Shown: piece by piece, positions 1-64,000 of the stretch | How positions within the stretch are numbered: the stretch's first letter is position 1 | Layout of the letters: every line of letters begins with the position of its first letter | Assembly (NCBI GenBank): GCA_963787125.1 | Contig: CAWBBV010000007.1 | Span: 448,001 to 512,000 of the forward strand | Source: an uncultured delta proteobacterium | GTDB taxonomy: Bacteria; Desulfobacterota; Desulfuromonadia; Geobacterales; DSM-12255 | Direction of reading: 5' to 3' | Length of the DNA stretch: 64,000 nt | Notes under the pieces: model-generated | The model's input: only the letters and a program-made list of their open reading frames with translations | The model's database searches: none | Told to the model about the DNA's origin: nothing | Made by a program: the position numbers and the translations under genes

Positions 1-3000
1 CCAGGTAAAGCAGTCACCTGTTCCAGTGTTTACTGTCACGGTAATCGCCTCAAGACCGGCGATACCTCAGGTTCATACAAGAAACCGTATTGGAACTACT
101 CAGCGATGATCAATTACACTGACCCCGCTAACTCCTGTAACAAATGCCACGGTCTTCCGCCATCAGCCGGTACATCAATAACAACCCATACTGGCAAGAC
201 TCTTACCGGGGTAAACGCCTGCGCCAACTGTCATGGCTCTGTTGTTAACGCATCTGGTCAGATCATCAATAAAGAGCTTCATATCAATGGTCAGGTTGAT
301 GTTACCGCCGGTCACGAGTATAGCTTCGGTGGCTGGCGCCACATGCCGGGCGGCATCGGCTCCATCAAGGCTGCCTCACTCACTGATTTCACCGCCTGTA
401 CCGGCTGTCACTCCGGCACATCCGGCGGCAGCTACCCGGTTGCAAGCCGTGGCCAGGCTTCGCTATTGGTCTGTACGGTCTGTCACATTAACAACCCGAA
501 CTTCTACACTACGGGCTCCAAAGGCAGTTGCGGAGACTGCCACGGCAGCAATACCGCCGGGTACTATTCAACAGGTCAGCCAGACGGTAACGTCTTTCCG
601 AACAATAGCGGCAGTCACTCCGCCCACATCGCCCAGGGTTATGCCTGTGCTGATTGTCACAGTGGCCGCGGTACTGGAGTGAAAACTCACGGCAACTACT
701 CAGGTGTCAAGAAGACTACCTATATGAATATATCGATTGCCTTCAATACCACCAAAACCGGTACGGCAGTCAAATACGTCAACGGTGGCGGTACGCTTGC
801 TAATACCTCCTGCAACACTTCCTGGTGCCATGGCAGTAAGTCACCTGCCTGGGGTGCGCCGGTTCCTGCCCAGCAATGCGTTCGCTGCCACGGTTCGCAG
901 ACGCTTTCTTATGCCAATAACTCCTCTGCAACAATCGCCCCTGGTGGCAGTAATATTGATACCAACAGGACTGCCGGCGTAACCAATAGAGGCGGTGTGC
1001 ATCAAGAACACCTCAATGCAACTGATGGCATATCTGCCAAGATAAAATGCGGAGCCTGCCACGCCGGGCTTTCTACCAAGGCAGTTAATCACGCTCAACT
1101 CGATAACAGAACAACGGCAACAGTTGTTTTTAACGGTCTTGCTGTCGCTAATAGTCATGGAGCAGCTGGGATAGTTCGTACAAGTGGCATAATAACCTGT
1201 AACAACACCTACTGTCATACGGCGAAGAACAATTCCGGTCTCAACATGGCACCTACATGGAATAGTTCAACCTATCTGCCAGCTACCTTGACGGTTGCTG
1301 CTTGTACTCAGTGCCACGCGCTTCCTCCTTCAAGTGTTTCTTCTCACACGGGACTATCCGTAACATCATTCCCGATAGGTACTCAGTGTGGCGCTAATTG
1401 TCACTTGAACCTGAACACCGCAGCCACCACCTACGCTACCATATTTAATGACCCTTCTCAGCACATTGATGGAATTATTCAAGGTGGTGACTGCATAAGC
1501 TGCCACTCGGCTGTACAGGGTGCTCGTGCTCCGGTTGTCGGCCAGTTTGCTTCCCAATCTCACCATATACAGGGTGGCGAAGTGTTAACCAAGGCTTCTT
1601 GCTATAAGTGCCACTGGGAAGCTGATATTAATGGTGACGAAGACCCTGCCTATCATAGTAAAACTTCCGGTAAAGGTGTCAGCCTGGTCGTCTGGAAAGG
1701 TTCTGCTACACGACCAACTGTTGCTTCGGCTGCAACCCTGGTTTCTTACACAGCCAACGGCAGCAGAAGACAAATCCTGAAGCTTAATGATGTTTGTCTC
1801 GGTTGTCATGATTCGACAGTCAGAGCGACACCACCGTTCGGTACTTTCGCAACCGACCAGTACTCACCAGAACCGCGGATGACACCGGTACTTAGCAAGA
1901 CAAGTATTCTTTCCAGGTACTCTAGCACTCGTACTGTGCCTTGGAGTAACTACTCATTTACCAACTCTTCCGGTCAGGTTTCGCAGTACGGCACCAATAC
2001 CAAGAAGAACGTTACCAAAGCTCTTTCCGGCCACGGTAATGCAATCAAAAATCAGTTCCCGAGCTGGAATTCAACAACTGGTGGGTCTGGTGAAGATGAA
2101 GTCTCCGGCGTAAATGTTGATATTGCTGCCAGCCAGACGTTAAGTAAGTATCGTAACGTTCTTTGCTACGACTGCCACAACTCTCACGGCTCTGCTGCAG
2201 TTGGTGTTACCAGTTCCTACTCCAGCGCCACCGGTCGTTACAAAGGTGGATTGCTTAAAACTACTACTAACGGTCAGGGCGGCTATACAAATACTTACAC
2301 GCCTACTGCCAGAACCATCGCCTACAAGAGCTACAGTACACTGACAACACATGCAGCGACCTTCAATGCCGGCGCCAGCATCTGCAACGACTGTCATAAC
2401 ACCGACACTCGCAAGGTTACCTACGCAGGCGGCAGACCTTGGTCCATCCTGACAACCTACAGCTCCACCAAGCCGATTGTCGGTTACTGGAGCACACCAT
2501 ACTTCGATAACTACACATTCAATTCAGTCAAGCGGACTACCTACAAAATGGGTGGTGCACCAGGGACCATTAAAGACCAGCGTAAACCGATGGGCGGTCA
2601 CTACGGCTCCAGCGCCAACCTGGGTAATTACTCCGGTGTATCTCACAGCCAGAACATCAACGGCCTCTGTACTCCATGCCACGATCCGCACGGTGTATCC
2701 AGCGCCATGTCCGTTGTCAACCGTGGTAAATCAGTACCGATGCTCAAAGGCACCTGGGTAACCTCGCCATACCGCGAAGACAAAGCAACACCGGTCGTCA
2801 AACGTGGCGGCGGCAGTAACTTCACCGGTATGCCGGCAATGGGCGCAATGCCTGGTTACAACATTGACCAGAACTCATTGATCAACCTTGCGGCTCCAAC
2901 TGCCGGTGGCGCTGCACAAACAACAACCAAGAGCAATCAAAGGAAGCAGGCATTCACTGTCTTCCCAGGCGCTGCTGGCAACGCCCTTGCGCTGCACACA

Positions 3001-3585
3001 GAGAAAGATCCGGATCCGGCAGTTAATGCTGCTGCCAACTTCGCCGGTCTTTGTGTCGGTTGTCACCAGAAAGCGACACTGACCAACTCCACCGTTGCAC
3101 CTGCTGCCAGTAACTGGATGAGCAAAGAGCGGGTTCACCAGTCAGTAGCAGGCTGGGCAGCAACAAGCGGAGTCAATTTGAACGGCACTGTTCATGCTTA
3201 CACCTGCTCCAAGTGCCATGCGCCGCACGTTTCGCGTCTGCCACGGCTCATGATAACCAACTGCCTTGACGTAAGGCATACGAAACAGTCGGTTTCCGGT
3301 GGAGCGATTTCGGCCACAACCGTCGGCACCCCTGGTTTCACCTACGGCAACAACAACCAGAGCTTTGCAACGTCTGGTCGGGGTGCAGGCCGCTTCCCCT
3401 CTGGTGGTTCAAGGTACTCGGGAACACCTGGTTCAGCCCAGAACAACGGGCCGTGGTACTTCCAGACAGTTCAGCCGGCAGGTGTTACTTATCCTTCAAA
3501 CTGCCATAACGGAGTGAACGCAGGCGGCGGAGCAACAACTTACGCTCCAAACTTGCAGATCTGGAACAAAAAAACCCGCTGGTAA
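1..3585 (+). CDS. Giant multiheme c-type cytochrome with CxxxxCH/CxxCH (Geobacter-type) repeats; 5'-truncated by the window edge
   Basis: Frame 1 is open from base 1 (PGKAVTCSSVYCHGN...) into the 106..3585 ORF. I count 17 CxxCH, 3 CxxxxCH (CSSVYCH, CNTSWCH, CNNTYCH) and 1 CxxxCH (CGANCH). Very Thr/Ser/Gly/Asn-rich; ends QIWNKKTRW. Confidence 0.95.
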   Translation, partial: PGKAVTCSSVYCHGNRLKTGDTSGSYKKPYWNYSAMINYTDPANSCNKCHGLPPSAGTSITTHTGKTLTGVNACANCHGSVVNASGQIINKELHINGQVDVTAGHEYSFGGWRHMPGGIGSIKAASLTDFTACTGCHSGTSGGSYPVASRGQASLLVCTVCHINNPNFYTTGSKGSCGDCHGSNTAGYYSTGQPDGNVFPNNSGSHSAHIAQGYACADCHSGRGTGVKTHGNYSGVKKTTYMNISIAFNTTKTGTAVKYVNGGGTLANTSCNTSWCHGSKSPAWGAPVPAQQCVRCHGSQTLSYANNSSATIAPGGSNIDTNRTAGVTNRGGVHQEHLNATDGISAKIKCGACHAGLSTKAVNHAQLDNRTTATVVFNGLAVANSHGAAGIVRTSGIITCNNTYCHTAKNNSGLNMAPTWNSSTYLPATLTVAACTQCHALPPSSVSSHTGLSVTSFPIGTQCGANCHLNLNTAATTYATIFNDPSQHIDGIIQGGDCISCHSAVQGARAPVVGQFASQSHHIQGGEVLTKASCYKCHWEADINGDEDPAYHSKTSGKGVSLVVWKGSATRPTVASAATLVSYTANGSRRQILKLNDVCLGCHDSTVRATPPFGTFATDQYSPEPRMTPVLSKTSILSRYSSTRTVPWSNYSFTNSSGQVSQYGTNTKKNVTKALSGHGNAIKNQFPSWNSTTGGSGEDEVSGVNVDIAASQTLSKYRNVLCYDCHNSHGSAAVGVTSSYSSATGRYKGGLLKTTTNGQGGYTNTYTPTARTIAYKSYSTLTTHAATFNAGASICNDCHNTDTRKVTYAGGRPWSILTTYSSTKPIVGYWSTPYFDNYTFNSVKRTTYKMGGAPGTIKDQRKPMGGHYGSSANLGNYSGVSHSQNINGLCTPCHDPHGVSSAMSVVNRGKSVPMLKGTWVTSPYREDKATPVVKRGGGSNFTGMPAMGAMPGYNIDQNSLINLAAPTAGGAAQTTTKSNQRKQAFTVFPGAAGNALALHTEKDPDPAVNAAANFAGLCVGCHQKATLTNSTVAPAASNWMSKERVHQSVAGWAATSGVNLNGTVHAYTCSKCHAPHVSRLPRLMITNCLDVRHTKQSVSGGAISATTVGTPGFTYGNNNQSFATSGRGAGRFPSGGSRYSGTPGSAQNNGPWYFQTVQPAGVTYPSNCHNGVNAGGGATTYAPNLQIWNKKTRW

Positions 3586-3593
3586 CAGCAAAT

Positions 3594-3618
3594 GGCGGGG
3601 ATCATCGCGATCCCCGCC
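3594..3618 (+). other. GC-rich stem-loop between the cytochrome and the peptide ORF (no U-tract on + strand; possible mRNA stabiliser or partial terminator)
   Basis: GGCGGGGATC-atcgc-GATCCCCGCC, a perfect 10-bp stem followed by TAAAAATA rather than a T run. Confidence 0.7.
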
Positions 3619-3667
3619 TAAAAATAAGCATGATAAGTCTGGTAAATAATAAAAGGAGGTGCCTGCA

Positions 3668-3727
3668 ATGAAAAAGAGCTACGTTACACCGAAAATCACA
3701 GGTAGTGCAGTTGTTCATCCTTGCTAA
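3668..3727 (+). CDS. 19-aa peptide MKKSYVTPKITGSAVVHPC, putative RiPP-like precursor or leader peptide
   Basis: AAAGGAGGT Shine-Dalgarno (3652-3660) 7 nt before the ATG; TAA stop at 3725-3727; lies between a stem-loop and a terminator; contains KxYxxP; below the ORF-track size cutoff. Confidence 0.8.
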   Translation: MKKSYVTPKITGSAVVHPC

Positions 3728-3749
3728 CACAACCGCATAAATTATGATG

Positions 3750-3783
3750 AAAATGGGGTCGTGCTTGCGACCCCATTTTTTTT
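3750..3783 (+). terminator. Rho-independent terminator ending the cytochrome-peptide transcript
   Basis: AAAATGGGGTCGT-gctt-GCGACCCCATTTT stem running into a T8 tract. Confidence 0.85.
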
Positions 3784-3796
3784 ACCCTCTTTTCTA

Positions 3797-3825
3797 TTGA
3801 CTGCCCCCATTGTTACAATTACTCT
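3797..3825 (+). promoter_or_regulatory. Possible sigma70 promoter for the downstream glycosylation operon
   Basis: TTGACT-17 nt-TACTCT, ~40 nt upstream of the GT2 start. Confidence 0.35.
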
Positions 3826-3863
3826 TGAAAAATTAAAATATATGCAAGGTCCCGAAATCAAGC

Positions 3864-4769
3864 ATGAAACTGATCATCCAGATACCATGTTTCAACGAGG
3901 AAAATACCCTTCCGCCCACTCTGGCTGCACTTCCCCGCAGAGTGGAGGGTTTCGATATTGTTGAATGGCTGGTTATTGACGACGGCAGCAGTGATCGAAC
4001 TGCAGAAATTGCTAAAAAACATGGTGTTGATCATATAGTCAGACTGGAGAAGAACAGTGGCCTGGCCGCTGCCTTCATGGCCGGAATAAAATTTTCCCTT
4101 GCCAGGGGAGCAGATATAATCGTCAATACGGATGCTGATAATCAATACAATGCCGCCGATATACCCCTCCTAATTGAACCGATTTTGGCCGGTAAAACCG
4201 GTTTTGTAATCGGCCTCAGGCCTGTCTATGAAATCAAAGAGATCCCTTTACTGATAAAGTTTTTGCATAAAGCAGGGAGTATTGCAGTCATGAAGGCAAG
4301 TGGGACAACTGTCACTGATCCTCCAAGCGGCTTCAGGGCTTTCTCTCGTGAAGTAGCCGAAAATCTGCGTGTTTACAACAGGTATACCTATACTCTGGAA
4401 ACGATAATTCAAGCCGGCAACCGGGGGCTACAGATCGAGACTGTCAAGATTAGAGTCAATATGGAGAAGCTTAGACCCTCCCGGCTTATGTCCTCGCCTT
4501 ACAGCTATGTTCTCAAGTCTTCACTAATAATCCTGCGCAGCCTGCTGCGCTATAACCCGTTGCGTTTCATACTTCTTTTTTGTTTGCCGCTGCTTATTAC
4601 TGCGGCTTTCGCCTCTATCTACATTTATTTCTGGCAGAGCGATTTTTTGGCCGTTACAGTTTTATCGGTTGCGGCTGGAGCGCTGCTTTTCCTCTCGATC
4701 GTCTCATTACCGGTTATTTTCTCCTGTGGAGATTATGCTGAAAACAGTGCCGCTGGAGGGACTCGTTAA
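3864..4769 (+). CDS. GT2 glycosyltransferase, polyprenol-phosphate sugar synthase (DPM/DPG)-like, with C-terminal TM helices
   Basis: IQIPCFNEE, IDDGSSD, TDADNQY, DPPSGFRAFSR motifs. Confidence 0.9.
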   Translation: MKLIIQIPCFNEENTLPPTLAALPRRVEGFDIVEWLVIDDGSSDRTAEIAKKHGVDHIVRLEKNSGLAAAFMAGIKFSLARGADIIVNTDADNQYNAADIPLLIEPILAGKTGFVIGLRPVYEIKEIPLLIKFLHKAGSIAVMKASGTTVTDPPSGFRAFSREVAENLRVYNRYTYTLETIIQAGNRGLQIETVKIRVNMEKLRPSRLMSSPYSYVLKSSLIILRSLLRYNPLRFILLFCLPLLITAAFASIYIYFWQSDFLAVTVLSVAAGALLFLSIVSLPVIFSCGDYAENSAAGGTR

Positions 4770-5410
4770 TGGAGCTGCTGCAGGCGATAATGACGCGCCG
4801 GAGCGCACGCCGTTACGCCGCTGCCGTCCCTCCGGGGGAAATCTGCGAACTGCTCGAACTGGCCGCATCTGCGCCATCAGCCTGCAACAGGCGCGGGTGG
4901 AGATGCATACTGGTGCAAAATCGGGAGGCTATGAGGTGGCTCTACAGGCAGGGAGGCTCAGCTGTCTTTCAGACCGCAGGACAGGCGCTGCTTGTCTGCT
5001 ATGAGGCTCAAACAGAAAACAGTGAATGGGACGATAACATTCAGAGCGCAGCTGCGTTCATAGCCTATTTCCAGCTGCTTGCCCATGACCGCGGCATAGG
5101 TTCCTGCTGGATATGTCACCTCCCCCCGAAAAGAGAGGTGAGTGAATATTTTAAAATACCTCCGGCGTATACACCGGTAGCAGTTGTAACTTTCGGCGAG
5201 TATCAAAAAGAATACTCTGACCTGGTGAGAGGGAATAAGAAGCCCGTTCCTCTTTTCATTGACCGTTGGTCTTTTGATGCAGGCGAAATAGATGGTTTGA
5301 AATCAGCGTCACAACCCCGTAAACTGTTACGTAAACTTTATTACGCACTTCCGTTAAGGCGTTGGCTGAGGGGATGGGCGGGGCGTTATGAAAAGAAATT
5401 CGATGAATAA
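4769..5410 (+). CDS. Nitroreductase-family flavoprotein
   Basis: IMTRRSARRY, SAPSACNRRGW, AHDRGIGSCWI motifs; start overlaps the upstream stop. Confidence 0.85.
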   Translation: MELLQAIMTRRSARRYAAAVPPGEICELLELAASAPSACNRRGWRCILVQNREAMRWLYRQGGSAVFQTAGQALLVCYEAQTENSEWDDNIQSAAAFIAYFQLLAHDRGIGSCWICHLPPKREVSEYFKIPPAYTPVAVVTFGEYQKEYSDLVRGNKKPVPLFIDRWSFDAGEIDGLKSASQPRKLLRKLYYALPLRRWLRGWAGRYEKKFDE

Positions 5411-7055
5411 GGGGTACTATTGCCAAAGCGAGCCGCAGCTTGAGGAAGGACTCAAACGATTTCTGCTAAGGAGCGTGCCGAGGATTCTTACCCAGCTTGA
5501 CAGGGATCCCGATTCGCCAACGTTCGGCTGTTTTGACCGTGATTTCTGGCACTACCGGATTCGCGATTTTTCTTCCATCGTGCTGCAGCAGGGGGCACTG
5601 GTTCTCCAGACGCTGCACAACTATCCGGATAGTGATAACCCGCTCTACAAAAATCCGCAAACTCTTTCCTGGATAGATGCCTGCCTGTCTTTCTGGGCCA
5701 CTCAGCAGCTGCCTTCCGGCGCATTCAATGAATATTACCCCAATGAAGAGGGCTTTCCGCCGACTGCCTTTTCTCTTTACGCCGTTGCGTTGATCTTTAA
5801 AGAGCGAGGCTTTCCTGAAGCAATGCCTGCGGTCCTGCATACTGTGCGTAAAGCTGCTGACTGGCTTCTCTCAATTCAGGAGAGTCAGGCTCTCAATCAG
5901 GAGGCAGTCGCTCTTGCCGCCCTTGTACTCTCTTCACGGATTCCGTCGGTAAATATTGATATGGTGAAGCTGGAAAAGAGGCTCGAAGTTTTGTTTGCTG
6001 CCCAATCTGCAGAAGGCTGGTTCCCAGAGTATGGTGGGGCAGATAGCGGCTACCTTTCGGTGACACTTGACGCGCTTGCAGTGTATTTTGATCTGACCGG
6101 TGATCCAAGAGCCGAAATTGCGATGAACAGAGCTTTGGAATTTATCAGCCAGTTGATCTCGGTCTCCGGGACAACTCCGGTGATGATTAATTCCAGAAAT
6201 ACCGATTACATTGCACCCTACGGACTTATCAGGATGGCTGCGAGTAGTCCGCTTGCCAGAAGCGTTGTGGAGGCGCTTTTCAGTACAACCGAAAATCCGG
6301 CCCACTTCCTGAACGCCACTGATGACAGATATCTTTGCCACTATATCTACCACTCCTGTTTTCGCGGCCTGGAACAGTTGTCTCGAATGACAGTTCAAAA
6401 AGCGGCTCTCCCCTGTGAAGAGGGGAGTGACAGATATTACCCTGATGCCGGCATTCATACTCTCCATATTCCAGAGTGCAGATCGATATATATTGCGGCT
6501 CGCAAGGGTGGAGTCTATTACCTCTATAATACTGAAGGAATCGTCTCTGCCGATTACGGCTGGCGTTATAAGGATGGTAAGGGGAGGGTGGCGCTGACTC
6601 ACTGGCAGCATCCGGAAAACCTTGCTGTTTGCAGTCAAAAAGCCGCCTCAATAGATATTGAGGCAAGCGGGGTAGTTTCAATTCATGGCTGGCCTGACTC
6701 GACACCTCTGCGGCATGGAGCACTGAGAGTGCTCAGTTATTTTTTAGGGAAAGGGATCATTGTCTGGCTGAAAAAAGTAATGATTTTCAAGGCCGAGAGC
6801 TATGGTTTAAATTACAGCCGCAAAATCAGGGTTACGGAGTCAGGGATTTACTGTAGCGACAGATTTAGTGGGGCAGGCATCCGGAACTTTAATCCGGTTC
6901 CGGCTCCCGCATACTCTCTGCGCCATGTAGCAAGCGCTGCAAATTTCAACAGGGAAGAGCTTGCCGGTTCGGCAGGCGTCAAGAGAACATTTGCACACAC
7001 TGCCGAAAGTCTTACTATCACCAGCACCATTGATTTTACGGAGATGCTGGGATGA
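5403..7055 (+). CDS. Hypothetical protein, probable alpha/alpha-barrel (glycan lyase/epimerase or prenyltransferase-repeat-like) fold
   Basis: Long ORF; repeated QxxxGxF motifs (QQLPSGAF, AQSAEGWFPEYGG); start at 5403 overlaps the nitroreductase stop (ORF track starts it at 5388). Confidence 0.6.
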   Translation: MNKGYYCQSEPQLEEGLKRFLLRSVPRILTQLDRDPDSPTFGCFDRDFWHYRIRDFSSIVLQQGALVLQTLHNYPDSDNPLYKNPQTLSWIDACLSFWATQQLPSGAFNEYYPNEEGFPPTAFSLYAVALIFKERGFPEAMPAVLHTVRKAADWLLSIQESQALNQEAVALAALVLSSRIPSVNIDMVKLEKRLEVLFAAQSAEGWFPEYGGADSGYLSVTLDALAVYFDLTGDPRAEIAMNRALEFISQLISVSGTTPVMINSRNTDYIAPYGLIRMAASSPLARSVVEALFSTTENPAHFLNATDDRYLCHYIYHSCFRGLEQLSRMTVQKAALPCEEGSDRYYPDAGIHTLHIPECRSIYIAARKGGVYYLYNTEGIVSADYGWRYKDGKGRVALTHWQHPENLAVCSQKAASIDIEASGVVSIHGWPDSTPLRHGALRVLSYFLGKGIIVWLKKVMIFKAESYGLNYSRKIRVTESGIYCSDRFSGAGIRNFNPVPAPAYSLRHVASAANFNREELAGSAGVKRTFAHTAESLTITSTIDFTEMLG

Positions 7056-8176
7056 AAAGAGTTTTTTCCATTGCCGTTGTGCTGTCGGTACTGGTTGCAC
7101 AAACCGTTGTTGCGGTCGATAAGCCTTCGACAAGGTTTGCGCCTCCATCTGGTGCATTTATCAATGACCGCGAAATTAAGATAAAAACCAGCAATGAGGC
7201 TATGAAAAAGCGGAGGGAAATAATTCGCTACATCTGGGGAGGGGATGCTCTGCCGAAAGATAGGCTCCCCTCCGCTGTTGAGCGTGGTTCCATGAAGCCG
7301 GATAATCTCAAGAATCTGGAACGGGTAGATACTCTCCATATCTCGATGGATGCAGGGGTAAAGGGTCTTTCCCATCTCTTTCTCCCGAAAATGAACAAAA
7401 ACAACCGGGCTGTCATCCTGCATCTTGGCCATACAGACGGCTGTACCTTTAATGACAATCTGCCCGGAGAGCCTGATATCGGCATGAGGAGGACAATCAA
7501 TGCCCTTCTTACCGCTGGTTTCGCTGTCCTTGGGGTCTATATGCCCCAGGTTACTCCTGAGGAGTGCAGGTGGGAGCATGACAGGCTGTTTAGACTGAAA
7601 ACGTCCGGGAGTCCGCTGAAATTTTTTCTGGAGCCGACTCTGGCGAGTCTTAATTACCTGCAGAAGGCTTATCCGCAGTACAGGGATTTTTCCATGACAG
7701 GTCTTTCCGGCGGTGGTTGGACAACGACTCTGTATGCGGCAATTGATCCGCGGATAAAACTCAGCATCCCTGTTGCCGGGAGCCTGCCGCTCTATCTCTG
7801 TCATGAGGGGTACGGACATGACGTGGAGCAGCGATTGGACTCATTCTACAAAATGGCAGGCTATCTTGATCTTTATCTGCTCGGTGCCTATGGTGAAGGG
7901 CGTAAACAGATCCAGATGCTGAACCGTCATGATGATTGCTGCTTCGGCGAGAATCAGCATGACCGGCGACTGACCGGCATGCCGTTCGAACCGTCTTTGC
8001 GCGAATATGAAGCAAGAGTGAAGAGAGCACTGGGAATGCTTGGTGCAGGTTCTTTCCAGATTGTCATTGACGAAAAGGCCGACGGGCACAAGATATCGCC
8101 ACAGGCCCTGCAGAGTGTGATTCTCCCGGCGCTTGGTCAGGGCAACGTCTCGGCAGTTGTGCGGAAATCAAAATGA
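7052..8176 (+). CDS. Secreted alpha/beta hydrolase (esterase-like)
   Basis: N-terminal signal peptide (MKRVFSIAVVLSVLVAQTVVA), nucleophile elbow TGLSGGG, late Asp/His (HDDCCF...GHKIS). Confidence 0.7.
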   Translation: MKRVFSIAVVLSVLVAQTVVAVDKPSTRFAPPSGAFINDREIKIKTSNEAMKKRREIIRYIWGGDALPKDRLPSAVERGSMKPDNLKNLERVDTLHISMDAGVKGLSHLFLPKMNKNNRAVILHLGHTDGCTFNDNLPGEPDIGMRRTINALLTAGFAVLGVYMPQVTPEECRWEHDRLFRLKTSGSPLKFFLEPTLASLNYLQKAYPQYRDFSMTGLSGGGWTTTLYAAIDPRIKLSIPVAGSLPLYLCHEGYGHDVEQRLDSFYKMAGYLDLYLLGAYGEGRKQIQMLNRHDDCCFGENQHDRRLTGMPFEPSLREYEARVKRALGMLGAGSFQIVIDEKADGHKISPQALQSVILPALGQGNVSAVVRKSK

Positions 8177-8391
8177 AGATCAAAAGTGTTCCCGTTTCAT
8201 TTGCCGATCAAAGGCTTTATCCGCGGCTGCTGGTCATGGTGCGGCTGTTGTCCCTCGCAAAACTGTCAATCGTCCATCTTCGCTTTATGGATTTTACTGT
8301 CACTATCGGCAGGGCCGGCTACCTGCTCTGGAAGGTCGTGATTGTCGGACTATGGCAGAGACGGATGCAGCGTTTGAGTAGGGAAGTGTAA
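8173..8391 (+). pseudogene. Short ORF resembling the C-terminus of a GT2/DPM-like glycosyltransferase; possible remnant
   Basis: KIKSVPVSFADQR resembles the EVP(I/V)xFxDRR C-terminal GT2 motif; no catalytic N-terminal part. Confidence 0.3.
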
Positions 8392-8393
8392 CG

Positions 8394-10280
8394 ATGTGCG
8401 GAGTTGTCGGGATATTCTCCCCTGCAGAGCGGGAGAGACTCTGGCCGGAAACGGCACTACAGTCAATGCTCCAGCGGGTAAGGCACCGGGGCCCGGATGG
8501 CGAGGGGAGCTACTCTGAACCAGGACTATCTCTGGGGCATGCCCGGTTGGCCGTACTCGACATTTCAGTGGCCGGTCAGCAGCCGATGTTTTCAGCTGAC
8601 AGACGCTTTGTGCTCAGCTTTAACGGCGAAATTTACAATTTTCAGGAGTTGAGAGCGCAGCTTGAAGGGTTGGGGTGCCATTTCATCTCCAGATCCGATA
8701 CAGAGGTGCTGCTGGCGGCATGGAGCCAGTGGGGTGAAGCGTCTCTCGACAAGCTTGAAGGGATATTTGCTTTCGCTCTTTTTGATCGGGAGTCGAGGTC
8801 ACTGTATCTTGTTCGTGATCATCTCGGAGTAAAACCGCTTTTTTACCAGCAAAATGTTGGGACGTTTTTTTTCGCCTCGGAACTGCAGGCGCTTTTCAGT
8901 GGAATCAACCCAGTGCCTGATCCTGATGCTGAAGATCTGGACACCTACTTCACCTTCAATTATCTCCCCGCTCCCCGTACCGGGCTTGCAGGGGTAAAAC
9001 AGCTTGAGCCGGGCAGTCTGCTCAGGATGGATGCCGGTGGCCTCAGTGTAAGACCTTACTGGTCGCCTCCCTACCGGGAAAAGCTTATCCCCTGGAGTTT
9101 GGCAACGGTTGACCGCTTCAGAGAGATTCTCTTCAAGTCGGTCAAAAGTCAATTGGTGTCTGATGTTCCCCTTGGGGTATTCCTTTCAGGAGGGCTTGAT
9201 TCCTATGCGGTGGCGCTGGCAGCCGCTGCAACCGGTGAATTGCCGAAAGCATACACAATCGGTTTTGCTGAACATAAGTTTGATGAGAGGCCTGAAGCCG
9301 CCGAATATGCGGCGTATCTCGGAATAGCGCAGGCGAAAATGCAATTTGAATGGAGCGAGTCGGCCATTGAAAAAACGCTTGCTTCCATGGGAGAGCTGCT
9401 CGCGGATGCCTCCTGCTTTCCGCTGTATCAGCTTGCGGCTTTTGCGAGGAAAGAGGTGACTGTCATACTCGCAGGTGACGGGGCTGATGAGCTTCTGGCC
9501 GGTTACGGCACATATATGGCGAGCGATTTGACCCCTTTTGCACGGATGCTCCCAGCTGCTGCACGTTCAATGCTCAGGCGTGGAGTAGGATTTCTACCTT
9601 CCGGCAATGAACGTTACGGCAGGAGGATGGTTCTTGAGAGGTTTCTGGACGCAGCTGATGAAGGTGAGAAGCGTGATCATGCTTCTTTTCGAAGGATATT
9701 CAGCAACAGCCTGAAACAGAGGCTATACAATCAGGAGTTTCTCAAGGAAGCGGCTGCATTCGATCCGGTAGGCGAGTATGCCGATTTCATGAGCAGGATA
9801 CCTTCTGGCAGGTCTTACCTTTCTGCAAGACAGCACGCTGATCTTTTCTTCCATCTGCCGAGTATTCTGGCCAAGGTAGACAGGATGAGCATGGCTCACG
9901 GACTTGAAGTGCGGGTGCCTCTCCTCTCAAAAGAGATTGTAGAGTTCTGTATCAATCTTGATGACGAGGCAAAGCGAACTCTTTTTTCAGGAAAGAGGAT
10001 AATGAAGTCCGCGCTCTCGGGGCAGATACCGCCATCGGCATTGAAAAGGCGAAAAGCCGGATTTCTGCCGCCGGTTGACCGGTGGTTCCGGGCTGAGCCA
10101 ATGAACAAAGTTTTCGGCGATTATCTGCAGACCGCAAGAAGTTTCCTGCCGACGCTGCATTGGGATGAGGTGGAGCGTTTCTGGCAGGATCATAAACGTG
10201 GAGAGGTCGAGGGTGGGTTCGTGCTTCTTGGTATCTTGCAGTATATCAACTGGAGCATAATGCTGAGAAAAAAGCTATGA
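8394..10280 (+). CDS. asnB: Asparagine synthase (glutamine-hydrolyzing)-family amidotransferase, probably glycan amidation
   Basis: N-terminal MCG, HRGPD, FNGEIYN, LSGGLDS, GDGADELLAGY, KVDRMSMAHGLEVRVP. Confidence 0.92.
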   Translation: MCGVVGIFSPAERERLWPETALQSMLQRVRHRGPDGEGSYSEPGLSLGHARLAVLDISVAGQQPMFSADRRFVLSFNGEIYNFQELRAQLEGLGCHFISRSDTEVLLAAWSQWGEASLDKLEGIFAFALFDRESRSLYLVRDHLGVKPLFYQQNVGTFFFASELQALFSGINPVPDPDAEDLDTYFTFNYLPAPRTGLAGVKQLEPGSLLRMDAGGLSVRPYWSPPYREKLIPWSLATVDRFREILFKSVKSQLVSDVPLGVFLSGGLDSYAVALAAAATGELPKAYTIGFAEHKFDERPEAAEYAAYLGIAQAKMQFEWSESAIEKTLASMGELLADASCFPLYQLAAFARKEVTVILAGDGADELLAGYGTYMASDLTPFARMLPAAARSMLRRGVGFLPSGNERYGRRMVLERFLDAADEGEKRDHASFRRIFSNSLKQRLYNQEFLKEAAAFDPVGEYADFMSRIPSGRSYLSARQHADLFFHLPSILAKVDRMSMAHGLEVRVPLLSKEIVEFCINLDDEAKRTLFSGKRIMKSALSGQIPPSALKRRKAGFLPPVDRWFRAEPMNKVFGDYLQTARSFLPTLHWDEVERFWQDHKRGEVEGGFVLLGILQYINWSIMLRKKL

Positions 10281-10357
10281 TGCGTTTCCTGTTGATGCCA
10301 AAGTGAATTTGCCTCGCAACCCATGAACCGACTGATATCGTATTTATCGCTGGAGTT

Positions 10358-11611
10358 TTGATGCTTAAGAAAATAATTAATTTTAGGGCTAATAACGAGA
10401 GGCCGCCTGGTAACAGGTTTGAAACGATTGGCTTTGCATACAGCAAATTTGCGGTGCTGTTGCTTAATACGCTCTTAATAATTGTTTTCTTGAATATATT
10501 TGCCTGGCTAGGGATTGCATTGTGGAATGGAGTGGAAAATGAAGATATTATCCAGAGGCTTCATGCGACCCCCCCAGTATCCATGAAAAAAACAGCTGAC
10601 CTCCATCAAGTTTACCCTGAATATAGTTCTGAGCAGATCGGCAATCTCTTGAATGAAACCTGGTCACGGCCGTATGTTTTTGAATCCTTTACCCAGTTTA
10701 AAGAGAGTCCCTATACGGGTGAGTTCGTTAATGTTTCAAATAATGGCTATCGAGAAACAGCAACCCATAAACCCTGGCCGCCAAATAATGGCGCCATCAA
10801 TGTTTTTTTATTCGGTGGATCTACAATGTTTGGTTATGGCGTCGCTGATAATCAGACGGTCAGTTCCTACCTTGAAGAGTATCTGGACCGGAATTTTCCA
10901 TCAGCTTCAATCAGAGTCTATAATTTCGGTCGAGGAGGCTATTATTCATCTCAAGAAGTCGTGTTGTTTATCCGATTGCTTTCTGAAAAGCATATTCCGA
11001 ATCTGGCGATTTTTGTTGATGGTTTGAATGAATTTGCATTTCCTGGGGATAAGCCCTTTTATTCGGATGAATTCAATGCATTTGTAGAGTTGGGTTACAC
11101 TGGACAGGATGCAAAAATGATAATCAATAACATGCTGGTTGATTATTTGCCGGCATACAGGCTTGGCGATGCTATCAAGACTTACGCTGATAAGCACAAT
11201 AACTTTGACAAGAAACTTCCGTATGAAAAGATTTCCGACAAAGACATCGCCAGAGTGATCAGTAAATATATCAATAACAAAAAGATCATTGAAGCCGTTG
11301 CAACCAATTATAATATCAAGACGTTATTTGTATGGCAGCCGGTTCCCACTTATAAATATGATCTGAAATATCATCCATTTATTCCCCAGGGGTTCGGCAC
11401 ACATACCAATTCGAAATATGGATATCCTGAGATGAAGGAATATTTAGACGAGTATCCACCCAATAATAACTTTGTCTGGGCTGCTGATCTGCAAAAAGAT
11501 TATAAAGAGCCTTTGTACGTGGATAAGGTTCACTATAGTCCGAAAATGTCTAAAATCCTGGCTGAATATATCGGTGATTCAATAAAACAGAAAAAAATAA
11601 TTATTCCGTAA
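10358..11611 (+). CDS. Membrane-anchored SGNH/GDSL hydrolase-family protein
   Basis: N-terminal TM helix, FGGSTMFG, NFGRGGY, DGLNE, DKVHYS; visibly AT-richer than its neighbours. Confidence 0.8.
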   Translation: MMLKKIINFRANNERPPGNRFETIGFAYSKFAVLLLNTLLIIVFLNIFAWLGIALWNGVENEDIIQRLHATPPVSMKKTADLHQVYPEYSSEQIGNLLNETWSRPYVFESFTQFKESPYTGEFVNVSNNGYRETATHKPWPPNNGAINVFLFGGSTMFGYGVADNQTVSSYLEEYLDRNFPSASIRVYNFGRGGYYSSQEVVLFIRLLSEKHIPNLAIFVDGLNEFAFPGDKPFYSDEFNAFVELGYTGQDAKMIINNMLVDYLPAYRLGDAIKTYADKHNNFDKKLPYEKISDKDIARVISKYINNKKIIEAVATNYNIKTLFVWQPVPTYKYDLKYHPFIPQGFGTHTNSKYGYPEMKEYLDEYPPNNNFVWAADLQKDYKEPLYVDKVHYSPKMSKILAEYIGDSIKQKKIIIP

Positions 11612-11709
11612 TGAAGCTCAGATCCCTTATGTCCTTTTAAGGGTAGCGGCATACAACCTGAATAAAACTGAATGCCTCTTTTCATCTAAGGCATATAAGG
11701 CATAAGAAT

Positions 11710-13569
11710 ATGTATATTCTTGGTATTTCCGCTTACTATCATGACTCAGCAGCCGTACTTATAAAAGATGACGAGATTCTTGCTGCCGTCCAGGAAGAGC
11801 GGTTTACCCGCCTGAAGCACGATGCCGGGTTCCCGGCTAATGCCATAAAATACTGTCTTGTCCATGCCGGAATCTCTCTTGCCGACATTGCTGCGGTGGT
11901 GTTTTATGACAAACCTTTCCTCAAGTTTGAACGGCTCCTTGAGACTTACTATGCTTTTGCCCCGAAAGGGCTTTGTTCTTTTATTGCATCAATGCCGGCC
12001 TGGATCAAAGAGAAATTGTTCCTGAAAAGGCTGCTCCTGCGGGAGTTGGCAAGCATTGAAGTGGTCGAGCCCGCAAAGATCAAGCTGCTATTTACTGAAC
12101 ATCACTTTTCCCATGCGGCCAGTGCATTTTTCCCGTCACCATTTGCTGAAGCCGCCATACTGACTATCGATGGTGTCGGAGAGTGGGCAACTGCTTCAAT
12201 TTGCCACGGGCAAGGGAACAGTATCAAAATCTGCAAAGAGCTGACATTTCCCCACTCCGTAGGGCTTCTGTATTCTGCTTTTACCTATTATCTCGGATTC
12301 AAGGTTAATTCCGGCGAATACAAACTGATGGGTCTGGCGCCATATGGGGATCTTCATTCCGAGAGGGTTGCTCAATATGTACAGCTCATTAGGGACAGGC
12401 TTGTCAAGATTTGCGAAGATGGCTCGATCTGGCTTGACCAGGATTACTTCGATTATGCAGTCGGCTTCAGGATGACCAGTAATGAGAAATGGGAGAGACT
12501 TTTCGGGTTTCCACCTCGTAAACCTGAAGCAGAAATTGATCCTGCGCACTGCGATCTGGCTCTTGCCATTCAGTTGGTGACCGAAGAGATCATAATCAAA
12601 ATGGCCGGAGAAGCAAAGAGGATTACCGGCGCCAGCAAGCTCTGTCTGGCGGGCGGAGTAGCGCTTAATTGCGTGGCGAACGGGAAGCTGTTGCGCAGCG
12701 GGATTTTTGATGAGATCTGGATACAACCGGCGGCTGGCGATGCCGGTGCTGCATTGGGAGCAGCTCTGGCTGCCAGGCACATTTTTTTTGAAAAAGAGCG
12801 TTTCACTGACGAAATAAATGATCGTATGCAAGGTTCATTGTTGGGACCTGAGTATTCTGGTCTGGATATCATGCGGATGGTCAGAAAATATGATGCTGTC
12901 ACGTCATATTACGAAAGTTTCGAAGAAATATGCTGTATTACCGCAGAAAAAATTGCCGAAGGGAGCGTGATCGGTTGGTTCCAGTCGCGGATGGAGTGGG
13001 GGCCGCGAGCGCTGGGGAACCGGAGTATCATTGGTGATGCTCGCAGTCCTGAAATGCAGCGCAAGCTTAACCTCAAGATTAAATTCCGGGAAGGTTTCCG
13101 CCCCTTTGCCCCCTCGGTTTTGCTGGAGGATGCTTCTGAGTATTTTGAAATTCGCGTTGCTTCACCCTATATGCTGCTTGTTGCGGATGTTGCAGCGAGG
13201 CACCGCAACCAGGCTGTGGTAGGCAACTCAGAAAAGATGATGGATAAGCTGTATCAGGTTCGTTCTGATATCCCTGCGGTAACACATGTTGATTATTCGG
13301 CTCGAATCCAGTCGGTAGACCGCGAGACTCATCCATCCTATTGGAAGCTAATCACTGCTTTTAAGGAGAAGACCGGCTGCAGTGTGATTGTCAATACCAG
13401 CTTTAATGTACGAGGTGAACCAATTGTCATGACTCCAGAGGACGCATACAGGTGTTTCATGCGAACCGAAATCGACTTTCTCGTGTTGGGAAATTTTATC
13501 TTTGAAAAGAGAGAACAGCCTCGGCTGAGAGAAGGTGCTGACTGGCGTGAAAATTACAAACTTGATTGA
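11710..13569 (+). CDS. O-carbamoyltransferase (NodU/CmcH/SxtI family)
   Basis: ILGISAYYHDSAA, QEERFTRLKH, EHHFSHAASAF, EYKLMGLAPYG, EWGPRALGNRS, NTSFNVRGEP. Confidence 0.95.
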   Translation: MYILGISAYYHDSAAVLIKDDEILAAVQEERFTRLKHDAGFPANAIKYCLVHAGISLADIAAVVFYDKPFLKFERLLETYYAFAPKGLCSFIASMPAWIKEKLFLKRLLLRELASIEVVEPAKIKLLFTEHHFSHAASAFFPSPFAEAAILTIDGVGEWATASICHGQGNSIKICKELTFPHSVGLLYSAFTYYLGFKVNSGEYKLMGLAPYGDLHSERVAQYVQLIRDRLVKICEDGSIWLDQDYFDYAVGFRMTSNEKWERLFGFPPRKPEAEIDPAHCDLALAIQLVTEEIIIKMAGEAKRITGASKLCLAGGVALNCVANGKLLRSGIFDEIWIQPAAGDAGAALGAALAARHIFFEKERFTDEINDRMQGSLLGPEYSGLDIMRMVRKYDAVTSYYESFEEICCITAEKIAEGSVIGWFQSRMEWGPRALGNRSIIGDARSPEMQRKLNLKIKFREGFRPFAPSVLLEDASEYFEIRVASPYMLLVADVAARHRNQAVVGNSEKMMDKLYQVRSDIPAVTHVDYSARIQSVDRETHPSYWKLITAFKEKTGCSVIVNTSFNVRGEPIVMTPEDAYRCFMRTEIDFLVLGNFIFEKREQPRLREGADWRENYKLD

Positions 13570-13585
13570 AGGCGGGTGGTTTTCT

Positions 13586-13735
13586 ATGAGTTTTCTGTCT
13601 GAATTATACGTATTCCTGATGGAAAGGAAAAAATGGTGGCTTATCCCAACCATCATAATATTGCTATTGCTGGCGATATTGATAGTTTTTGTAAGCGGAA
13701 CGGCAGTCTCGCCATTTATCTATACGCTGTTCTAG
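13586..13735 (+). CDS. Small membrane protein, DUF5989/SxtK-like
   Basis: MSFLSELYVFLMERKKWWLIP...SPFIYTLF, the signature small protein accompanying this carbamoyltransferase type. Confidence 0.85.
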   Translation: MSFLSELYVFLMERKKWWLIPTIIILLLLAILIVFVSGTAVSPFIYTLF

Positions 13736-13744
13736 GAGGGACCG

Positions 13745-14125
13745 ATGAAGGTTGTGGCAAAGTCGGTCAGGCAAATTGAACTGGAGACCATGGGAGTAAT
13801 TTCTATGGTTTCCCTGTTTATCGGAATAGTTGCTGAGAGTAACGCATTTTTATATACAGCCCTTTTCTTGCAGTTGATTGGACTGTTCGTCCCACCGGTT
13901 TCACGGCTTTGTACAAGTTTATGGTTGAAGCTTGCTGAGAAAATTGGTTGGTTCAACACCAGAATATTGCTGGTGTTGATTTATTGTCTGGTACTTACCC
14001 CACTGGCCTTTTTGTGCCGCTTGTTAGGGAAAGGCTCCCTAAAGCTGAAAAACAGGGGTAAGGGGTCAATGTATTTCGAACGGGATCATGTCTATTCAAA
14101 GGTTGATTTTTTCAAACAATGGTAA
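13745..14125 (+). CDS. SxtJ-family membrane protein
   Basis: GGAGG RBS; WLKLAEKIGWFNTRILL..IYCLVLTP motif; ends FKQW. Confidence 0.85.
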   Translation: MKVVAKSVRQIELETMGVISMVSLFIGIVAESNAFLYTALFLQLIGLFVPPVSRLCTSLWLKLAEKIGWFNTRILLVLIYCLVLTPLAFLCRLLGKGSLKLKNRGKGSMYFERDHVYSKVDFFKQW

Positions 14126-14176
14126 GAGGGACAAATATTCAAAATCCAGATTTATAGCCACTTATTACTTGTAAGA

Positions 14177-14642
14177 GTTGAGGCGACTGATGAAGATTTG
14201 AGCCGTGCCGGAGCCAAAATGGTTCAATTGAATGGAATTTGGTTTTTACAATAGGATATAATAGATACTGAATTTGCTTGCATGTATTGACTGCCGGTCA
14301 AGCAGACTGATTTTGGATGAAATGTCCGCAGAAATCAGATGTCAGGATTGCTCAAGCATATTCAAGATAGTTAATGGCATCCCCTCGTTTGTGTCGACTG
14401 GATTGATGAATTTCAGCGAAATTTCTCCCGCCGGTTGACCGCTGGTTCCGGAGTAAGCCATGAACATAGTGTTCGGCGATTATCTGCCGACAGCAAGGGG
14501 GTCTCTACCAACACTGTATTGGGCAGAGGTGGAGCGCTTCTGGCACGAGCATCAGCAGAATAGAGTCGAAGGTGGTTTCGTGCTGCTTGGGATTCTGCAG
14601 TACATCAATTGGAGTTTGAAGTGTCGGCTCCTTCATGGATGA
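14177..14642 (+). pseudogene. Chimeric scar: TMTC-like C-terminus + methyltransferase N-terminus + asnB C-terminus fragments
   Basis: 14177-14235 resembles 16232-16291; 14277-14420 resembles ~16337-16480; 14421-14615 resembles 10061-10255. Confidence 0.85.
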
Positions 14643-14674
14643 TGAAAATAAATTTTACCTTAACAGGATCATCG

Positions 14675-16297
14675 ATGCAGTCTGAATATAAGGTTTTTAT
14701 GACTGCAGCTCTGCCGGCAGGTATAATCTGTTTTCTGATATATTTAAAGGCGCTTTCCTGTGGCTTTGTTCATTGGGATGACACTGATTTTATACTAAAA
14801 AACCTTGTTATAAGGCAATTTGACAGCAATTTATTTGCCTGGTCTTTTACGACTATTGCCCCGTTCAGTGGCATCTGGATCCCTGCTACCTGGATCTCCT
14901 TTGCTGTGGATTATCATTTCTGGGGGCTGAATCCTGTCGGCTATCATCTGACGAATATCCTTCTACATGCAGTCAATGTAACAATACTGGTTCTGATAGC
15001 CGAACATCTTTGCCGCAGAACTTTTCTTATAGATTCAACTCCGGTATGGGTTGCTAATATCGCATTGTTATTGGCAGGGCTAATATTCGGAATACATCCA
15101 CTCCGCGTCGAGTCGGTTGCCTGGGTGACTGAGAGAAAAGATGTTCTGAATGGGATATTCACTTTCAGCGCTCTGCTTTTCTATCTGCAGTATGTCCAGA
15201 AGAAAGAAGTCGGCATGCAAGGCGCTGCTATTCGCAACTACATATTCTCCCTGCTCTGTTTCCTGTTCTCCCTTATGGCAAAACCGGTTAGTGTTGTTCT
15301 TCCGGTCATGCTGCTTGTTGTTGACTGGTACCCTCTGGACAGGCTTAATAAAACCTGTCTCAAGGCGGTTCTCCGGGAAAAAGTACCCTATTTTCTTATT
15401 GCGTCAATTGTGACGTTAACGACATTGTATATTGCCTCTGGCAAAGAAGGTTTGCTGGTTTCTTTGACCAACTTTCCTCCTTTTGAGAGGATTATAGTTT
15501 CGGGCAACGCATTGTTCGAGTATTTTAGGCTAATGTTGATGCCTGTCGGAATAATTCAATACGATCCTTTACCGCCACAAATATCTTACTCATACTTGGG
15601 CAAATGTTTCATTGTTATCGTTGTTGTTGTTGCAGTTTTTCTGAGAAGATCCCGGATTATGATTGCATCCATTCTCTGCTTTCTGCTGCCGCTTCTTCCT
15701 ACCCTCGCTTTATTCCAGAATAATGACCATGCCTATGCTTCCCGCTATACATATCTTCCCTCGGCATTGCCAAGCATTGCCATTGCAGCAGCAATTGTAT
15801 TGACCTGCAGAACTATGACCGTATCTTGGAGAGGGATTACACGTTGGATCCTTGTAGTCCTGACCAGCACAACTATCGTTTTCTATGCTTTTATGACGGT
15901 AAAACTTATAGGCGTCTGGAGAGATACCGGGACATTCTGGTCACGGATTATAGAGGTACAACCGATGGGGAGGGCATACCAAGAGCGTGGACTATACTAT
16001 TTCAACATCAAGAAGTTTGATCTGGCGATTGCAGATTTTACAAAGGCTATAGAGATTGCCTTTGGCCTTGGTATGTATGACAGGTATAATCTGAATGCTT
16101 TCCGGGGGGAAGCGTTCATGAAGTCAGGGAAATATGAGCAGGCAGTGAGAGATTTTACCTTTGCCATTTCCGTAGCTCCCAGACCGGTATACTATTATCA
16201 CCGTGGGCTTGCTCTTAAAGCTTCGGGCAAAATTGAGGCGTCGGATGAAGATTTCAGGCGTGCTGGAGCTGAAAAAGGTTCGATAGAATGGTATTAA
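14675..16297 (+). CDS. TMTC-like membrane glycosyltransferase with C-terminal TPRs (#1)
   Basis: FVHWDD, GYHLTNILLH, HPLRVESVAWVTERKD, SRYTYLPS, TPRs; start placed at MQSEYK after an AGGA RBS (ORF track starts it at 14609). Confidence 0.85.
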   Translation: MQSEYKVFMTAALPAGIICFLIYLKALSCGFVHWDDTDFILKNLVIRQFDSNLFAWSFTTIAPFSGIWIPATWISFAVDYHFWGLNPVGYHLTNILLHAVNVTILVLIAEHLCRRTFLIDSTPVWVANIALLLAGLIFGIHPLRVESVAWVTERKDVLNGIFTFSALLFYLQYVQKKEVGMQGAAIRNYIFSLLCFLFSLMAKPVSVVLPVMLLVVDWYPLDRLNKTCLKAVLREKVPYFLIASIVTLTTLYIASGKEGLLVSLTNFPPFERIIVSGNALFEYFRLMLMPVGIIQYDPLPPQISYSYLGKCFIVIVVVVAVFLRRSRIMIASILCFLLPLLPTLALFQNNDHAYASRYTYLPSALPSIAIAAAIVLTCRTMTVSWRGITRWILVVLTSTTIVFYAFMTVKLIGVWRDTGTFWSRIIEVQPMGRAYQERGLYYFNIKKFDLAIADFTKAIEIAFGLGMYDRYNLNAFRGEAFMKSGKYEQAVRDFTFAISVAPRPVYYYHRGLALKASGKIEASDEDFRRAGAEKGSIEWY

Positions 16298-17160
16298 CTT
16301 GCCGCAGTGAGTGGATAAATTTGATCATCGATAAGCTCGCTTGTATTGACTGCCGGTCAAGTCGCTTGAAATTAGATGAATTGTCTGGAGAACTAAGATG
16401 TCAGGATTGTGACGGCATATTCAAGATTGTTAATAACATTCCCTCTTTTGTAGCGGCTGAGTTGATGCACTGCAGTGAAGTTCCTCTTCTTGAACGCGAA
16501 AAGTTTCTAGAAATGAAGAAAACAGCCTATTCAGGCGGTTCTTTTGTAGGCCGGATGTACAACCATTATCACCGCTATGCAGCGCAGAAACGGATTGAGT
16601 TGAGCGAGAAGCGGCTTACGGTAGATATCGGCTTCGGGGTCGGTGAGCACTATCCGTTCATCACGGAAAAAGAGAAAGTTGCCGGAGCGTTCATCGGCGT
16701 AGATCTAGACCGGTTCAAGCTGGAGCATTTTTGCTCGCTCCACCCCGACATACCGGTGCTGCAGGCGAGCGCATTCAGGCTGCCGTTTGCTGCCGATAGT
16801 GTCGCTGTGGTGCAGTTGCTGGCAACGCTTGAGCATTTCCCCCCGGACGAGATAACCGGCCTGCTTGATGAAGCTCTGAGGATACTGCAGCCCTGGGGGG
16901 CCCTGATCGTCTGTTATCCGGCAGAAGGCGGGCTGCTGCTGGGGCTCTGCCAGAGAGTAATGCACGCTTACCTTAAGAGGCGGACAGGTTTTGACCTTGA
17001 CCAGGGGGCGATCCACAGGCATCTCACCGGTGCAGGGGAGATAAGGGCTATCCTGGGTGGGCGCAAAGAGCTTGAGCGACAGGAGAGCAGTTTCTATCCT
17101 TTCTGGATCAGGTCAGTCAATCTTTCGCTGTTTGTAAACGAGATCTACAGGAAAAGGTGA
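16288..17160 (+). CDS. Class I SAM-dependent methyltransferase with N-terminal Trm112-like Zn ribbon
   Basis: CIDC...CQDC..FKIVNNIPSF, then VDIGFGVG, GVDLD, RLPF, TLEHF, RILQPWG. Confidence 0.85.
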   Translation: MVLTCRSEWINLIIDKLACIDCRSSRLKLDELSGELRCQDCDGIFKIVNNIPSFVAAELMHCSEVPLLEREKFLEMKKTAYSGGSFVGRMYNHYHRYAAQKRIELSEKRLTVDIGFGVGEHYPFITEKEKVAGAFIGVDLDRFKLEHFCSLHPDIPVLQASAFRLPFAADSVAVVQLLATLEHFPPDEITGLLDEALRILQPWGALIVCYPAEGGLLLGLCQRVMHAYLKRRTGFDLDQGAIHRHLTGAGEIRAILGGRKELERQESSFYPFWIRSVNLSLFVNEIYRKR

Positions 17161-18188
17161 CAGGGGTGCGGTTTCAGCATTACATTCAAAAGCTCGACCT
17201 CTTTCTGACCCTGCTGCTTAAGGGGCGGCTTTCCTGGCGCAAGCTGCGTAATTTTTTAGCCAATGCCACTGCCTACAGGAAGCTTGTCGAGGTGTCAGGC
17301 ACGGCGCCGGCTGTTGTCCTCTTCGATGTCTCCAACCGTTGCAACCTGCACTGCAGAACATGCCGCAGGTCGACAACCGATATCGTCGATCTCTCCGGGC
17401 AGACGGAGAAACCTGTGAAGCTCGGTGACATGGCCCTTGACGGGTATTTGCGAATAATCGATAGCCTTTCTAAGGATATGCTCCTGGCGACCCTTTATGT
17501 TTCCGGCGAACCGCTTCTGAACAGGGAGATTGTGGCGATGGTCGCGCACACCTCCCAAAAGAGAGTTGCTTCGATGCTTTCAACCAACGGGATGCTGCTG
17601 GACGACTCGCTCTCAACCAGCCTCCTTGAAGCCGGTCTTGATTATCTGAAAGTGGCAGTAAGCGGGTTCACCCAGGACGTCTACGGGATCTATCATCTGG
17701 GCGGAGATGTCGCCAGGGTTCTGGAGAACGTAGCGAAATTCGAGCGGATTCGTAGACAGATCGGCAAACGCTGCCTGGTGGTGATTGATTATATCCTTTT
17801 CGAACATAACCGGCATCAGGCGGACGACATCAGGCGTTTCTGCCGCGAAAACGGCATCAGATTCTCGCTTCGCTATGGTCGGACGCTTGAGGGTTCTGAG
17901 TTGCAGAGCCCCGCTGAGAGCAAGCCGCACTATCAACCTAAAACCGGGCCGTGCGACTGGCTCTGGAAGATTATGGTGTTCTGTGCGGACGGCAGGTCTG
18001 TCCCCTGCTGCCAGTTTGCCACCTGTGCCGAGTCCCCTTTTGTGATGGGAGTCGGCGGCGAAGCTGCTGCAACGATTTGGAACGGCACTGCTTACAGGGA
18101 GCTGCGCAGAGTTCACGCAGCAAGCGGGCGCAAGGGACTACCGCTTTGTGACGGCTGCTTTTATTCAGGCATTGATTTCCAGAGTTGA
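17157..18188 (+). CDS. Radical SAM protein with SPASM/twitch domain
   Basis: CNLHCRTC, SGEPLL, STNGMLL; C-terminal CDWLW...PCC...CDGC. Confidence 0.92.
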   Translation: MTGVRFQHYIQKLDLFLTLLLKGRLSWRKLRNFLANATAYRKLVEVSGTAPAVVLFDVSNRCNLHCRTCRRSTTDIVDLSGQTEKPVKLGDMALDGYLRIIDSLSKDMLLATLYVSGEPLLNREIVAMVAHTSQKRVASMLSTNGMLLDDSLSTSLLEAGLDYLKVAVSGFTQDVYGIYHLGGDVARVLENVAKFERIRRQIGKRCLVVIDYILFEHNRHQADDIRRFCRENGIRFSLRYGRTLEGSELQSPAESKPHYQPKTGPCDWLWKIMVFCADGRSVPCCQFATCAESPFVMGVGGEAAATIWNGTAYRELRRVHAASGRKGLPLCDGCFYSGIDFQS

Positions 18189-20233
18189 TAATGAAAGATT
18201 GGTTCGTCAAATACAGGGTTGAATTTCTCCTTGCGCTGCTGACTCTCGTCATGCTGACAGTAATGGAGTGGAGTCATCCCTATTTCTTTCTACAGGATGA
18301 CAACAGGACCTATCATCTGCCCTACTACGTTCACAACCTGAAAGCGCTTCTGGGTGGTGAGCTCCCTTTTTTTAATTTTAACCAGTATCTTGGCACCCCT
18401 GTCAGCTTCCTTTCTGCGCCGTTCTATCCGATTAACTATATAGCCCTGCTCATCAGCAGGCTCCTTCTCGGTCACTATTTCGGTGCCATGGAGTTTATTG
18501 CCGTTTTTTATCTGACGGTGGCAGCGGTCGGGTTTTACCGTTTCAGCAGGAGTTTTGGCTTGGAAGAGCTGAGCTGCTGTTTTGGCTCAATTGCCTGGGT
18601 ATTTTCACCGTTTGTCATAACAATCGGCAACTCGTGGATTCATACTTTGGGGTTTGCTGCCTATCTCCCGTGGTTACTTCTCTATTCAAGCAGGCAGATT
18701 GGCGAGTTCAGCAGCAAAGACGTCATGTTGCTTCTCTTTTTCAGGCTAATGGCGATTCTGCTCGGTTATCCGCAGTGGTTTCTCTATACGGCTTTCTTCG
18801 AGCTGATTATTCTGGCCACTTTCCTGTTCAAGCAAGCCGGTAATAAATGGAAAGGGTTTAGCAGCGTTGCATTCCGGTATCTAGGCAACTATCTGGCGCT
18901 TCTGCTTGTATCACTCCCTTTTCTGCTGCAACTCGTCAGGGAGTCAAGTCTCTCTTTTGCAAGAAAGAAGGTTCTTGCCTGGGAGGAGTACACACTGTAC
19001 AGCTACCGAATCGGTGACTGGCTTAACGGACTTTTGGCCCCATTCAGGGATAATGGTAACCATTTTTTCGGCGAACTGAATTTTGTTTCGCATATCGGCT
19101 ATGTAACAGTTTTACTTGCACTTGTTGCGCTGTACATATCTAAAAAAAGTGAATTCCGGCGAGAGATTCTTCTCTTTGCACTGCTCTCGCTTTTTTCATT
19201 TTTCTGGTCAGCAGATATAATTATTACGAAAATCTTCTACTGCCTCCATTTCTTCAACAGGCTGAGATATCCGTTCAAACTGCAGTTTTTCACCAGTTTC
19301 TTTCTGGTGACCCTGGCAACCTTCGGATTCAATTATTTTGCAGCATGGCTCAGGGGAAAGTACCGCAGCGGCGCACTCATTATGCTGTTAACCATCCTGT
19401 TGTTGCATAGTCTTAACTTCCTGGTCCTTTACACTTTGCTGCCGCAGCGGATGCTGTCAAACCATCTTGACAAGCCTCCATTCACCGAACAGCTCAAGGA
19501 TCGTCTGGCCGAGGGCAGGATCGTAAGTGCCGGTCAGGATGTTGTCTGGGACGGGGAACGGGTTGTGCCCGGAAACACAGTTCCGACACTGGGGTACAAT
19601 TTTGCGATGCTGTGGGGTCTACACCATTTTGGCGGGTACGAAGCGCTCCTTTCCCAGAAGAATTTCACTACCTCCATGGAGCTGGTAAATAATTCAATCT
19701 TTAATGTTGATTCCGGCAAACCCCTTGATTTCAGTGTTGACGTGCCGTTGAATTACTTGAGGAAGTGGGGCGTCAAGTGGTACGTGGTAAACAGCGCAAT
19801 ACCCATTAAGGGGACTGACGGTCTTGAACTGGTGCATAGTGACCCGTATAGAAACGTTCTCTATGATCCGACGGGAAGACCTTTTGTGTACTGGTCTGAC
19901 GATGTGAAAACCACTCTGCCCGAGGTTCGCTTCCGGTCAAATTCCGTGGAGATATCGACACAAAGGAGCAGTGCAGGTTTGCTGACGGTCAACGTCCTGT
20001 ACAATAGTTTGTTCCGCGGATATCTGGACGGCAATGAGGTTGCGGTGGCAGAGACGGAAGACGGGCAGATGTCCGTGGTAGTCCCGCCGGGAGCACACAA
20101 AATCCGCATCGAGTATGTCGATAACAGCTTCAGCAAAGGGTTGCTGGTCTCCTTGACGCTTTTTCTCTGCGCATCTGTTGTATGGGGCGTAACAAGATTC
20201 AGAAAAACCGCCAGTGCAACGGATCGGCAGTGA
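18185..20233 (+). CDS. YfhO-like polytopic membrane protein (GT-C-like)
   Basis: Acidic QDD after the first TM, GELPFFNFNQYLGTP, LRYPFK, C-terminal soluble domain with VVVPPGAHKIRIEY plus a final TM. Confidence 0.75.
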   Translation: MIMKDWFVKYRVEFLLALLTLVMLTVMEWSHPYFFLQDDNRTYHLPYYVHNLKALLGGELPFFNFNQYLGTPVSFLSAPFYPINYIALLISRLLLGHYFGAMEFIAVFYLTVAAVGFYRFSRSFGLEELSCCFGSIAWVFSPFVITIGNSWIHTLGFAAYLPWLLLYSSRQIGEFSSKDVMLLLFFRLMAILLGYPQWFLYTAFFELIILATFLFKQAGNKWKGFSSVAFRYLGNYLALLLVSLPFLLQLVRESSLSFARKKVLAWEEYTLYSYRIGDWLNGLLAPFRDNGNHFFGELNFVSHIGYVTVLLALVALYISKKSEFRREILLFALLSLFSFFWSADIIITKIFYCLHFFNRLRYPFKLQFFTSFFLVTLATFGFNYFAAWLRGKYRSGALIMLLTILLLHSLNFLVLYTLLPQRMLSNHLDKPPFTEQLKDRLAEGRIVSAGQDVVWDGERVVPGNTVPTLGYNFAMLWGLHHFGGYEALLSQKNFTTSMELVNNSIFNVDSGKPLDFSVDVPLNYLRKWGVKWYVVNSAIPIKGTDGLELVHSDPYRNVLYDPTGRPFVYWSDDVKTTLPEVRFRSNSVEISTQRSSAGLLTVNVLYNSLFRGYLDGNEVAVAETEDGQMSVVVPPGAHKIRIEYVDNSFSKGLLVSLTLFLCASVVWGVTRFRKTASATDRQ

Positions 20234-20296
20234 AGGTAATCGTGCAACAGAGAACTCAGTTATGTTGATTGAGTATGTTGAAAGGGAATAATAGCA

Positions 20297-21922
20297 GTGA
20301 AATATTTTACAGCAGGTGAGGGCAGGGCAGTAATGATCGCTGCGGCGAGCGCTTTTCTGCTTACATTTCTGGTCTATTCACGCGCGCTCTTCTGCGGTTT
20401 TGTCAACCTGGATGACCCGATATTCATTCTGAATAATCCTTTTATCAGGAATCTGGACAGCGCTCTCCTCACCTTTGCCTTTACCTCCCGCACGCTTGAT
20501 ATCTGGATGCCGCTGACCTGGCTCTCATTCGCCCTTGATTATCATTTCTGGGCACTGAACCCGTTTGGTTATCACCTGACCAATGTTATGCTTCACGCTG
20601 CCAACAGTTCGCTGGTAGCCTTAATGTCAGCGCGACTTCTCAGTCATTCGCACGTTTCCGACAACAGTGACAGTTCCTCATCGACACTGCTCTCATGGCG
20701 TTTGTTAGTCCCGCTGCTGGCAGCGCTGCTCTTTTCACTGCATCCTCTTCGGGTTGAGTCAGTAGCCTGGGTGACCGAACGCAAAGATGTACTGAACGGA
20801 TTTTTTACTCTGCTTTCCCTGCTATGTTATCTTCGTTTTTCAGCTAAGGGGAAAGGAGGCGATTATTTCTTTTCTCTGGTGTTCTTCGCGCTATCACTTA
20901 TGTCAAAACCGGTGAGTGTCGTGCTCCCGCTGGTTTTCCTGCTGCTTGACTATTACCCTCTCTCCGGAAACTCGACAAAAAGTTTTGCAACTCTGCTGAA
21001 AGGCAAAATTCCTTTTCTTGCGCTCTCAGCGGCGGCAGCGCTTATGACACTCTTTATGTTCAGCCAGAGACAGATGCTGATCGGCTTTGCAAAGTTATCG
21101 CTACTCGACAGAATTCTTCTTTCCGGCAATGCTACGTTTGAGTACCTGAAGATGGTGCTCTTCCCGGTCGGGATTCTGCCCTTTTACGAAATGCCGGACA
21201 TAATTGGGGGGGAACAGTTACTTAAAACGTTGCTGATCTCAATCTTTTTTATCGTTGCCCTGGTGTCGGCCCGGAAAAGACCCTGGTTTTTTACAGGTGC
21301 ACTCTGTTTTCTCCTGCCGCTTCTGCCCGTGCTCTCCTTTTTCCAGAACAACGACGTTGCCTATGCGGCCCGCTACACGTATCTCCCTTCGATTGCTCCG
21401 GCGTTGATTGCTGCTTCCGGATTCGCTGCCGGCCATGATAAAATACGACAAATCTCTGTCAGCTTACGTTTGCTGCCATCAGCCTTCGCATTGAGCCTGC
21501 TGCTTCTTTATTCTGCGGTTACTCCCCGGTTGATAGCAGTCTGGCAGAACACGGAAACCCTCTGGACCAGGGTGATAAAACTTGATCCATCTACCCCGAA
21601 ATACATGGACAGAGGCGTTTACTATATCATCAACAACAGACCCGGGGATGCGTACCGTGATTTTTCAGCCGCCATAGAGCGGCTGGCAAAAAAAGGCAAA
21701 AAGCCTGATCACAATGCATATGCATTCCGTGGCGTTGCTCTTATGGATCTGGAGGACTATGAAAACGCAGAGAAGGATTTTGATGCAGCCCTGGCGCTAA
21801 AACCTCACCCGACATATTTTTTTTACCGGGGATTAGCGCTGCAAGCTCTGGGGAAGAGTCAGGAAGCTGCAATTAATTTTGAACTGGCAGGGCCGAATCC
21901 TCCTGCCATAGACACCTTTTAG
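20297..21922 (+). CDS. TMTC-like membrane glycosyltransferase with TPRs (#2)
   Basis: FVNLDD, HPLRVESVAWVTERKD, AARYTYLPS, TPRs. Confidence 0.88.
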   Translation: MKYFTAGEGRAVMIAAASAFLLTFLVYSRALFCGFVNLDDPIFILNNPFIRNLDSALLTFAFTSRTLDIWMPLTWLSFALDYHFWALNPFGYHLTNVMLHAANSSLVALMSARLLSHSHVSDNSDSSSSTLLSWRLLVPLLAALLFSLHPLRVESVAWVTERKDVLNGFFTLLSLLCYLRFSAKGKGGDYFFSLVFFALSLMSKPVSVVLPLVFLLLDYYPLSGNSTKSFATLLKGKIPFLALSAAAALMTLFMFSQRQMLIGFAKLSLLDRILLSGNATFEYLKMVLFPVGILPFYEMPDIIGGEQLLKTLLISIFFIVALVSARKRPWFFTGALCFLLPLLPVLSFFQNNDVAYAARYTYLPSIAPALIAASGFAAGHDKIRQISVSLRLLPSAFALSLLLLYSAVTPRLIAVWQNTETLWTRVIKLDPSTPKYMDRGVYYIINNRPGDAYRDFSAAIERLAKKGKKPDHNAYAFRGVALMDLEDYENAEKDFDAALALKPHPTYFFYRGLALQALGKSQEAAINFELAGPNPPAIDTF

Positions 21923-21970
21923 CTGGTGATGACAGGATTGAATACGCGTTAGACAAGTTTACTCAAAATA

Positions 21971-22345
21971 GTGTCGACAGCAGCGAGTGCAGAGTTTTCG
22001 CAAGAGGTTCTCCGCCGGGGGTATCGCTTCAAGTTGGATTTTCGCGGCAGTGTGAACAGCGTCACATGGGAGTCGCTCGATCATGCCGGGAGGGCAGGTT
22101 GCCGGATGATCTCCTTCGGGGTTGAAACCTGCAGCGACACCTGCAGCGACACCTGCAGCGACACCTGCAGCGACACCTGCAGCGACACCTGCAGCGACAC
22201 CTGCAGCGACACCTGCAGCGACACCTGCAGCGACGAGGGGTTGCGTCTCTTGCGCAAAGATACTACTATTGCCTAGATGAGACAGGTCTTCAGTTGGTGC
22301 CGGTCTCTGTGGATACTACTATCGCGGACTTCTTGATCGGTCTGT
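21971..22345 (+). pseudogene. Internal fragment of a B12-binding radical SAM gene with a repeat expansion and in-frame stop
   Basis: AGCRMISFGVET[CSD..]EGLRLLRKDTTIA*MRQVFSWCR..TIADFLIGL matches the GxES/IGLP region of the intact B12 radical SAMs in this window; no CxxxCxxC motif. Confidence 0.75.
22127..22234. repeat. Perfect 12-bp tandem repeat (ACCTGCAGCGAC)x9, encoding (TCSD)x9
   Basis: Nine identical units, counted directly. Confidence 0.97.
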
Positions 22346-22384
22346 CTTGCTGCTATGCTGGTGTTTGGGAGAAGGTAATGAGTA

Positions 22385-22720
22385 CACCTTTGTTTTCGAT
22401 AATGAGGCGTATCGTCGGGCAATCAGGCTTTTAATGAAACGGATGCGGGAAGGGGGGCTGATTGTTTTCAGTTATCAGTATCTCAAGCGGCTGCTTCAGT
22501 GGGAAGATTACAGCAAATATGTGTCGCCTGAGAGAAAAGGGCTTACCCGCTGGCCTGTAGCCTCTATTGCAATGTTGATACAAACGGTTCTGTTTACCCC
22601 TGTCCGGGACGGTCGGTGTTGTTCTGGTGAAAAATTTCCTCGTTATCGGCTTCAAGGGTGCGTTAGACAATAGAGGTAAGGCGGAGTGCAATTCATGCAT
22701 TGCCTCCTGTTTCACAGAGT
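22385..22720 (+). pseudogene. Degenerate C-terminal fragment of a paralog of the 28992..30035 radical SAM, interrupted by the IS
   Basis: FVFDNEAYRRAIRLLMKRMREG..SYQYLKRLLQWEDYSKYVSPERKGLT vs FVSDNEEYRQAIRHLLKRKREG..SYQYLKRLLQWDDYSTYVSPDRKGLT; similarity resumes briefly after the IS (ACAATTTCAT at 24551). Confidence 0.88.
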
Positions 22721-24542
22721 CGTTGTGTCAAACTTCTTGACATGTCTTTTTGCTTTTCAGTTCTAATTTCAATGCATTACCAATCAAAGTCTTGCCTCCC
22801 CCCGTGATTCTGGTTAAGAATGCCAGTTATGGAGGGCTAGCTCATGTCGTACCTATCCAAAACTGCCCGGTTTGTTGTCTGGATTTGCTCCAAGTTTACA
22901 AAGACCGAGATTGAACAGATCGTCGTCGGGTTGTCAGATGTCCTCGAAAATCGTAATCCTGAAGTTAAGCCAAAGGACGATTTCAAAGAGAAACATCCGA
23001 ACTACAGAAACTTTATTGTCGATCCCAAGCCGCCACTGACTGAGCCCCCAAAGTTTAAAAAAAAGACCTCGATCAAAAAGACTACCGGCAACTCCTGATT
23101 GAGTACGAAACACTTCACGGAAAGTCTCTTGCTCCGGTCAAGCTCCGGGCGGGTTCATCACCGGTTCCAGTGCATGTCACCTGTCCCTGCTGCGGAGCGC
23201 CAAATACTTATCTCTACTTCAACGACGGAAAGAAGCGCTCTCAAGTTCTCTGCAAGGTTTGCTCTCAACTCTTCCAACTCCAACAGCGCTTCAGAACCAA
23301 CAGAAAGTCAAAGCTCTTCTGTCCCCATTGCGGGCTGGCTCTCTTCAGGTGGAAGTCGCAAAAGGAAGTGACCATCCACAAGTGCCCAAATGATAACTGT
23401 CCTCACCGTATCCAGGCGCTTGCCAAGCTCAATAAAGCCGAGAAAGAGCTGATGAAAAAGAAAAGTTCTCAGTTCAAAATCAACTACCAGTACCGCGAAT
23501 ATCACTACAAACCGGAAGAGTTGGAACTCTCTTCTCCGGACAAACCGCCGGTCGAACTGGCGAGAATCCATAACAGCGAAAACGTGCTTGGCCTGATTCT
23601 GACTTTCTATGTTTCATTCGCCGTTCCGGCCAGAAAAACTGCTCAAATCCTGCGCGAAGTCTTCTGTATCAAGGTTTCTCATCAGACAGTTCTCAATTAT
23701 GCCGCTGGCGCCGCCTGGCACTGCCACCGATTCAATCTCAAGCATAAAGGCCATATCGATAATATCTCTGCAGGTGATGAGACCTACATCAAGATCCTGG
23801 GCAAGCACCATTATGTCTTCTTTTTTATCTCGGCAAAGAACCTGAAAATCTCCGCCTATCACGTGGCCGATAACAGGGGCACTCAGCCTGCCATTATCGC
23901 TATGAATGAAGCCATCAGGACTGCTTCTGCCGATCAGCAAATAACCCTTGTCAGCGACGGAAACCCTTCTTATCCAGCTGGCATTCATTTCATCAATGCC
24001 CAGACTGATGATTCCCAGACGATTCAGCACAAAAAGGTTATTGGCCTCCAAAACCTTGATGCCGAGTCCGAAGAGTACAGATCCTTCAAGCAGCTCGTTG
24101 AGCGGCTCAACAGAACCTTCAAGTATCATGTAAGGCCAGCAGCAGGATTCAACAGCACAAACGGTGCGGTATCTTTAACTACGCTGTTTGTGACCCACTA
24201 CAACTTCCTCAGGCCTCACATGTCGCTAAAATATCTACCACCGGTGCCTTTGCAGGAGTTGAAGGCACTGCCGACCATTCAGGCTAGATGGACCAAGATC
24301 CTCTCGCTAGCTGCCTGACTTCCCGTCTTCAAAGATCAATTTACTGATTGTTGTTTTAATCTGACCAACTATCTCACGTGCCTGGTCACAGAGTGGCTTG
24401 CCCAAAATTCAAGCCAGTAACCACAAAGTAGTGAAGTCACAGTCTGGACAGACTCGGAAAAGATGCAGATGAAGGGCATCGTTTACTTTCGAGTACTTTC
24501 CATTTCAATATCCCGGCTTTTCATGAAACTTTTGACACTATC
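22721..24542 (+). mobile_element. Insertion sequence (DDE transposase, IS6-like/unclassified), 1822 bp
   Basis: 8-bp direct repeat CACAGAGT at 22713-22720 and 24543-24550; imperfect terminal IRs sharing GTGTCAAA / TTTGACAC. Confidence 0.88.
22844..24318 (+). CDS. DDE transposase in two frames (orfA 22844..23098, orfB to 24318), joined by a -1 shift at A-AAA-AAG
   Basis: Zn-finger CxxC pairs; GDETYIKI, VSDGNPSY, LVERLNRTFK (DDE); TTTAAAAAAAAG at 23054-23065; the -1 frame is open from 23059 into orfB. Confidence 0.85.
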
Positions 24543-24657
24543 CACAGAGTACAATTTCATCCCGAACTCAGGAATATCGGTTTACTGATGCTGACCGCCT
24601 GGGATGCTGGGATTGGATTGAAGGGGTAAAGCTGATAGTTGTAATATCAGATAAGGT

Positions 24658-25692
24658 GTGTCAGTGAAATCTTTAACAGCAAACGGTAAGTCTGATAAGC
24701 CATTCATCTCGGTTATTATTCCGTTTTACAATTCTGAAGCCACATTGCCTCTCTGTCTCGCTCATTTGACCAGATCAGGTTATCTCAGTTATGAAATATT
24801 GGCTGTGGATGACTGTTCTTGCGATAATTCCCGGGAGGTGGCCCAGGCCTGTCCCAGGGTCAGACTGATCCGACAGCCCCGGAATTCCGGTGCGGCCTCG
24901 GCCAGAAACCGCGGTGCAGAGGAAGCCAGGGGGGATATACTGTTGTTCATGGACTCGGATATTCTGGTGGAGCCTGACAGTCTCTTCAAGGTGGTAAAAT
25001 GCCTGGAGAACAGCCGGATAGACGGAGTGGTGGGTCTGCTCGGTCCCCGGATGCAATTTCATAACTTTTCAAGCAATTACAAGAACCTGTATATGCACTA
25101 TACCTATAGCATCCTGCCGTACCGGGTGGCAGTATTCTACAGCAGTTTTGCTGCAATACGGCGGGAGGTGTTTCAGCAGATGGGTGGGTTCGACGGCAGA
25201 TATAAAAGGGCGACTATTGAGGATATCGAGGTCGGACAGCGGATCGTCGGCCAGGGTTATGAACTGGTTATGCCAAAGGACCTGCAGGTGGAGCACCTGC
25301 GCTATTATTCGTTCAGGGGGTTGCTGAAAACAGGCTGTTCCCGGGCGGCCGGTATCGCCAAAATCAGGCTCCGACAAAATTTCAGATGTAAGGCAATATC
25401 TACTTACCAGACCAGTCCAGCCTCCTTCAGATTCGGTATTGTCCTGTCTTTTCTGCTGGCATTCAGTCTGCTGACCTGGTTGATTCAACCGGAGATCCGG
25501 TTATTCATTCTAGCGCTGTTTTTTTATCTAGTGCTGATAATGTTCAATTGGCGATTTCTTGTTTTTCTCGGGAGAGCCAGGGGCACAGGATTTTTTTTCC
25601 GCAGTTGTCTGGCAATGCCGCTCGATATGTTTTCCCATGGTTTGGGCGTTATCCATGGTGTGGCAAGCTATGCCAGAGGGAATAAGTTCTGA
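24658..25692 (+). CDS. GT2 glycosyltransferase with C-terminal TM helices
   Basis: SVIIPFYN, VDDCSCD, ASARNRG, FMDSD, GGFD, IEDIE. Confidence 0.9.
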   Translation: MSVKSLTANGKSDKPFISVIIPFYNSEATLPLCLAHLTRSGYLSYEILAVDDCSCDNSREVAQACPRVRLIRQPRNSGAASARNRGAEEARGDILLFMDSDILVEPDSLFKVVKCLENSRIDGVVGLLGPRMQFHNFSSNYKNLYMHYTYSILPYRVAVFYSSFAAIRREVFQQMGGFDGRYKRATIEDIEVGQRIVGQGYELVMPKDLQVEHLRYYSFRGLLKTGCSRAAGIAKIRLRQNFRCKAISTYQTSPASFRFGIVLSFLLAFSLLTWLIQPEIRLFILALFFYLVLIMFNWRFLVFLGRARGTGFFFRSCLAMPLDMFSHGLGVIHGVASYARGNKF

Positions 25693-25769
25693 TGCCTCAC
25701 AAAAGTTCAAGATAACAATGCGTTGAATGTAATGCCTGATTAGAAGCAGAGTACATACGAGGTCGGTAA

Positions 25770-26894
25770 ATGGGCTACCTGGATTACGTGAAGTATGGCA
25801 AGCGACTGCTAATAAAACAGGGCAGCCCATTGTACGTCGTTTTCTTTATCACCACCAAATGCAATGCCAGATGCAAGCATTGTCTTCTCGGGAATCAGGC
25901 TGTTGCTACCACAAATGATCTAAGCATTGACGAAATTGAAAAGATATCGGCCAGTATGGACGATTTTCTGTTTTTGCTACCAACCGGTGGAGAGCCTTTT
26001 ATTCGTACCGATATTGCCGAGATTGTGCATATCTTCCACAAAAACAACAGGATACGCAATGTTGTGATCCCGACTAACGGTTCATTGACCGACAGGGTTC
26101 TGGGAAATGTGGAAAAGATACTGCAACAGAACCCCAAACTGACAGTCGGTATCGATATTTCGATAGATGGTCTAGGTGAGTTGCATGACCAGATACGCGG
26201 TGTGCCGGGTTTATTTGACACGGCCGTTACTACGTATAGGGAGTTGCGCAAACTGGCGAAGCGCTACCCGCAACTTAATGTTAATGTTGAATCGACGGTT
26301 TCCAGTTACAATCAGGATGGTTTACCGGAGCTGTACAATTTTCTGGTAAATGAACTGGGTGTCTCAACCATATTTACCCTGTTGACCCGCGGCAAGCCGA
26401 AAGATCCGGCGAGCATTTTTGTTGATGTCGCCAAGTATGAGGCTTACGCCGCCAGGCTGGAAAATGATATTAAAAATAACGTGCTTACCGGTTACAATAA
26501 TTTCCCTTTTTGCGATGTCATTAACGCCAAGCGTATTGTCCGTAACCAGGTAATCGCCCGGACTGCGAAAGAAAACCGCTATATGCTGCCATGCTATGCC
26601 GGCAGACTGGGAACGGCTATTTTCAGCAACGGCGAGGTGTACCCCTGTGAGCTGTTGACAGATCATAAACTGGGTAACCTCCGGGAGTGTAATTATGACT
26701 TTAAAGAACTCTGGTCCAGCCCCAAAGCCGTTGAAGCCCGTAAATTTATCTGCGAGAGCAAATGTTTTTGCACGTATGAATGTTTTATGACCTTAAACAT
26801 CTTGTTCAACCTCAAGATGTGGCCCCAATTATTTAAGGAATGGGCAGCGCTGAAGTTGGCTAAATCCGGCAAGTATTCAGGCCGACTTTCATAA
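25770..26894 (+). CDS. Radical SAM/SPASM protein
   Basis: CNARCKHC, TGGEPF, ISIDG; CYAG...GEVYPCE...CFCTYEC. Confidence 0.92.
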   Translation: MGYLDYVKYGKRLLIKQGSPLYVVFFITTKCNARCKHCLLGNQAVATTNDLSIDEIEKISASMDDFLFLLPTGGEPFIRTDIAEIVHIFHKNNRIRNVVIPTNGSLTDRVLGNVEKILQQNPKLTVGIDISIDGLGELHDQIRGVPGLFDTAVTTYRELRKLAKRYPQLNVNVESTVSSYNQDGLPELYNFLVNELGVSTIFTLLTRGKPKDPASIFVDVAKYEAYAARLENDIKNNVLTGYNNFPFCDVINAKRIVRNQVIARTAKENRYMLPCYAGRLGTAIFSNGEVYPCELLTDHKLGNLRECNYDFKELWSSPKAVEARKFICESKCFCTYECFMTLNILFNLKMWPQLFKEWAALKLAKSGKYSGRLS

Positions 26895-26932
26895 GTTCAG
26901 TTATCACTGGCCGCTCACAATGGCAGGAATGC

Positions 26933-28930
26933 ATGGCAATTAATCCCGATAGAAACGATAACAGTAGGTCTCATCAGAATACATCATGCCTTATGAGCCG
27001 TTTTTCACTGGCAGTATCTCTTTCGGTCGTAACAATTATCTGTTTTTTCCTGATTCGTACGGTTTCAGAATACGACGTCTGGTTTCATCTCACCCTTGGT
27101 AGAGATATCCTCTGTAAAGCTGCCGTGCCGGTAATAGACAGTTTCAGTCTGCTTAACTTCGGCAGGCCCTATATTGATTCCCAATGGCTGTTTCAGGTCG
27201 TAATTGCTGCTGGTTATGCCCTCATAGGAGTTTATTGGCTTCAGGTCGTCCAGGTCGGACTGTGGGGCCTGGCGTTTTATTTCGTTTATCGTGCCACCTG
27301 TCAATGGACCTCGTCGGCAGGTTCCTTCCTCTTGCTGCTGTTGACTGCAATTGCCTGTGAAAACCGCTTCACCGTGAGACCGGAACTTGTCAGCATACTG
27401 ATGCTGGCTCTCTTTTACTGGCGGCTGCAACAGGGGCGATATCGCACCCTGAAAGAAATTTTACTCCTGGCTGCTCTGCAGGTTGTCTGGACAAATTCCC
27501 ACACTATGTTTATCATCGGTCCGTGTCTTGTCGGCTGTTATTTTGTGGCTTCGATTTTGAGAGGTTTGCAGGGCAAAGAGTATGCTGATACTCGCATGCT
27601 GGGACTGCTAACTGCTTCAACTGCCTTTGCCTGCATTCTAACCCCTTATGGCTGGAACATCATCGGCCATTCTCTGTCGCTTGTCGCTGCGGTTTCGCCT
27701 GATACTTTCCAGGGAGGACCTTCAGCATTGAAGTCGCCATTCAGCGGCATCGTCGAAATGCAGTCACCCTTTTCAACAGTAAATCGTACAACAATTGCAT
27801 TCTGGTTCTATCTGCTGCTCATGGTGGCATACCTGTGCAGCTTTGCAGTTCTGCTGGCGAAGCAGAGGATGGACCTGCCAATCGCCCGGACGCTGGTGGT
27901 GCTTGCAATGCTGGCAATATCCGTCAATGCAAACCGCAATATGCCGCTCTTTGCCCTGGTTGCGGCCCCACTGACTGCTGAATATCTGTCTTTAGCCGGA
28001 TCGTTGCTCCGTCGGCGGGTATGGAGCGGCATTCTTGTTTTTGCCCTGGCTGTTGCCGGATTGATGTTGTCTCCTCGAATAGCGCTCAATGAGTTGACCT
28101 ATGTGAAGCACCGCTTCGGCGCAGGAATATCCGGCGACTTTGTGCCGCTGGGGCTGCCGCTTTTTCTCGATAGGCTCGGCTTTACCGGACCGGTTTTCAA
28201 TTCGGCAACTCTTGGCGGATATTATTCCTTCCATGGCTATCCCGCCCGTATTCCTTTCCATGACGGGCGCTTCAATGCATATCAGCCTGCCGACCTTCTC
28301 AGGGTGAAGTCAATAGTGGGTCAGGGTAGCGTTGAACTCAGGAAGTGGCGTGATTTTTCAGCAGAGTATGATTTTAAAGGGATACTTCTTGAACATGATT
28401 CAGTGGAAGCAGCGGGACTGCTGCCGCTTTTGCCCGGTGAACCGCTCTGGCGGCTGGTCTACCTGGATAACGCCGCATCTTTTTGGCTCCGCACCGATCA
28501 AAAGAACCTCCCGACCCGCTTTGATGGTGAACAGGCGGCAAAATTGGCGCTAAATTCGGATTACTTCTCGGTGAGACAACTGGACATCTTTTTTGAAAAG
28601 ACCGGCATGTTTGCAGAGCAGAGGCTCATGCTGCTTGAACAGGCAACCGGAAATAGAAATGATTTGTATCTTCTGCAAATACTCGGTAATTTACAGCTGA
28701 AAACAGGTGCCATTGATAAAGCGGAACAAACTTTCAAAAGACTTCTTGCCATTGAGCCTAGGTCCAGAACCAACCTCAACTCACTGGCGCAGACAGCTTT
28801 AGTGAAGGGCAATGCGGATGCAGCTGAAGAGTGTGTCCTGCAGGCGCTCAAATATTATCCTGCTGATCCGCTGCTATTAGAAAATCTTGCCTTGATTCGC
28901 TCCGTCAGGGTGAAAAACACTCAGCAGTAA
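26933..28930 (+). CDS. Polytopic membrane protein (GT-C-like) with C-terminal TPR; paralog of 59111..61078
   Basis: YDVWFHLTLGR, RFTVRPE, WTNSH, FNSATLGGY, DGRF, TPRs. Confidence 0.75.
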   Translation: MAINPDRNDNSRSHQNTSCLMSRFSLAVSLSVVTIICFFLIRTVSEYDVWFHLTLGRDILCKAAVPVIDSFSLLNFGRPYIDSQWLFQVVIAAGYALIGVYWLQVVQVGLWGLAFYFVYRATCQWTSSAGSFLLLLLTAIACENRFTVRPELVSILMLALFYWRLQQGRYRTLKEILLLAALQVVWTNSHTMFIIGPCLVGCYFVASILRGLQGKEYADTRMLGLLTASTAFACILTPYGWNIIGHSLSLVAAVSPDTFQGGPSALKSPFSGIVEMQSPFSTVNRTTIAFWFYLLLMVAYLCSFAVLLAKQRMDLPIARTLVVLAMLAISVNANRNMPLFALVAAPLTAEYLSLAGSLLRRRVWSGILVFALAVAGLMLSPRIALNELTYVKHRFGAGISGDFVPLGLPLFLDRLGFTGPVFNSATLGGYYSFHGYPARIPFHDGRFNAYQPADLLRVKSIVGQGSVELRKWRDFSAEYDFKGILLEHDSVEAAGLLPLLPGEPLWRLVYLDNAASFWLRTDQKNLPTRFDGEQAAKLALNSDYFSVRQLDIFFEKTGMFAEQRLMLLEQATGNRNDLYLLQILGNLQLKTGAIDKAEQTFKRLLAIEPRSRTNLNSLAQTALVKGNADAAEECVLQALKYYPADPLLLENLALIRSVRVKNTQQ

Positions 28931-28991
28931 TTGACTGTAATGAACTGAAAACGTGCTGAAATAAAAAAAGTTAGCCAGACAGGATTAATGT

Positions 28992-30035
28992 ATGCGAGTA
29001 AAGAAACTGCTGAATATGGGGATGGCATCACTCAAGGCCAATCTTACCGGTGCAAAAACTCCGCTCAATGTAATGATATCTGTTACCAATCGCTGTCCGG
29101 CCCGGTGCAGTTACTGCAATATTCCGAACCGGCAGCAGCGGGAGATGACGACGGAGGAGATAATCCGTCTTTTTGACGAATTGAAACTGCTGGGAACCCA
29201 GCGGATCGCCCTCTGGGGGGGGGAACCGCTGATTCGTGACGATATCGGCGATCTCATCGAATATGCCAAGAAAAAGTGCGGTTTTTTTGTCAGCATCGAT
29301 ACGAACGGCTATCTCTTGCCGCAGAAGATAGCGCTGCTTGATCCGGTTGATGTTGTGGTGATAAGCTTTGACGGGCCGAAGGATGTGCACGACGAGAATC
29401 GTGAGCCGGGAAGTTACGAGAAAGTTATGGAGGCTCTGCGGGTCGCCTGCCGGACTCACAATGTTTTTACGATAACTGTCCTGACGAACAGAAATGTCGG
29501 CCATATCGATTTTATCCTCGAAAAAGCCCGAGAGCTCGGTTTTTCATGCACCTTTCAGCTGCCGCATCACACCAAGACTCTTGCTTCAGATAATGTGCAG
29601 ACGTTTGTTTCGGATAACGAGGAGTATCGCCAGGCAATCAGGCATCTGCTCAAACGTAAGCGGGAGGGGTGGCCGATTGTCTCCAGCTATCAGTATCTTA
29701 AGCGCCTTCTACAGTGGGATGACTACAGTACCTACGTATCGCCTGACAGAAAAGGGCTCACCTGCTGGGCCGGCAGCCTCTACTGCAATGTTGATACGGA
29801 TGGTTCAGTGTATCCCTGCTCCGGTACGGTCGGAGTCGTGCCGGCAAAGAACTTCCTTGATATCGGCTTCAAGGAAGCCTTTGCCGGCATCAGTAAGCCT
29901 GAGTGCAACTCCTGTATCGCTTCCTGTTTTACAGAATACAACTTCATGCACTCCTTCCAGTTGCAGGTTATCTGGAACTGGCTCGGTTATACGAAAAAAA
30001 GGGCCGTTCCTGCCACGGTGAAGCGCGTTGAATAA
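28992..30035 (+). CDS. Radical SAM protein with SPASM/twitch-like C-terminus
   Basis: CPARCSYC, WGGEPL, ISFDG; CWAG...DGSVYPC...CNSCIASC. Confidence 0.92.
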   Translation: MRVKKLLNMGMASLKANLTGAKTPLNVMISVTNRCPARCSYCNIPNRQQREMTTEEIIRLFDELKLLGTQRIALWGGEPLIRDDIGDLIEYAKKKCGFFVSIDTNGYLLPQKIALLDPVDVVVISFDGPKDVHDENREPGSYEKVMEALRVACRTHNVFTITVLTNRNVGHIDFILEKARELGFSCTFQLPHHTKTLASDNVQTFVSDNEEYRQAIRHLLKRKREGWPIVSSYQYLKRLLQWDDYSTYVSPDRKGLTCWAGSLYCNVDTDGSVYPCSGTVGVVPAKNFLDIGFKEAFAGISKPECNSCIASCFTEYNFMHSFQLQVIWNWLGYTKKRAVPATVKRVE

Positions 30036-31353
30036 GCAAAGGATTGTCATAGCAGGAGCCGGAATTGCCGGGCTCACCCTTGCCTATGAACTGTGCAAGG
30101 CAGGCCGGGATGTCACGGTAATTGAAAAAGAAAACGTGGTCGGCGGGCTGGCGAGAAGTTTCACCTATAAGAACGGCTATACCTTTGATGCAGGCCCGCA
30201 CCGGTTCTACACGGAGTTGCCGGCAGTTTTACAGCTGATTCATGAAGTGCTCGAAGAAGATATTCTGACCATGCCACGAAAAAGCGGTGTGCGGATGTTT
30301 GACCGTTATTTCGAGTGGCCGCTGGGTTTCATGGACCTTTTTCGGATGCCGCTGCGCGATTGTCTTGCGGTGGCTGTTGATATGTTCATGAAGAAGAGGC
30401 GGGAGGGGGAGAGTTTTGAAGATTACATTCTCTCCGCTTATGGCAAAACACTTTATGAGATTTTTTTCAAACCATACACAGAAAAGTTCCTTGGCTTGCC
30501 TTGCGGTGACATATCCAAACATTGGGCTTTAACCGGGATAGATCGGGCCGTTATCGACAGCAGCATCAAGGTGAACAATCTCTATTCTCTGGCGAGGTCT
30601 TTTTTTTCTCCCCAGCCGCCATTGCAGTTTATCTACCCCGAAAGCGGCGGCATAGGGGTTTTTTCAGAAAAACTGCGGAAAAAGATCCAGATGCTTGGCG
30701 GCAGAGTTATTCTTGGTGAGGCAGTTTCAGGGGTCAGCTGCAACAGCGATGGCTGTATTAGCAAAGTAACGGCAGACGGGGTTGATTATAACTGTGACAC
30801 GCTGGTCTGGAGTGCGCCCATTCCCGAGCTGACAGCGCTTCTTGGTGTTGCAGCGCCGGCACTGTCTTACCTCAGTCTGGTAATCTACAACTTTATGATT
30901 GCCGCAGTAATCAAGCCAACCTATCAGTGGTGCTACTTTGGCGCGGAAGATGTGCCGTTTAATCGCATATCCTATCCGACGCTGTTCAATCCGGCGTTGG
31001 CGCCTGCCGGTGAGGTCGGAATATGTGTCGAAGTTACCTGCCGAAAAGGTGAGGCTGTCTGGCAGAACCCTGAAACCATGACAGAACGGATTGTCGAGAG
31101 CATGATAGCGAACGGGGTGATCAGATCGAAGGAGGAGATCTGCGGTTGTCGAATCGAGAGAGTCGGCGGGGCATATCCGATCTATACCCTTGATTATGCC
31201 GAGAAACTCGATATTTCCCTGGCACTGCTTCATCAGTTCACGGGTCTTGAGCTGCTGGGTCGCACCGGCAGATTCTGGTACAACAATATGGATCACTCCA
31301 TCGAGGATGCCCTTGAGTTATCACTAAAACTTAACAGCAGTGAAAGTGAATGA
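30028..31353 (+). CDS. FAD-dependent oxidoreductase (UDP-galactopyranose mutase/protoporphyrinogen oxidase-like family)
   Basis: GAGIAGL, EKENVVGGLARS, FDAGPHRF, AYPIY, GRTGRFWYNNMDHS. Confidence 0.85.
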   Translation: MNKQRIVIAGAGIAGLTLAYELCKAGRDVTVIEKENVVGGLARSFTYKNGYTFDAGPHRFYTELPAVLQLIHEVLEEDILTMPRKSGVRMFDRYFEWPLGFMDLFRMPLRDCLAVAVDMFMKKRREGESFEDYILSAYGKTLYEIFFKPYTEKFLGLPCGDISKHWALTGIDRAVIDSSIKVNNLYSLARSFFSPQPPLQFIYPESGGIGVFSEKLRKKIQMLGGRVILGEAVSGVSCNSDGCISKVTADGVDYNCDTLVWSAPIPELTALLGVAAPALSYLSLVIYNFMIAAVIKPTYQWCYFGAEDVPFNRISYPTLFNPALAPAGEVGICVEVTCRKGEAVWQNPETMTERIVESMIANGVIRSKEEICGCRIERVGGAYPIYTLDYAEKLDISLALLHQFTGLELLGRTGRFWYNNMDHSIEDALELSLKLNSSESE

Positions 31354-33245
31354 AACAGCTGAACCGGGCCAAGCTTGCTATTCTTCTGACTGTTTCGCTT
31401 ATTGCCGCTAGCCTGCTCTTTCGTGCCTTTGCCGTAACCCCTTTTACGTTGGTGCTTCAGCTCAAAAGCATGGAGAAGGGTAAACGCGAGATAGTTGCAC
31501 TAGCGCAGAGTGGCGAATCGCTTTATATCCCGTTTGAGATAGGGGGGGATAGCGGCGAGTCCGCTGTCTACACTCTTGAACTCCCCGGAAAACAGCTGAA
31601 AAATATTATAATCCCTCCACTGGCATCACCCGGACGTTATGAAATCGAGCGGATCACTCTGGGGAACCCTTCAATAAGTTATCGCTGGGACGACTCAACA
31701 GCATGCCGCAGCCGCACCAGCTCTCAACCAGTCGGTTTCTACACCCCCTGTACTCAAGGCTCTCCGCTAGTAAGCTCTTTGAACGAAACAATAACCATTG
31801 CAGAAATTCCTTTGACAGGTGTTGTCAAGAGTCTCACCTACCGTTTGATAGTTTCTATTTTTGGCGGCGTTTTCATCTTTTGGGCAGGTGTTTACCTTTT
31901 GCGGTCCACTGCTGACGGAATTTCAAGGTCGGCAGTTTATGTTGAACGGGCAGGTTGGCTGCTTCTCATCTGTCTCTATCTTTACCAACTCTCGATGCTC
32001 TGGCGATATTCAGTGGATCTGCCGTTCTGGGAGGAGTGGGAGTTTTTTGAGCCAGCAGCGCTGCAGCGCGGCCTGACGCTGGAGTGGCTTTTCTGCCATT
32101 TCGGCACCAACCAACAGGTGGTGGTATTTACCAAGCTGATGGCCTGGCTTGACTATAAGCTCTTCAGTCTTGATTTTGCCAAGCTCAAGCTGATGAATTA
32201 TTTTGTTTTCGGGTTCTTTCTGCTTGCAGTGGTAAAGTTTGCCCGGCAGGTAACGGCTAGCTGCTTCAGGTTCGTGCCGCTCTTCATGCTCTTTCTGCTG
32301 TCGCCGCTGGCATACGAGGCTCATGCCGCATCATTCCAGTCAGGCGAGATCTTTGTGCTGCTTTTCTCAATGCTGATGCTCTGTTATTGCGCTCCGGAAA
32401 AACCGGGTTTGTCAGAGGCGTGTCTCTTTTCAGTTGCGGCGCTCGGCGCTATTTTTTCCATGCATACCGGAGTGGCTGTCGCCGGGATTCTGCTTGTTGG
32501 CAGAACGGTTTTTATCTTCTTGAGAGTGCTGGCAAAAAATGCTGAGAAGCGTGATGCAGTCATCAGCATCAGCGTCTCCTGGCTGCTTACTCTTGCAGGG
32601 ATCGGCTACTGGCTGTCAGGGTTCAGAAATCCGACAGAAGCATCTGTTCGGCTTATGCCGACGACGGTAAGGTTCTGGGAACATTTTCTTGAGCTGCTCT
32701 CCTTTGGCTTCGGTTTCGATAACTCTACAGCTCTTACCGGTCTGATTATCCTGTGTTTCCTGCTGCTGCCGCTACTCATGCTCATCAAAGATAAAACCGG
32801 CCGGTTGCAGAGTGGCACCTGGCAGATTCTTCAGGGGATAGTTATTCTCTTGGCCATAGCTGCTATGATAACTTTCGGGCGGGGGGCGACCTTCACGACC
32901 CTGAAACTTTCACGGTACACCGTTTATATTACCCCGCTGATTCTCTTCGGGGCGCTTGCCTGGGGACTTGTCCTGCGGGGCAGCAGAGCTCTTCCGGGCG
33001 TAATGGCGGCCTTCTGGATCGTCTGTTTCGCTGCGTTCAGTAATAACTGGAACTATCGTATATACCGGGATTTAAGGCAGATGGATCTTCTGACTCTTGA
33101 GTGTATTGAGGTGTACAACAGCGGCAAGGGGGACGGTAACTGCCCTGATACTCACGGCGTGCCGATTGGCGGCTTTTTTGATAATGCGAAGAAGCTGGAG
33201 ATAAACTTCACCCGGCAGTTTGCCAGACCGGTTCAGCCGAAATAG
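31350..33245 (+). CDS. Polytopic membrane protein, GT-C-like, with an extra N-terminal periplasmic domain; paralog of 36530..37948
   Basis: SVDLPFWEEW, LSFGFGF, ITFGR...SRY, C-terminal ECIEVYNSGKGDGNC. Confidence 0.65.
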   Translation: MKQLNRAKLAILLTVSLIAASLLFRAFAVTPFTLVLQLKSMEKGKREIVALAQSGESLYIPFEIGGDSGESAVYTLELPGKQLKNIIIPPLASPGRYEIERITLGNPSISYRWDDSTACRSRTSSQPVGFYTPCTQGSPLVSSLNETITIAEIPLTGVVKSLTYRLIVSIFGGVFIFWAGVYLLRSTADGISRSAVYVERAGWLLLICLYLYQLSMLWRYSVDLPFWEEWEFFEPAALQRGLTLEWLFCHFGTNQQVVVFTKLMAWLDYKLFSLDFAKLKLMNYFVFGFFLLAVVKFARQVTASCFRFVPLFMLFLLSPLAYEAHAASFQSGEIFVLLFSMLMLCYCAPEKPGLSEACLFSVAALGAIFSMHTGVAVAGILLVGRTVFIFLRVLAKNAEKRDAVISISVSWLLTLAGIGYWLSGFRNPTEASVRLMPTTVRFWEHFLELLSFGFGFDNSTALTGLIILCFLLLPLLMLIKDKTGRLQSGTWQILQGIVILLAIAAMITFGRGATFTTLKLSRYTVYITPLILFGALAWGLVLRGSRALPGVMAAFWIVCFAAFSNNWNYRIYRDLRQMDLLTLECIEVYNSGKGDGNCPDTHGVPIGGFFDNAKKLEINFTRQFARPVQPK

Positions 33246-34624
33246 TGCTTCATCTCCCGGTACATCTTTGCTCTGAAAATAAGTTTCTTTACAGACCGCT
33301 CCCTGATGGTGTCCTTCAGGGTTTCCAGGGCGGAAGAGAGCATGACCCGCCAGCGCCGCGCCTTCAGAATTCGTCTCCGGGCTGCGTAAATCTCTTTGTA
33401 GTCAATTCCCCTTATCGGCCGATTTCCGGCAGACTCATCGAGAAGATAGTCGTGACCAGAATAGCTGCCCCCCTGTAAACTACCGTCTTTTGAGCAGGTG
33501 TCAAAAAGTTCTGTGCCGATAAAGGGTGTGGCCACGGAGATGTGAACCGTGTCCGGTCGGAGCTCTGACAGAAGATCTTCGGTTGCCTTGAGCGTTTCCG
33601 ACGTCTCTCCGGGGAGACCGAGGAGAATGTAGGCGTGGATTCTTATCCCGTGCTGCCGGGCAAGAGTGACCGCACTAATTCCCTGCTGCACGGTTGTCCC
33701 TTTTTGGCAGGAGTCGAGCATCTCCTGACTGCCCGACTCCAATCCAAGCAGCAGGTAATAAGTGTTGATGGATTTCAGGAGCAGGATGATCTCTTCATTA
33801 ATCAGGTCGACACGACTGTTGATGCTGAAGCGGATTTTGCCCCTCAGCCCGGCAGCAGTCAGGGCGTCACGGAAATCTTCCAGCCAGACTCTGTTGACCG
33901 TAAAAAGATCATCAACAAAAAAGAAGTCACGGATGTTATAGCGCCGGTAAAGCAGGTCCAGCTCGTTAACCACATTTCCCGGCGAGCGGCTTCTGATCTG
34001 TCTCCCGAAGAGTTTGAACAGAGTCGGCTGGCAGAAAGTGCAGCGAAAGGGGCAGCCGCGAATTGCGCTGACATTGAGCGCCAGGCCGTCAAGATACCTT
34101 GGGAAAGTCTCCAGTAGTTCCCGGTCGGCAAGCGGCAGAGCGTCGAGATCGGTGATGAATTCTCTGGCAGGGTTTATGGTCGGAGTGTTGTTTAGCTTGA
34201 AGCCGATACCTTTTACCTTGGTGAGGTCGCCATTTTCTTCGATAACGCGAAGCAACTCTCTGAGCGTCACTTCTCCTTCACCAATAACAATGAAGTCGAT
34301 ATCAGGGTTTACCAGGGTTTCCAGCGGGGCGATTGTCGGGTGAGGGCCGCCGGCAATGGTGATGCAGCCGTTGCGCTTGGCCTCTGCAAGCAGCACTTTT
34401 CCGTTTGGTAACAGATCGGTTGAGCAGGAAATCGCGACGATGTCTGGGGCGAAAACGCTTAATTCCCGTTTGATCCGGGTGAGATCATTGTCGAATGAAG
34501 CATCCAGCAGCTTTATGGTATGTCCGTCATCCCTGAGGATTGTCCCGAGGAGGGTTATGCCCAGAGGCGCCCAGAGACCATGCATTTGAGGGAACAGGCG
34601 TGGATAAACAAGGGCAATTTTCAT
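33233..34624 (-). CDS. B12-binding-domain radical SAM protein
   Basis: PLG, GGPHPT, IGEGE, RGCPFRCTFC, VDDLF, GLESGS, LGLPGET; start at MKIALVYP coupled to the upstream stop. Confidence 0.93.
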   Translation of the reverse strand: MKIALVYPRLFPQMHGLWAPLGITLLGTILRDDGHTIKLLDASFDNDLTRIKRELSVFAPDIVAISCSTDLLPNGKVLLAEAKRNGCITIAGGPHPTIAPLETLVNPDIDFIVIGEGEVTLRELLRVIEENGDLTKVKGIGFKLNNTPTINPAREFITDLDALPLADRELLETFPRYLDGLALNVSAIRGCPFRCTFCQPTLFKLFGRQIRSRSPGNVVNELDLLYRRYNIRDFFFVDDLFTVNRVWLEDFRDALTAAGLRGKIRFSINSRVDLINEEIILLLKSINTYYLLLGLESGSQEMLDSCQKGTTVQQGISAVTLARQHGIRIHAYILLGLPGETSETLKATEDLLSELRPDTVHISVATPFIGTELFDTCSKDGSLQGGSYSGHDYLLDESAGNRPIRGIDYKEIYAARRRILKARRWRVMLSSALETLKDTIRERSVKKLIFRAKMYREMKHYFG

Positions 34625-36463
34625 TTGACACCTGCCGGTCTGAGGGCAAAGAGTACCCAATCATCCAGGGTAGCAATCTCGCGCCATTCTTTTACTCCGT
34701 CGCGATAGAAAGGGAGCCTGAAAAGAAAGTTATTATGAAGGGATGAACGGTTGAGAGCGATCATGGTGATTCCTTGGCCCTGCAGAAGCGTTGCAGTTTC
34801 TGCTGAACTGTGTCCTTTGGCGAGGATCGAACTGACTTCGCTGCTCCAGATTATGACTGGTCTGAAGCGGGTCTCCCGCTTCAGTATTACGGCAAAGTAT
34901 GGACTATCAACGAGTATACCGGTTACGGGGGCCTCGAGACGGCTGATGAGCGCGGCAAACTCACTGTCTTTTTCGCAGAATTCAGGGACTTCATTCCTGG
35001 TTGAAAAAAGAGCCGCCGGGAGCTGCAGCGGAGTCGAGGGATATGATAAAACTGTGAGAATGCTCCAGAATGATGCTGGAATCAGAAGGGCTGGGACAAG
35101 CTTGCTCCACTTTGTCGCGGTCAGTCTGTGCAGCGCTTCGCCGGCGATAATGGCAAGGATAACGACTGCCGGAGCAAGCACTCGCATGCTGTAGACGACA
35201 CCGCCTGATGTTTTGCTGATTGAGAGGAGCCAGAGAGCAGTGATGAGCAGCAGTGATAAGGTATAGGGGAAAAGGCGGCGTCCCTTGAACGCAAGATAAG
35301 GAAGAGCCGCCAAAAGAGCTGCTGCGCCACCGGCAATCAGTTCTAAACCAATCTCTAACCACTCTTTTGCACCAAAGTTGCCAACCCCGAGGAACTCACC
35401 GTAATAAGCCATCAGGGAACTGAGCAGCGGGTTCGCATGGGGCGAGTCGGGCAACGTCAGTGGATAGAGCGGGCTCCCGGTGAGAACCCAGTTTCTTAAG
35501 TACCAGGGCGAGGCCACGACTGCTGTCAAAAGCGCGTATTGCCAGGCATAGCGCCGACTGGCAGGAGTGTAGAGCAGAATACAGAGCCCCGGTAGCGCCA
35601 GCGCAGGCCCATATTCCCTTGCCAGGGCGCCGAGAGCTGCAAAGAGTGCTGCGGCATAGACCGGTCCCAGGGATGGTCGGCGAATGGCGACAAGTGCAAA
35701 GCATATCTGCCCGGCGACTGCCAGTGCCAGATAGCCTGATTCCTGCCCGATCTCCACGGAGCGGATCAGCAGCGGTGAGGATGCCAGTGCCAATAAAGTG
35801 AACGCTGCAGCTTTCTTTCCAAAGGCGGTTTCCGCCGCCGCCCAAGTGAGTCCGAGGATTGAGGCAAGCTGCAGTGTTACAGATATTGCCGTCAGTTGCG
35901 GCAGAACCGTTCCGCTTGCGGCATAAATCCACCAGTAGACCGATGCCACCAAGGGAGGGAAACCGTCAGGTATTGTGTAGATGGAAAAATCGGCGCCGGT
36001 TACAGGGGGGTAGAATGAGAGGGAGCTGTGTCGCAGTATTTCCCGGGCCAGCGCGTCCCACCTTGTGAAGGTGTCAAAGCCTCCCAGCGGGTAGAGAGTA
36101 ACCCGGAAAAGCTGCCGCTATTGTCACTAGTATCGCTATGACGATGCTGATTTTGAAGATAAGTTGATTGTCAAGCTCCGGGGGGAGTCCCTCAGCCTGA
36201 GTGTTTTCAGGATTATTCTGCCGTTTTAGGACAAAAATTTCGGCGATGACAGTTAAAATAGTCATTATGGTTGTAACATTTTTAAAAGTGATACTGGTGT
36301 TAGTGCAGGCAAGCGCTGTAACTATCTGGCAGATTATGAGCGCTGAAAACGGAAAAGCAACCGTCAGGCTACTCTTGAGACGGAGTGCTTTGGCCAGGAC
36401 ATAGCCAGGAAGGCTAAGCCCGAGCAAGGTTGTTAAAATTTTGAATGAAAAGGTTATACTCAC
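34621..36463 (-). pseudogene. ArnT/PMT-like GT-C membrane glycosyltransferase with a single +1 frameshift; paralog of 39444..41312
   Basis: Removing one base from the A4 at 36107-36110 joins 36074..36463 to 34621..35952 as AFRVTLYPLGGFDTFTRWDALAREIL, matching FRTTLYPLSGYDTFWRWDALARDIL. Confidence 0.85.
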
Positions 36464-36529
36464 TTCGACTCCCTTATGCAGTCTGAGCTGGCTATGAATA
36501 AGCTAATCTTACCAGCGCTGGGGCATTTC

Positions 36530-37948
36530 CTACTTGGTTATTATGGCAGGTTCTGAATGTCTGGTGAAGTGTACATTCAACTTTCTGGCAAAATCCAGAT
36601 CTTCAGGTTCCATCCAGAAGCCCTGACACTTCCCATCGCCGTTTCCTGAATAATAGCGTTCAACGCATTCAAGTGTTTCGCTGTCAGCTTGATGAGCGTA
36701 ATGATATTTATCTTCGGACCATTCATCCCACGAATTATAGAAACTTCCGGAACAGACTAACCAGAAGACGCCCAGAACATGGGCACGCCATTTACTTTTT
36801 TCTAGCAATAACCACCATGCAATGGAAACAAATGGAATTATAAAAATAGCAAACTCGGCATATCGGGATGTTTTTGGTTCACCCAAGCCAGCGCGACCAA
36901 ATGAAATTATTAATAATACGGTAATCAAGCCAGTGATAGCTGCGCTTATACTGATTACTTCGGGGCGTGTTCGGGTTTTCTTGTCCACCAGCATCAATAC
37001 TACGGGCAGAAGAGTGAACACTGACAGAAATATTCCCGGCACTATATTCATAGAGCTGAAGCCAAAGCCGAAGCTCAGCAGGTTGAGAAAATAATCCCAG
37101 AACGCTAACTCACTTGGCCACGTTCGATTTAATGCTGCATCAGGTTTGTGATAACCCAAAAACCACAGGATAACGCTTAATCCTATGACCGTTAACAGTA
37201 GTAGAATGTGTAATCTATAAGAGAGCTTTGCCGAAATAGTTTCTTCAGCTTCAGATAAATAAATGCTTCTGAACAAGATGCATACGGCGGAAAAAACGAC
37301 CCCTGAAGCAAGTGAATACATAGCCATGTTTGAGATTAGAAGAATAGTTGCTGACCGCTTAACGCTGAGATCATTAAAGCTCAATTGCGTCACGAGTAAA
37401 ATGAAGAAAATCAGTACAAAATGAAATGGTGTCTGGAAAGCCCAGGTATGGTTTTCCGCGACAATTGGCGACAGGGTGAAAATCAGGAAAACCGGAAAAT
37501 ATATGAATTTATCGTGGCCCACGAGTTGGTTTTTTAGTCGATTAATCAGAGCCAAAAGAAAACCAAATATCAGGTAATTGATGATTTTCTGAATAGTAAA
37601 GTTCATACCGAACAATTTCAAGTTTATCCATGACATCAGATGGGTGAAAAAGAGGTGATGCTCGTTATTTCTAGTCAAGAGCCATTTCAGACTTAAAGTC
37701 TCCGGGAAACACATCGGGTGCCACGGTTCAAAATATTTCCATTCATCCTGAAATGGAATGTCTACAGAATTAGCAGCAATTATGTATAATTGCAGAAGAT
37801 ACATTATCACAAAACCTGACCAAAGGGGTTTGGCCAGGTTTTGTGATAATAAACGCCAGATTGATTTTATTTTGTTATTAAATTCGAGCATTCCATCCCC
37901 TGTAACTATAGATAATGTTTTGGAATGATGAAATTTATCTTTTGCCAA
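36530..37948 (-). CDS. Polytopic membrane protein, GT-C-like; paralog of 31350..33245
   Basis: SVDIPFQDEW, NEHHL, LSFGFGF, SFGR..TSRY, ECVERYYSGNGDGKC. Confidence 0.7.
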   Translation of the reverse strand: MAKDKFHHSKTLSIVTGDGMLEFNNKIKSIWRLLSQNLAKPLWSGFVIMYLLQLYIIAANSVDIPFQDEWKYFEPWHPMCFPETLSLKWLLTRNNEHHLFFTHLMSWINLKLFGMNFTIQKIINYLIFGFLLALINRLKNQLVGHDKFIYFPVFLIFTLSPIVAENHTWAFQTPFHFVLIFFILLVTQLSFNDLSVKRSATILLISNMAMYSLASGVVFSAVCILFRSIYLSEAEETISAKLSYRLHILLLLTVIGLSVILWFLGYHKPDAALNRTWPSELAFWDYFLNLLSFGFGFSSMNIVPGIFLSVFTLLPVVLMLVDKKTRTRPEVISISAAITGLITVLLIISFGRAGLGEPKTSRYAEFAIFIIPFVSIAWWLLLEKSKWRAHVLGVFWLVCSGSFYNSWDEWSEDKYHYAHQADSETLECVERYYSGNGDGKCQGFWMEPEDLDFARKLNVHFTRHSEPAIITK

Positions 37949-39383
37949 AAAGGATATTTTTCAATTTTAGCTCCGGCATAAAGACAAAGAAAAGATATTT
38001 CATCCGAAACGTGGCAATTGGTCTATAAAGATCAATCAAGAACTTAAGCATTGGGGATTCAACCATATCCTTGGAGCGATGACTATCCAGAAACATTGAG
38101 GTGAAAAACAGCCTGACCAAAAACTTCTTCTTTTTACCGGACACCCAGATATTGTCGCCATAATCAGTCTGCTGCCATTCTTCCAGGGTGTTTTTAGGAA
38201 TGAAGCCTTGGCGGAGAGCTTTGTCATAAAGCGCTGTCCCGGGATATGGTGTAAATGGGCACAATGGTGAAACCAAGGCATTGTGATTGTCATCGATTAG
38301 CTGGAAAACCAGATTTTTGGTCAGCCGGATATCAGCCATGGTTTCTTCCGGAAACCCGCACATGAAGTTGTACTGGATTACAATGTCATATTTTCGCCAG
38401 ATCCGGTTGATCTTGATGACATCTTCTATCCGCACCCGTTTATTTATCAGTTTCAGGATCTTCTCAGAACCGGACTCAACGCCGAAGTGTACTTTCTTCA
38501 TCCCGCTTGCTGCAAATAGTTCCAGATCAGCGTCATTCATCTTCAAGGCAGATTCGATGCATAACCCTTGGACTTCATAAATAATGTCCAGTCTGGCAGC
38601 AATGATGCCTGCGGCGATTTTTCTGGCTCTGCCTAAATCGACAAAGAAGTTGTCGTCGATTATGTTAAGGCTGCTGATTTTATAGTCGGAGGCAAGACGC
38701 TTCAGCTCTTCGAGCACTCGCTCTGCAGAGAATGCCCGCCACTTATTACAGTTGTAGGCTGCGTTATAACAAAAGTTGCACTGATTTGGGCAGCCGCGGG
38801 ATGTTTCCAGGGACATTGTTCGGCGATTTCTGAAAATTGGGAGGTACTTGTTGAGGTCAATCAGGTCTAAAGGCAGCCGCGGCAATGAGTCGAGGTTGGT
38901 GAAAGGCCTTGGTGGATTGCTGAAAACATGGTGTCCATCTTTATAATAAATCCCTTCAATTTCTTCCAAGCCTGTTTTATAGGTCAGCGCCCTGACCAGT
39001 TGCAAAAATGTCAGTTCCCCTTCGCCGACAACAACTATATCGATATTTTCATTTTCCACTGTGGATTCCGGCAGCAGACTCGCATGTATTCCGCCCAAAA
39101 CAACCGGTACAGCGGAAACACGCTTTACGTGGCGGGCAATTTCAAGGGCATAACCAATCTGTCTGCCGGTCATAGAGGTAATGCCTACGCATACAGGGTT
39201 TTTTCCAAGCTCTTCGGTTAATCTGTCCTTCCATAATTTGTCGGTACGAGTATCAATCAGAACCGTATCGAATTCAGGGCTTAGGAGCCTGCAGGCTGCA
39301 AGAATCCCTAATGGCACCGAAGGGTGTGACCTGACCTTGTCCCAATCACCTACCTTTGGTTGCACCATTACAACACTCGACAC
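37935..39383 (-). CDS. B12-binding-domain radical SAM protein
   Basis: GGIHAS, VGEGE, SRGCPNQCNFC, IDDNF, GVESGS, GFPEET, PYPGT. Confidence 0.93.
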   Translation of the reverse strand: MSSVVMVQPKVGDWDKVRSHPSVPLGILAACRLLSPEFDTVLIDTRTDKLWKDRLTEELGKNPVCVGITSMTGRQIGYALEIARHVKRVSAVPVVLGGIHASLLPESTVENENIDIVVVGEGELTFLQLVRALTYKTGLEEIEGIYYKDGHHVFSNPPRPFTNLDSLPRLPLDLIDLNKYLPIFRNRRTMSLETSRGCPNQCNFCYNAAYNCNKWRAFSAERVLEELKRLASDYKISSLNIIDDNFFVDLGRARKIAAGIIAARLDIIYEVQGLCIESALKMNDADLELFAASGMKKVHFGVESGSEKILKLINKRVRIEDVIKINRIWRKYDIVIQYNFMCGFPEETMADIRLTKNLVFQLIDDNHNALVSPLCPFTPYPGTALYDKALRQGFIPKNTLEEWQQTDYGDNIWVSGKKKKFLVRLFFTSMFLDSHRSKDMVESPMLKFLIDLYRPIATFRMKYLFFVFMPELKLKNILFGKR

Positions 39384-39443
39384 TATATTAAACCCCCGTC
39401 ACTGCAATTTCTGCAGAGAACAAAACCCTTTGAATAGCCAAAC

Positions 39444-41312
39444 TTAATTCTCTTTATTCGACGGCAGCAGATAATACAAGAACTTGTTGCCAACCGTTAT
39501 GATTAACCGGATATCAGTATTGTCTGCTGAGAAGCTTTTGTAAAATGGGCTACGCGAAAGATAAAGTTTATTGACTGAGCCACCTTCAAGGGAAACTGTA
39601 CGAATATTATAATTGTAAAGTCGTTGTCTTATCTCTTCCAGCGAGAAATTTGAATCGAAAACAAACTTTACTTCAGGACTCCAGATCATTACCGGCCTGA
39701 ATCGTGTTTCTCGTTGCAGAATTGTTGCCAGATACGTGTTATCGGTCAGTACGCCTGTTGCAGGCAGATCTGATTGCTGTAGCTTGTCCGCAAGTTCTTG
39801 CATGCCAGCGCAAAACTCAGGGGCCCCGCTATGAGCATAGGTTATTGCAGAGCGAAATTCATCGGGTGAGAAAGGATGCGATAACGAAAAAACAGCGGCG
39901 TATCCGGTACAGAGGAGCATGGTCGCCAGTAAAGCTGTTTTGAGAAAAGAGTCGAGCTTCCCTGTGTATGTGAATAGATGATTGCCCGCTACGCCGACTA
40001 AAACTGACAAAGGTATGATTGCCGGTGCAAAGACGCGGATACTGAATATGCTGCCACCGGATGTCTGGCTGATTGAACTCAGCCACAAAAGTACGATCAG
40101 GAAAAATGTTAGCAGCAACGGGGTATATTCTCGCCAGCGAGAGAAGCCGAATGGCACGCCAATAAAGAGGCCTATCGGTGCTCCGAACAGTAATCCTTTT
40201 ACGAGGCTACTCAATTCGGAAATGTCGAGATCCGATAGCGAACGGAATTCCTTGTACGATTCCATGATGGCCGCATGAATTGAATTAACCGGGAAAATGC
40301 CCAAAATCACGTGTGAATATAGCGGGTTGCCGGTTAAGAACCAGTTCCGCAGGTACCAAGGTATTGATAAGGTCACTGTCATGGCGATAAAAAAAGGCAG
40401 ATACTTTCGAGTTGGAGTGTGCCAGATGAGCACAAAAAATCCTGTCAATGCCAATGCGAGCCCGTAGTCTCTTGCCAGCGCTCCCAGAGTTGCAAAAAGG
40501 GCTGTGGCAAAAACCGATGAAATGCGCGGGTTACGTACAGTTGCCCAGCCGAAACAGAGTTGCCCGGCTAACGATAAAGTGATGAAACCAGTTTCCTGCC
40601 CGATAGCGAAGCCATAAATGAGCAGTGTTGAAGATAAAAATGCTAACAGTGAGAAGTACGCTGCCCGCAGACATGAGAGTTCGCGAGTTGCGTATGCTGT
40701 AAGTGCAAGGGCAGATACTAGTTGAAACAGTACTGACGCGGATGTCGCCTGCGCTAAGGGGGTGCCAATCGTTGCGTAGATCCACCAGTAAACGGCAGAA
40801 ACGAGCGGAGGTATTCCATCTGTAAATGGATAAATTGCATAGTCGTTTGCCGTGACCGGCGGGTAAAAGCTGAGAGACTCATGAAGCAGGATGTCGCGAG
40901 CCAATGCATCCCAGCGCCAAAATGTATCATAGCCGCTCAGCGGGTAGAGCGTTGTCCGGAATGTGACGGCAACGATAATAACCAGAGCAATACAAAGGCA
41001 TGCTTTTATGATCAAGGGTGAGAGGTTCGCTTCCTCACACCTTTGAGGTGCGTCAGGAAGCTTGGGGTGGCCCAGTACATTTAGTGAGGAGATTAGCGTT
41101 GTCCAGGCGATCAGTGCAATTGCCATATTGCTGAATCGTATTGGTATCCCAGTGGACGAGAAGAGAATGACGGACTCTACCAGTATCAGTGCTGATAAGG
41201 GGAATGACGCCGCCCAGCTGTGACTGAGCCTGAGTCTGAGCAGCCGTGCCAGGGCATAGCCAGGAAAAATGAGTCCTAACAATCCGATTGAATACTTCAA
41301 GAATATGATCAT
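39444..41312 (-). CDS. ArnT/PMT-like GT-C membrane glycosyltransferase
   Basis: YPLSGYD, GIPPL, LARDYG, PWYLRNWFLTGNPLY; many TM segments. Confidence 0.75.
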   Translation of the reverse strand: MIIFLKYSIGLLGLIFPGYALARLLRLRLSHSWAASFPLSALILVESVILFSSTGIPIRFSNMAIALIAWTTLISSLNVLGHPKLPDAPQRCEEANLSPLIIKACLCIALVIIVAVTFRTTLYPLSGYDTFWRWDALARDILLHESLSFYPPVTANDYAIYPFTDGIPPLVSAVYWWIYATIGTPLAQATSASVLFQLVSALALTAYATRELSCLRAAYFSLLAFLSSTLLIYGFAIGQETGFITLSLAGQLCFGWATVRNPRISSVFATALFATLGALARDYGLALALTGFFVLIWHTPTRKYLPFFIAMTVTLSIPWYLRNWFLTGNPLYSHVILGIFPVNSIHAAIMESYKEFRSLSDLDISELSSLVKGLLFGAPIGLFIGVPFGFSRWREYTPLLLTFFLIVLLWLSSISQTSGGSIFSIRVFAPAIIPLSVLVGVAGNHLFTYTGKLDSFLKTALLATMLLCTGYAAVFSLSHPFSPDEFRSAITYAHSGAPEFCAGMQELADKLQQSDLPATGVLTDNTYLATILQRETRFRPVMIWSPEVKFVFDSNFSLEEIRQRLYNYNIRTVSLEGGSVNKLYLSRSPFYKSFSADNTDIRLIITVGNKFLYYLLPSNKEN

Positions 41313-41420
41313 GGTAGTTTTAATTGATGCTGTTCAGGCTGTTTAAAATAAGAACGAAACTAAAAAAAACTGCCAAAGTTATCTGTTGAAAAGGCTTGCA
41401 CTATAGTCCTTTATATAACC

Positions 41421-42425
41421 TTATCGCTTGACTGTTGCCGTAGTAACAGATAACAACCATGATTCCAGAAGGTTAATCTCCAGCTTGTCAATTAGTCCGC
41501 TACAGACAAACGCTTCATAGCATTTCACCAGCCCATCCGGGATCTGTTCAATCCCTGACTTTATATCGAGAGAGTCCAGCTTTTCACAGATGTCGGCATT
41601 GCCCAGATAGCCGGAAATCTCATCTCTGAAGTCAGTCATCAGGTTATGGGGATTCCTTTCCTGAAAGGCAGTTGCTGAGTGAAAGAGAATATCCCAGCCG
41701 TTGGCAGCGCAGATTCTCGCGGCAACAAAACTTCGCCAGATATCGGTCATTCTGAAGCTGCAGGTTGAGGGGAGGTAAAGAAGTGGAAACGCGTCTTTGA
41801 ACCAGGTGGTATTCTGGCTGTTAAAGGGCGCTTTTGCTCCCGGAGCCAGAGCCAGTGGCAGTTCCGGTCGAAACGTTATCGGCAGGGTTCTCGTAAGCCT
41901 GTAGATAGCGTCTACATCCGGGTTGCCGTCAGTAAGCCCCTGCTGTATCGGTGCCAGCGACCCAGTTGCGGCCTCTGCAGTTGGCGGGCTGGTTTTTATC
42001 TCCTCCAGTGGAAATCCTCTCGGCCAGATATTCTCTTCAGTAAAGTAGCGGTAGGGATTTACCCAGCCTTTTGCCTGGATTCTTCTGGCCGTTTGCAGTC
42101 TGCAACGCTCTTCCCAGAAACCGCTCAAAGGCAGGTTGTCGTCATCGGTTTCGATGATGGCCTCCGCGCCAAGCTCCATGGCAATCAGGTAGCCGAGGTT
42201 TTTTCTGGAGTAGTGCCCTTCCGGCAGAGTCTGCGCAATCGTGAAGCCGCTTGCCAGCTGCCTCTCCAGGCTCCAGTAGTCGCACCCCTCCAGCTGAAAG
42301 TCAGCCGGAGATTTTCTGTCACCGATGACGATGAAGTCGATGTTGTGTGTCTGGCACCCCATTGCGCAGGCGCTCAGAACGTAATTCGGTGCGGAGATTG
42401 ACGTAATGACGAGAGCGGTTTTCAC
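41421..42425 (-). CDS. STELLO (DUF288)-family putative glycosyltransferase
   Basis: VITSI, IGDRKSP, YSRKNLGYL, TDDDN, WPRGFPL, PDVDAIYRL, PFNSQNT, FRMTDIWRS, QERNPH. Confidence 0.88.
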   Translation of the reverse strand: MKTALVITSISAPNYVLSACAMGCQTHNIDFIVIGDRKSPADFQLEGCDYWSLERQLASGFTIAQTLPEGHYSRKNLGYLIAMELGAEAIIETDDDNLPLSGFWEERCRLQTARRIQAKGWVNPYRYFTEENIWPRGFPLEEIKTSPPTAEAATGSLAPIQQGLTDGNPDVDAIYRLTRTLPITFRPELPLALAPGAKAPFNSQNTTWFKDAFPLLYLPSTCSFRMTDIWRSFVAARICAANGWDILFHSATAFQERNPHNLMTDFRDEISGYLGNADICEKLDSLDIKSGIEQIPDGLVKCYEAFVCSGLIDKLEINLLESWLLSVTTATVKR

Positions 42426-42516
42426 GCGATGAGTCCTTTTAGTAAGTTAGAAGTTATTTTCTGCTCTTTTCTGGCAGAAAATAACAGCGTAAACGCACTT
42501 ATCCAGTTTATCCGGG

Positions 42517-43263
42517 CTATTTTATGGCAGCGGGGTTCCCCGAAATTCTCAGGGCAACGTAGTGCAGTAAAACCTTGATAGCGTTAACAATAGCCCCTTT
42601 AGACACCCGCGGCGAAGGCGCACGATAGGTAATCGCCAGCTCGGCATACTTTTCATTTCTGAGCAGATAGCGCAGCTCTGTCTGATAAAAATGAGCAGTG
42701 GAGAGTAACTTATAATTGATGATCCGCGCAACAATATCCGTATGAAACCCTTGAAATCCTGAGGTCATGTCGGACAGATGCGTGCCAAGGAGCAGGTTTG
42801 ACACCAGTGTGCCGCCGCGGGAGAGGAGTTTCCTTCTCAGCGGCGAATCCAAAATTTCCCCGCCGGGAATGAAGCGATTGCCGAATACACAGCTGTAACC
42901 ATTTGCCAGTTCTGCCAGAAATAGCGGGATTGCCCGGGGATTATGGGACAGTCCTGCATCCATCTCAATAATGTACTCATGGCCTTCCCGGTGAGCCTCG
43001 GCGAACCCCTTAAGGTAGGCATCTATTACGTTTCTGTTTTCCGGGGCGAAGATGGTCTTGAAGCGCGGATCTTCGGCTGACAGCGCCCAACAAAGCTCAA
43101 GCGTTCCGTCGCTGGAGACGTTGTCTATTACAAGATAAACGGAGCCGCAGCCTAGACTGTCCAAGACAGCGGCAAGCTCCCTTATGAACGGCTCGAATTC
43201 GTGCTCTTCGTTGGCCATCGGGATGACAACGGCAAAGTTAATTTTTCCATGTATCACCGACAT
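42517..43263 (-). CDS. GT2 polyprenol-phosphate sugar synthase-like glycosyltransferase
   Basis: VVIPMANE, EMDAGLSH, GNRFIPGG, DMTSGFQ, YQTEL. Confidence 0.88.
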   Translation of the reverse strand: MSVIHGKINFAVVIPMANEEHEFEPFIRELAAVLDSLGCGSVYLVIDNVSSDGTLELCWALSAEDPRFKTIFAPENRNVIDAYLKGFAEAHREGHEYIIEMDAGLSHNPRAIPLFLAELANGYSCVFGNRFIPGGEILDSPLRRKLLSRGGTLVSNLLLGTHLSDMTSGFQGFHTDIVARIINYKLLSTAHFYQTELRYLLRNEKYAELAITYRAPSPRVSKGAIVNAIKVLLHYVALRISGNPAAIK

Positions 43264-43271
43264 ATGGGCGG

Positions 43272-43682
43272 TTACGGTTCCTTCCGGTTGATCTTTTTCA
43301 GTCGGGCAATATGTTTTTTATCAAAGGAGTAAAGCTCGGTAATTCCCTGTTTCTCCATCACCGCTGCAATGTATCCGTCAATAAAATCGATATTGAGGGA
43401 CTCGTACAGCTCCAGAGCTCGTGAAACCAGGGCACCGTTAATGACCTCAAGACCGGGGGTCGCCAGAATCCCTCGGACTAGCGGGGCAATTTTAGTGCAC
43501 GTCAGCTTATAGGACGACTCCAGCACCCAGACCATCTCAGCAATAACCATTTCGGTTGTAATCAGAAGGGTTTCACCTGCGGCAGCAGAGTCAAGCAGTT
43601 TTTCCACGCGGTCAGCTTTGTTTGAGTCATCGTTGGTGAGGTAGCGGATGAAAAGATTTGTGTCTATGAAGCATTTGTTCAT
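43272..43682 (-). CDS. vapC: PIN-domain toxin (VapC family)
   Basis: FIDTNLFIRYL, IAEMVWVL, DFIDGY, YSFDK; ATG overlaps the antitoxin TGA. Confidence 0.9.
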   Translation of the reverse strand: MNKCFIDTNLFIRYLTNDDSNKADRVEKLLDSAAAGETLLITTEMVIAEMVWVLESSYKLTCTKIAPLVRGILATPGLEVINGALVSRALELYESLNIDFIDGYIAAVMEKQGITELYSFDKKHIARLKKINRKEP

Positions 43683-43927
43683 CAGAGCTCCTCTGCCACC
43701 CGCCTGGCAACTGCTTTTTTGGCACGTTTGCGTTCCTCTGTGAATCCTCCACCAGTGGCGGCGCACTGAACAGTCCCGCGCAACTCCTTTAGTGTTTTCA
43801 CCGGAACAAGTACGGCCCGCCCACCTTCAATCATGAAATCGACTTTGTCATTGGTTCTGATGTTGAGCAGAGAGCGAATCTCTTTCGGGATTGTAATCTG
43901 TCCTTTTGATGTAACGGTGGAAAGCAT
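43682..43927 (-). CDS. vapB: AbrB/MazE/SpoVT-family antitoxin
   Basis: STVTSKGQITIPKEIR; GGAGG RBS. Confidence 0.9.
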   Translation of the reverse strand: MLSTVTSKGQITIPKEIRSLLNIRTNDKVDFMIEGGRAVLVPVKTLKELRGTVQCAATGGGFTEERKRAKKAVARRVAEEL

Positions 43928-43950
43928 GATTCTTACCTCCAACAATATTT

Positions 43951-43988
43951 CTTACTATTAAGTATAAGTCGTAATTTATGTGAGTCAA
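43951..43988 (-). promoter_or_regulatory. vapBC promoter with probable autoregulatory inverted repeat
   Basis: Minus strand TTGACT-16 nt-TATACT; CTTA...TAAG / TTAC...GTAA imperfect palindrome overlapping the -10. Confidence 0.5.
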
Positions 43989-44018
43989 TGAAAAGAATGC
44001 TTAGGTAAGATTCGTATG

Positions 44019-45527
44019 TCACTCCCTGAAGCTCTTTGAATAGCGGCTGTAGAGCCAGTGCTCCAGCAAAAGAGCAGTGAGGCCGTAGCGGTATCTTAAG
44101 ATAGCAATCGGTCGGTATACCAGTGAAGACGCTCTCAGGAGCAGATCTTTGAGCTTGCTTCCGGTTGAGAGCGTAAAGAACTTCCTGTCGATGAAATAGG
44201 CTGCTACCTGCATCATGTTGACGGTTGCGGAAAATTGCGGCGTGTACCAAGGGGGGGTAAAGTCTCCTTCAACTTCTACTTCTCCCCATCTGTCCTGACT
44301 CTGGGGTGGTGAGTAGCCGAGGCTGACGGCGCTTTCGTAGAGCTCTGTCCCCGGCAGGGGGCGATATTTGTTCGGCGGAAAGATGATGGCCCCACGGTTT
44401 TCTGCAACTATCTGCAGCACCAGAGCGCGGGTCTCTGCCAGCTCTGCCAGCTTCTCTCCGGGAAGACCGATGATCCAGTTGTAGGCAGCTTTTATCTCAG
44501 GGTGTCCGGCGAGTTTGCGGTTTACCGCGATAATATCAGCGACGGTGATATTTTTTTTCATCAGGTCAAGCATTCTTGGCGAACCGGATTCAGCCCCGAT
44601 ATGAAGGATGTCTGTGCCAGCCTTGGCGAGTTTTGCCAGATAGTTGTCAGGCATCCGCATGATTTCGTCAATTCTTGCACCGCGAAAGCCGAGCTTGACC
44701 TGTAATCCTCGCGCAGCTATGGCGTCGATGATCGCTTCTACGTGGGAGAGGTCGACAAAAGAATCGTCATCAATAAAGTAAATGTAGTTCGCTTGATAGC
44801 GCTCGACGAGAAATTCGATATGATCGGCGACTTCAGCCACTGGCAGCAGTTCGTATTTTTTCGGGATATCGCGATAGAGCCGGGGTGATGAGCAGAAGGT
44901 GCAACCGTAGGGGCAGCCGAGGGTACTGTAGAGCGGGAAGATCCGGTCGCTCCGGTCAAGCTGGCCGTACTGGGCCATGAAAGGTTCAACCAGACGGTAC
45001 GGGATATCGCGGAAATCGTGATGTTCAAAGAGCGGTTCAGGCGGACTGCTGATAATCGCCGAGTCAACTGGCTTACGGAAGGAAAGCCCTCTTATGTCAG
45101 CAAGAGCCGGGGTTGAGTTGGCGAGAGAAGCGGCAAGCCGTGCCAGGGGCTTTGAGCCGTAACCGCTGATTACGAAGTCAACACTGCTTTCAGAGAGGAT
45201 CTCCTCCGGGTTAAAGCCGGCATGGGGGCCACCCCAGACTGTCGGCAGTGCAGGCTCAGTCGCCTTTAGCCAGCGGGATATTTTCAGCGCACTGGATACA
45301 GGTGTGCCGCTGATGACGCTGACACCGGCAAGAATGGTCTCAGGGGTAATCCTGGCGCGGATTTCTGCCTGCCATGAGTCCGGACAGAGCCGTACATCAA
45401 CAATGTCGACGGCAAAACCGGCCTTGAGCGAGTCAACCGCCGCATAAAGGAGACTCAACGGGAGATGGCGCACGTAAGCGCCCGACAGCCCCATCTCCGG
45501 ATAAATTAGTAGTATACGCTTTTGCAT
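44019..45527 (-). CDS. B12-binding-domain radical SAM protein
   Basis: PLS, WGGPHA, LGCPYGCTFC, IDDDSF, GAESGS, IGLPGE, PLPGT. Confidence 0.93.
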   Translation of the reverse strand: MQKRILLIYPEMGLSGAYVRHLPLSLLYAAVDSLKAGFAVDIVDVRLCPDSWQAEIRARITPETILAGVSVISGTPVSSALKISRWLKATEPALPTVWGGPHAGFNPEEILSESSVDFVISGYGSKPLARLAASLANSTPALADIRGLSFRKPVDSAIISSPPEPLFEHHDFRDIPYRLVEPFMAQYGQLDRSDRIFPLYSTLGCPYGCTFCSSPRLYRDIPKKYELLPVAEVADHIEFLVERYQANYIYFIDDDSFVDLSHVEAIIDAIAARGLQVKLGFRGARIDEIMRMPDNYLAKLAKAGTDILHIGAESGSPRMLDLMKKNITVADIIAVNRKLAGHPEIKAAYNWIIGLPGEKLAELAETRALVLQIVAENRGAIIFPPNKYRPLPGTELYESAVSLGYSPPQSQDRWGEVEVEGDFTPPWYTPQFSATVNMMQVAAYFIDRKFFTLSTGSKLKDLLLRASSLVYRPIAILRYRYGLTALLLEHWLYSRYSKSFRE

Positions 45528-45602
45528 CTCTGATTCAATCCGTTAAGGAAATATGTTACTCTGGTTTATTGATCCGCAGAGTAGCACGAACAGGAACTTC
45601 TT

Positions 45603-47231
45603 ATGAACCTGAATTTTATAGGGAACATTAAACCAAGCAGTAAAAGGTCGCTGCTGCTTACGGCTACCACTGTTTCGCTCATGAGCTTTATTGTCTATAT
45701 CGGCAGTTTTTCCGGTGAATTCCTGAACTATGATGATAAAGCCTATCTCTTTGAAAATCCCGTAATCAAGCAGCTTGACATTGCCACGATCCTCTCGATG
45801 ATTTCCAGTTCCCACGCCGGTTGGTGGATGCCGTTAACCTGGCTTTCTTTTGCCATTGATTATCAGCTCTGGGGTCTGAATCCTTTCGGCTTTCACCTTA
45901 CCAACACCCTCATTCATGCCGCCAACTCTGCCCTTGTAGTTGCCATCGCCTATATGATCCTAAGGCTGCGAGAAGCGAATGGTTTTGTCTCTTCCCGGCT
46001 CTTCTTTGCCGCTGCTGCCGGACTAATATGGAGCTTGCACCCTTTGCGGGTAGAATCTGTTGCCTGGATAGCAGAGCGAAAGGACGTGCTGAACGGATTT
46101 TTATCACTCAGTGCAGTTCTCTTCTACCTGCGCTCTCACCGTGGGGCTGAGTCTGAGAAGCCGATCAAGGCGGATTATTACATCTCCCTGGTGCTTTTCT
46201 CCCTCTCCCTTCTGGCAAAATCCGTCAGTGTGGTTTTACCGCTCGTCCTCCTGGCTATTGATCTTTACCCCCTGAAAAGGCTAAGCCTGGAAACATTTTG
46301 GCAGAGGGTCAGTGAAAAGATCCCATTTTTTGTTCTGTCCGCAGCCATGTTTCTGGGAACTTTCATAACTGCCGCCAGGAGTAATTATCTGGTCAGTTAC
46401 GAGATGTTTCCGTTCGGTCAGCGCCTGGTTGTTTCAGGGAATGCCATCATTGAATATCTTGGGCTCTTGATCCTGCCGACAGGTTTGAGCCCGCTCAATG
46501 TAATTCCTGATCCCATTCCGCTTGCCTACACCTGTAAGGCGATTTTAACCCTGATCCTGCTGGTTGCTTTAGCCTTTAGCCGGAGAAAGTGGCTGCAAAG
46601 CTGCTGCTGCTGCTTTCTCCTGCTGGTTCTCCCCGTGCTGGCTTTTTTTCAGAACGGCGATCAGGCTTTTGCCGACCATTTTACCTATCTTCCTGCTGTT
46701 GCCCCGTCAATAGCCGTGGCAGCAGTTCTGTGGCAGCAATTTGAAAAACTGAAGGGAAGAGGGCGCGGGTTCCTCATAGTAGTGTTGCTTGCGGCATTAG
46801 GGGGTTACTCACTCCTGACTGTGCGGATGTTTACCGTCTGGCGCTCCACAGAGAGTTTCTGGTCAAGGATTGTAGCGGTGCAGCCGATTGCCATCAATTA
46901 CAAGGAGCGGGGGCGAAATTATCATCTGGACGGGCGCTACCGGGAGGCTATAGCGGATTTTTCGGCGGCAATAGAGCTGATTCCGGAATCGCTTTTGCCC
47001 TACAGCTATAATTTCTATGCCTTCAGGGCTGAGTCGCTCCGCTGTGCCGGGGAGTATGCCGCGGCGGTCAGGGATTTCGATACAGCAATTACCGCGCTCC
47101 CCCATCCGGTCTACTTCCATCACCGGGGACTGGCTTTGCAGGCTTTGGGGCGCGTTGACGAGGCGCAAAAAGATTTCAGCATAGGTGGGCAGCTGACAAC
47201 TCCTGTGGTCTGGTTTGACCGGCAACTTTAA
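45603..47231 (+). CDS. TMTC-like membrane glycosyltransferase with TPRs (#3)
   Basis: FLNYDD, HPLRVESVAWIAERKD, ADHFTYLP, TPRs. Confidence 0.88.
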   Translation: MNLNFIGNIKPSSKRSLLLTATTVSLMSFIVYIGSFSGEFLNYDDKAYLFENPVIKQLDIATILSMISSSHAGWWMPLTWLSFAIDYQLWGLNPFGFHLTNTLIHAANSALVVAIAYMILRLREANGFVSSRLFFAAAAGLIWSLHPLRVESVAWIAERKDVLNGFLSLSAVLFYLRSHRGAESEKPIKADYYISLVLFSLSLLAKSVSVVLPLVLLAIDLYPLKRLSLETFWQRVSEKIPFFVLSAAMFLGTFITAARSNYLVSYEMFPFGQRLVVSGNAIIEYLGLLILPTGLSPLNVIPDPIPLAYTCKAILTLILLVALAFSRRKWLQSCCCCFLLLVLPVLAFFQNGDQAFADHFTYLPAVAPSIAVAAVLWQQFEKLKGRGRGFLIVVLLAALGGYSLLTVRMFTVWRSTESFWSRIVAVQPIAINYKERGRNYHLDGRYREAIADFSAAIELIPESLLPYSYNFYAFRAESLRCAGEYAAAVRDFDTAITALPHPVYFHHRGLALQALGRVDEAQKDFSIGGQLTTPVVWFDRQL

Positions 47232-47258
47232 TTCTGCAGTTAGTCAAGAGATAACTCA

Positions 47259-49457
47259 TTGACCCATAACCCCCGAAATAGAGGAATCTTCCTGAGTTCA
47301 GTTGGTAAGCTGGCGCTGATTGCGGCTCTGGTAACTTTTATGCTCAATATCCGTGGCCTGTATTGCGGTTTTTCGCCCATGGATGACCATATTTATGTGC
47401 TCGATAACCTGCATATCCGGCAGCTCGACTTAAATCTGCTCATCTGGGCCTTTACCTCGCTGCCGATCGACCTGTGGCAACCGCTCACCTGGCTTTCTCT
47501 GGCGTTTGACTATCATTTCTGGGGTCTGAATCCCTTTGGCTATCATCTGACCAATATCCTGCTGCACGCTCTCAATACCGCCCTTGTTCTGTTGATTGCA
47601 GCCAGCATCATCAAAAAGATACCGACCCTGAAGGAAAGGCTTGGCGGTGAAACTTTCGTGTATCCGCTGACTCTTCTCCTGGCAGGACTGTTCTTCGGCA
47701 TTCACCCTTTACGGGTTGAGTCGGTCGTCTGGATAACCGAGCGAAAGGATGTGCTTAACGGCCTGTTCACCTTCACATCGATTCTTTTCTATCTCAAACA
47801 TGCCGAGAGCGGCAGCAGATTTCCATGTCGAAATTATCTGCTTGCGCTGCTGTTCTTTGCCCTGTCACTGCTGGCGAAGCCGGTCAGTGTGGTTCTGCCG
47901 CTGATTTTCCTGGTTCTGGACTGGTATCCGCTGAGCCGCTGGCAAAGAGGTAATCTGCAGCGAACGGTGCTGGAGAAAGTCCCTTTTTTGCTCCTTTCAG
48001 TGGTAATATCTGCGGTGACGCTCTATGTTGCCTCCAAAAACCAGATCCTCAGGCCGTATGATTTCCTCTCGCCATGGCAAAGGTTGACCGTTTCCGGCAA
48101 TGCGATCTTTGAATACTGTCGGCTGCTGCTGTTGCCGCTCGGTATCAGTCCGCTGAAACTGCTGCCATCGCCACTCCCATTGGCCTATACCGTCAAGAGC
48201 CTGGCTGTTTTAGGGGGTGCCGGCGCTGTTATTGCCGGGTGGGAAAAAAAGTGGCTGCCGGTGACCGCAGCTTGTTTTTTGTTTCCGCTCCTGCCGGTAC
48301 TGGCAATTTTCCAGAACGGCGAACAGGCGTTTGCCGCCAGGTACACCTATCTGCCCTCACTTGCGGTATCTGTAGTTGCTGCCGCTCTGCTCGGGGTTGC
48401 CTATAGAAAACTCCAAGAGTTGGCAGTCCGACTGCTGCCGGGAACATTGGTGTTTCTGGTTGCGTTCTACCTGCTTTTTTTCGCTGTCATGACCTACCAG
48501 TTGACAAAAGTCTGGGATGATGCGGAAAGCTACTGGACACGGGTTATAACTGTTGACCCGATTGCCAAGCCGTACTTTGAACGGGGCGAGTATTATGCAA
48601 AAGTGGGGCGCTTCAGCGAAGCTGTCATGGATTATAGCAAGGCGATTGAGACGGCTGACGGGAATTTAAGCAGATACATCTACAATCTTTACGCCATACG
48701 CGGGGAGGCGTTCCGTTCCCTGGGGCGCTATGAGGACGCTGTCAGGGATTTCTCGACGGCAATAGAGATGTCACCGCACCGGAGCTACTACTTTTGCCGG
48801 GGGCAGGCGCAGCAACAGCTTGGCAGGGGGAGGGACGCAGCAGCAGACTACCTGATTGCAGGGGCTGCCTCTGGCTCCATCGGCTATTGGTATACGGACC
48901 CTTCTTCTGCGGAGATACAAAAGCGTCTGGAAAAATATCCTGATGATGCGGATGCCCTTGTTGCCCGGGCTGTCTCGGCAGTCAGAGTAAGGGCTTATGC
49001 TGGTGCTTTTCCTGATTTTGACCGGGCAATTGCGCTAAAATCAGACCGTGATGCATATTACTGGAACAGAAGCACGCTCTTTCTTGAGACCGGTCAGGAG
49101 GAACGTGCGCTGGCAGACTGCTCCAGCGCCATCAGGCTCAATCCACGCCATCAGGATGCATACTTGCGCAGGGCTGCCCTTTATGCTGACAAGGGGGAGA
49201 ACCTGCTGGCGATTGACGATCTGACCGCAGTTATTGCTCTCAACAACTCCGGTTTTGAAGGTTTTGCCAATCGCGGTCTGATTCTTTATCGCCTGGGCAG
49301 AACTGACGAGGCGATAAAAGATTTTGATACTGCTCTTGCCATCAACCCTGAATCAGCTGAAACCTGGTATAACCGGGGGGCAGCGCGGACGGCTGCAGGT
49401 GAAACAGGGCTTGCAGATGAAGATTTCAGGAAAGCAAGGGAACTGGGTTATAAATAG
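47259..49457 (+). CDS. TMTC-like membrane glycosyltransferase with an extended TPR array (#4)
   Basis: FSPMDD, HPLRVESVVWITERKD, AARYTYLPS, two TPR blocks. Confidence 0.88.
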   Translation: MTHNPRNRGIFLSSVGKLALIAALVTFMLNIRGLYCGFSPMDDHIYVLDNLHIRQLDLNLLIWAFTSLPIDLWQPLTWLSLAFDYHFWGLNPFGYHLTNILLHALNTALVLLIAASIIKKIPTLKERLGGETFVYPLTLLLAGLFFGIHPLRVESVVWITERKDVLNGLFTFTSILFYLKHAESGSRFPCRNYLLALLFFALSLLAKPVSVVLPLIFLVLDWYPLSRWQRGNLQRTVLEKVPFLLLSVVISAVTLYVASKNQILRPYDFLSPWQRLTVSGNAIFEYCRLLLLPLGISPLKLLPSPLPLAYTVKSLAVLGGAGAVIAGWEKKWLPVTAACFLFPLLPVLAIFQNGEQAFAARYTYLPSLAVSVVAAALLGVAYRKLQELAVRLLPGTLVFLVAFYLLFFAVMTYQLTKVWDDAESYWTRVITVDPIAKPYFERGEYYAKVGRFSEAVMDYSKAIETADGNLSRYIYNLYAIRGEAFRSLGRYEDAVRDFSTAIEMSPHRSYYFCRGQAQQQLGRGRDAAADYLIAGAASGSIGYWYTDPSSAEIQKRLEKYPDDADALVARAVSAVRVRAYAGAFPDFDRAIALKSDRDAYYWNRSTLFLETGQEERALADCSSAIRLNPRHQDAYLRRAALYADKGENLLAIDDLTAVIALNNSGFEGFANRGLILYRLGRTDEAIKDFDTALAINPESAETWYNRGAARTAAGETGLADEDFRKARELGYK

Positions 49458-49458
49458 C

Positions 49459-51201
49459 ATGATAGAGTCGAGTTACAGCAACCAGGCTGAGGTAACTGCG
49501 CAGGGAAATAAAGTCCCGGGAGTGCTGTTGGCTGCGCTTTTGCTGCTGCTCATAACCGCCTACTCCTCGGTATTTTCTGCCGGTTTCATCTGGGATGATG
49601 ACTCTTATGTAATCAATAACCTGACCCTGAGAACAGTCTCCGGTCTTTACAGTATCTGGTTCGAGCCGGGGACGACCCCCCAGTACTACCCGCTGGTATT
49701 TACCCTCTTCTGGCTTCAGTTCAAACTCTGGGGACTGGCACCGCTCGGCTACCACCTTGTTAATATTTTCCTTCATGGCGCTAATGCCATTCTTCTCTAC
49801 CAGGCACTGAAAAAGCTCGATATCCCGGCGCCTTTCTGGATTGCGGCGATATTTGCACTCCATCCTGTTCAGGTTGAGTCGGTTGCCTGGATCACTGAAT
49901 TGAAGAATGTCCTATCGACTTTTTTCTGTCTCGGGTCCTTGCTCTTTTACTGGCATTCTCTTGAAGGCCTGAATTCACGTCGGCAGAGTCAGCTTCTTTA
50001 CGGATTCTCTCTCGTGACCTTTATGCTGGCGCTTTTGAGTAAGAGCGTTACAGGCTCTTTGCCAGCGGTGATCCTGCTGTTGTTATGGTGGAAAGAAGGG
50101 CGATTGCTTTTCAGAGATGTTGTCAGACTGATTCCGTTCTTCGGGCTGGCTCTGCTTCTTGGATGGAATACCGCGCGGCTTGAGGTTACCCACGTGCTTG
50201 CAGCCGGGCCTGAGTGGAACTTAAACTTTACGGAGAGGTTTCTGATCGCCGGTCGTGCGGTCTGTTTTTATGCGGGGAAACTTCTCTGGCCGCAGCCGCT
50301 GATCTTCAATTATGAACGCTGGCAGATAGATGCAGCTCTCTGGTGGCAGTATCTTTTCCCCCTCGGTGTCATTGCTGTTGCGGCAGCTCTCTGGCTATTG
50401 AAGGAAAGAATCGGTCGTGGTGCTCTGGCGGGCTACCTTTTCTTTGTCGGCACACTTTTTCCGGCCCTCGGTTTCTTCAACGTCTACCCGATGCGTTACT
50501 CGTTTGTCGCCGATCATTTTCAGTATATGGCGAGTGTCGGCCTGATTACGCTCTTTGTTGCGGGAGTTGCCCGGTGTTTACGGCCAGCACGCTGCGGCTC
50601 CAATAAGGCACTGCTGCTTGTTTTCACTCCGCTGCTGGTCCTTCTCGGAGTGTTAACCTGGCAGCAGGGGAGAGTATATCACGACAGAATGACCCTCTTC
50701 AGCACCACCATTGAAAATAATCCGCAGAGCTGGCTCAGCTACTCGAATAGAGGCAGGGATTATGCTCTTTCGGGCAGGGATGACCTGGCGCTCGCTGATA
50801 TACGCAAATCGCTGGACATAAACCCGGCTGATGCCGATGCCTTGCAGATAAGAGGGGCAATCGCGCTCAAAAACATGGACTTCGCCAGAGCAATCAGTGA
50901 TATGACCCGTTCGCTGGAACTTTATCCTGACCGGGTTGACTACCGCTTGAACAGAAGCCTTGCTTTTCGCAATGCCGGGAGAGTGAGCGAGGCGATTGAT
51001 GATGCTACCAGAGTAATTGCGCTTGCTCCGGATGATTATCAGGGCTATTTGCACAGGGCTGCACTGTATGTAATGCGGCAGGAATACCGTTTGGCCGAAG
51101 CCGATCTTACAACTGTGGCTGGGCTCGGCTATGAATTGTCGCAAACAGAGCGTTCAAGAATAATGAATCTTCAATCCGGTAGGAGCGGTAAGACGTTATG
51201 A
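49459..51201 (+). CDS. TMTC-like membrane glycosyltransferase with TPRs (#5, distinct subfamily)
   Basis: FIWDDD, QYYPL, HPVQVESVAWITELKN, VADHFQY; start placed just after the previous stop (ORF track starts it at 49324). Confidence 0.87.
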   Translation: MIESSYSNQAEVTAQGNKVPGVLLAALLLLLITAYSSVFSAGFIWDDDSYVINNLTLRTVSGLYSIWFEPGTTPQYYPLVFTLFWLQFKLWGLAPLGYHLVNIFLHGANAILLYQALKKLDIPAPFWIAAIFALHPVQVESVAWITELKNVLSTFFCLGSLLFYWHSLEGLNSRRQSQLLYGFSLVTFMLALLSKSVTGSLPAVILLLLWWKEGRLLFRDVVRLIPFFGLALLLGWNTARLEVTHVLAAGPEWNLNFTERFLIAGRAVCFYAGKLLWPQPLIFNYERWQIDAALWWQYLFPLGVIAVAAALWLLKERIGRGALAGYLFFVGTLFPALGFFNVYPMRYSFVADHFQYMASVGLITLFVAGVARCLRPARCGSNKALLLVFTPLLVLLGVLTWQQGRVYHDRMTLFSTTIENNPQSWLSYSNRGRDYALSGRDDLALADIRKSLDINPADADALQIRGAIALKNMDFARAISDMTRSLELYPDRVDYRLNRSLAFRNAGRVSEAIDDATRVIALAPDDYQGYLHRAALYVMRQEYRLAEADLTTVAGLGYELSQTERSRIMNLQSGRSGKTL

Positions 51202-52871
51202 CAACCTCAAAAACAGTGTCCGTAGCTAAAATCGCACTGACTGCAGCCCTGATAAGCCTTTTGGTGTTTTCCCGGGCAGTTTTCTGGGATTTCGTCAATT
51301 ATGACGACCAGCGTTTTGTCATAGATAATCCCGGCATCAGAAATCTTGATATCAATATGATTGTCTCGGCGTTTACCCAGCAGTTTTCCAATGACTACTG
51401 GGCGCCGCTGACCTGGATTTCTTTTGCCATTGATTATCATTATTGGGGTTTAAACCCGGCGGGTTATCATCTGGTGAATATTCTGTTTCATGCCGTCAAT
51501 ACCGGTTTGGTGGTGCTGGTGGCCGACAGGCTGTTCAAGCAGGGCCGATATTTGCGAGAAGAGGACTCAGCAGGCAGTCCTGAAAAGAATGATGGCGGCT
51601 ATCTTTATCCCGCGATGCTCCTTATGACGGGACTTTTGTGGGGGCTGCATCCGCTCAGGGTGGAATCGGTTGCCTGGGTTGCGGAACGCAAGGATGTTCT
51701 CTACGGGATGTTGGCGCTTGGCTCGGTGCTCTGCTATCTGCGGGACGCGAAAACGGTGCAAATTGCGGGCAGCAGTGGAGATAGACGCTACTATCTTTAC
51801 TCACTCGGCCTCTTTCTACTTGCCTTGATGGCCAAACCGACAAGTGTCTTTCTCCCCATGTTGCTGGTGGTGGCAGATTGGTATCCTTTTGAGAGGTTGC
51901 AAAAAGGAAAGTTCGTGCAGGCTTTGCTTGAGAAAGTGCCGTACTTTGTTCTTGCTGCCATGGTGACAGTGTTGACGGTCATTAATATGAGTAAGACAAC
52001 GGTGCCATATTCTTACAGCGAGTTTTCCTTTCTGGAGAGGGTAATTATCTCAGGATACTCGATTTTTGAATTCTGTCGGTTACTGTTTTTTCCGGTCGGG
52101 ATCCATATTTTTAATACCATTGCGGCTATTTTTGCCAACCCGTTCCCTGCTTATGCAAAGACTTTTGTCGTGCTGGCATTCACCTGCTACTGCATCTTCA
52201 CAGGCAGAAAAAAACCGGTAGTAACCGCAGTCTGGTTCGCTTTTATCATCCCTTTGCTGCCGACACTGGCATTTTTTCAAGTCGGTGTGGATGTCACCTA
52301 TTCAACTCGGCACTCCTATCTGGCTACCGTTGTTCCCACGGTCGCTGCGGTAGCTATTCTTGCCCGAATTTACAGGAAAATTCCGGGCAGCGGACAGCGT
52401 TATCAGCAAGTGCTGTTTGTCGCACTGGTGGCTATTTTCATCGGTTTTCATGTCAGTATGACGCAGCATCTTATCAGCTCCTGGAAGAATTCCGGGACAC
52501 TCTGGTCGCGGGTCATTCAATTCAATCCAGTTGGCAGAGCATATCATTACCGGGCGTTATATCTTGCCGACAAGGGTCAGTTTTCTGCAGCCGCGGATGA
52601 TTTCCTGTCGGCGGCGGATGGGGCTGCCGCAGCTGGAAATCCGGAGGCTTTTAACTACTATGCGTATGCCGGTGACGCCTTCAATCGCTCAAGGCGCTAC
52701 GAAGAGGCGGTGACGGCATTCTCGATTGCCATCAAGCTGCACTCCTGGCCCGAATATTACTATCACCGCGGCCTGGCATTAAAAGAGCTGGGGAGAGTGA
52801 ATGAGGCTGCTGAGGATTTTATTATGGCAGGGAATAATAGAGGTGAGGTTGAGTTTCACAAGATGTGGTAG
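51198..52871 (+). CDS. TMTC-like membrane glycosyltransferase with TPRs (#6)
   Basis: FVNYDD, HPLRVESVAWVAERKD, STRHSYL, TPRs. Confidence 0.88.
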   Translation: MTTSKTVSVAKIALTAALISLLVFSRAVFWDFVNYDDQRFVIDNPGIRNLDINMIVSAFTQQFSNDYWAPLTWISFAIDYHYWGLNPAGYHLVNILFHAVNTGLVVLVADRLFKQGRYLREEDSAGSPEKNDGGYLYPAMLLMTGLLWGLHPLRVESVAWVAERKDVLYGMLALGSVLCYLRDAKTVQIAGSSGDRRYYLYSLGLFLLALMAKPTSVFLPMLLVVADWYPFERLQKGKFVQALLEKVPYFVLAAMVTVLTVINMSKTTVPYSYSEFSFLERVIISGYSIFEFCRLLFFPVGIHIFNTIAAIFANPFPAYAKTFVVLAFTCYCIFTGRKKPVVTAVWFAFIIPLLPTLAFFQVGVDVTYSTRHSYLATVVPTVAAVAILARIYRKIPGSGQRYQQVLFVALVAIFIGFHVSMTQHLISSWKNSGTLWSRVIQFNPVGRAYHYRALYLADKGQFSAAADDFLSAADGAAAAGNPEAFNYYAYAGDAFNRSRRYEEAVTAFSIAIKLHSWPEYYYHRGLALKELGRVNEAAEDFIMAGNNRGEVEFHKMW

Positions 52872-52879
52872 GCCAGTTC

Positions 52880-52907
52880 GTAGCGACGCAAGATTTTGCG
52901 TTTCTAC
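52880..52907. terminator. Imperfect hairpin at the convergent junction
   Basis: GTAG-cg-ACGCAA-gatt-TTGCGT-tt-CTAC; no clear U-tract. Confidence 0.35.
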
Positions 52908-52931
52908 AGGAGCCTTTTGTGTAGATCCGGA

Positions 52932-53639
52932 TTATAGAGACAGTCTGTGCTTTATCCCGTATTTGAGAATTGCTGCCAGGAATTTCGGCCCATGGATAAG
53001 CGCGTGGGATTTCATTTTACCGCCGGATCTTTCACGTTCATGACTCTCTATTTCACCAACAGCCAAATTCTCTTTCAAGGCGTAATAGATAAGTTCAATC
53101 TCGATTTCAAAATCTTTAGAGCTACAGAGATGTTTCTTGACGACATCTTTTCTGAACGCTTTGAAACCGTTCAAGGCGTCTGTCAGGTAATAGCCGAAAA
53201 ATATCCGGAAGCATTTTGTCAGGAACAGGTTGCCAAATTTCCTTGTCAGTGTGTACTCGTCGCTTTTGCCCAGTTGCCGTGAGCCGACGACAAGGCCGTA
53301 ACCAGACTCTATCTTCTGCAAAAAACTCTGAAACTCCGTTGCTGAGTGGGAAAAATCTGCATCCAGCATGATGATAATCTCACCTGCAGCAGCTTCAAAT
53401 CCCTTTGCCAGCGCCATTCCTTTGCCGGGTCTCTTCTCCGTTACGACGCGTGCCCCTTTTTGCGTGCCGATATCATTGGTTAGGTCGGTGCTGTTGTTAT
53501 CGATGACGATAACTTCAAAGGAGTACTCCCGGAGATTCTGTATTTCGGCGAACACTTCATCGAGAACCTTGGCAAGGGACTCTTCTTCATTGCGGGCCGG
53601 GATGATAACGCTTACCAGTAATTGTCTATCTTTAGGCAT
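52932..53639 (-). CDS. GT2 polyprenol-phosphate sugar synthase-like glycosyltransferase
   Basis: SVIIPARNEE, DNNSTD, GKG, LDADFSH, VGSR, DALNGFKAFR, FEIEIE. Confidence 0.9.
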   Translation of the reverse strand: MPKDRQLLVSVIIPARNEEESLAKVLDEVFAEIQNLREYSFEVIVIDNNSTDLTNDIGTQKGARVVTEKRPGKGMALAKGFEAAAGEIIIMLDADFSHSATEFQSFLQKIESGYGLVVGSRQLGKSDEYTLTRKFGNLFLTKCFRIFFGYYLTDALNGFKAFRKDVVKKHLCSSKDFEIEIELIYYALKENLAVGEIESHERERSGGKMKSHALIHGPKFLAAILKYGIKHRLSL

Positions 53640-53645
53640 GGTTTG

Positions 53646-54689
53646 TCAGTGCCTCTGACTGAGTAGTTCGGTGCTGGTTATGAATTCAACAAGTCTGCCT
53701 ACACCTGTCAGTGGACTGATTTCCGGCTTCCAGCCCAAAGAGCTCAAGGCTTTGCTCGTGTCGGAAATGTAGATTTTTTGATCGGATTGGCGCCAATTAG
53801 AAAAGGTCAGTGGCGCTCTTTTACCTGTAATTTCATGGAGTAAATCAAGCAGTTCAAGGATGCTGACGGAGAATTCACCCCCTCCGCCGATATTAAACAC
53901 GCCATGGCTGATATCGGAAAGAATGAACTTTTCATAGAGATTAACAAGGTCGCTGCTGAAGAGTAGATCCCTGACCTGTTTACCGTCGCCATAAATGTTG
54001 AGGGGGATGTTTTTCAGGGTTGCGTAGGTCAGCCAGGTAACCCAACCCTGGTCTTCGACACCAAACTGTCTGGTGCCGTAGATACAGGACATCCTGAAAA
54101 CAGCCGTTCTAATGCCATAGCAGCGGGCATACTCCTGGCAGTAGATGTCACCGGTGAGTTTGGAGCAGCCATAGGGGGTATGTTCACACAGGTCAATGGG
54201 GAAGCTTTCGCTGATCCCTCTAGTGTAGACGTTTTCAAAGGAGTAGCGGGAAGTGCCTTCCAGGGTCTCAATCTTGTTGACATTCGCGCCATAGACCTTA
54301 TTGGTGGAACAGTAGACAACCGTGCCTACAGCGTTAAGTCGTGCCGCTTCCAGCACATTGAAGGTGCCGATAACATTAGAACTGAAATCATCTGCGGGAT
54401 TCTGCATTGAGGTGGTGACAGCAGTCTGACCGGCAGCGTGAAAGATGATTTGGCACCCTGCGGCAGCTGCCATGACTGCGGCTTTGTCGCGGATATCGGC
54501 GTTCAGATGCTGAATGTTACCATATGCCTTGAGGTGATTCTGGTTGAGGTTCTTGCTTGAAAGCGTCTTCGCAAGCAAGCGACCTCTGCTCAGGTTGTCA
54601 ATTATGACAACCTGGTGGCCTTTCATGGCGTGATATTCGGCAATGTGGCTGCCAATAAACCCCATCCCTCCGGTGACCAGTATTTTCAT
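53646..54689 (-). CDS. NAD-dependent NDP-sugar epimerase/dehydratase (CDP-paratose 2-epimerase-like)
   Basis: TGGMGFIG, AGQTAVTTS, STNKVYG, PYGCSK, RMSCIYG, EDQGWV, GDGKQVRD. Confidence 0.9.
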   Translation of the reverse strand: MKILVTGGMGFIGSHIAEYHAMKGHQVVIIDNLSRGRLLAKTLSSKNLNQNHLKAYGNIQHLNADIRDKAAVMAAAAGCQIIFHAAGQTAVTTSMQNPADDFSSNVIGTFNVLEAARLNAVGTVVYCSTNKVYGANVNKIETLEGTSRYSFENVYTRGISESFPIDLCEHTPYGCSKLTGDIYCQEYARCYGIRTAVFRMSCIYGTRQFGVEDQGWVTWLTYATLKNIPLNIYGDGKQVRDLLFSSDLVNLYEKFILSDISHGVFNIGGGGEFSVSILELLDLLHEITGKRAPLTFSNWRQSDQKIYISDTSKALSSLGWKPEISPLTGVGRLVEFITSTELLSQRH

Positions 54690-54787
54690 GTAATTCCTTG
54701 CATTGGATTAATGATCTCAATTTTGCGCATGAAGGTTTTGTCAGCGGATAAGGATACAGCAGGTGAGATGCTTTTCGCAAGTTCTGA

Positions 54788-54862
54788 TCAATATTACAGG
54801 AGTTACGACATGCGGCCATTCAAGCGACTAAACAACGACCAAACTCACGTGCTTTCAAATCA
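54788..54862 (+). mobile_element. Degenerate ~75-bp fragment of the 5' end of an IS4-family transposase related to the element at 55353
   Basis: CAATATTACAGGAGTTACGACATGCGGCCATTCAAG..CACGTGCTTTCAAAT closely matches ~55477-55550. Confidence 0.8.
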
Positions 54863-55352
54863 ATCACAACAGCTGTAAACCTTAACTACACATTTGAACA
54901 TTGTTGTATCTCAGCAATCATTTCTGTCAAAGCTTGTAAGTTGAGGCTTAATCCTGAGCATCTGCATGAAAAAACCGGGGACAATGAGAAGGTTTCCGAG
55001 GCAGATGAGTACTGTTACAGGGGTGAAATCTCTTGGTGATTTGCTGCACCTGTACCCCTCAATTAAAACAAGTGCGATAAAAGCGGATATAATCGTTCCC
55101 GATACCACTTGTACTCCACGAGAAATCATGCCGAGCGTAAGAAGTGTCATAAGGGTTGCGACTACGGCAAGTGGCTGTAAAAACAGCAAATCCTTGATCC
55201 TCCCCCGCCGTTCTGAGTTGCCAAAAATATGGAGATATACTGCAGTGCCACGGATAATCCTCTGTTTCATAAATCCACTCACTGATCTGTCGTAATGGTA
55301 TACAATTGCAGCTGGTGTGAATCTGATTTTATAGTTATTTTTCAATAATTTT

Positions 55353-56682
55353 CAGTGTCTTCCGGTTAGGTCCTTGCAAAGCTCTTTGAGAAAATAAAAA
55401 GTTGTAAAATCAGTGTGATACCGTATTTCTTACTTGACATTTAGTGAAAAATTCGGGGCGCGCATTCGTAACTATCCAATATTACAGGAGTTACGATATG
55501 CGACCATTCAAGAGGCTGAAACAACGACGAAAATCACGTGCTTTCAAATTGATTCTTGCCCCTGTTTCTGAGAGATTCAAACTAGATAACACACTTGAAT
55601 CCAGGGGGGACCGCCCGTTGCAAATGTCTTTTGATGATCAGCTCAAAGCTCTGATCTATTATCACCTGCAAGAGTATGCCTCAGGAGCGAACTTCTTCAG
55701 GCTTTAGAGCAGGACAACTTTGCCAAGGAGTACATTGCTCCCCCAAAGGGTATCAAGAAAAGCTCTTTCTTTGAGGCAATGAACACCAGGGGGCTTGAGC
55801 AGCTTGCTGAGGTGTTCAGCCACCTTGTCAAGCAAGCAGGTAAGGCGCTCCCAGTTGAATATGCTCACCTTGGCAAACTGATATCCATAGACGGATCACT
55901 GATAGATGCTGTTCTGTCAATGGAATGGGCAGATTACCGAAGCGGTTCAAAAAAAGCCAAGGCTCATATCGGCTTTGATATCAACCGGGGCATCCCCCGG
56001 AAGATATACCTCTCTGACGGCAAAGAAGGTGAACGTCCCTTTGTTGATAAAATCATCGACAAAGGCGAAACCGGTGTCATGGATCGCGGCTATCAGTCTC
56101 ATGACCACTTTGACCAGTGGCAAGCCGCCGAAAAGTTCTTTGTCTGCCGTATTCGGGAGAATACCCATAAAACAGTCATCAGCGAGAATGCCGTCAATCC
56201 TGATAGTATCGTCTTCTACGACAGAGTCGTGCTGCTCGGCACCAAAGGTATAAGTCAGACTGAGAAAGAGCTGCGCCTTGTTGGCTACCGAATAGACGGC
56301 AAGGATTACTGGGTTGCTACCAACCGATACGACCTGACTGCTGAAGAAGTGGCCGAAGTTTACAAGCTGCGCTGGAACATAGAGACCTTCTTCGGCTGGT
56401 GGAAGCGGCATCTCAAGGTGTATCACCTGATTGCCCGAAGCAAATATGGTCTCATGGTGCAACTGCTTGGCGGCCTCATCACCTATCTGCTGCTCGCCAT
56501 CTATTGCCGGGAGCAGCACAACGAACCGGTCAGCATCTCCAGGGTACGAGAACTACGCAATCAAATAGCAAATGAAGCAGCAGCAGAGCTGAAAGAAAGT
56601 ACAAGAAAACATGGCAAGTCAAACAAGATCAGACAGTTAAAGAAAAAGAAACGCCGTGCAAAAACCTAACCGGAAGATGCTG
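55353..56682 (+). mobile_element. IS4-family insertion sequence, 1330 bp
   Basis: 18-bp IRs CAGTGTCTTCCGGTTAGG / CCTAACCGGAAGATGCTG (16/18 match); 9-bp TSD AATAATTTT at 55344-55352 and 56683-56691. Confidence 0.93.
55498..56669 (+). pseudogene. IS4-family transposase with a one-base frameshift near 55686
   Basis: IDGS, MDRGY, YKLRWNIETFF motifs; the 55498 frame stops at 55707 while the shifted frame reads ELLQALEQDNFAK into the 55779 ORF. Confidence 0.8.
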
Positions 56683-57241
56683 AATAATTTTGCGCAAAAA
56701 TCAGTATCCTCTCCGGTTTCGAGCAACTCGTTCATCCCCCCCATCTCTATATAAACATCACGTTTGACGACGAGATTGCAAGACGGAAGATTGTCGGCAT
56801 AGCGAGCTGCAGAAGTAGTCGATTTATAGAAAATCCAGAATCCGATCAAAAGCCAACTTTTCTGAGCCATCCCTACCCAGAGTCTTTCCTGAACTTCATC
56901 CGGTGGTGAAATGTTGGGGCCGCCGGCAGCTCCTATTCGATCATCGCGGGAGAAGGTTTTGATAGCCTCTTCCAGCCAGTTATTACAAGGGTATGCATCG
57001 CTGTCGATAAATGCCAGGTAGTTGCGACTCGTTTTCGAGGCCCCGAAATTTCTCCGTTTTGCGATGTTGTTTTCCTGGAAATAGTGAACATCGATGTTTT
57101 CAGCCATTTCAACATCAGCAGGGATATTTTCGTTGAGAATCAGTATGATCTGGGCGTCTGGATACATCGAAGAGCATGTTTCTACGCATCGCCGGGTGAA
57201 TGTTTCCCATCTGAACGAGGGTATGATTATCGCTACGTCTT

Positions 57242-58318
57242 TCATTTTATGTATTGGACAATGTTACGCAGATAGAACGTGCAATCGGAAAGGATGTTGA
57301 CGCTGATCGCGCATTCATATGTACAGGAACATTTTGTAGCTTTCATCCAGCGTCTGGTTTCTTTGGCAGATTCATTCCGCCATAATTTCTTGAGATCGTA
57401 GTCAGCATGACGGAGGTTGCCGAAGGGTCTGTCGAGGATCTCGCATGGATACACCGTCCCGTCGGCAGTGATTACTCCGAAAAGTGACCCGGCCTGACAA
57501 GGGCTGAAAGGTCGGGCTTCTCTCAACTGCGCGGCTACCTGCTCTCTAGACAAAACATTTTTGATGTTGAGAATTCTGCCTCGCATCGAATCTCTGCCGT
57601 ACTCCAGCAGAAGCCCACTTGCAGTATCTTGAGTGATCTTTTCGGAGAGGTTTTTATAGATTCTTGTCATTTCGTCCAATTCATTTAAGGGTACTTTGAA
57701 AACACCTGCACTCCTTGCCATGATGATCTGAATCGCATCGACTTGTTGCTTTGAGATCAAATGGTCGTATAGATCGACTGCATCTCGCCAGTTTTGCGGC
57801 GAAATGGTGACGGATACAATAGGATTGATGAATGGGCGGAAAGCTTTTATGGCAGCGAAAGTAGCAATGCTGTTAGCGAACATGCCATTGACGGAGGTGA
57901 GTAGGTCATGTTTATTGCCGATCTGGTTGATTGACAGGGAAAAGAAGATCGACTTCTCTGGATGTCTGTCATGAATGGTTTCGCAGAATTGCACTATGCG
58001 AGAGGTAAAGAATCCGTTTGTGGAGATGAAGAGACTTTGCGCAGATGAATTCGTTAAGTAGAGGTCAGCTATGTCAGTGATGTCGTTTCTTACAAACGGC
58101 TCGCCACCGGTAATGTTGACATTCATGAGGGTTTGCGGAAGATTTTTTGTTATCAGCGCGATCTCTTGAAGTGATAGCTCCTCAGCGCAACTTGATGAAG
58201 CGCTTAAGTCGACAAAACAAAACGGACATCTGGCATTACAACGCTCGGTGACGAAGTGAACGAGTGTTGCGGGGTGATTTCTCGAAACGAGTAAGTTTGA
58301 TATCTGACTCAACCGCAT
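57242..58318 (-). CDS. Radical SAM/SPASM protein; paralog of 25770..26894
   Basis: CNARCPFC, TGGEPF; CQAG...GTVYPCE...CSCTYEC. Confidence 0.92.
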   Translation of the reverse strand: MRLSQISNLLVSRNHPATLVHFVTERCNARCPFCFVDLSASSSCAEELSLQEIALITKNLPQTLMNVNITGGEPFVRNDITDIADLYLTNSSAQSLFISTNGFFTSRIVQFCETIHDRHPEKSIFFSLSINQIGNKHDLLTSVNGMFANSIATFAAIKAFRPFINPIVSVTISPQNWRDAVDLYDHLISKQQVDAIQIIMARSAGVFKVPLNELDEMTRIYKNLSEKITQDTASGLLLEYGRDSMRGRILNIKNVLSREQVAAQLREARPFSPCQAGSLFGVITADGTVYPCEILDRPFGNLRHADYDLKKLWRNESAKETRRWMKATKCSCTYECAISVNILSDCTFYLRNIVQYIK

Positions 58319-58408
58319 CCTTACCGCCGTATTCTTGTTTAAATCTTGTGGGTTTTAGAATAACTGACAAATTAGCAAAAAAGTGACTCTAAGCCGTAAC
58401 ATACGAGC

Positions 58409-59098
58409 CTAAAAAAGAAAAAACAGGTATTTTAACAGTGAATAGCCATATCTGAACCAGACCTTGCGAAGTTTGATCTTGGAGGGGCCGACAAATCTTT
58501 TTTGCTCATGAGACGGCACTTCGGCCATTCTATAGCCGCACTTGAGGGTGCGCATAACCATCTCTTGTTCGATGGTGGTTATGTTTTCCTTCAGGTCGAG
58601 TTTGAGGGCGACTTCTCTTTTGATGGCGCGAAAACCGTTCTGGGAGTCGCTCAGTTTAGTCTTGTAACGCCAGTTGATACATTCGGTTATGAACGAACTT
58701 CCTGCCAGGCGCATGAATTCATCAAAACCGCCGAAAAGCTCACTTGAGCCTCCCAGGATGCGCGAGCCGGTAACATGATCGGCCTCCCCGCTGACAATCG
58801 GCTCAATCAACCGGGGGATATCCCCGGGGTCATGTGAGCCGTCGGCGTCAATAAAGACAACTATATCTCCTGTCGCTGCCGTAAGTGACTGTCTTATGGC
58901 AGCTCCTTTGCCTTTGCCGTTATCGGTCAGTACGGTTACGTTCAGGCTGGCAGCGATGGCGGTTGTCCTGTCGGTAGAGCGTCCGTCAACAACCAGAATT
59001 TCATCAGCATAGGGTTTGCAGCGTTCAATCATATACGCAATTGTTTCTTCTTCGTTGAGCGCTGGAATGACAATGGTTATTTTATGATTTTCAGGCAT
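58409..59098 (-). CDS. GT2 polyprenol-phosphate sugar synthase-like glycosyltransferase
   Basis: IVIPALNEE, VDGRSTD, GKG, IDADGSH, GSR, DSQNGFRA, EVPSHE. Confidence 0.9.
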   Translation of the reverse strand: MPENHKITIVIPALNEEETIAYMIERCKPYADEILVVDGRSTDRTTAIAASLNVTVLTDNGKGKGAAIRQSLTAATGDIVVFIDADGSHDPGDIPRLIEPIVSGEADHVTGSRILGGSSELFGGFDEFMRLAGSSFITECINWRYKTKLSDSQNGFRAIKREVALKLDLKENITTIEQEMVMRTLKCGYRMAEVPSHEQKRFVGPSKIKLRKVWFRYGYSLLKYLFFLF

Positions 59099-59110
59099 TT
59101 TCAGTCCGTT

Positions 59111-61078
59111 TTAGTGCTCATCGTTTACAATCGTGTTGAGATTTTCCAGGAGTTCCGGGTCGCGTGGATGATGGCGCAGAGCCTGGCGCAGGTACTTTTC
59201 AGCAGTGTTGCGATCATTACGAAAAAGTGCCAATTGGGCGATAGTTGTCAGTGTCAGGCGGGAATCGGGTTTATAGCCGAGGACCCGCGTGAAATGCTTT
59301 TCCGCATCAGCATAATTGCCGGATTGCATTTCAAACTGGCCAAGGCTGATGAGAAGTTCGCTATTCTCCCATTGTCTGACTGCTTTTTCAAGTAACTTGA
59401 GCCGTAACTCCGGTAATTGGCCGGTTTTCTCAAGGAAAAAATTGATATTCTCTGCCTGGGCAAAGTTGGCACTAATGTCAACAAGACTGATTAATGCGTT
59501 TTTATCTATTGCCGGAGGTAAATTGTTTTGGTCAACGCGTAACCAGAATGACGCTGCGTAATCCAGGTACACAAGCCGCCAGGAAGGATCTGCCGCCAGT
59601 AGCGGCAAAAGGCCGGCTGCCTCCTTGTCATCCGGCTGGTTGCCAAGCAGAATGCCGCGGAAAGCGAAGCGTTGTTCCAGGGCATGCCAAGTGGCAGGAT
59701 TTTGGGAGGCGTTGACTACCGCTTCATTGACGGCTATTACGCTGTGCGGATCATAATCCTGCAGGCGGGAATCGTAAAAAGGGATACGATCAGGATAACC
59801 GTGATATCCATAAAAGCCCCCCTGTTCCATGCTGTTGAAAATCGGCCCGGAAAAACCGATGCTGCCGAGAAACTCCGGTAGTTTCAGCGGGACATAGTCG
59901 GCGGACAGGCCAAGGCCGAAGCGGTAAGTTGCCCAGGTTTTCAGATAGTGAAAGGCCGGACGTGGTGACCAGATTGTTGCGGCAACAGCCATGGCAACGA
60001 TAATTACTGCGTAACAGATGTGGCGAATCCGGATTCTGGCAAGTATTGACAGGTTTTCGGCTATGAGCGGGGCTGCGATCATGGCAAAAATAGGCATGTT
60101 TTTCATGCCGGTCATGGAGGCTGCCAGCAGGCAAAAACCGATCAGTGTGCGTGCTATCGGCAACTGCTGGCGGCGATACAGGATAACTGCCAGACAGCTT
60201 ACGGCAAAAGCAACGATCAGGAAGAAATAAAACCAGAACGGCAGCAGTGTCCGGCTGATTTCGCCCAGTGCCGCTGCCATCTCGTAGGTTGAATTAGATA
60301 GTTTGGGCACCAGGGGGTTGGATTCGACAAAAAGGCGCCAGGCGTAGCGGAGATTTTCCGGACCATACGGGGAGACTATGCAGGCAGCAGCTGTTATGCC
60401 GGTGAGGATTCCGAGAGGTTTAGCCCCCTTGTACCCCCTGTCTGTCAACCCTTTGAGCAGTGCTTCCGCAAGGTAACAGCCAGCCAGGACCGGACCGATG
60501 ACAAAGATGCCATGGGAGTTGGTCCAGAGAACCTGCAAAATAAAGAAAATGGCCATCTCTGCCAAAGAATGGTATTTGCCCTGCTGCAGGCGATAGTAAT
60601 AGAGTGCGATCATTAACGTTGAGATAATCTCCGGGCGGAGCGAGAAGCGTTCCGAACTGGCAATGACGGTCGCCAGAAGCAGCAACCACGCAGTAACCGG
60701 GGAGGCCCAGGCCCGGGTGGAGCGGAAAACCAAATAAAGTGTCAGGCTCAGGATAGCAAGCTGGAGGAGGTGAAGCCACCAGGCCCCTGCCAGTGGGTAG
60801 CCTGCGGCAGCCGTAGTTTGAAAAAACCAGAGAAATGACTTGACCGGTTGACCAAGATTGAGAAGACTGAGCTGGTCTGTCGCCGGGAGAGACCAGGTCG
60901 CCAGGATCACTTTGCCGACCGCCAGGTGAAACCACATGTCAGAGTCGGAGATACGGCGCACCAGGAAAAAGGCAATGATGGGAATAAACAGTAACGCAGG
61001 ATAAAAATTTATTCCTTTATAGCGGGAATCCTTGCTGTTGCTATCCTGATGGCTGGTTCGAAACAAATTTCTGAGCAT
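59111..61078 (-). CDS. Polytopic membrane protein (GT-C-like) with C-terminal TPR; paralog of 26933..28930
   Basis: SDMWFHLAVGK, RFSLRPE, WTNSHG, FNSMEQGGF, DSR, TPRs. Confidence 0.75.
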   Translation of the reverse strand: MLRNLFRTSHQDSNSKDSRYKGINFYPALLFIPIIAFFLVRRISDSDMWFHLAVGKVILATWSLPATDQLSLLNLGQPVKSFLWFFQTTAAAGYPLAGAWWLHLLQLAILSLTLYLVFRSTRAWASPVTAWLLLLATVIASSERFSLRPEIISTLMIALYYYRLQQGKYHSLAEMAIFFILQVLWTNSHGIFVIGPVLAGCYLAEALLKGLTDRGYKGAKPLGILTGITAAACIVSPYGPENLRYAWRLFVESNPLVPKLSNSTYEMAAALGEISRTLLPFWFYFFLIVAFAVSCLAVILYRRQQLPIARTLIGFCLLAASMTGMKNMPIFAMIAAPLIAENLSILARIRIRHICYAVIIVAMAVAATIWSPRPAFHYLKTWATYRFGLGLSADYVPLKLPEFLGSIGFSGPIFNSMEQGGFYGYHGYPDRIPFYDSRLQDYDPHSVIAVNEAVVNASQNPATWHALEQRFAFRGILLGNQPDDKEAAGLLPLLAADPSWRLVYLDYAASFWLRVDQNNLPPAIDKNALISLVDISANFAQAENINFFLEKTGQLPELRLKLLEKAVRQWENSELLISLGQFEMQSGNYADAEKHFTRVLGYKPDSRLTLTTIAQLALFRNDRNTAEKYLRQALRHHPRDPELLENLNTIVNDEH

Positions 61079-61155
61079 GTTTAGTCAGTTCCGAAAGTGG
61101 GCCCTGATCATAAGGTTAATAGCATGTATTGGAGAAAGGGCCTCAACGCGCGCTA

Positions 61156-61184
61156 AGTCTACCTTTCCTTTGGGTGGGCGTCAA
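61156..61184 (-). promoter_or_regulatory. Putative sigma70 promoter for the leftward operon
   Basis: Minus strand TTGACG-17 nt-TAGACT. Confidence 0.5.
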
Positions 61185-61247
61185 GAGCGGAAACGGGAGA
61201 TAGGCAATGAATCGTCCTTTGATACTGTGGCAATAGCATCTTCATGC

Positions 61248-61276
61248 TTGACATACAGGCATGCTCTTCATAGAGT
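61248..61276 (+). promoter_or_regulatory. Putative sigma70 promoter for the rightward TMTC-like genes
   Basis: TTGACA-17 nt-TAGAGT; the -35 lies within a CATGCTTG...CAGGCATG inverted repeat. Confidence 0.5.
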
Positions 61277-61377
61277 TTCCCCAGGGGATTTTACCGTAAC
61301 AGTCAAAGTGTAACCTGCCACAAATAGGTTCAGTTTATGAAACTCCTGGAAAACCAATCCATTGGAAAGCTCCCGCC

Positions 61378-63027
61378 ATGAACAGTGAAAGAGCCTACCC
61401 TAATCTTCTGCCGCTCCTTGTGCTGTTTGCAGCCACAGTTGCAGTCTATGGCCGGATTCTTTGCCATGACTTCGTCCTCTCCTGGGATGATTACTATTAT
61501 GTCGCCAGTAACGAGGCTATCAAAGCGATTTCCTGGCAAAATATCCGGACAGTTTTCAGCAGTTATTTTGTCGGTAACTATGCGCCGGTGCAGATGCTTT
61601 CCTATATGCTCGACCACTCTTTGTGGGGGCTAAAGGCCGGAGGATTTCTTTTTACAAATATTCTGCTGCATTATCTTAATGGCCTGCTGGTCTATCGGCT
61701 GTTTTACCGCTTCCATGCCAGTATCACCATGGCTGTCTGCGGGGCAGCGATTTTCCTTTTACACCCCATTCAGGTTGAAACAGTCGCCTGGGTTTCACAG
61801 CGCAAGACACTTTTGGCAATGGCTTTCTTTCTGCTTGCCTGGGAGCTTTATTGTCGTTACCGGCAGAAGATAACAGCCGCTAAAACTGAATATACCCTCG
61901 CACTGCTTGCCTTCGCGGTTGCCGGGCTTTGCAAGTCGGTTGTCGTCATTCTTCCGCTAGTTCTGCTGCTGGATGATCTCTGTTCAGCCTTCAGTTCAAA
62001 CCGTCGCCGCTTGCTCGATAAACTCCCCTTTTTTGTTATTGCGGCAGCTATTGCCTGGCTGGCGATACTGAGCCAACAGCCTGATACCATCACCTGGGGA
62101 GGCGCTGCTGGTGGCGGTATGAGCGCTTATCACGGTGGCAGTCACTATGCCACTTTCCTGACAATGGTGACGGTGCTCCTGCGTTATATCTGGCTGATTG
62201 TCTGGCCGCTAAAACTTAGCGCCCTTTATGATCATACTGTCTACACCGTCATTAACAGCCAGGTTGTTGGTGCTGCCTTAATCCTGGCTACTCTGGTCAT
62301 TTTCAGCATGGTGCTGTTCAGGCAAAACCGACGCGCCGGTTTCTGGCCGCTGTTTTTTCTGACGGCACTTTTGCCGGTTTCCCAGATAATCCCTCTTGTC
62401 ACCCTGATGAATGACCGCTACCTCTACTTTCCGCTGATTGCCGTTGCAGGCCTTTTCGGAATAGGTGCGGCTAAAACGTGCGAAAGGTTTGGCCGGAAAG
62501 GCTGGCTGCTGATTATCCCCGTGGTGCTACTTTTCGCGACCCTCGCTTTTCAGCGCGCCGGAGTCTGGCGTGATGATATAACCTTGTGGCAGGATACCGT
62601 GCAGAAAGCCCCTGACCGGGCTGAGGCCTGGCAGAATCTTGCGATATCACTGCAGAGCTCAGCCGAAAATCACAAAAGAGAGGCAATCACAGCGTATGAA
62701 CATTCGTATAAACTGCAGCCAAGAGAGACAACTCTCTATCTACTCGGTACGGTTTATCAGGAGATTAAGGCGTACGATAAGTCCTTGGCTTGCTTTGAGC
62801 GGGTGGTGGCTGGAACTCCTGACAATGTCATGGCTTTGACAGCTATGGGAAATACTTACCGCTTGATGGGTGAGTACGAAAAAGCCGGGCCCCCGCTGCT
62901 GAGGGCATACCAGTTGCAACCCGAAGCTTTGGAGGTTGTCAGGTTTCTGGAGCTTCTTCAAAGTGATAGCAGAGCTTGGGGTAGAGCCGGAAGTCGCCTG
63001 CCACAGCGTAAAAAGGATAATAAATGA
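61378..63027 (+). CDS. TMTC-like membrane glycosyltransferase with TPRs (#7)
   Basis: LSWDD, NYAP, HPIQVETVAWVSQRK, NDRYLYFP, TPRs. Confidence 0.88.
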   Translation: MNSERAYPNLLPLLVLFAATVAVYGRILCHDFVLSWDDYYYVASNEAIKAISWQNIRTVFSSYFVGNYAPVQMLSYMLDHSLWGLKAGGFLFTNILLHYLNGLLVYRLFYRFHASITMAVCGAAIFLLHPIQVETVAWVSQRKTLLAMAFFLLAWELYCRYRQKITAAKTEYTLALLAFAVAGLCKSVVVILPLVLLLDDLCSAFSSNRRRLLDKLPFFVIAAAIAWLAILSQQPDTITWGGAAGGGMSAYHGGSHYATFLTMVTVLLRYIWLIVWPLKLSALYDHTVYTVINSQVVGAALILATLVIFSMVLFRQNRRAGFWPLFFLTALLPVSQIIPLVTLMNDRYLYFPLIAVAGLFGIGAAKTCERFGRKGWLLIIPVVLLFATLAFQRAGVWRDDITLWQDTVQKAPDRAEAWQNLAISLQSSAENHKREAITAYEHSYKLQPRETTLYLLGTVYQEIKAYDKSLACFERVVAGTPDNVMALTAMGNTYRLMGEYEKAGPPLLRAYQLQPEALEVVRFLELLQSDSRAWGRAGSRLPQRKKDNK

Positions 63028-64000
63028 TTGCGGTGCGTTTGCGATCTCATTTGCCAACTTTCGTCTTTCTTGTTACGGCTGTCATAGCTGTCTATGGCAG
63101 GACTCTTGGCCATGATTTCTTGATCAACTGGGACGATAATGTCTATGTCACTGCCAACAGCTCTATCCAGGGTTTTTCTGTCGAAAATATCCGGGCACTG
63201 TTCACAAACTATTATGCGGGGAATTATGCACCGTTGCAGATGTTCTCCTATATGCTTGACTACACGCTCTGGGGACTCTGGCCGGGCGGTTTTCTGCTGA
63301 CAAATGTCATTCTGCATACATTTAACGGGCTTCTTTTATATGGAATTATCTTCAAATCCTATGGTGATAGGCAGTTGGCTGGCGTTGCTGCGGCAATTTT
63401 TCTGCTTCATCCGGTCCAGGTCGAATCTGTCGCCTGGATTTCGCAACGCAAAAATCTACTGGCAATGTTATTCATGCTGCTCGCCTGGATTGCTTATCTT
63501 TGCTACCGGGAGAGTGCCGGCATTGAACGGCGGCTTACCTATGCCATTGCGGTAGCTGCGTTTCTCTGCTCACTCCTTGCCAAATCTGCCGCAGTGTTTT
63601 TCCCGGTTGCCCTGTTTTTGTATGATTACTGTTTTCCGGTGAGAGGGCAAAAAGTCAGGGTGGTCGATAAAATCCCTTTTCTGCTTCTTGCCATAGCAGC
63701 AGCTTTTCTTGCCATATTGAGTCAATCCCCTGACGTTAAAGGTTTCAGCGGTATGGATTTCGGTGGCCGTGCCCCTTGGCATGGTGGCAGCCCCTGGGCA
63801 ACTTTTTTGACCATGTTGCCGGTGTTTTGCAGTTATCTGAAATTGATGATCTGGCCTGCCGGTCTCAGTGCTCTTTACAATCCGGTGGTTTACAGGTCCC
63901 TCGAAATGCCGGTAATCGCGGCTTTTATCCTGTTGTCGGTTCTCGGGTTCTTCAGCTGTCGGCTTTGTCGCCATAATCTTCGTAACGGTTACTGGTCACT
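63024..64000 (+). CDS. TMTC-like membrane glycosyltransferase (#8), tandem paralog of #7; 3'-truncated by the window edge
   Basis: ATGA overlap with the #7 stop; MIAVRLRSH...INWDDNVYV...NYAPLQMFSY...HPVQVESVAWISQRKN; absent from the ORF track because there is no stop in the window. Confidence 0.88.
   Translation, partial: MIAVRLRSHLPTFVFLVTAVIAVYGRTLGHDFLINWDDNVYVTANSSIQGFSVENIRALFTNYYAGNYAPLQMFSYMLDYTLWGLWPGGFLLTNVILHTFNGLLLYGIIFKSYGDRQLAGVAAAIFLLHPVQVESVAWISQRKNLLAMLFMLLAWIAYLCYRESAGIERRLTYAIAVAAFLCSLLAKSAAVFFPVALFLYDYCFPVRGQKVRVVDKIPFLLLAIAAAFLAILSQSPDVKGFSGMDFGGRAPWHGGSPWATFLTMLPVFCSYLKLMIWPAGLSALYNPVVYRSLEMPVIAAFILLSVLGFFSCRLCRHNLRNGYWS

Follow-up and report, generated by a model that had tools for sequence, protein, structure and literature searches.

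A conserved 19-residue peptide encoded behind a giant multihaem cytochrome as the probable precursor of the GeoRSP radical SAM system

Organization of the locus

The window, meaning the whole stretch of 64,000 nucleotides that was analysed, belongs to contig C7 and opens within the 3' part of a multihaem c-type cytochrome gene. This gene is followed by a very short open reading frame lying between two RNA hairpins. The features, all on the forward strand, are as follows.

1..3585, + strand: 3' part of a multihaem c-type cytochrome of the CxxxxCH/CxxCH family (TIGR01904, 41.5 bits against a cut-off of 27)
3594..3618, + strand: GC-rich 10-bp hairpin (stem 3594-3603/3609-3618), from the RNA fold, immediately 3' of the cytochrome stop codon
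3652..3660, + strand: Shine-Dalgarno sequence AAAGGAGGT, 8 nt 5' of the peptide ATG
3668..3727, + strand: 19-codon peptide gene MKKSYVTPKITGSAVVHPC plus TAA, proposed GeoRSP precursor and the sole copy of its family in this genome
3749..3783, + strand: intrinsic terminator, a 14-bp hairpin running into T8, from the RNA fold (hairpin approximately 3749-3780, T run 3776-3783)

The cytochrome gene starts 1901 nt ahead of the window. Its full product of 1828 aa carries 28 haem motifs (23 CxxCH and 5 CxxxxCH) and a signal-peptide-like N-terminus, and it is the giant cytochrome that the initial annotation had placed ahead of the peptide. It represents the last long gene before the peptide, with its stop codon at 3583-3585; upstream of it lies a gene for a 2677-aa cytochrome with 41 CxxCH/CxxxxCH motifs.

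The peptide MKKSYVTPKITGSAVVHPC is the product of 19 sense codons between the ATG at 3668-3670 and the TAA at 3725-3727, and the GGAGG of AAAGGAGGT ends 8 nt ahead of the ATG. In the list of open reading frames the same frame was entered from an upstream GTG (3659..3727, 22 aa). The initial annotation had described a small ORF, deliberately expressed in appearance, with a ribosome-binding site, ATG and TAA; these elements were confirmed at 3652-3660, 3668 and 3727. One copy of the peptide family was found in this genome, the one inside the window.

Folding of the region 3586-3800 gave a minimum free energy of −67.2 kcal/mol versus a shuffle mean of −47.4 (z = −4.9; 0 of 200 shuffles were as good), and the fold contained both the upstream 10-bp stem-loop and the downstream intrinsic terminator claimed earlier. 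The upstream hairpin has no U tract on the + strand, and its probable role is in the processing or stability of the RNA where the cytochrome cistron gives way to the peptide cistron; by folding, a sequence-divergent hairpin was found at the equivalent site in 6 of 11 cytochrome-linked homologous loci. As read from the fold, the downstream terminator ends the cytochrome-peptide transcription unit. Hairpins with a T-rich tail were present 3' of the peptide gene in all 11 cytochrome-linked loci folded, the T run not always being long, and we read them as terminators. A simple terminator scan did not list the + strand terminator at 3749..3783 and assigned the upstream hairpin to the minus strand; the + strand miss is probably explained by the A/U-extended stem, which uses up part of the T run. 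An Rfam search of positions 3300-4000 returned nothing near threshold, the best match being L20_leader (19.5 bits versus 58.7).

Conservation and coding signature of the peptide family

Of 201 genomes sampled from the order, 60 contained homologues of 18-20 aa, with the consensus MKK..Y.KP[KR][VI]VG...VHPC-stop. Spacing within the family is fixed: counted from the C-terminus, Tyr is at −15, Pro at −12 and Gly at −8, while Val-His-Pro-Cys forms the last four residues. The Y-x-x-P-x-[I/V] motif is likewise invariant in its spacing and is followed by only 9 residues in the peptide. Conservation is strictest at the extreme C-terminus VHPC, where Cys is always last. An HMM search of the fetched loci, independent of the regular expression, recovered the exact VHPC + stop end in 65 of 69 distinct matches.

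The 63 copies examined correspond to 61 distinct coding sequences. Over their last 15 codons the summed column entropy was 8.15 at the first codon position, 8.03 at the second and 23.29 at the third, a synonymous-site bias in which third-position variation dominates. All three stop codons are in use (TGA in 41 copies, TAA in 17, TAG in 5), and 61 of the 63 have a Shine-Dalgarno-like GGAG, GAGG or AGGA no more than 20 nt ahead of the start.

Beyond the phylum, a degenerate DNA pattern retrieved 127 stretches, all of them short ORFs preceded by a Shine-Dalgarno sequence and ending in VHPC + stop. Tyr or Phe occupied position −15, which was outside the search pattern, in 126 of the 126 assessable stretches. 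Records titled Nitrospirae and Polyangia (taxon as given in the record title) carry the peptide together with GeoRSP, and across Geobacterales and Desulfuromonadales the family is multi-copy per genome. The 19-aa ORF is a genuine coding gene, far beyond chance; it is conserved as a protein across orders and, according to record titles, across phyla.

The VHPC peptides constitute a previously unnamed family of 18-20 aa that is almost never annotated. Among 15 exact 20-aa variants, 14 were absent from a collection of ~15 billion proteins; the remaining one is listed as hypothetical protein GSU2897. Literature searches for the VHPC peptide returned no paper on the family, and those for GSU2897 and GSU2905-2910 returned none either, supplementary tables of Geobacter transcriptome and proteome papers being outside the search.

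In family-library searches the peptide matched no NCBIfam or Pfam model. Three identities were tried and rejected. The window peptide was absent from the matches to the geopeptide model TIGR04229, with E allowed to reach 10. The lasso precursor model NF033528 reached 13.6 bits against a cut-off of 33, over the leader part only, and the peptide contains no Asp or Glu that could serve as an acceptor. An assignment to MftA or PqqA was rejected on the lack of any NCBIfam match at E up to 10 and on the C-terminus, which is Val-His-Pro-Cys.

Co-occurrence with the GeoRSP system

GeoRSP, which combines radical SAM/SPASM and PqqD proteins, is curated as a system but orphan; we know of no identified substrate for it, and a literature search on GeoRSP, TIGR04302-4 and SPASM/PqqD in Geobacter found no paper on the system. 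In the genome under study all three of its members score above their cut-offs at the end of contig C5: the PqqD-family protein (TIGR04302; C5:334-660, 145.9 bits versus 100), the radical SAM (rSAM)/SPASM protein (TIGR04303; C5:527-1651, 581.8 bits versus 400) and, directly 3' of the rSAM gene, the SPASM-only paralogue (TIGR04304; C5:1648-2526, 300.8 bits versus 300). The system as a whole is divided between one end of contig C10 and one end of C5, as expected from the initial claim that the maturase is encoded outside the window. The peptide sits on another contig, in the terminator-bounded cytochrome operon. Near this genome's own GeoRSP operon, neither C5:1-465 nor the stretch ahead of the NosD-like gene on C10 contained a second peptide copy.

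The closest solved relative of the GeoRSP rSAM protein is PqqE (6c8v, E = 4.7e-22). For the PqqD protein, the lasso RRE TbiB1 was the one solved chain to match (5v1u, E = 0.007). Among peptide-maturase models, MftC scored highest on the rSAM protein (171.7 bits here, range 171.7-199.8), below its cut-off of 265. Two other systems in the genome have members of related type: a geopeptide (C24:100453-100515, TIGR04229, 36.1 bits versus 30) next to its own system, and a second PqqD-family ORF (C20:5597-5794) beside a lasso B2-like protease, a sulfotransferase and an ABC transporter.

Co-occurrence was scored in 201 genomes of the order, the GeoRSP rSAM being defined as TIGR04303 above its curated cut-off. 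The peptide was present in 60 genomes and the rSAM in 61; 56 genomes had both, 4 the peptide only, 5 the rSAM only and 136 neither, so that 9 of the 201 were discordant. The Fisher test gave p = 9e-39, a value that overstates the case because related genomes are not independent. Within genera the two genes have a patchy distribution and go together: each occurs in 11 of 39 genomes of one genus (g13) and in 1 of 24 of another (g18), in the latter case in the same genome, and the same tracking was seen within genera g7, g15, g16, g4 and g23. The GeoRSP rSAM gene accompanies the peptide in 56 of its 60 genomes, and the present genome has the PqqD and SPASM genes in addition. No peptide was found in the 5 rSAM-only genomes even at E up to 10; these assemblies consist of 190-480 contigs.

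In a phylum sample of 401 genomes, the rSAM exceeded its cut-off in 16, and 15 of these carried the peptide. Four genomes of this sample with an rSAM-like protein lacked the peptide, 3 of them being below the family cut-off; lax thresholds returned no convincing candidate in them. Among genomes titled as other taxa, the GeoRSP rSAM was above cut-off in 4 of the 5 peptide carriers tested.

Gene neighbourhoods and a possible role as a protein partner

Of the 61 GeoRSP loci, 23 have their nearest peptide gene 5-12 kb upstream on the same strand, mostly at 7.5-7.9 kb, where it heads the operon. The gene order there is PEP > NosD-like > CarboxypepD_reg > 185 aa > ResB-like > ArsP_1 permease > cupin > PqqD > rSAM/SPASM > SPASM. 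A conserved YedE transporter adjoins the cassette. A different arrangement was seen in 7 genomes from other families: the peptide gene is located 32-142 bp downstream of the rSAM gene, with a PqqD ORF just upstream, forming a minimal PqqD-rSAM-peptide cassette amid housekeeping genes. Peptide and GeoRSP are thus linked by both co-occurrence and synteny.

Most copies of the peptide gene adjoin large secreted proteins, not the maturase. A multihaem ORF was directly 5' of the peptide in only 26 of the 63 copies examined, and copies in other lineages adjoin surface proteins without haem motifs (Big_1/Invasin_D3, FG-GAP+UnbV_ASPIC, Reg_prop, fn3, CarboxypepD_reg, NosD-like). These large neighbour proteins have no common fold or motif. 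Such siting would also fit a role tied to the secreted proteins themselves.

According to one alternative, the peptide stays unmodified and assists large secreted proteins, be it as a micro-protein partner, as an assembly factor or as a stabiliser, while GeoRSP acts elsewhere and merely shares the neighbourhood and the phyletic pattern. The copies behind multihaem ORFs and those flanking other large surface proteins agree with this, as does the orientation of the gene here, the same as that of the cytochrome and bounded by a terminator. However, MKKSYVTPKITGSAVVHPC as read has neither a signal peptide nor a transmembrane stretch, and periplasmic partners would therefore be out of its reach unaided. 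The 7 distant genomes, where the peptide directly follows the rSAM gene and no giant protein adjoins, also speak against this alternative, and so does the NCBIfam name of the PqqD protein, peptide chaperone, which implies a peptide client. We regard the partner role as unlikely.

Proposed role and remaining alternatives

We consider it likely that the ORF is translated into the 19-aa precursor peptide of the GeoRSP system. The initial annotation had proposed it as the missing GeoRSP precursor, and conservation, codon bias, co-occurrence and synteny support that proposal on genomic grounds. In the mechanism we suggest, the stand-alone PqqD-family protein (TIGR04302, C5) would act as an RRE that binds the N-terminal K-x-Y-x-x-P-x-[I/V]. 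It would present the peptide to the GeoRSP radical SAM/SPASM enzyme (TIGR04303) and its SPASM-only partner (TIGR04304), and these enzymes may modify the invariant C-terminal VHPC. Since Cys is required as the very last residue, a chemistry that needs a free C-terminus is suggested. Candidate reactions include MftC-like oxidative decarboxylation or cross-linking, and Cys-centred formation of a thioether or heterocycle. As conservation of the core extends across phyla, the probable product is not an antibiotic but a small molecule that resembles a cofactor or binds metal/sulfur. Export and delivery could be carried out by the ArsP-type permease, the NosD-like beta-helix protein, the ResB-like protein and YedE, with large periplasmic or extracellular proteins, for example the co-transcribed giant cytochrome, as putative recipients.

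Several observations count against the precursor model, among them the 9 discordant genomes of the order, the 4 rSAM-like genomes of the phylum sample without the peptide, and the siting of most copies beside large secreted proteins. By comparison with other systems, the 9 residues past the motif also leave little room between a leader held by an RRE and the site of modification, and in this genome the peptide does not adjoin GeoRSP.

The peptide could instead be a trans-acting leader or activator which, bound by the PqqD protein, switches the rSAM enzyme onto another substrate such as the cytochromes and is itself left unmodified. It is leader-like and very short, NF033528 aligns to MKKSYVTPKIT (E = 0.05), and it is encoded alongside candidate client proteins. 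Nevertheless, conservation is tightest at the VHPC end and not only in the leader-like part, which is the pattern expected of a modified core, and the large neighbours lack a shared fold or motif. This makes a trans-acting leader quite improbable.

Still another assignment would make the peptide a precursor for a different RRE pathway of this genome, either the lasso-type cluster on C20 or the geopeptide system on C24. The PqqD-family ORF at C20:5597-5794 near a lasso B2-like protease points in this direction, and a YxxPx[L/I] motif is typical of lasso precursors. We find this assignment very hard to sustain: there is no Asp/Glu for a macrolactam, only 9 residues follow the motif, and the NF033528 score is 13.6 against 33; TIGR04229 gives no match up to E 10, and the geopeptide system has its own adjacent precursor; finally, the phyletic pattern follows GeoRSP. 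That no functional peptide exists, the ORF having arisen by chance or its translation serving RNA stability, termination or regulation only, accords with a very short frame between two hairpins, but it is given almost no weight because it is already contradicted by the codon pattern (a conserved protein with mostly synonymous third-position changes, three stop codons, the Shine-Dalgarno sequence kept, hundreds of copies), and no Rfam family reached threshold.

Returning to the precursor reading, we put forward a more specific version as a tentative idea, itself rather doubtful at present. The VHPC peptides may be stoichiometric precursors of a new peptide-derived cofactor or of an adaptor carrying metal or sulfur (selenium). 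This would be made by GeoRSP in the cytoplasm, exported by the ArsP-type permease and installed by NosD-like/ResB-like machinery on giant cytochromes and other surface proteins, with one precursor copy per client operon. If true, the cofactor or adaptor reading would add an unseen component to the extracellular electron-transfer proteins of Geobacter and its relatives, and would explain the conserved YedE transporter beside the cassette.

More generally, a concrete candidate substrate has now been named for GeoRSP, and the system therefore becomes directly testable. The siting of the peptide genes at the ends of giant cytochrome and surface-protein operons raises the possibility that a modified peptide acts in the maturation or function of these proteins, which is of relevance to extracellular electron transfer.

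Comparison with known peptide systems

The GeoRSP definition covers three enzymes only (TIGR04302, TIGR04303 and TIGR04304). All three are present here, and the peptide family, itself outside any NCBIfam or Pfam model, is co-occurring and syntenic with them.

Mycofactocin offers a close parallel: its precursor (MftA) is tiny and invariant at the extreme C-terminus, its PqqD-family chaperone (MftB) is a separate protein, and its radical SAM enzyme (MftC) is of the SPASM type. The C-termini differ, VHPC here versus Gly-Val-Tyr in MftA, and the GeoRSP partners are a NosD-like protein, an ArsP permease, a cupin and YedE instead of MftD, MftE and MftF. The mycofactocin paper by Haft applies the same co-occurrence logic and describes client enzymes encoded in many copies (PMC3023750).

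GeoRSP also resembles the PQQ system (PqqA, PqqD, PqqE) in that PqqE is the nearest structure to its rSAM protein and the PqqD model matches its chaperone. PqqA is a highly conserved precursor of ~20 aa, sometimes multi-copy, whose core is Glu-x-x-x-Tyr; the VHPC peptide, in contrast, lacks a PqqA-like Glu/Tyr pair. The GeoRSP operon showed no homologue of pqqB or pqqC.

With the lasso leader/RRE pair (TbiB1 and the TbiA leader) the peptide shares the Y-x-x-P-x-[L/I/V] spacing near the N-terminus and the weak NF033528 alignment. However, it is too short and has no macrolactam acceptor, and the GeoRSP operon is without a cyclase or B2 protease.

Geopeptide (TIGR04229/TIGR04280) and SbtM systems occur in the same organisms and likewise combine small precursors with SPASM-type maturases. 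As described in PMC9204691, SbtM acts on the side chain of a Cys or Sec, which it oxidises to form a thio(seleno)oxazole heterocycle. The GeoRSP rSAM protein, however, reached only 86.4 bits with the SbtM model, whose cut-off is 350, and the VHPC peptide has no GGUG/Sec motif.

A functional analogy is offered by QhpC, the gamma subunit of quinohaemoprotein amine dehydrogenase (~80 aa), which is encoded inside the qhp operon and matured by the radical SAM/SPASM enzyme QhpD. Limited to function as it is, the analogy supplies a precedent for a small Cys-cross-linked peptide that is made in the cytoplasm, exported and joined to a periplasmic haem c complex.

The peptide gene in the window

Direct reading of the sequence and RNA folding of positions 3586-3800 gave the following features around the peptide gene.

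3594-3618: 10-bp GC stem immediately behind the stop codon of the long gene upstream, from the fold
3652-3660, plus strand: Shine-Dalgarno sequence AAAGGAGGT, read from sequence
3668..3727, plus strand: peptide ORF MKKSYVTPKITGSAVVHPC, with ATG at 3668, 19 sense codons and TAA at 3725-3727, read from sequence
about 3749-3783: 14-bp hairpin running into eight T, from the fold

The fold was markedly stable against shuffles (z = -4.9). The upstream gene encodes a CxxxxCH/CxxCH cytochrome (TIGR01904 match) with a full length, including DNA beyond the window, of 1828 aa and 28 haem-binding motifs; it is preceded by another cytochrome, of 2677 aa and with 41 of these motifs. Sequence reading, fold and TIGR01904 match agree with the initial annotation, which had described the ORF, its ribosome-binding site, the two hairpins and the cytochrome accurately. 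According to the ORF list, an upstream GTG opens the same frame as the peptide ORF, and the opposite strand holds only short overlapping frames. No Rfam family came near threshold for the region around the ORF.

Further radical SAM/SPASM-type genes are located in the window at 17157-18188, 25770-26894 and 28992-30035 (plus strand) and at 57242-58318 (minus strand), within a cluster of glycosyltransferase, TPR and asparagine-synthase-like genes. None reached any curated family cut-off, GeoRSP included (31-49 bits). A transposase-like ORF at 23170-24318 (plus strand), with IS6/IS3 family models below their cut-offs, interrupts this cluster.

Conservation of the peptide family

The peptide ORF is a real, conserved coding gene. 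When 41 related genomes were searched at the DNA level, the 80 nt that span the Shine-Dalgarno sequence and ORF matched several genera at 79-87% identity, often about 470 nt past a match to the conserved C-terminal part of the cytochrome. Ten homologues from translated loci differed mostly by synonymous changes and used TAA, TAG and TGA as stops. Of 201 genomes in the order, 60 matched their profile, at 138 places in total and with one to six copies each; these genomes represent 19 of 38 genera. Homologous small ORFs are thus present in relatives. Summed column entropy over the last 15 codons of 61 distinct coding sequences was 8.15 at the first, 8.03 at the second and 23.29 at the third codon position, a clear synonymous-site bias, and an SD-like sequence preceded 61 of 63 copies.

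Since the 63 copies had been selected by a regular expression demanding VHPC plus stop, hmmsearch was repeated on six-frame translations of all loci. VHPC plus stop formed the exact end of 65 of 69 distinct hits; the other four comprised one VQPC, two internal IHPC in longer Cys-rich frames and one noise hit. The family consensus is M-K-K-(0-2 residues)-Y-x-K-P-[KR]-[VI]-[VT]-G-x-x-x-V-H-P-C, in which Tyr -15, Pro -12 and Cys -1 keep a fixed mutual distance. The VQPC copy, the sole natural His substitution seen, is the operon-head copy of locus L075 (G024:C1:1779000-1797000, about 5500-5560, plus strand). The IHPC frames of L104 (G342:C3) and L106 (G583:C2) are 82 aa long, with an internal ...KKRIAGSANIHPCCNRA... 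weakly matching the profile; they may be longer relatives rich in Cys, or the match may be due to chance. Behind the last Cys, TGA was the most frequent stop (41 of 63 copies; 80 of 127 among the matches listed in a degenerate-pattern scan). Its read-through as selenocysteine is unlikely because TAA and TAG also occur.

Judged by model searches, the family is distinct from named small-peptide families. With E values up to 10 allowed, the geopeptide model TIGR04229 still did not match the ORF in the window; its match in the same genome is a different peptide, a geopeptide adjoining its radical SAM maturase TIGR04280 (C24:100357-101868). The sole NCBIfam match was a lasso leader model that covered the N-terminal eleven residues and stayed below threshold (13.6 bits against a cut-off of 33); the lasso precursor reading was rejected. 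Pfam had no match for a 20-aa homologue.

Co-occurrence of the peptide and GeoRSP

GeoRSP consists of a PqqD-family chaperone (TIGR04302), a radical SAM/SPASM protein (TIGR04303) and a SPASM-only protein (TIGR04304). The initial annotation had proposed the peptide as the missing GeoRSP precursor, with the maturase encoded outside the window. The genome has two PqqD-family ORFs. One is part of a lasso-type cluster on contig C20 (4097-7294: PqqD, B2-like protease, sulfotransferase, ABC transporter). At the beginning of contig C5, the second precedes the radical SAM/SPASM and SPASM-only genes, and this trio exceeded the curated cut-offs of all three models.

C5:27-2526: second half of the GeoRSP operon (cupin, PqqD, radical SAM, SPASM)
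C10:14-6601, minus strand: upstream half (NosD-like to permease)

Besides its NosD-like beta-helix protein and ArsP-type permease, the C10 half, which runs in reverse orientation, encodes two smaller proteins. Because this half sits at the start of C10 and the rest at the start of C5, the operon is split by an assembly gap. The putative maturase genes are elsewhere, as anticipated, and the window copy is the only peptide copy in the genome by profile search.

Across the order, the linkage of the peptide to GeoRSP is clear. The radical SAM gene was above cut-off in 61 of 201 genomes, and 56 genomes carried both it and the peptide, 4 the peptide only, 5 the enzyme only and 136 neither; a Fisher p-value for this table overstates the evidence because relatives are not independent. 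Three of the four peptide-only genomes are 78-81% complete, and the enzyme-only genomes are assemblies of 190-480 contigs. Both traits are patchy inside genera, yet they track one another: each was found in 11 of 39 genomes of genus g13, ten of them shared, and in the same single genome of 24 in g18. Tracking was also observed in g7, g4, g15, g16 and g23.

Organization of GeoRSP loci

At 23 of the 61 GeoRSP loci, the closest copy of the peptide gene shared the strand and was located 5-12 kb upstream, in most cases 7.5-7.9 kb. Ten loci chosen for this spacing were fetched and repeated one gene-size pattern, with the peptide gene at the operon head. One, L078 (G016:C5:103000-120000), was annotated in full, in this order:

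peptide, NosD-like beta-helix protein (853 aa), CarboxypepD_reg/Ig-like protein, 185-aa protein
ResB-like membrane protein, ArsP_1 permease with DUF4350, cupin
gap between cupin and radical SAM, where the PqqD ORF is expected as in the operon on C5
GeoRSP radical SAM/SPASM, GeoRSP SPASM-only, PhnD-like binding protein, TPR protein, YedE

Unlike these loci, the GeoRSP operon of the window's genome has no peptide gene upstream of it or of its NosD-like gene. Co-occurrence and synteny together provide independent genomic support for the proposed precursor role.

A putative selenium/sulfur transporter of the YedE family (TIGR04112, 340-414 bits against a cut-off of 200) lay beside the GeoRSP cassette in all seven loci checked in the order and in one distant genome, and a PhnD-like binding protein adjoined the cassette with it in each (L078 at 3-968; L075-L077, L080, L082, L083; distant L118 at 5638-6699). 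These neighbours hint that GeoRSP chemistry involves sulfur or selenium species.

Genes flanking the peptide copies

For 26 of 63 non-redundant peptide copies, the gene immediately upstream is an ORF carrying two or more haem motifs. In other lineages, flanking genes encoded Big_1/Invasin_D3 repeats, FG-GAP/UnbV_ASPIC, Reg_prop propellers, fn3, CarboxypepD_reg or NosD-like proteins. The common denominator is large secreted or surface proteins, not cytochromes as such. A hairpin with a T-rich tail, read as a terminator, followed the peptide gene in 11 of 11 cytochrome-linked loci; a GC hairpin of unrelated sequence followed the cytochrome stop in six. No peptide gene follows the paralogous 1480-aa cytochrome on contig C1 of the same genome.

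Distribution beyond the order

Among 401 sampled genomes of the phylum, TIGR04303 matched 22 at E <= 1e-60, 16 of them over cut-off, and the peptide profile also matched 22; 18 genomes carried both. The peptide was present in 15 of the 16 genomes over cut-off. Two of the four peptide-only genomes hold internal IHPC frames and the other two genuine peptides. Three of the four enzyme-only genomes are below the TIGR04303 cut-off, and none of the four yielded a peptide even at lax thresholds. In seven genomes of three other families, the radical SAM gene is followed after 32-142 bp by the peptide gene, and in both of the annotated genomes a PqqD-like ORF overlaps the radical SAM start, so the three form a minimal PqqD-radical SAM-peptide cassette. 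One such cassette is set among housekeeping genes, the other after PhnD-like, YedE and small beta-helix protein genes.

The degenerate DNA pattern P-[KR..]-x-x-G-x-x-x-V-H-P-C-stop, scanned over one genome per prokaryote species, found at least 127 stretches; the matches listed were all SD-preceded ORFs of about 17-21 codons with a true stop. Position -15, absent from the pattern, was Tyr or Phe in all 126 assessable matches listed. Among these matches, 80 rows carried titles, of which 15 named Nitrospirae, Nitrospiraceae or Nitrospirota, one Polyangia and three other groups. The GeoRSP radical SAM gene was over cut-off in four of five other-taxon-titled genomes tested; the exception (G597, one of the three other-group titles) has a Geobacter-like peptide on a 6.5-kb contig. 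A sub-variant with an extra Cys (…G[SAFV][VA]CVHPC) occurred in L135-L137, L140, L204, L219, L220, L251, L252, L258 and L259, the first five titled Nitrospirae bacterium; four extra-Cys copies lie within 13 kb of one contig.

Existing records

In genome G034, the 20-aa peptide is identical to 'hypothetical protein GSU2897 [Geobacter sulfurreducens PCA]', and it also has an uncharacterised UniRef entry; of 15 variants looked up, the remaining 14 were absent from the protein collection. Among openly accessible main texts, no paper was found that deals with GSU2897, with GeoRSP or its TIGRFAM numbers, or with a PqqD-dependent precursor in Geobacter. Background is provided by Haft's mycofactocin analysis (PMC3023750) and by a perspective describing SbtM (PMC9204691).

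Proposed function and comparison with known systems

The analysis establishes that the peptide gene is real, that it is conserved at the protein level and that it is linked to GeoRSP; the function proposed here is an inference from these results. The closest solved relative of the GeoRSP radical SAM enzyme is PqqE, and the enzyme scores best against MftC among models of peptide maturases. The only solved relative of the GeoRSP PqqD protein is the lasso RRE TbiB1, which reads a YxxPxL leader motif. Given this kinship, the three-part organization shared with known systems and the conservation of VHPC with Cys last, we consider it likely that the peptide is the GeoRSP substrate and is modified at its C-terminus. 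In that case, the product would more probably be cofactor-like or metal/sulfur-binding than an antimicrobial peptide. With low confidence, we suggest that the operon permease could export the product for delivery to large extracytoplasmic proteins.

In mycofactocin, chemistry takes place at the extreme C-terminus. The peptide resembles its precursor in having a conserved C-terminus, and VHPC with an invariably last Cys points to C-terminal chemistry here too. The peptide family is new and belongs to a known kind of system: like PQQ and mycofactocin, GeoRSP combines a SPASM enzyme with a stand-alone PqqD chaperone and, in the candidate peptide, a tiny precursor under strong conservation.
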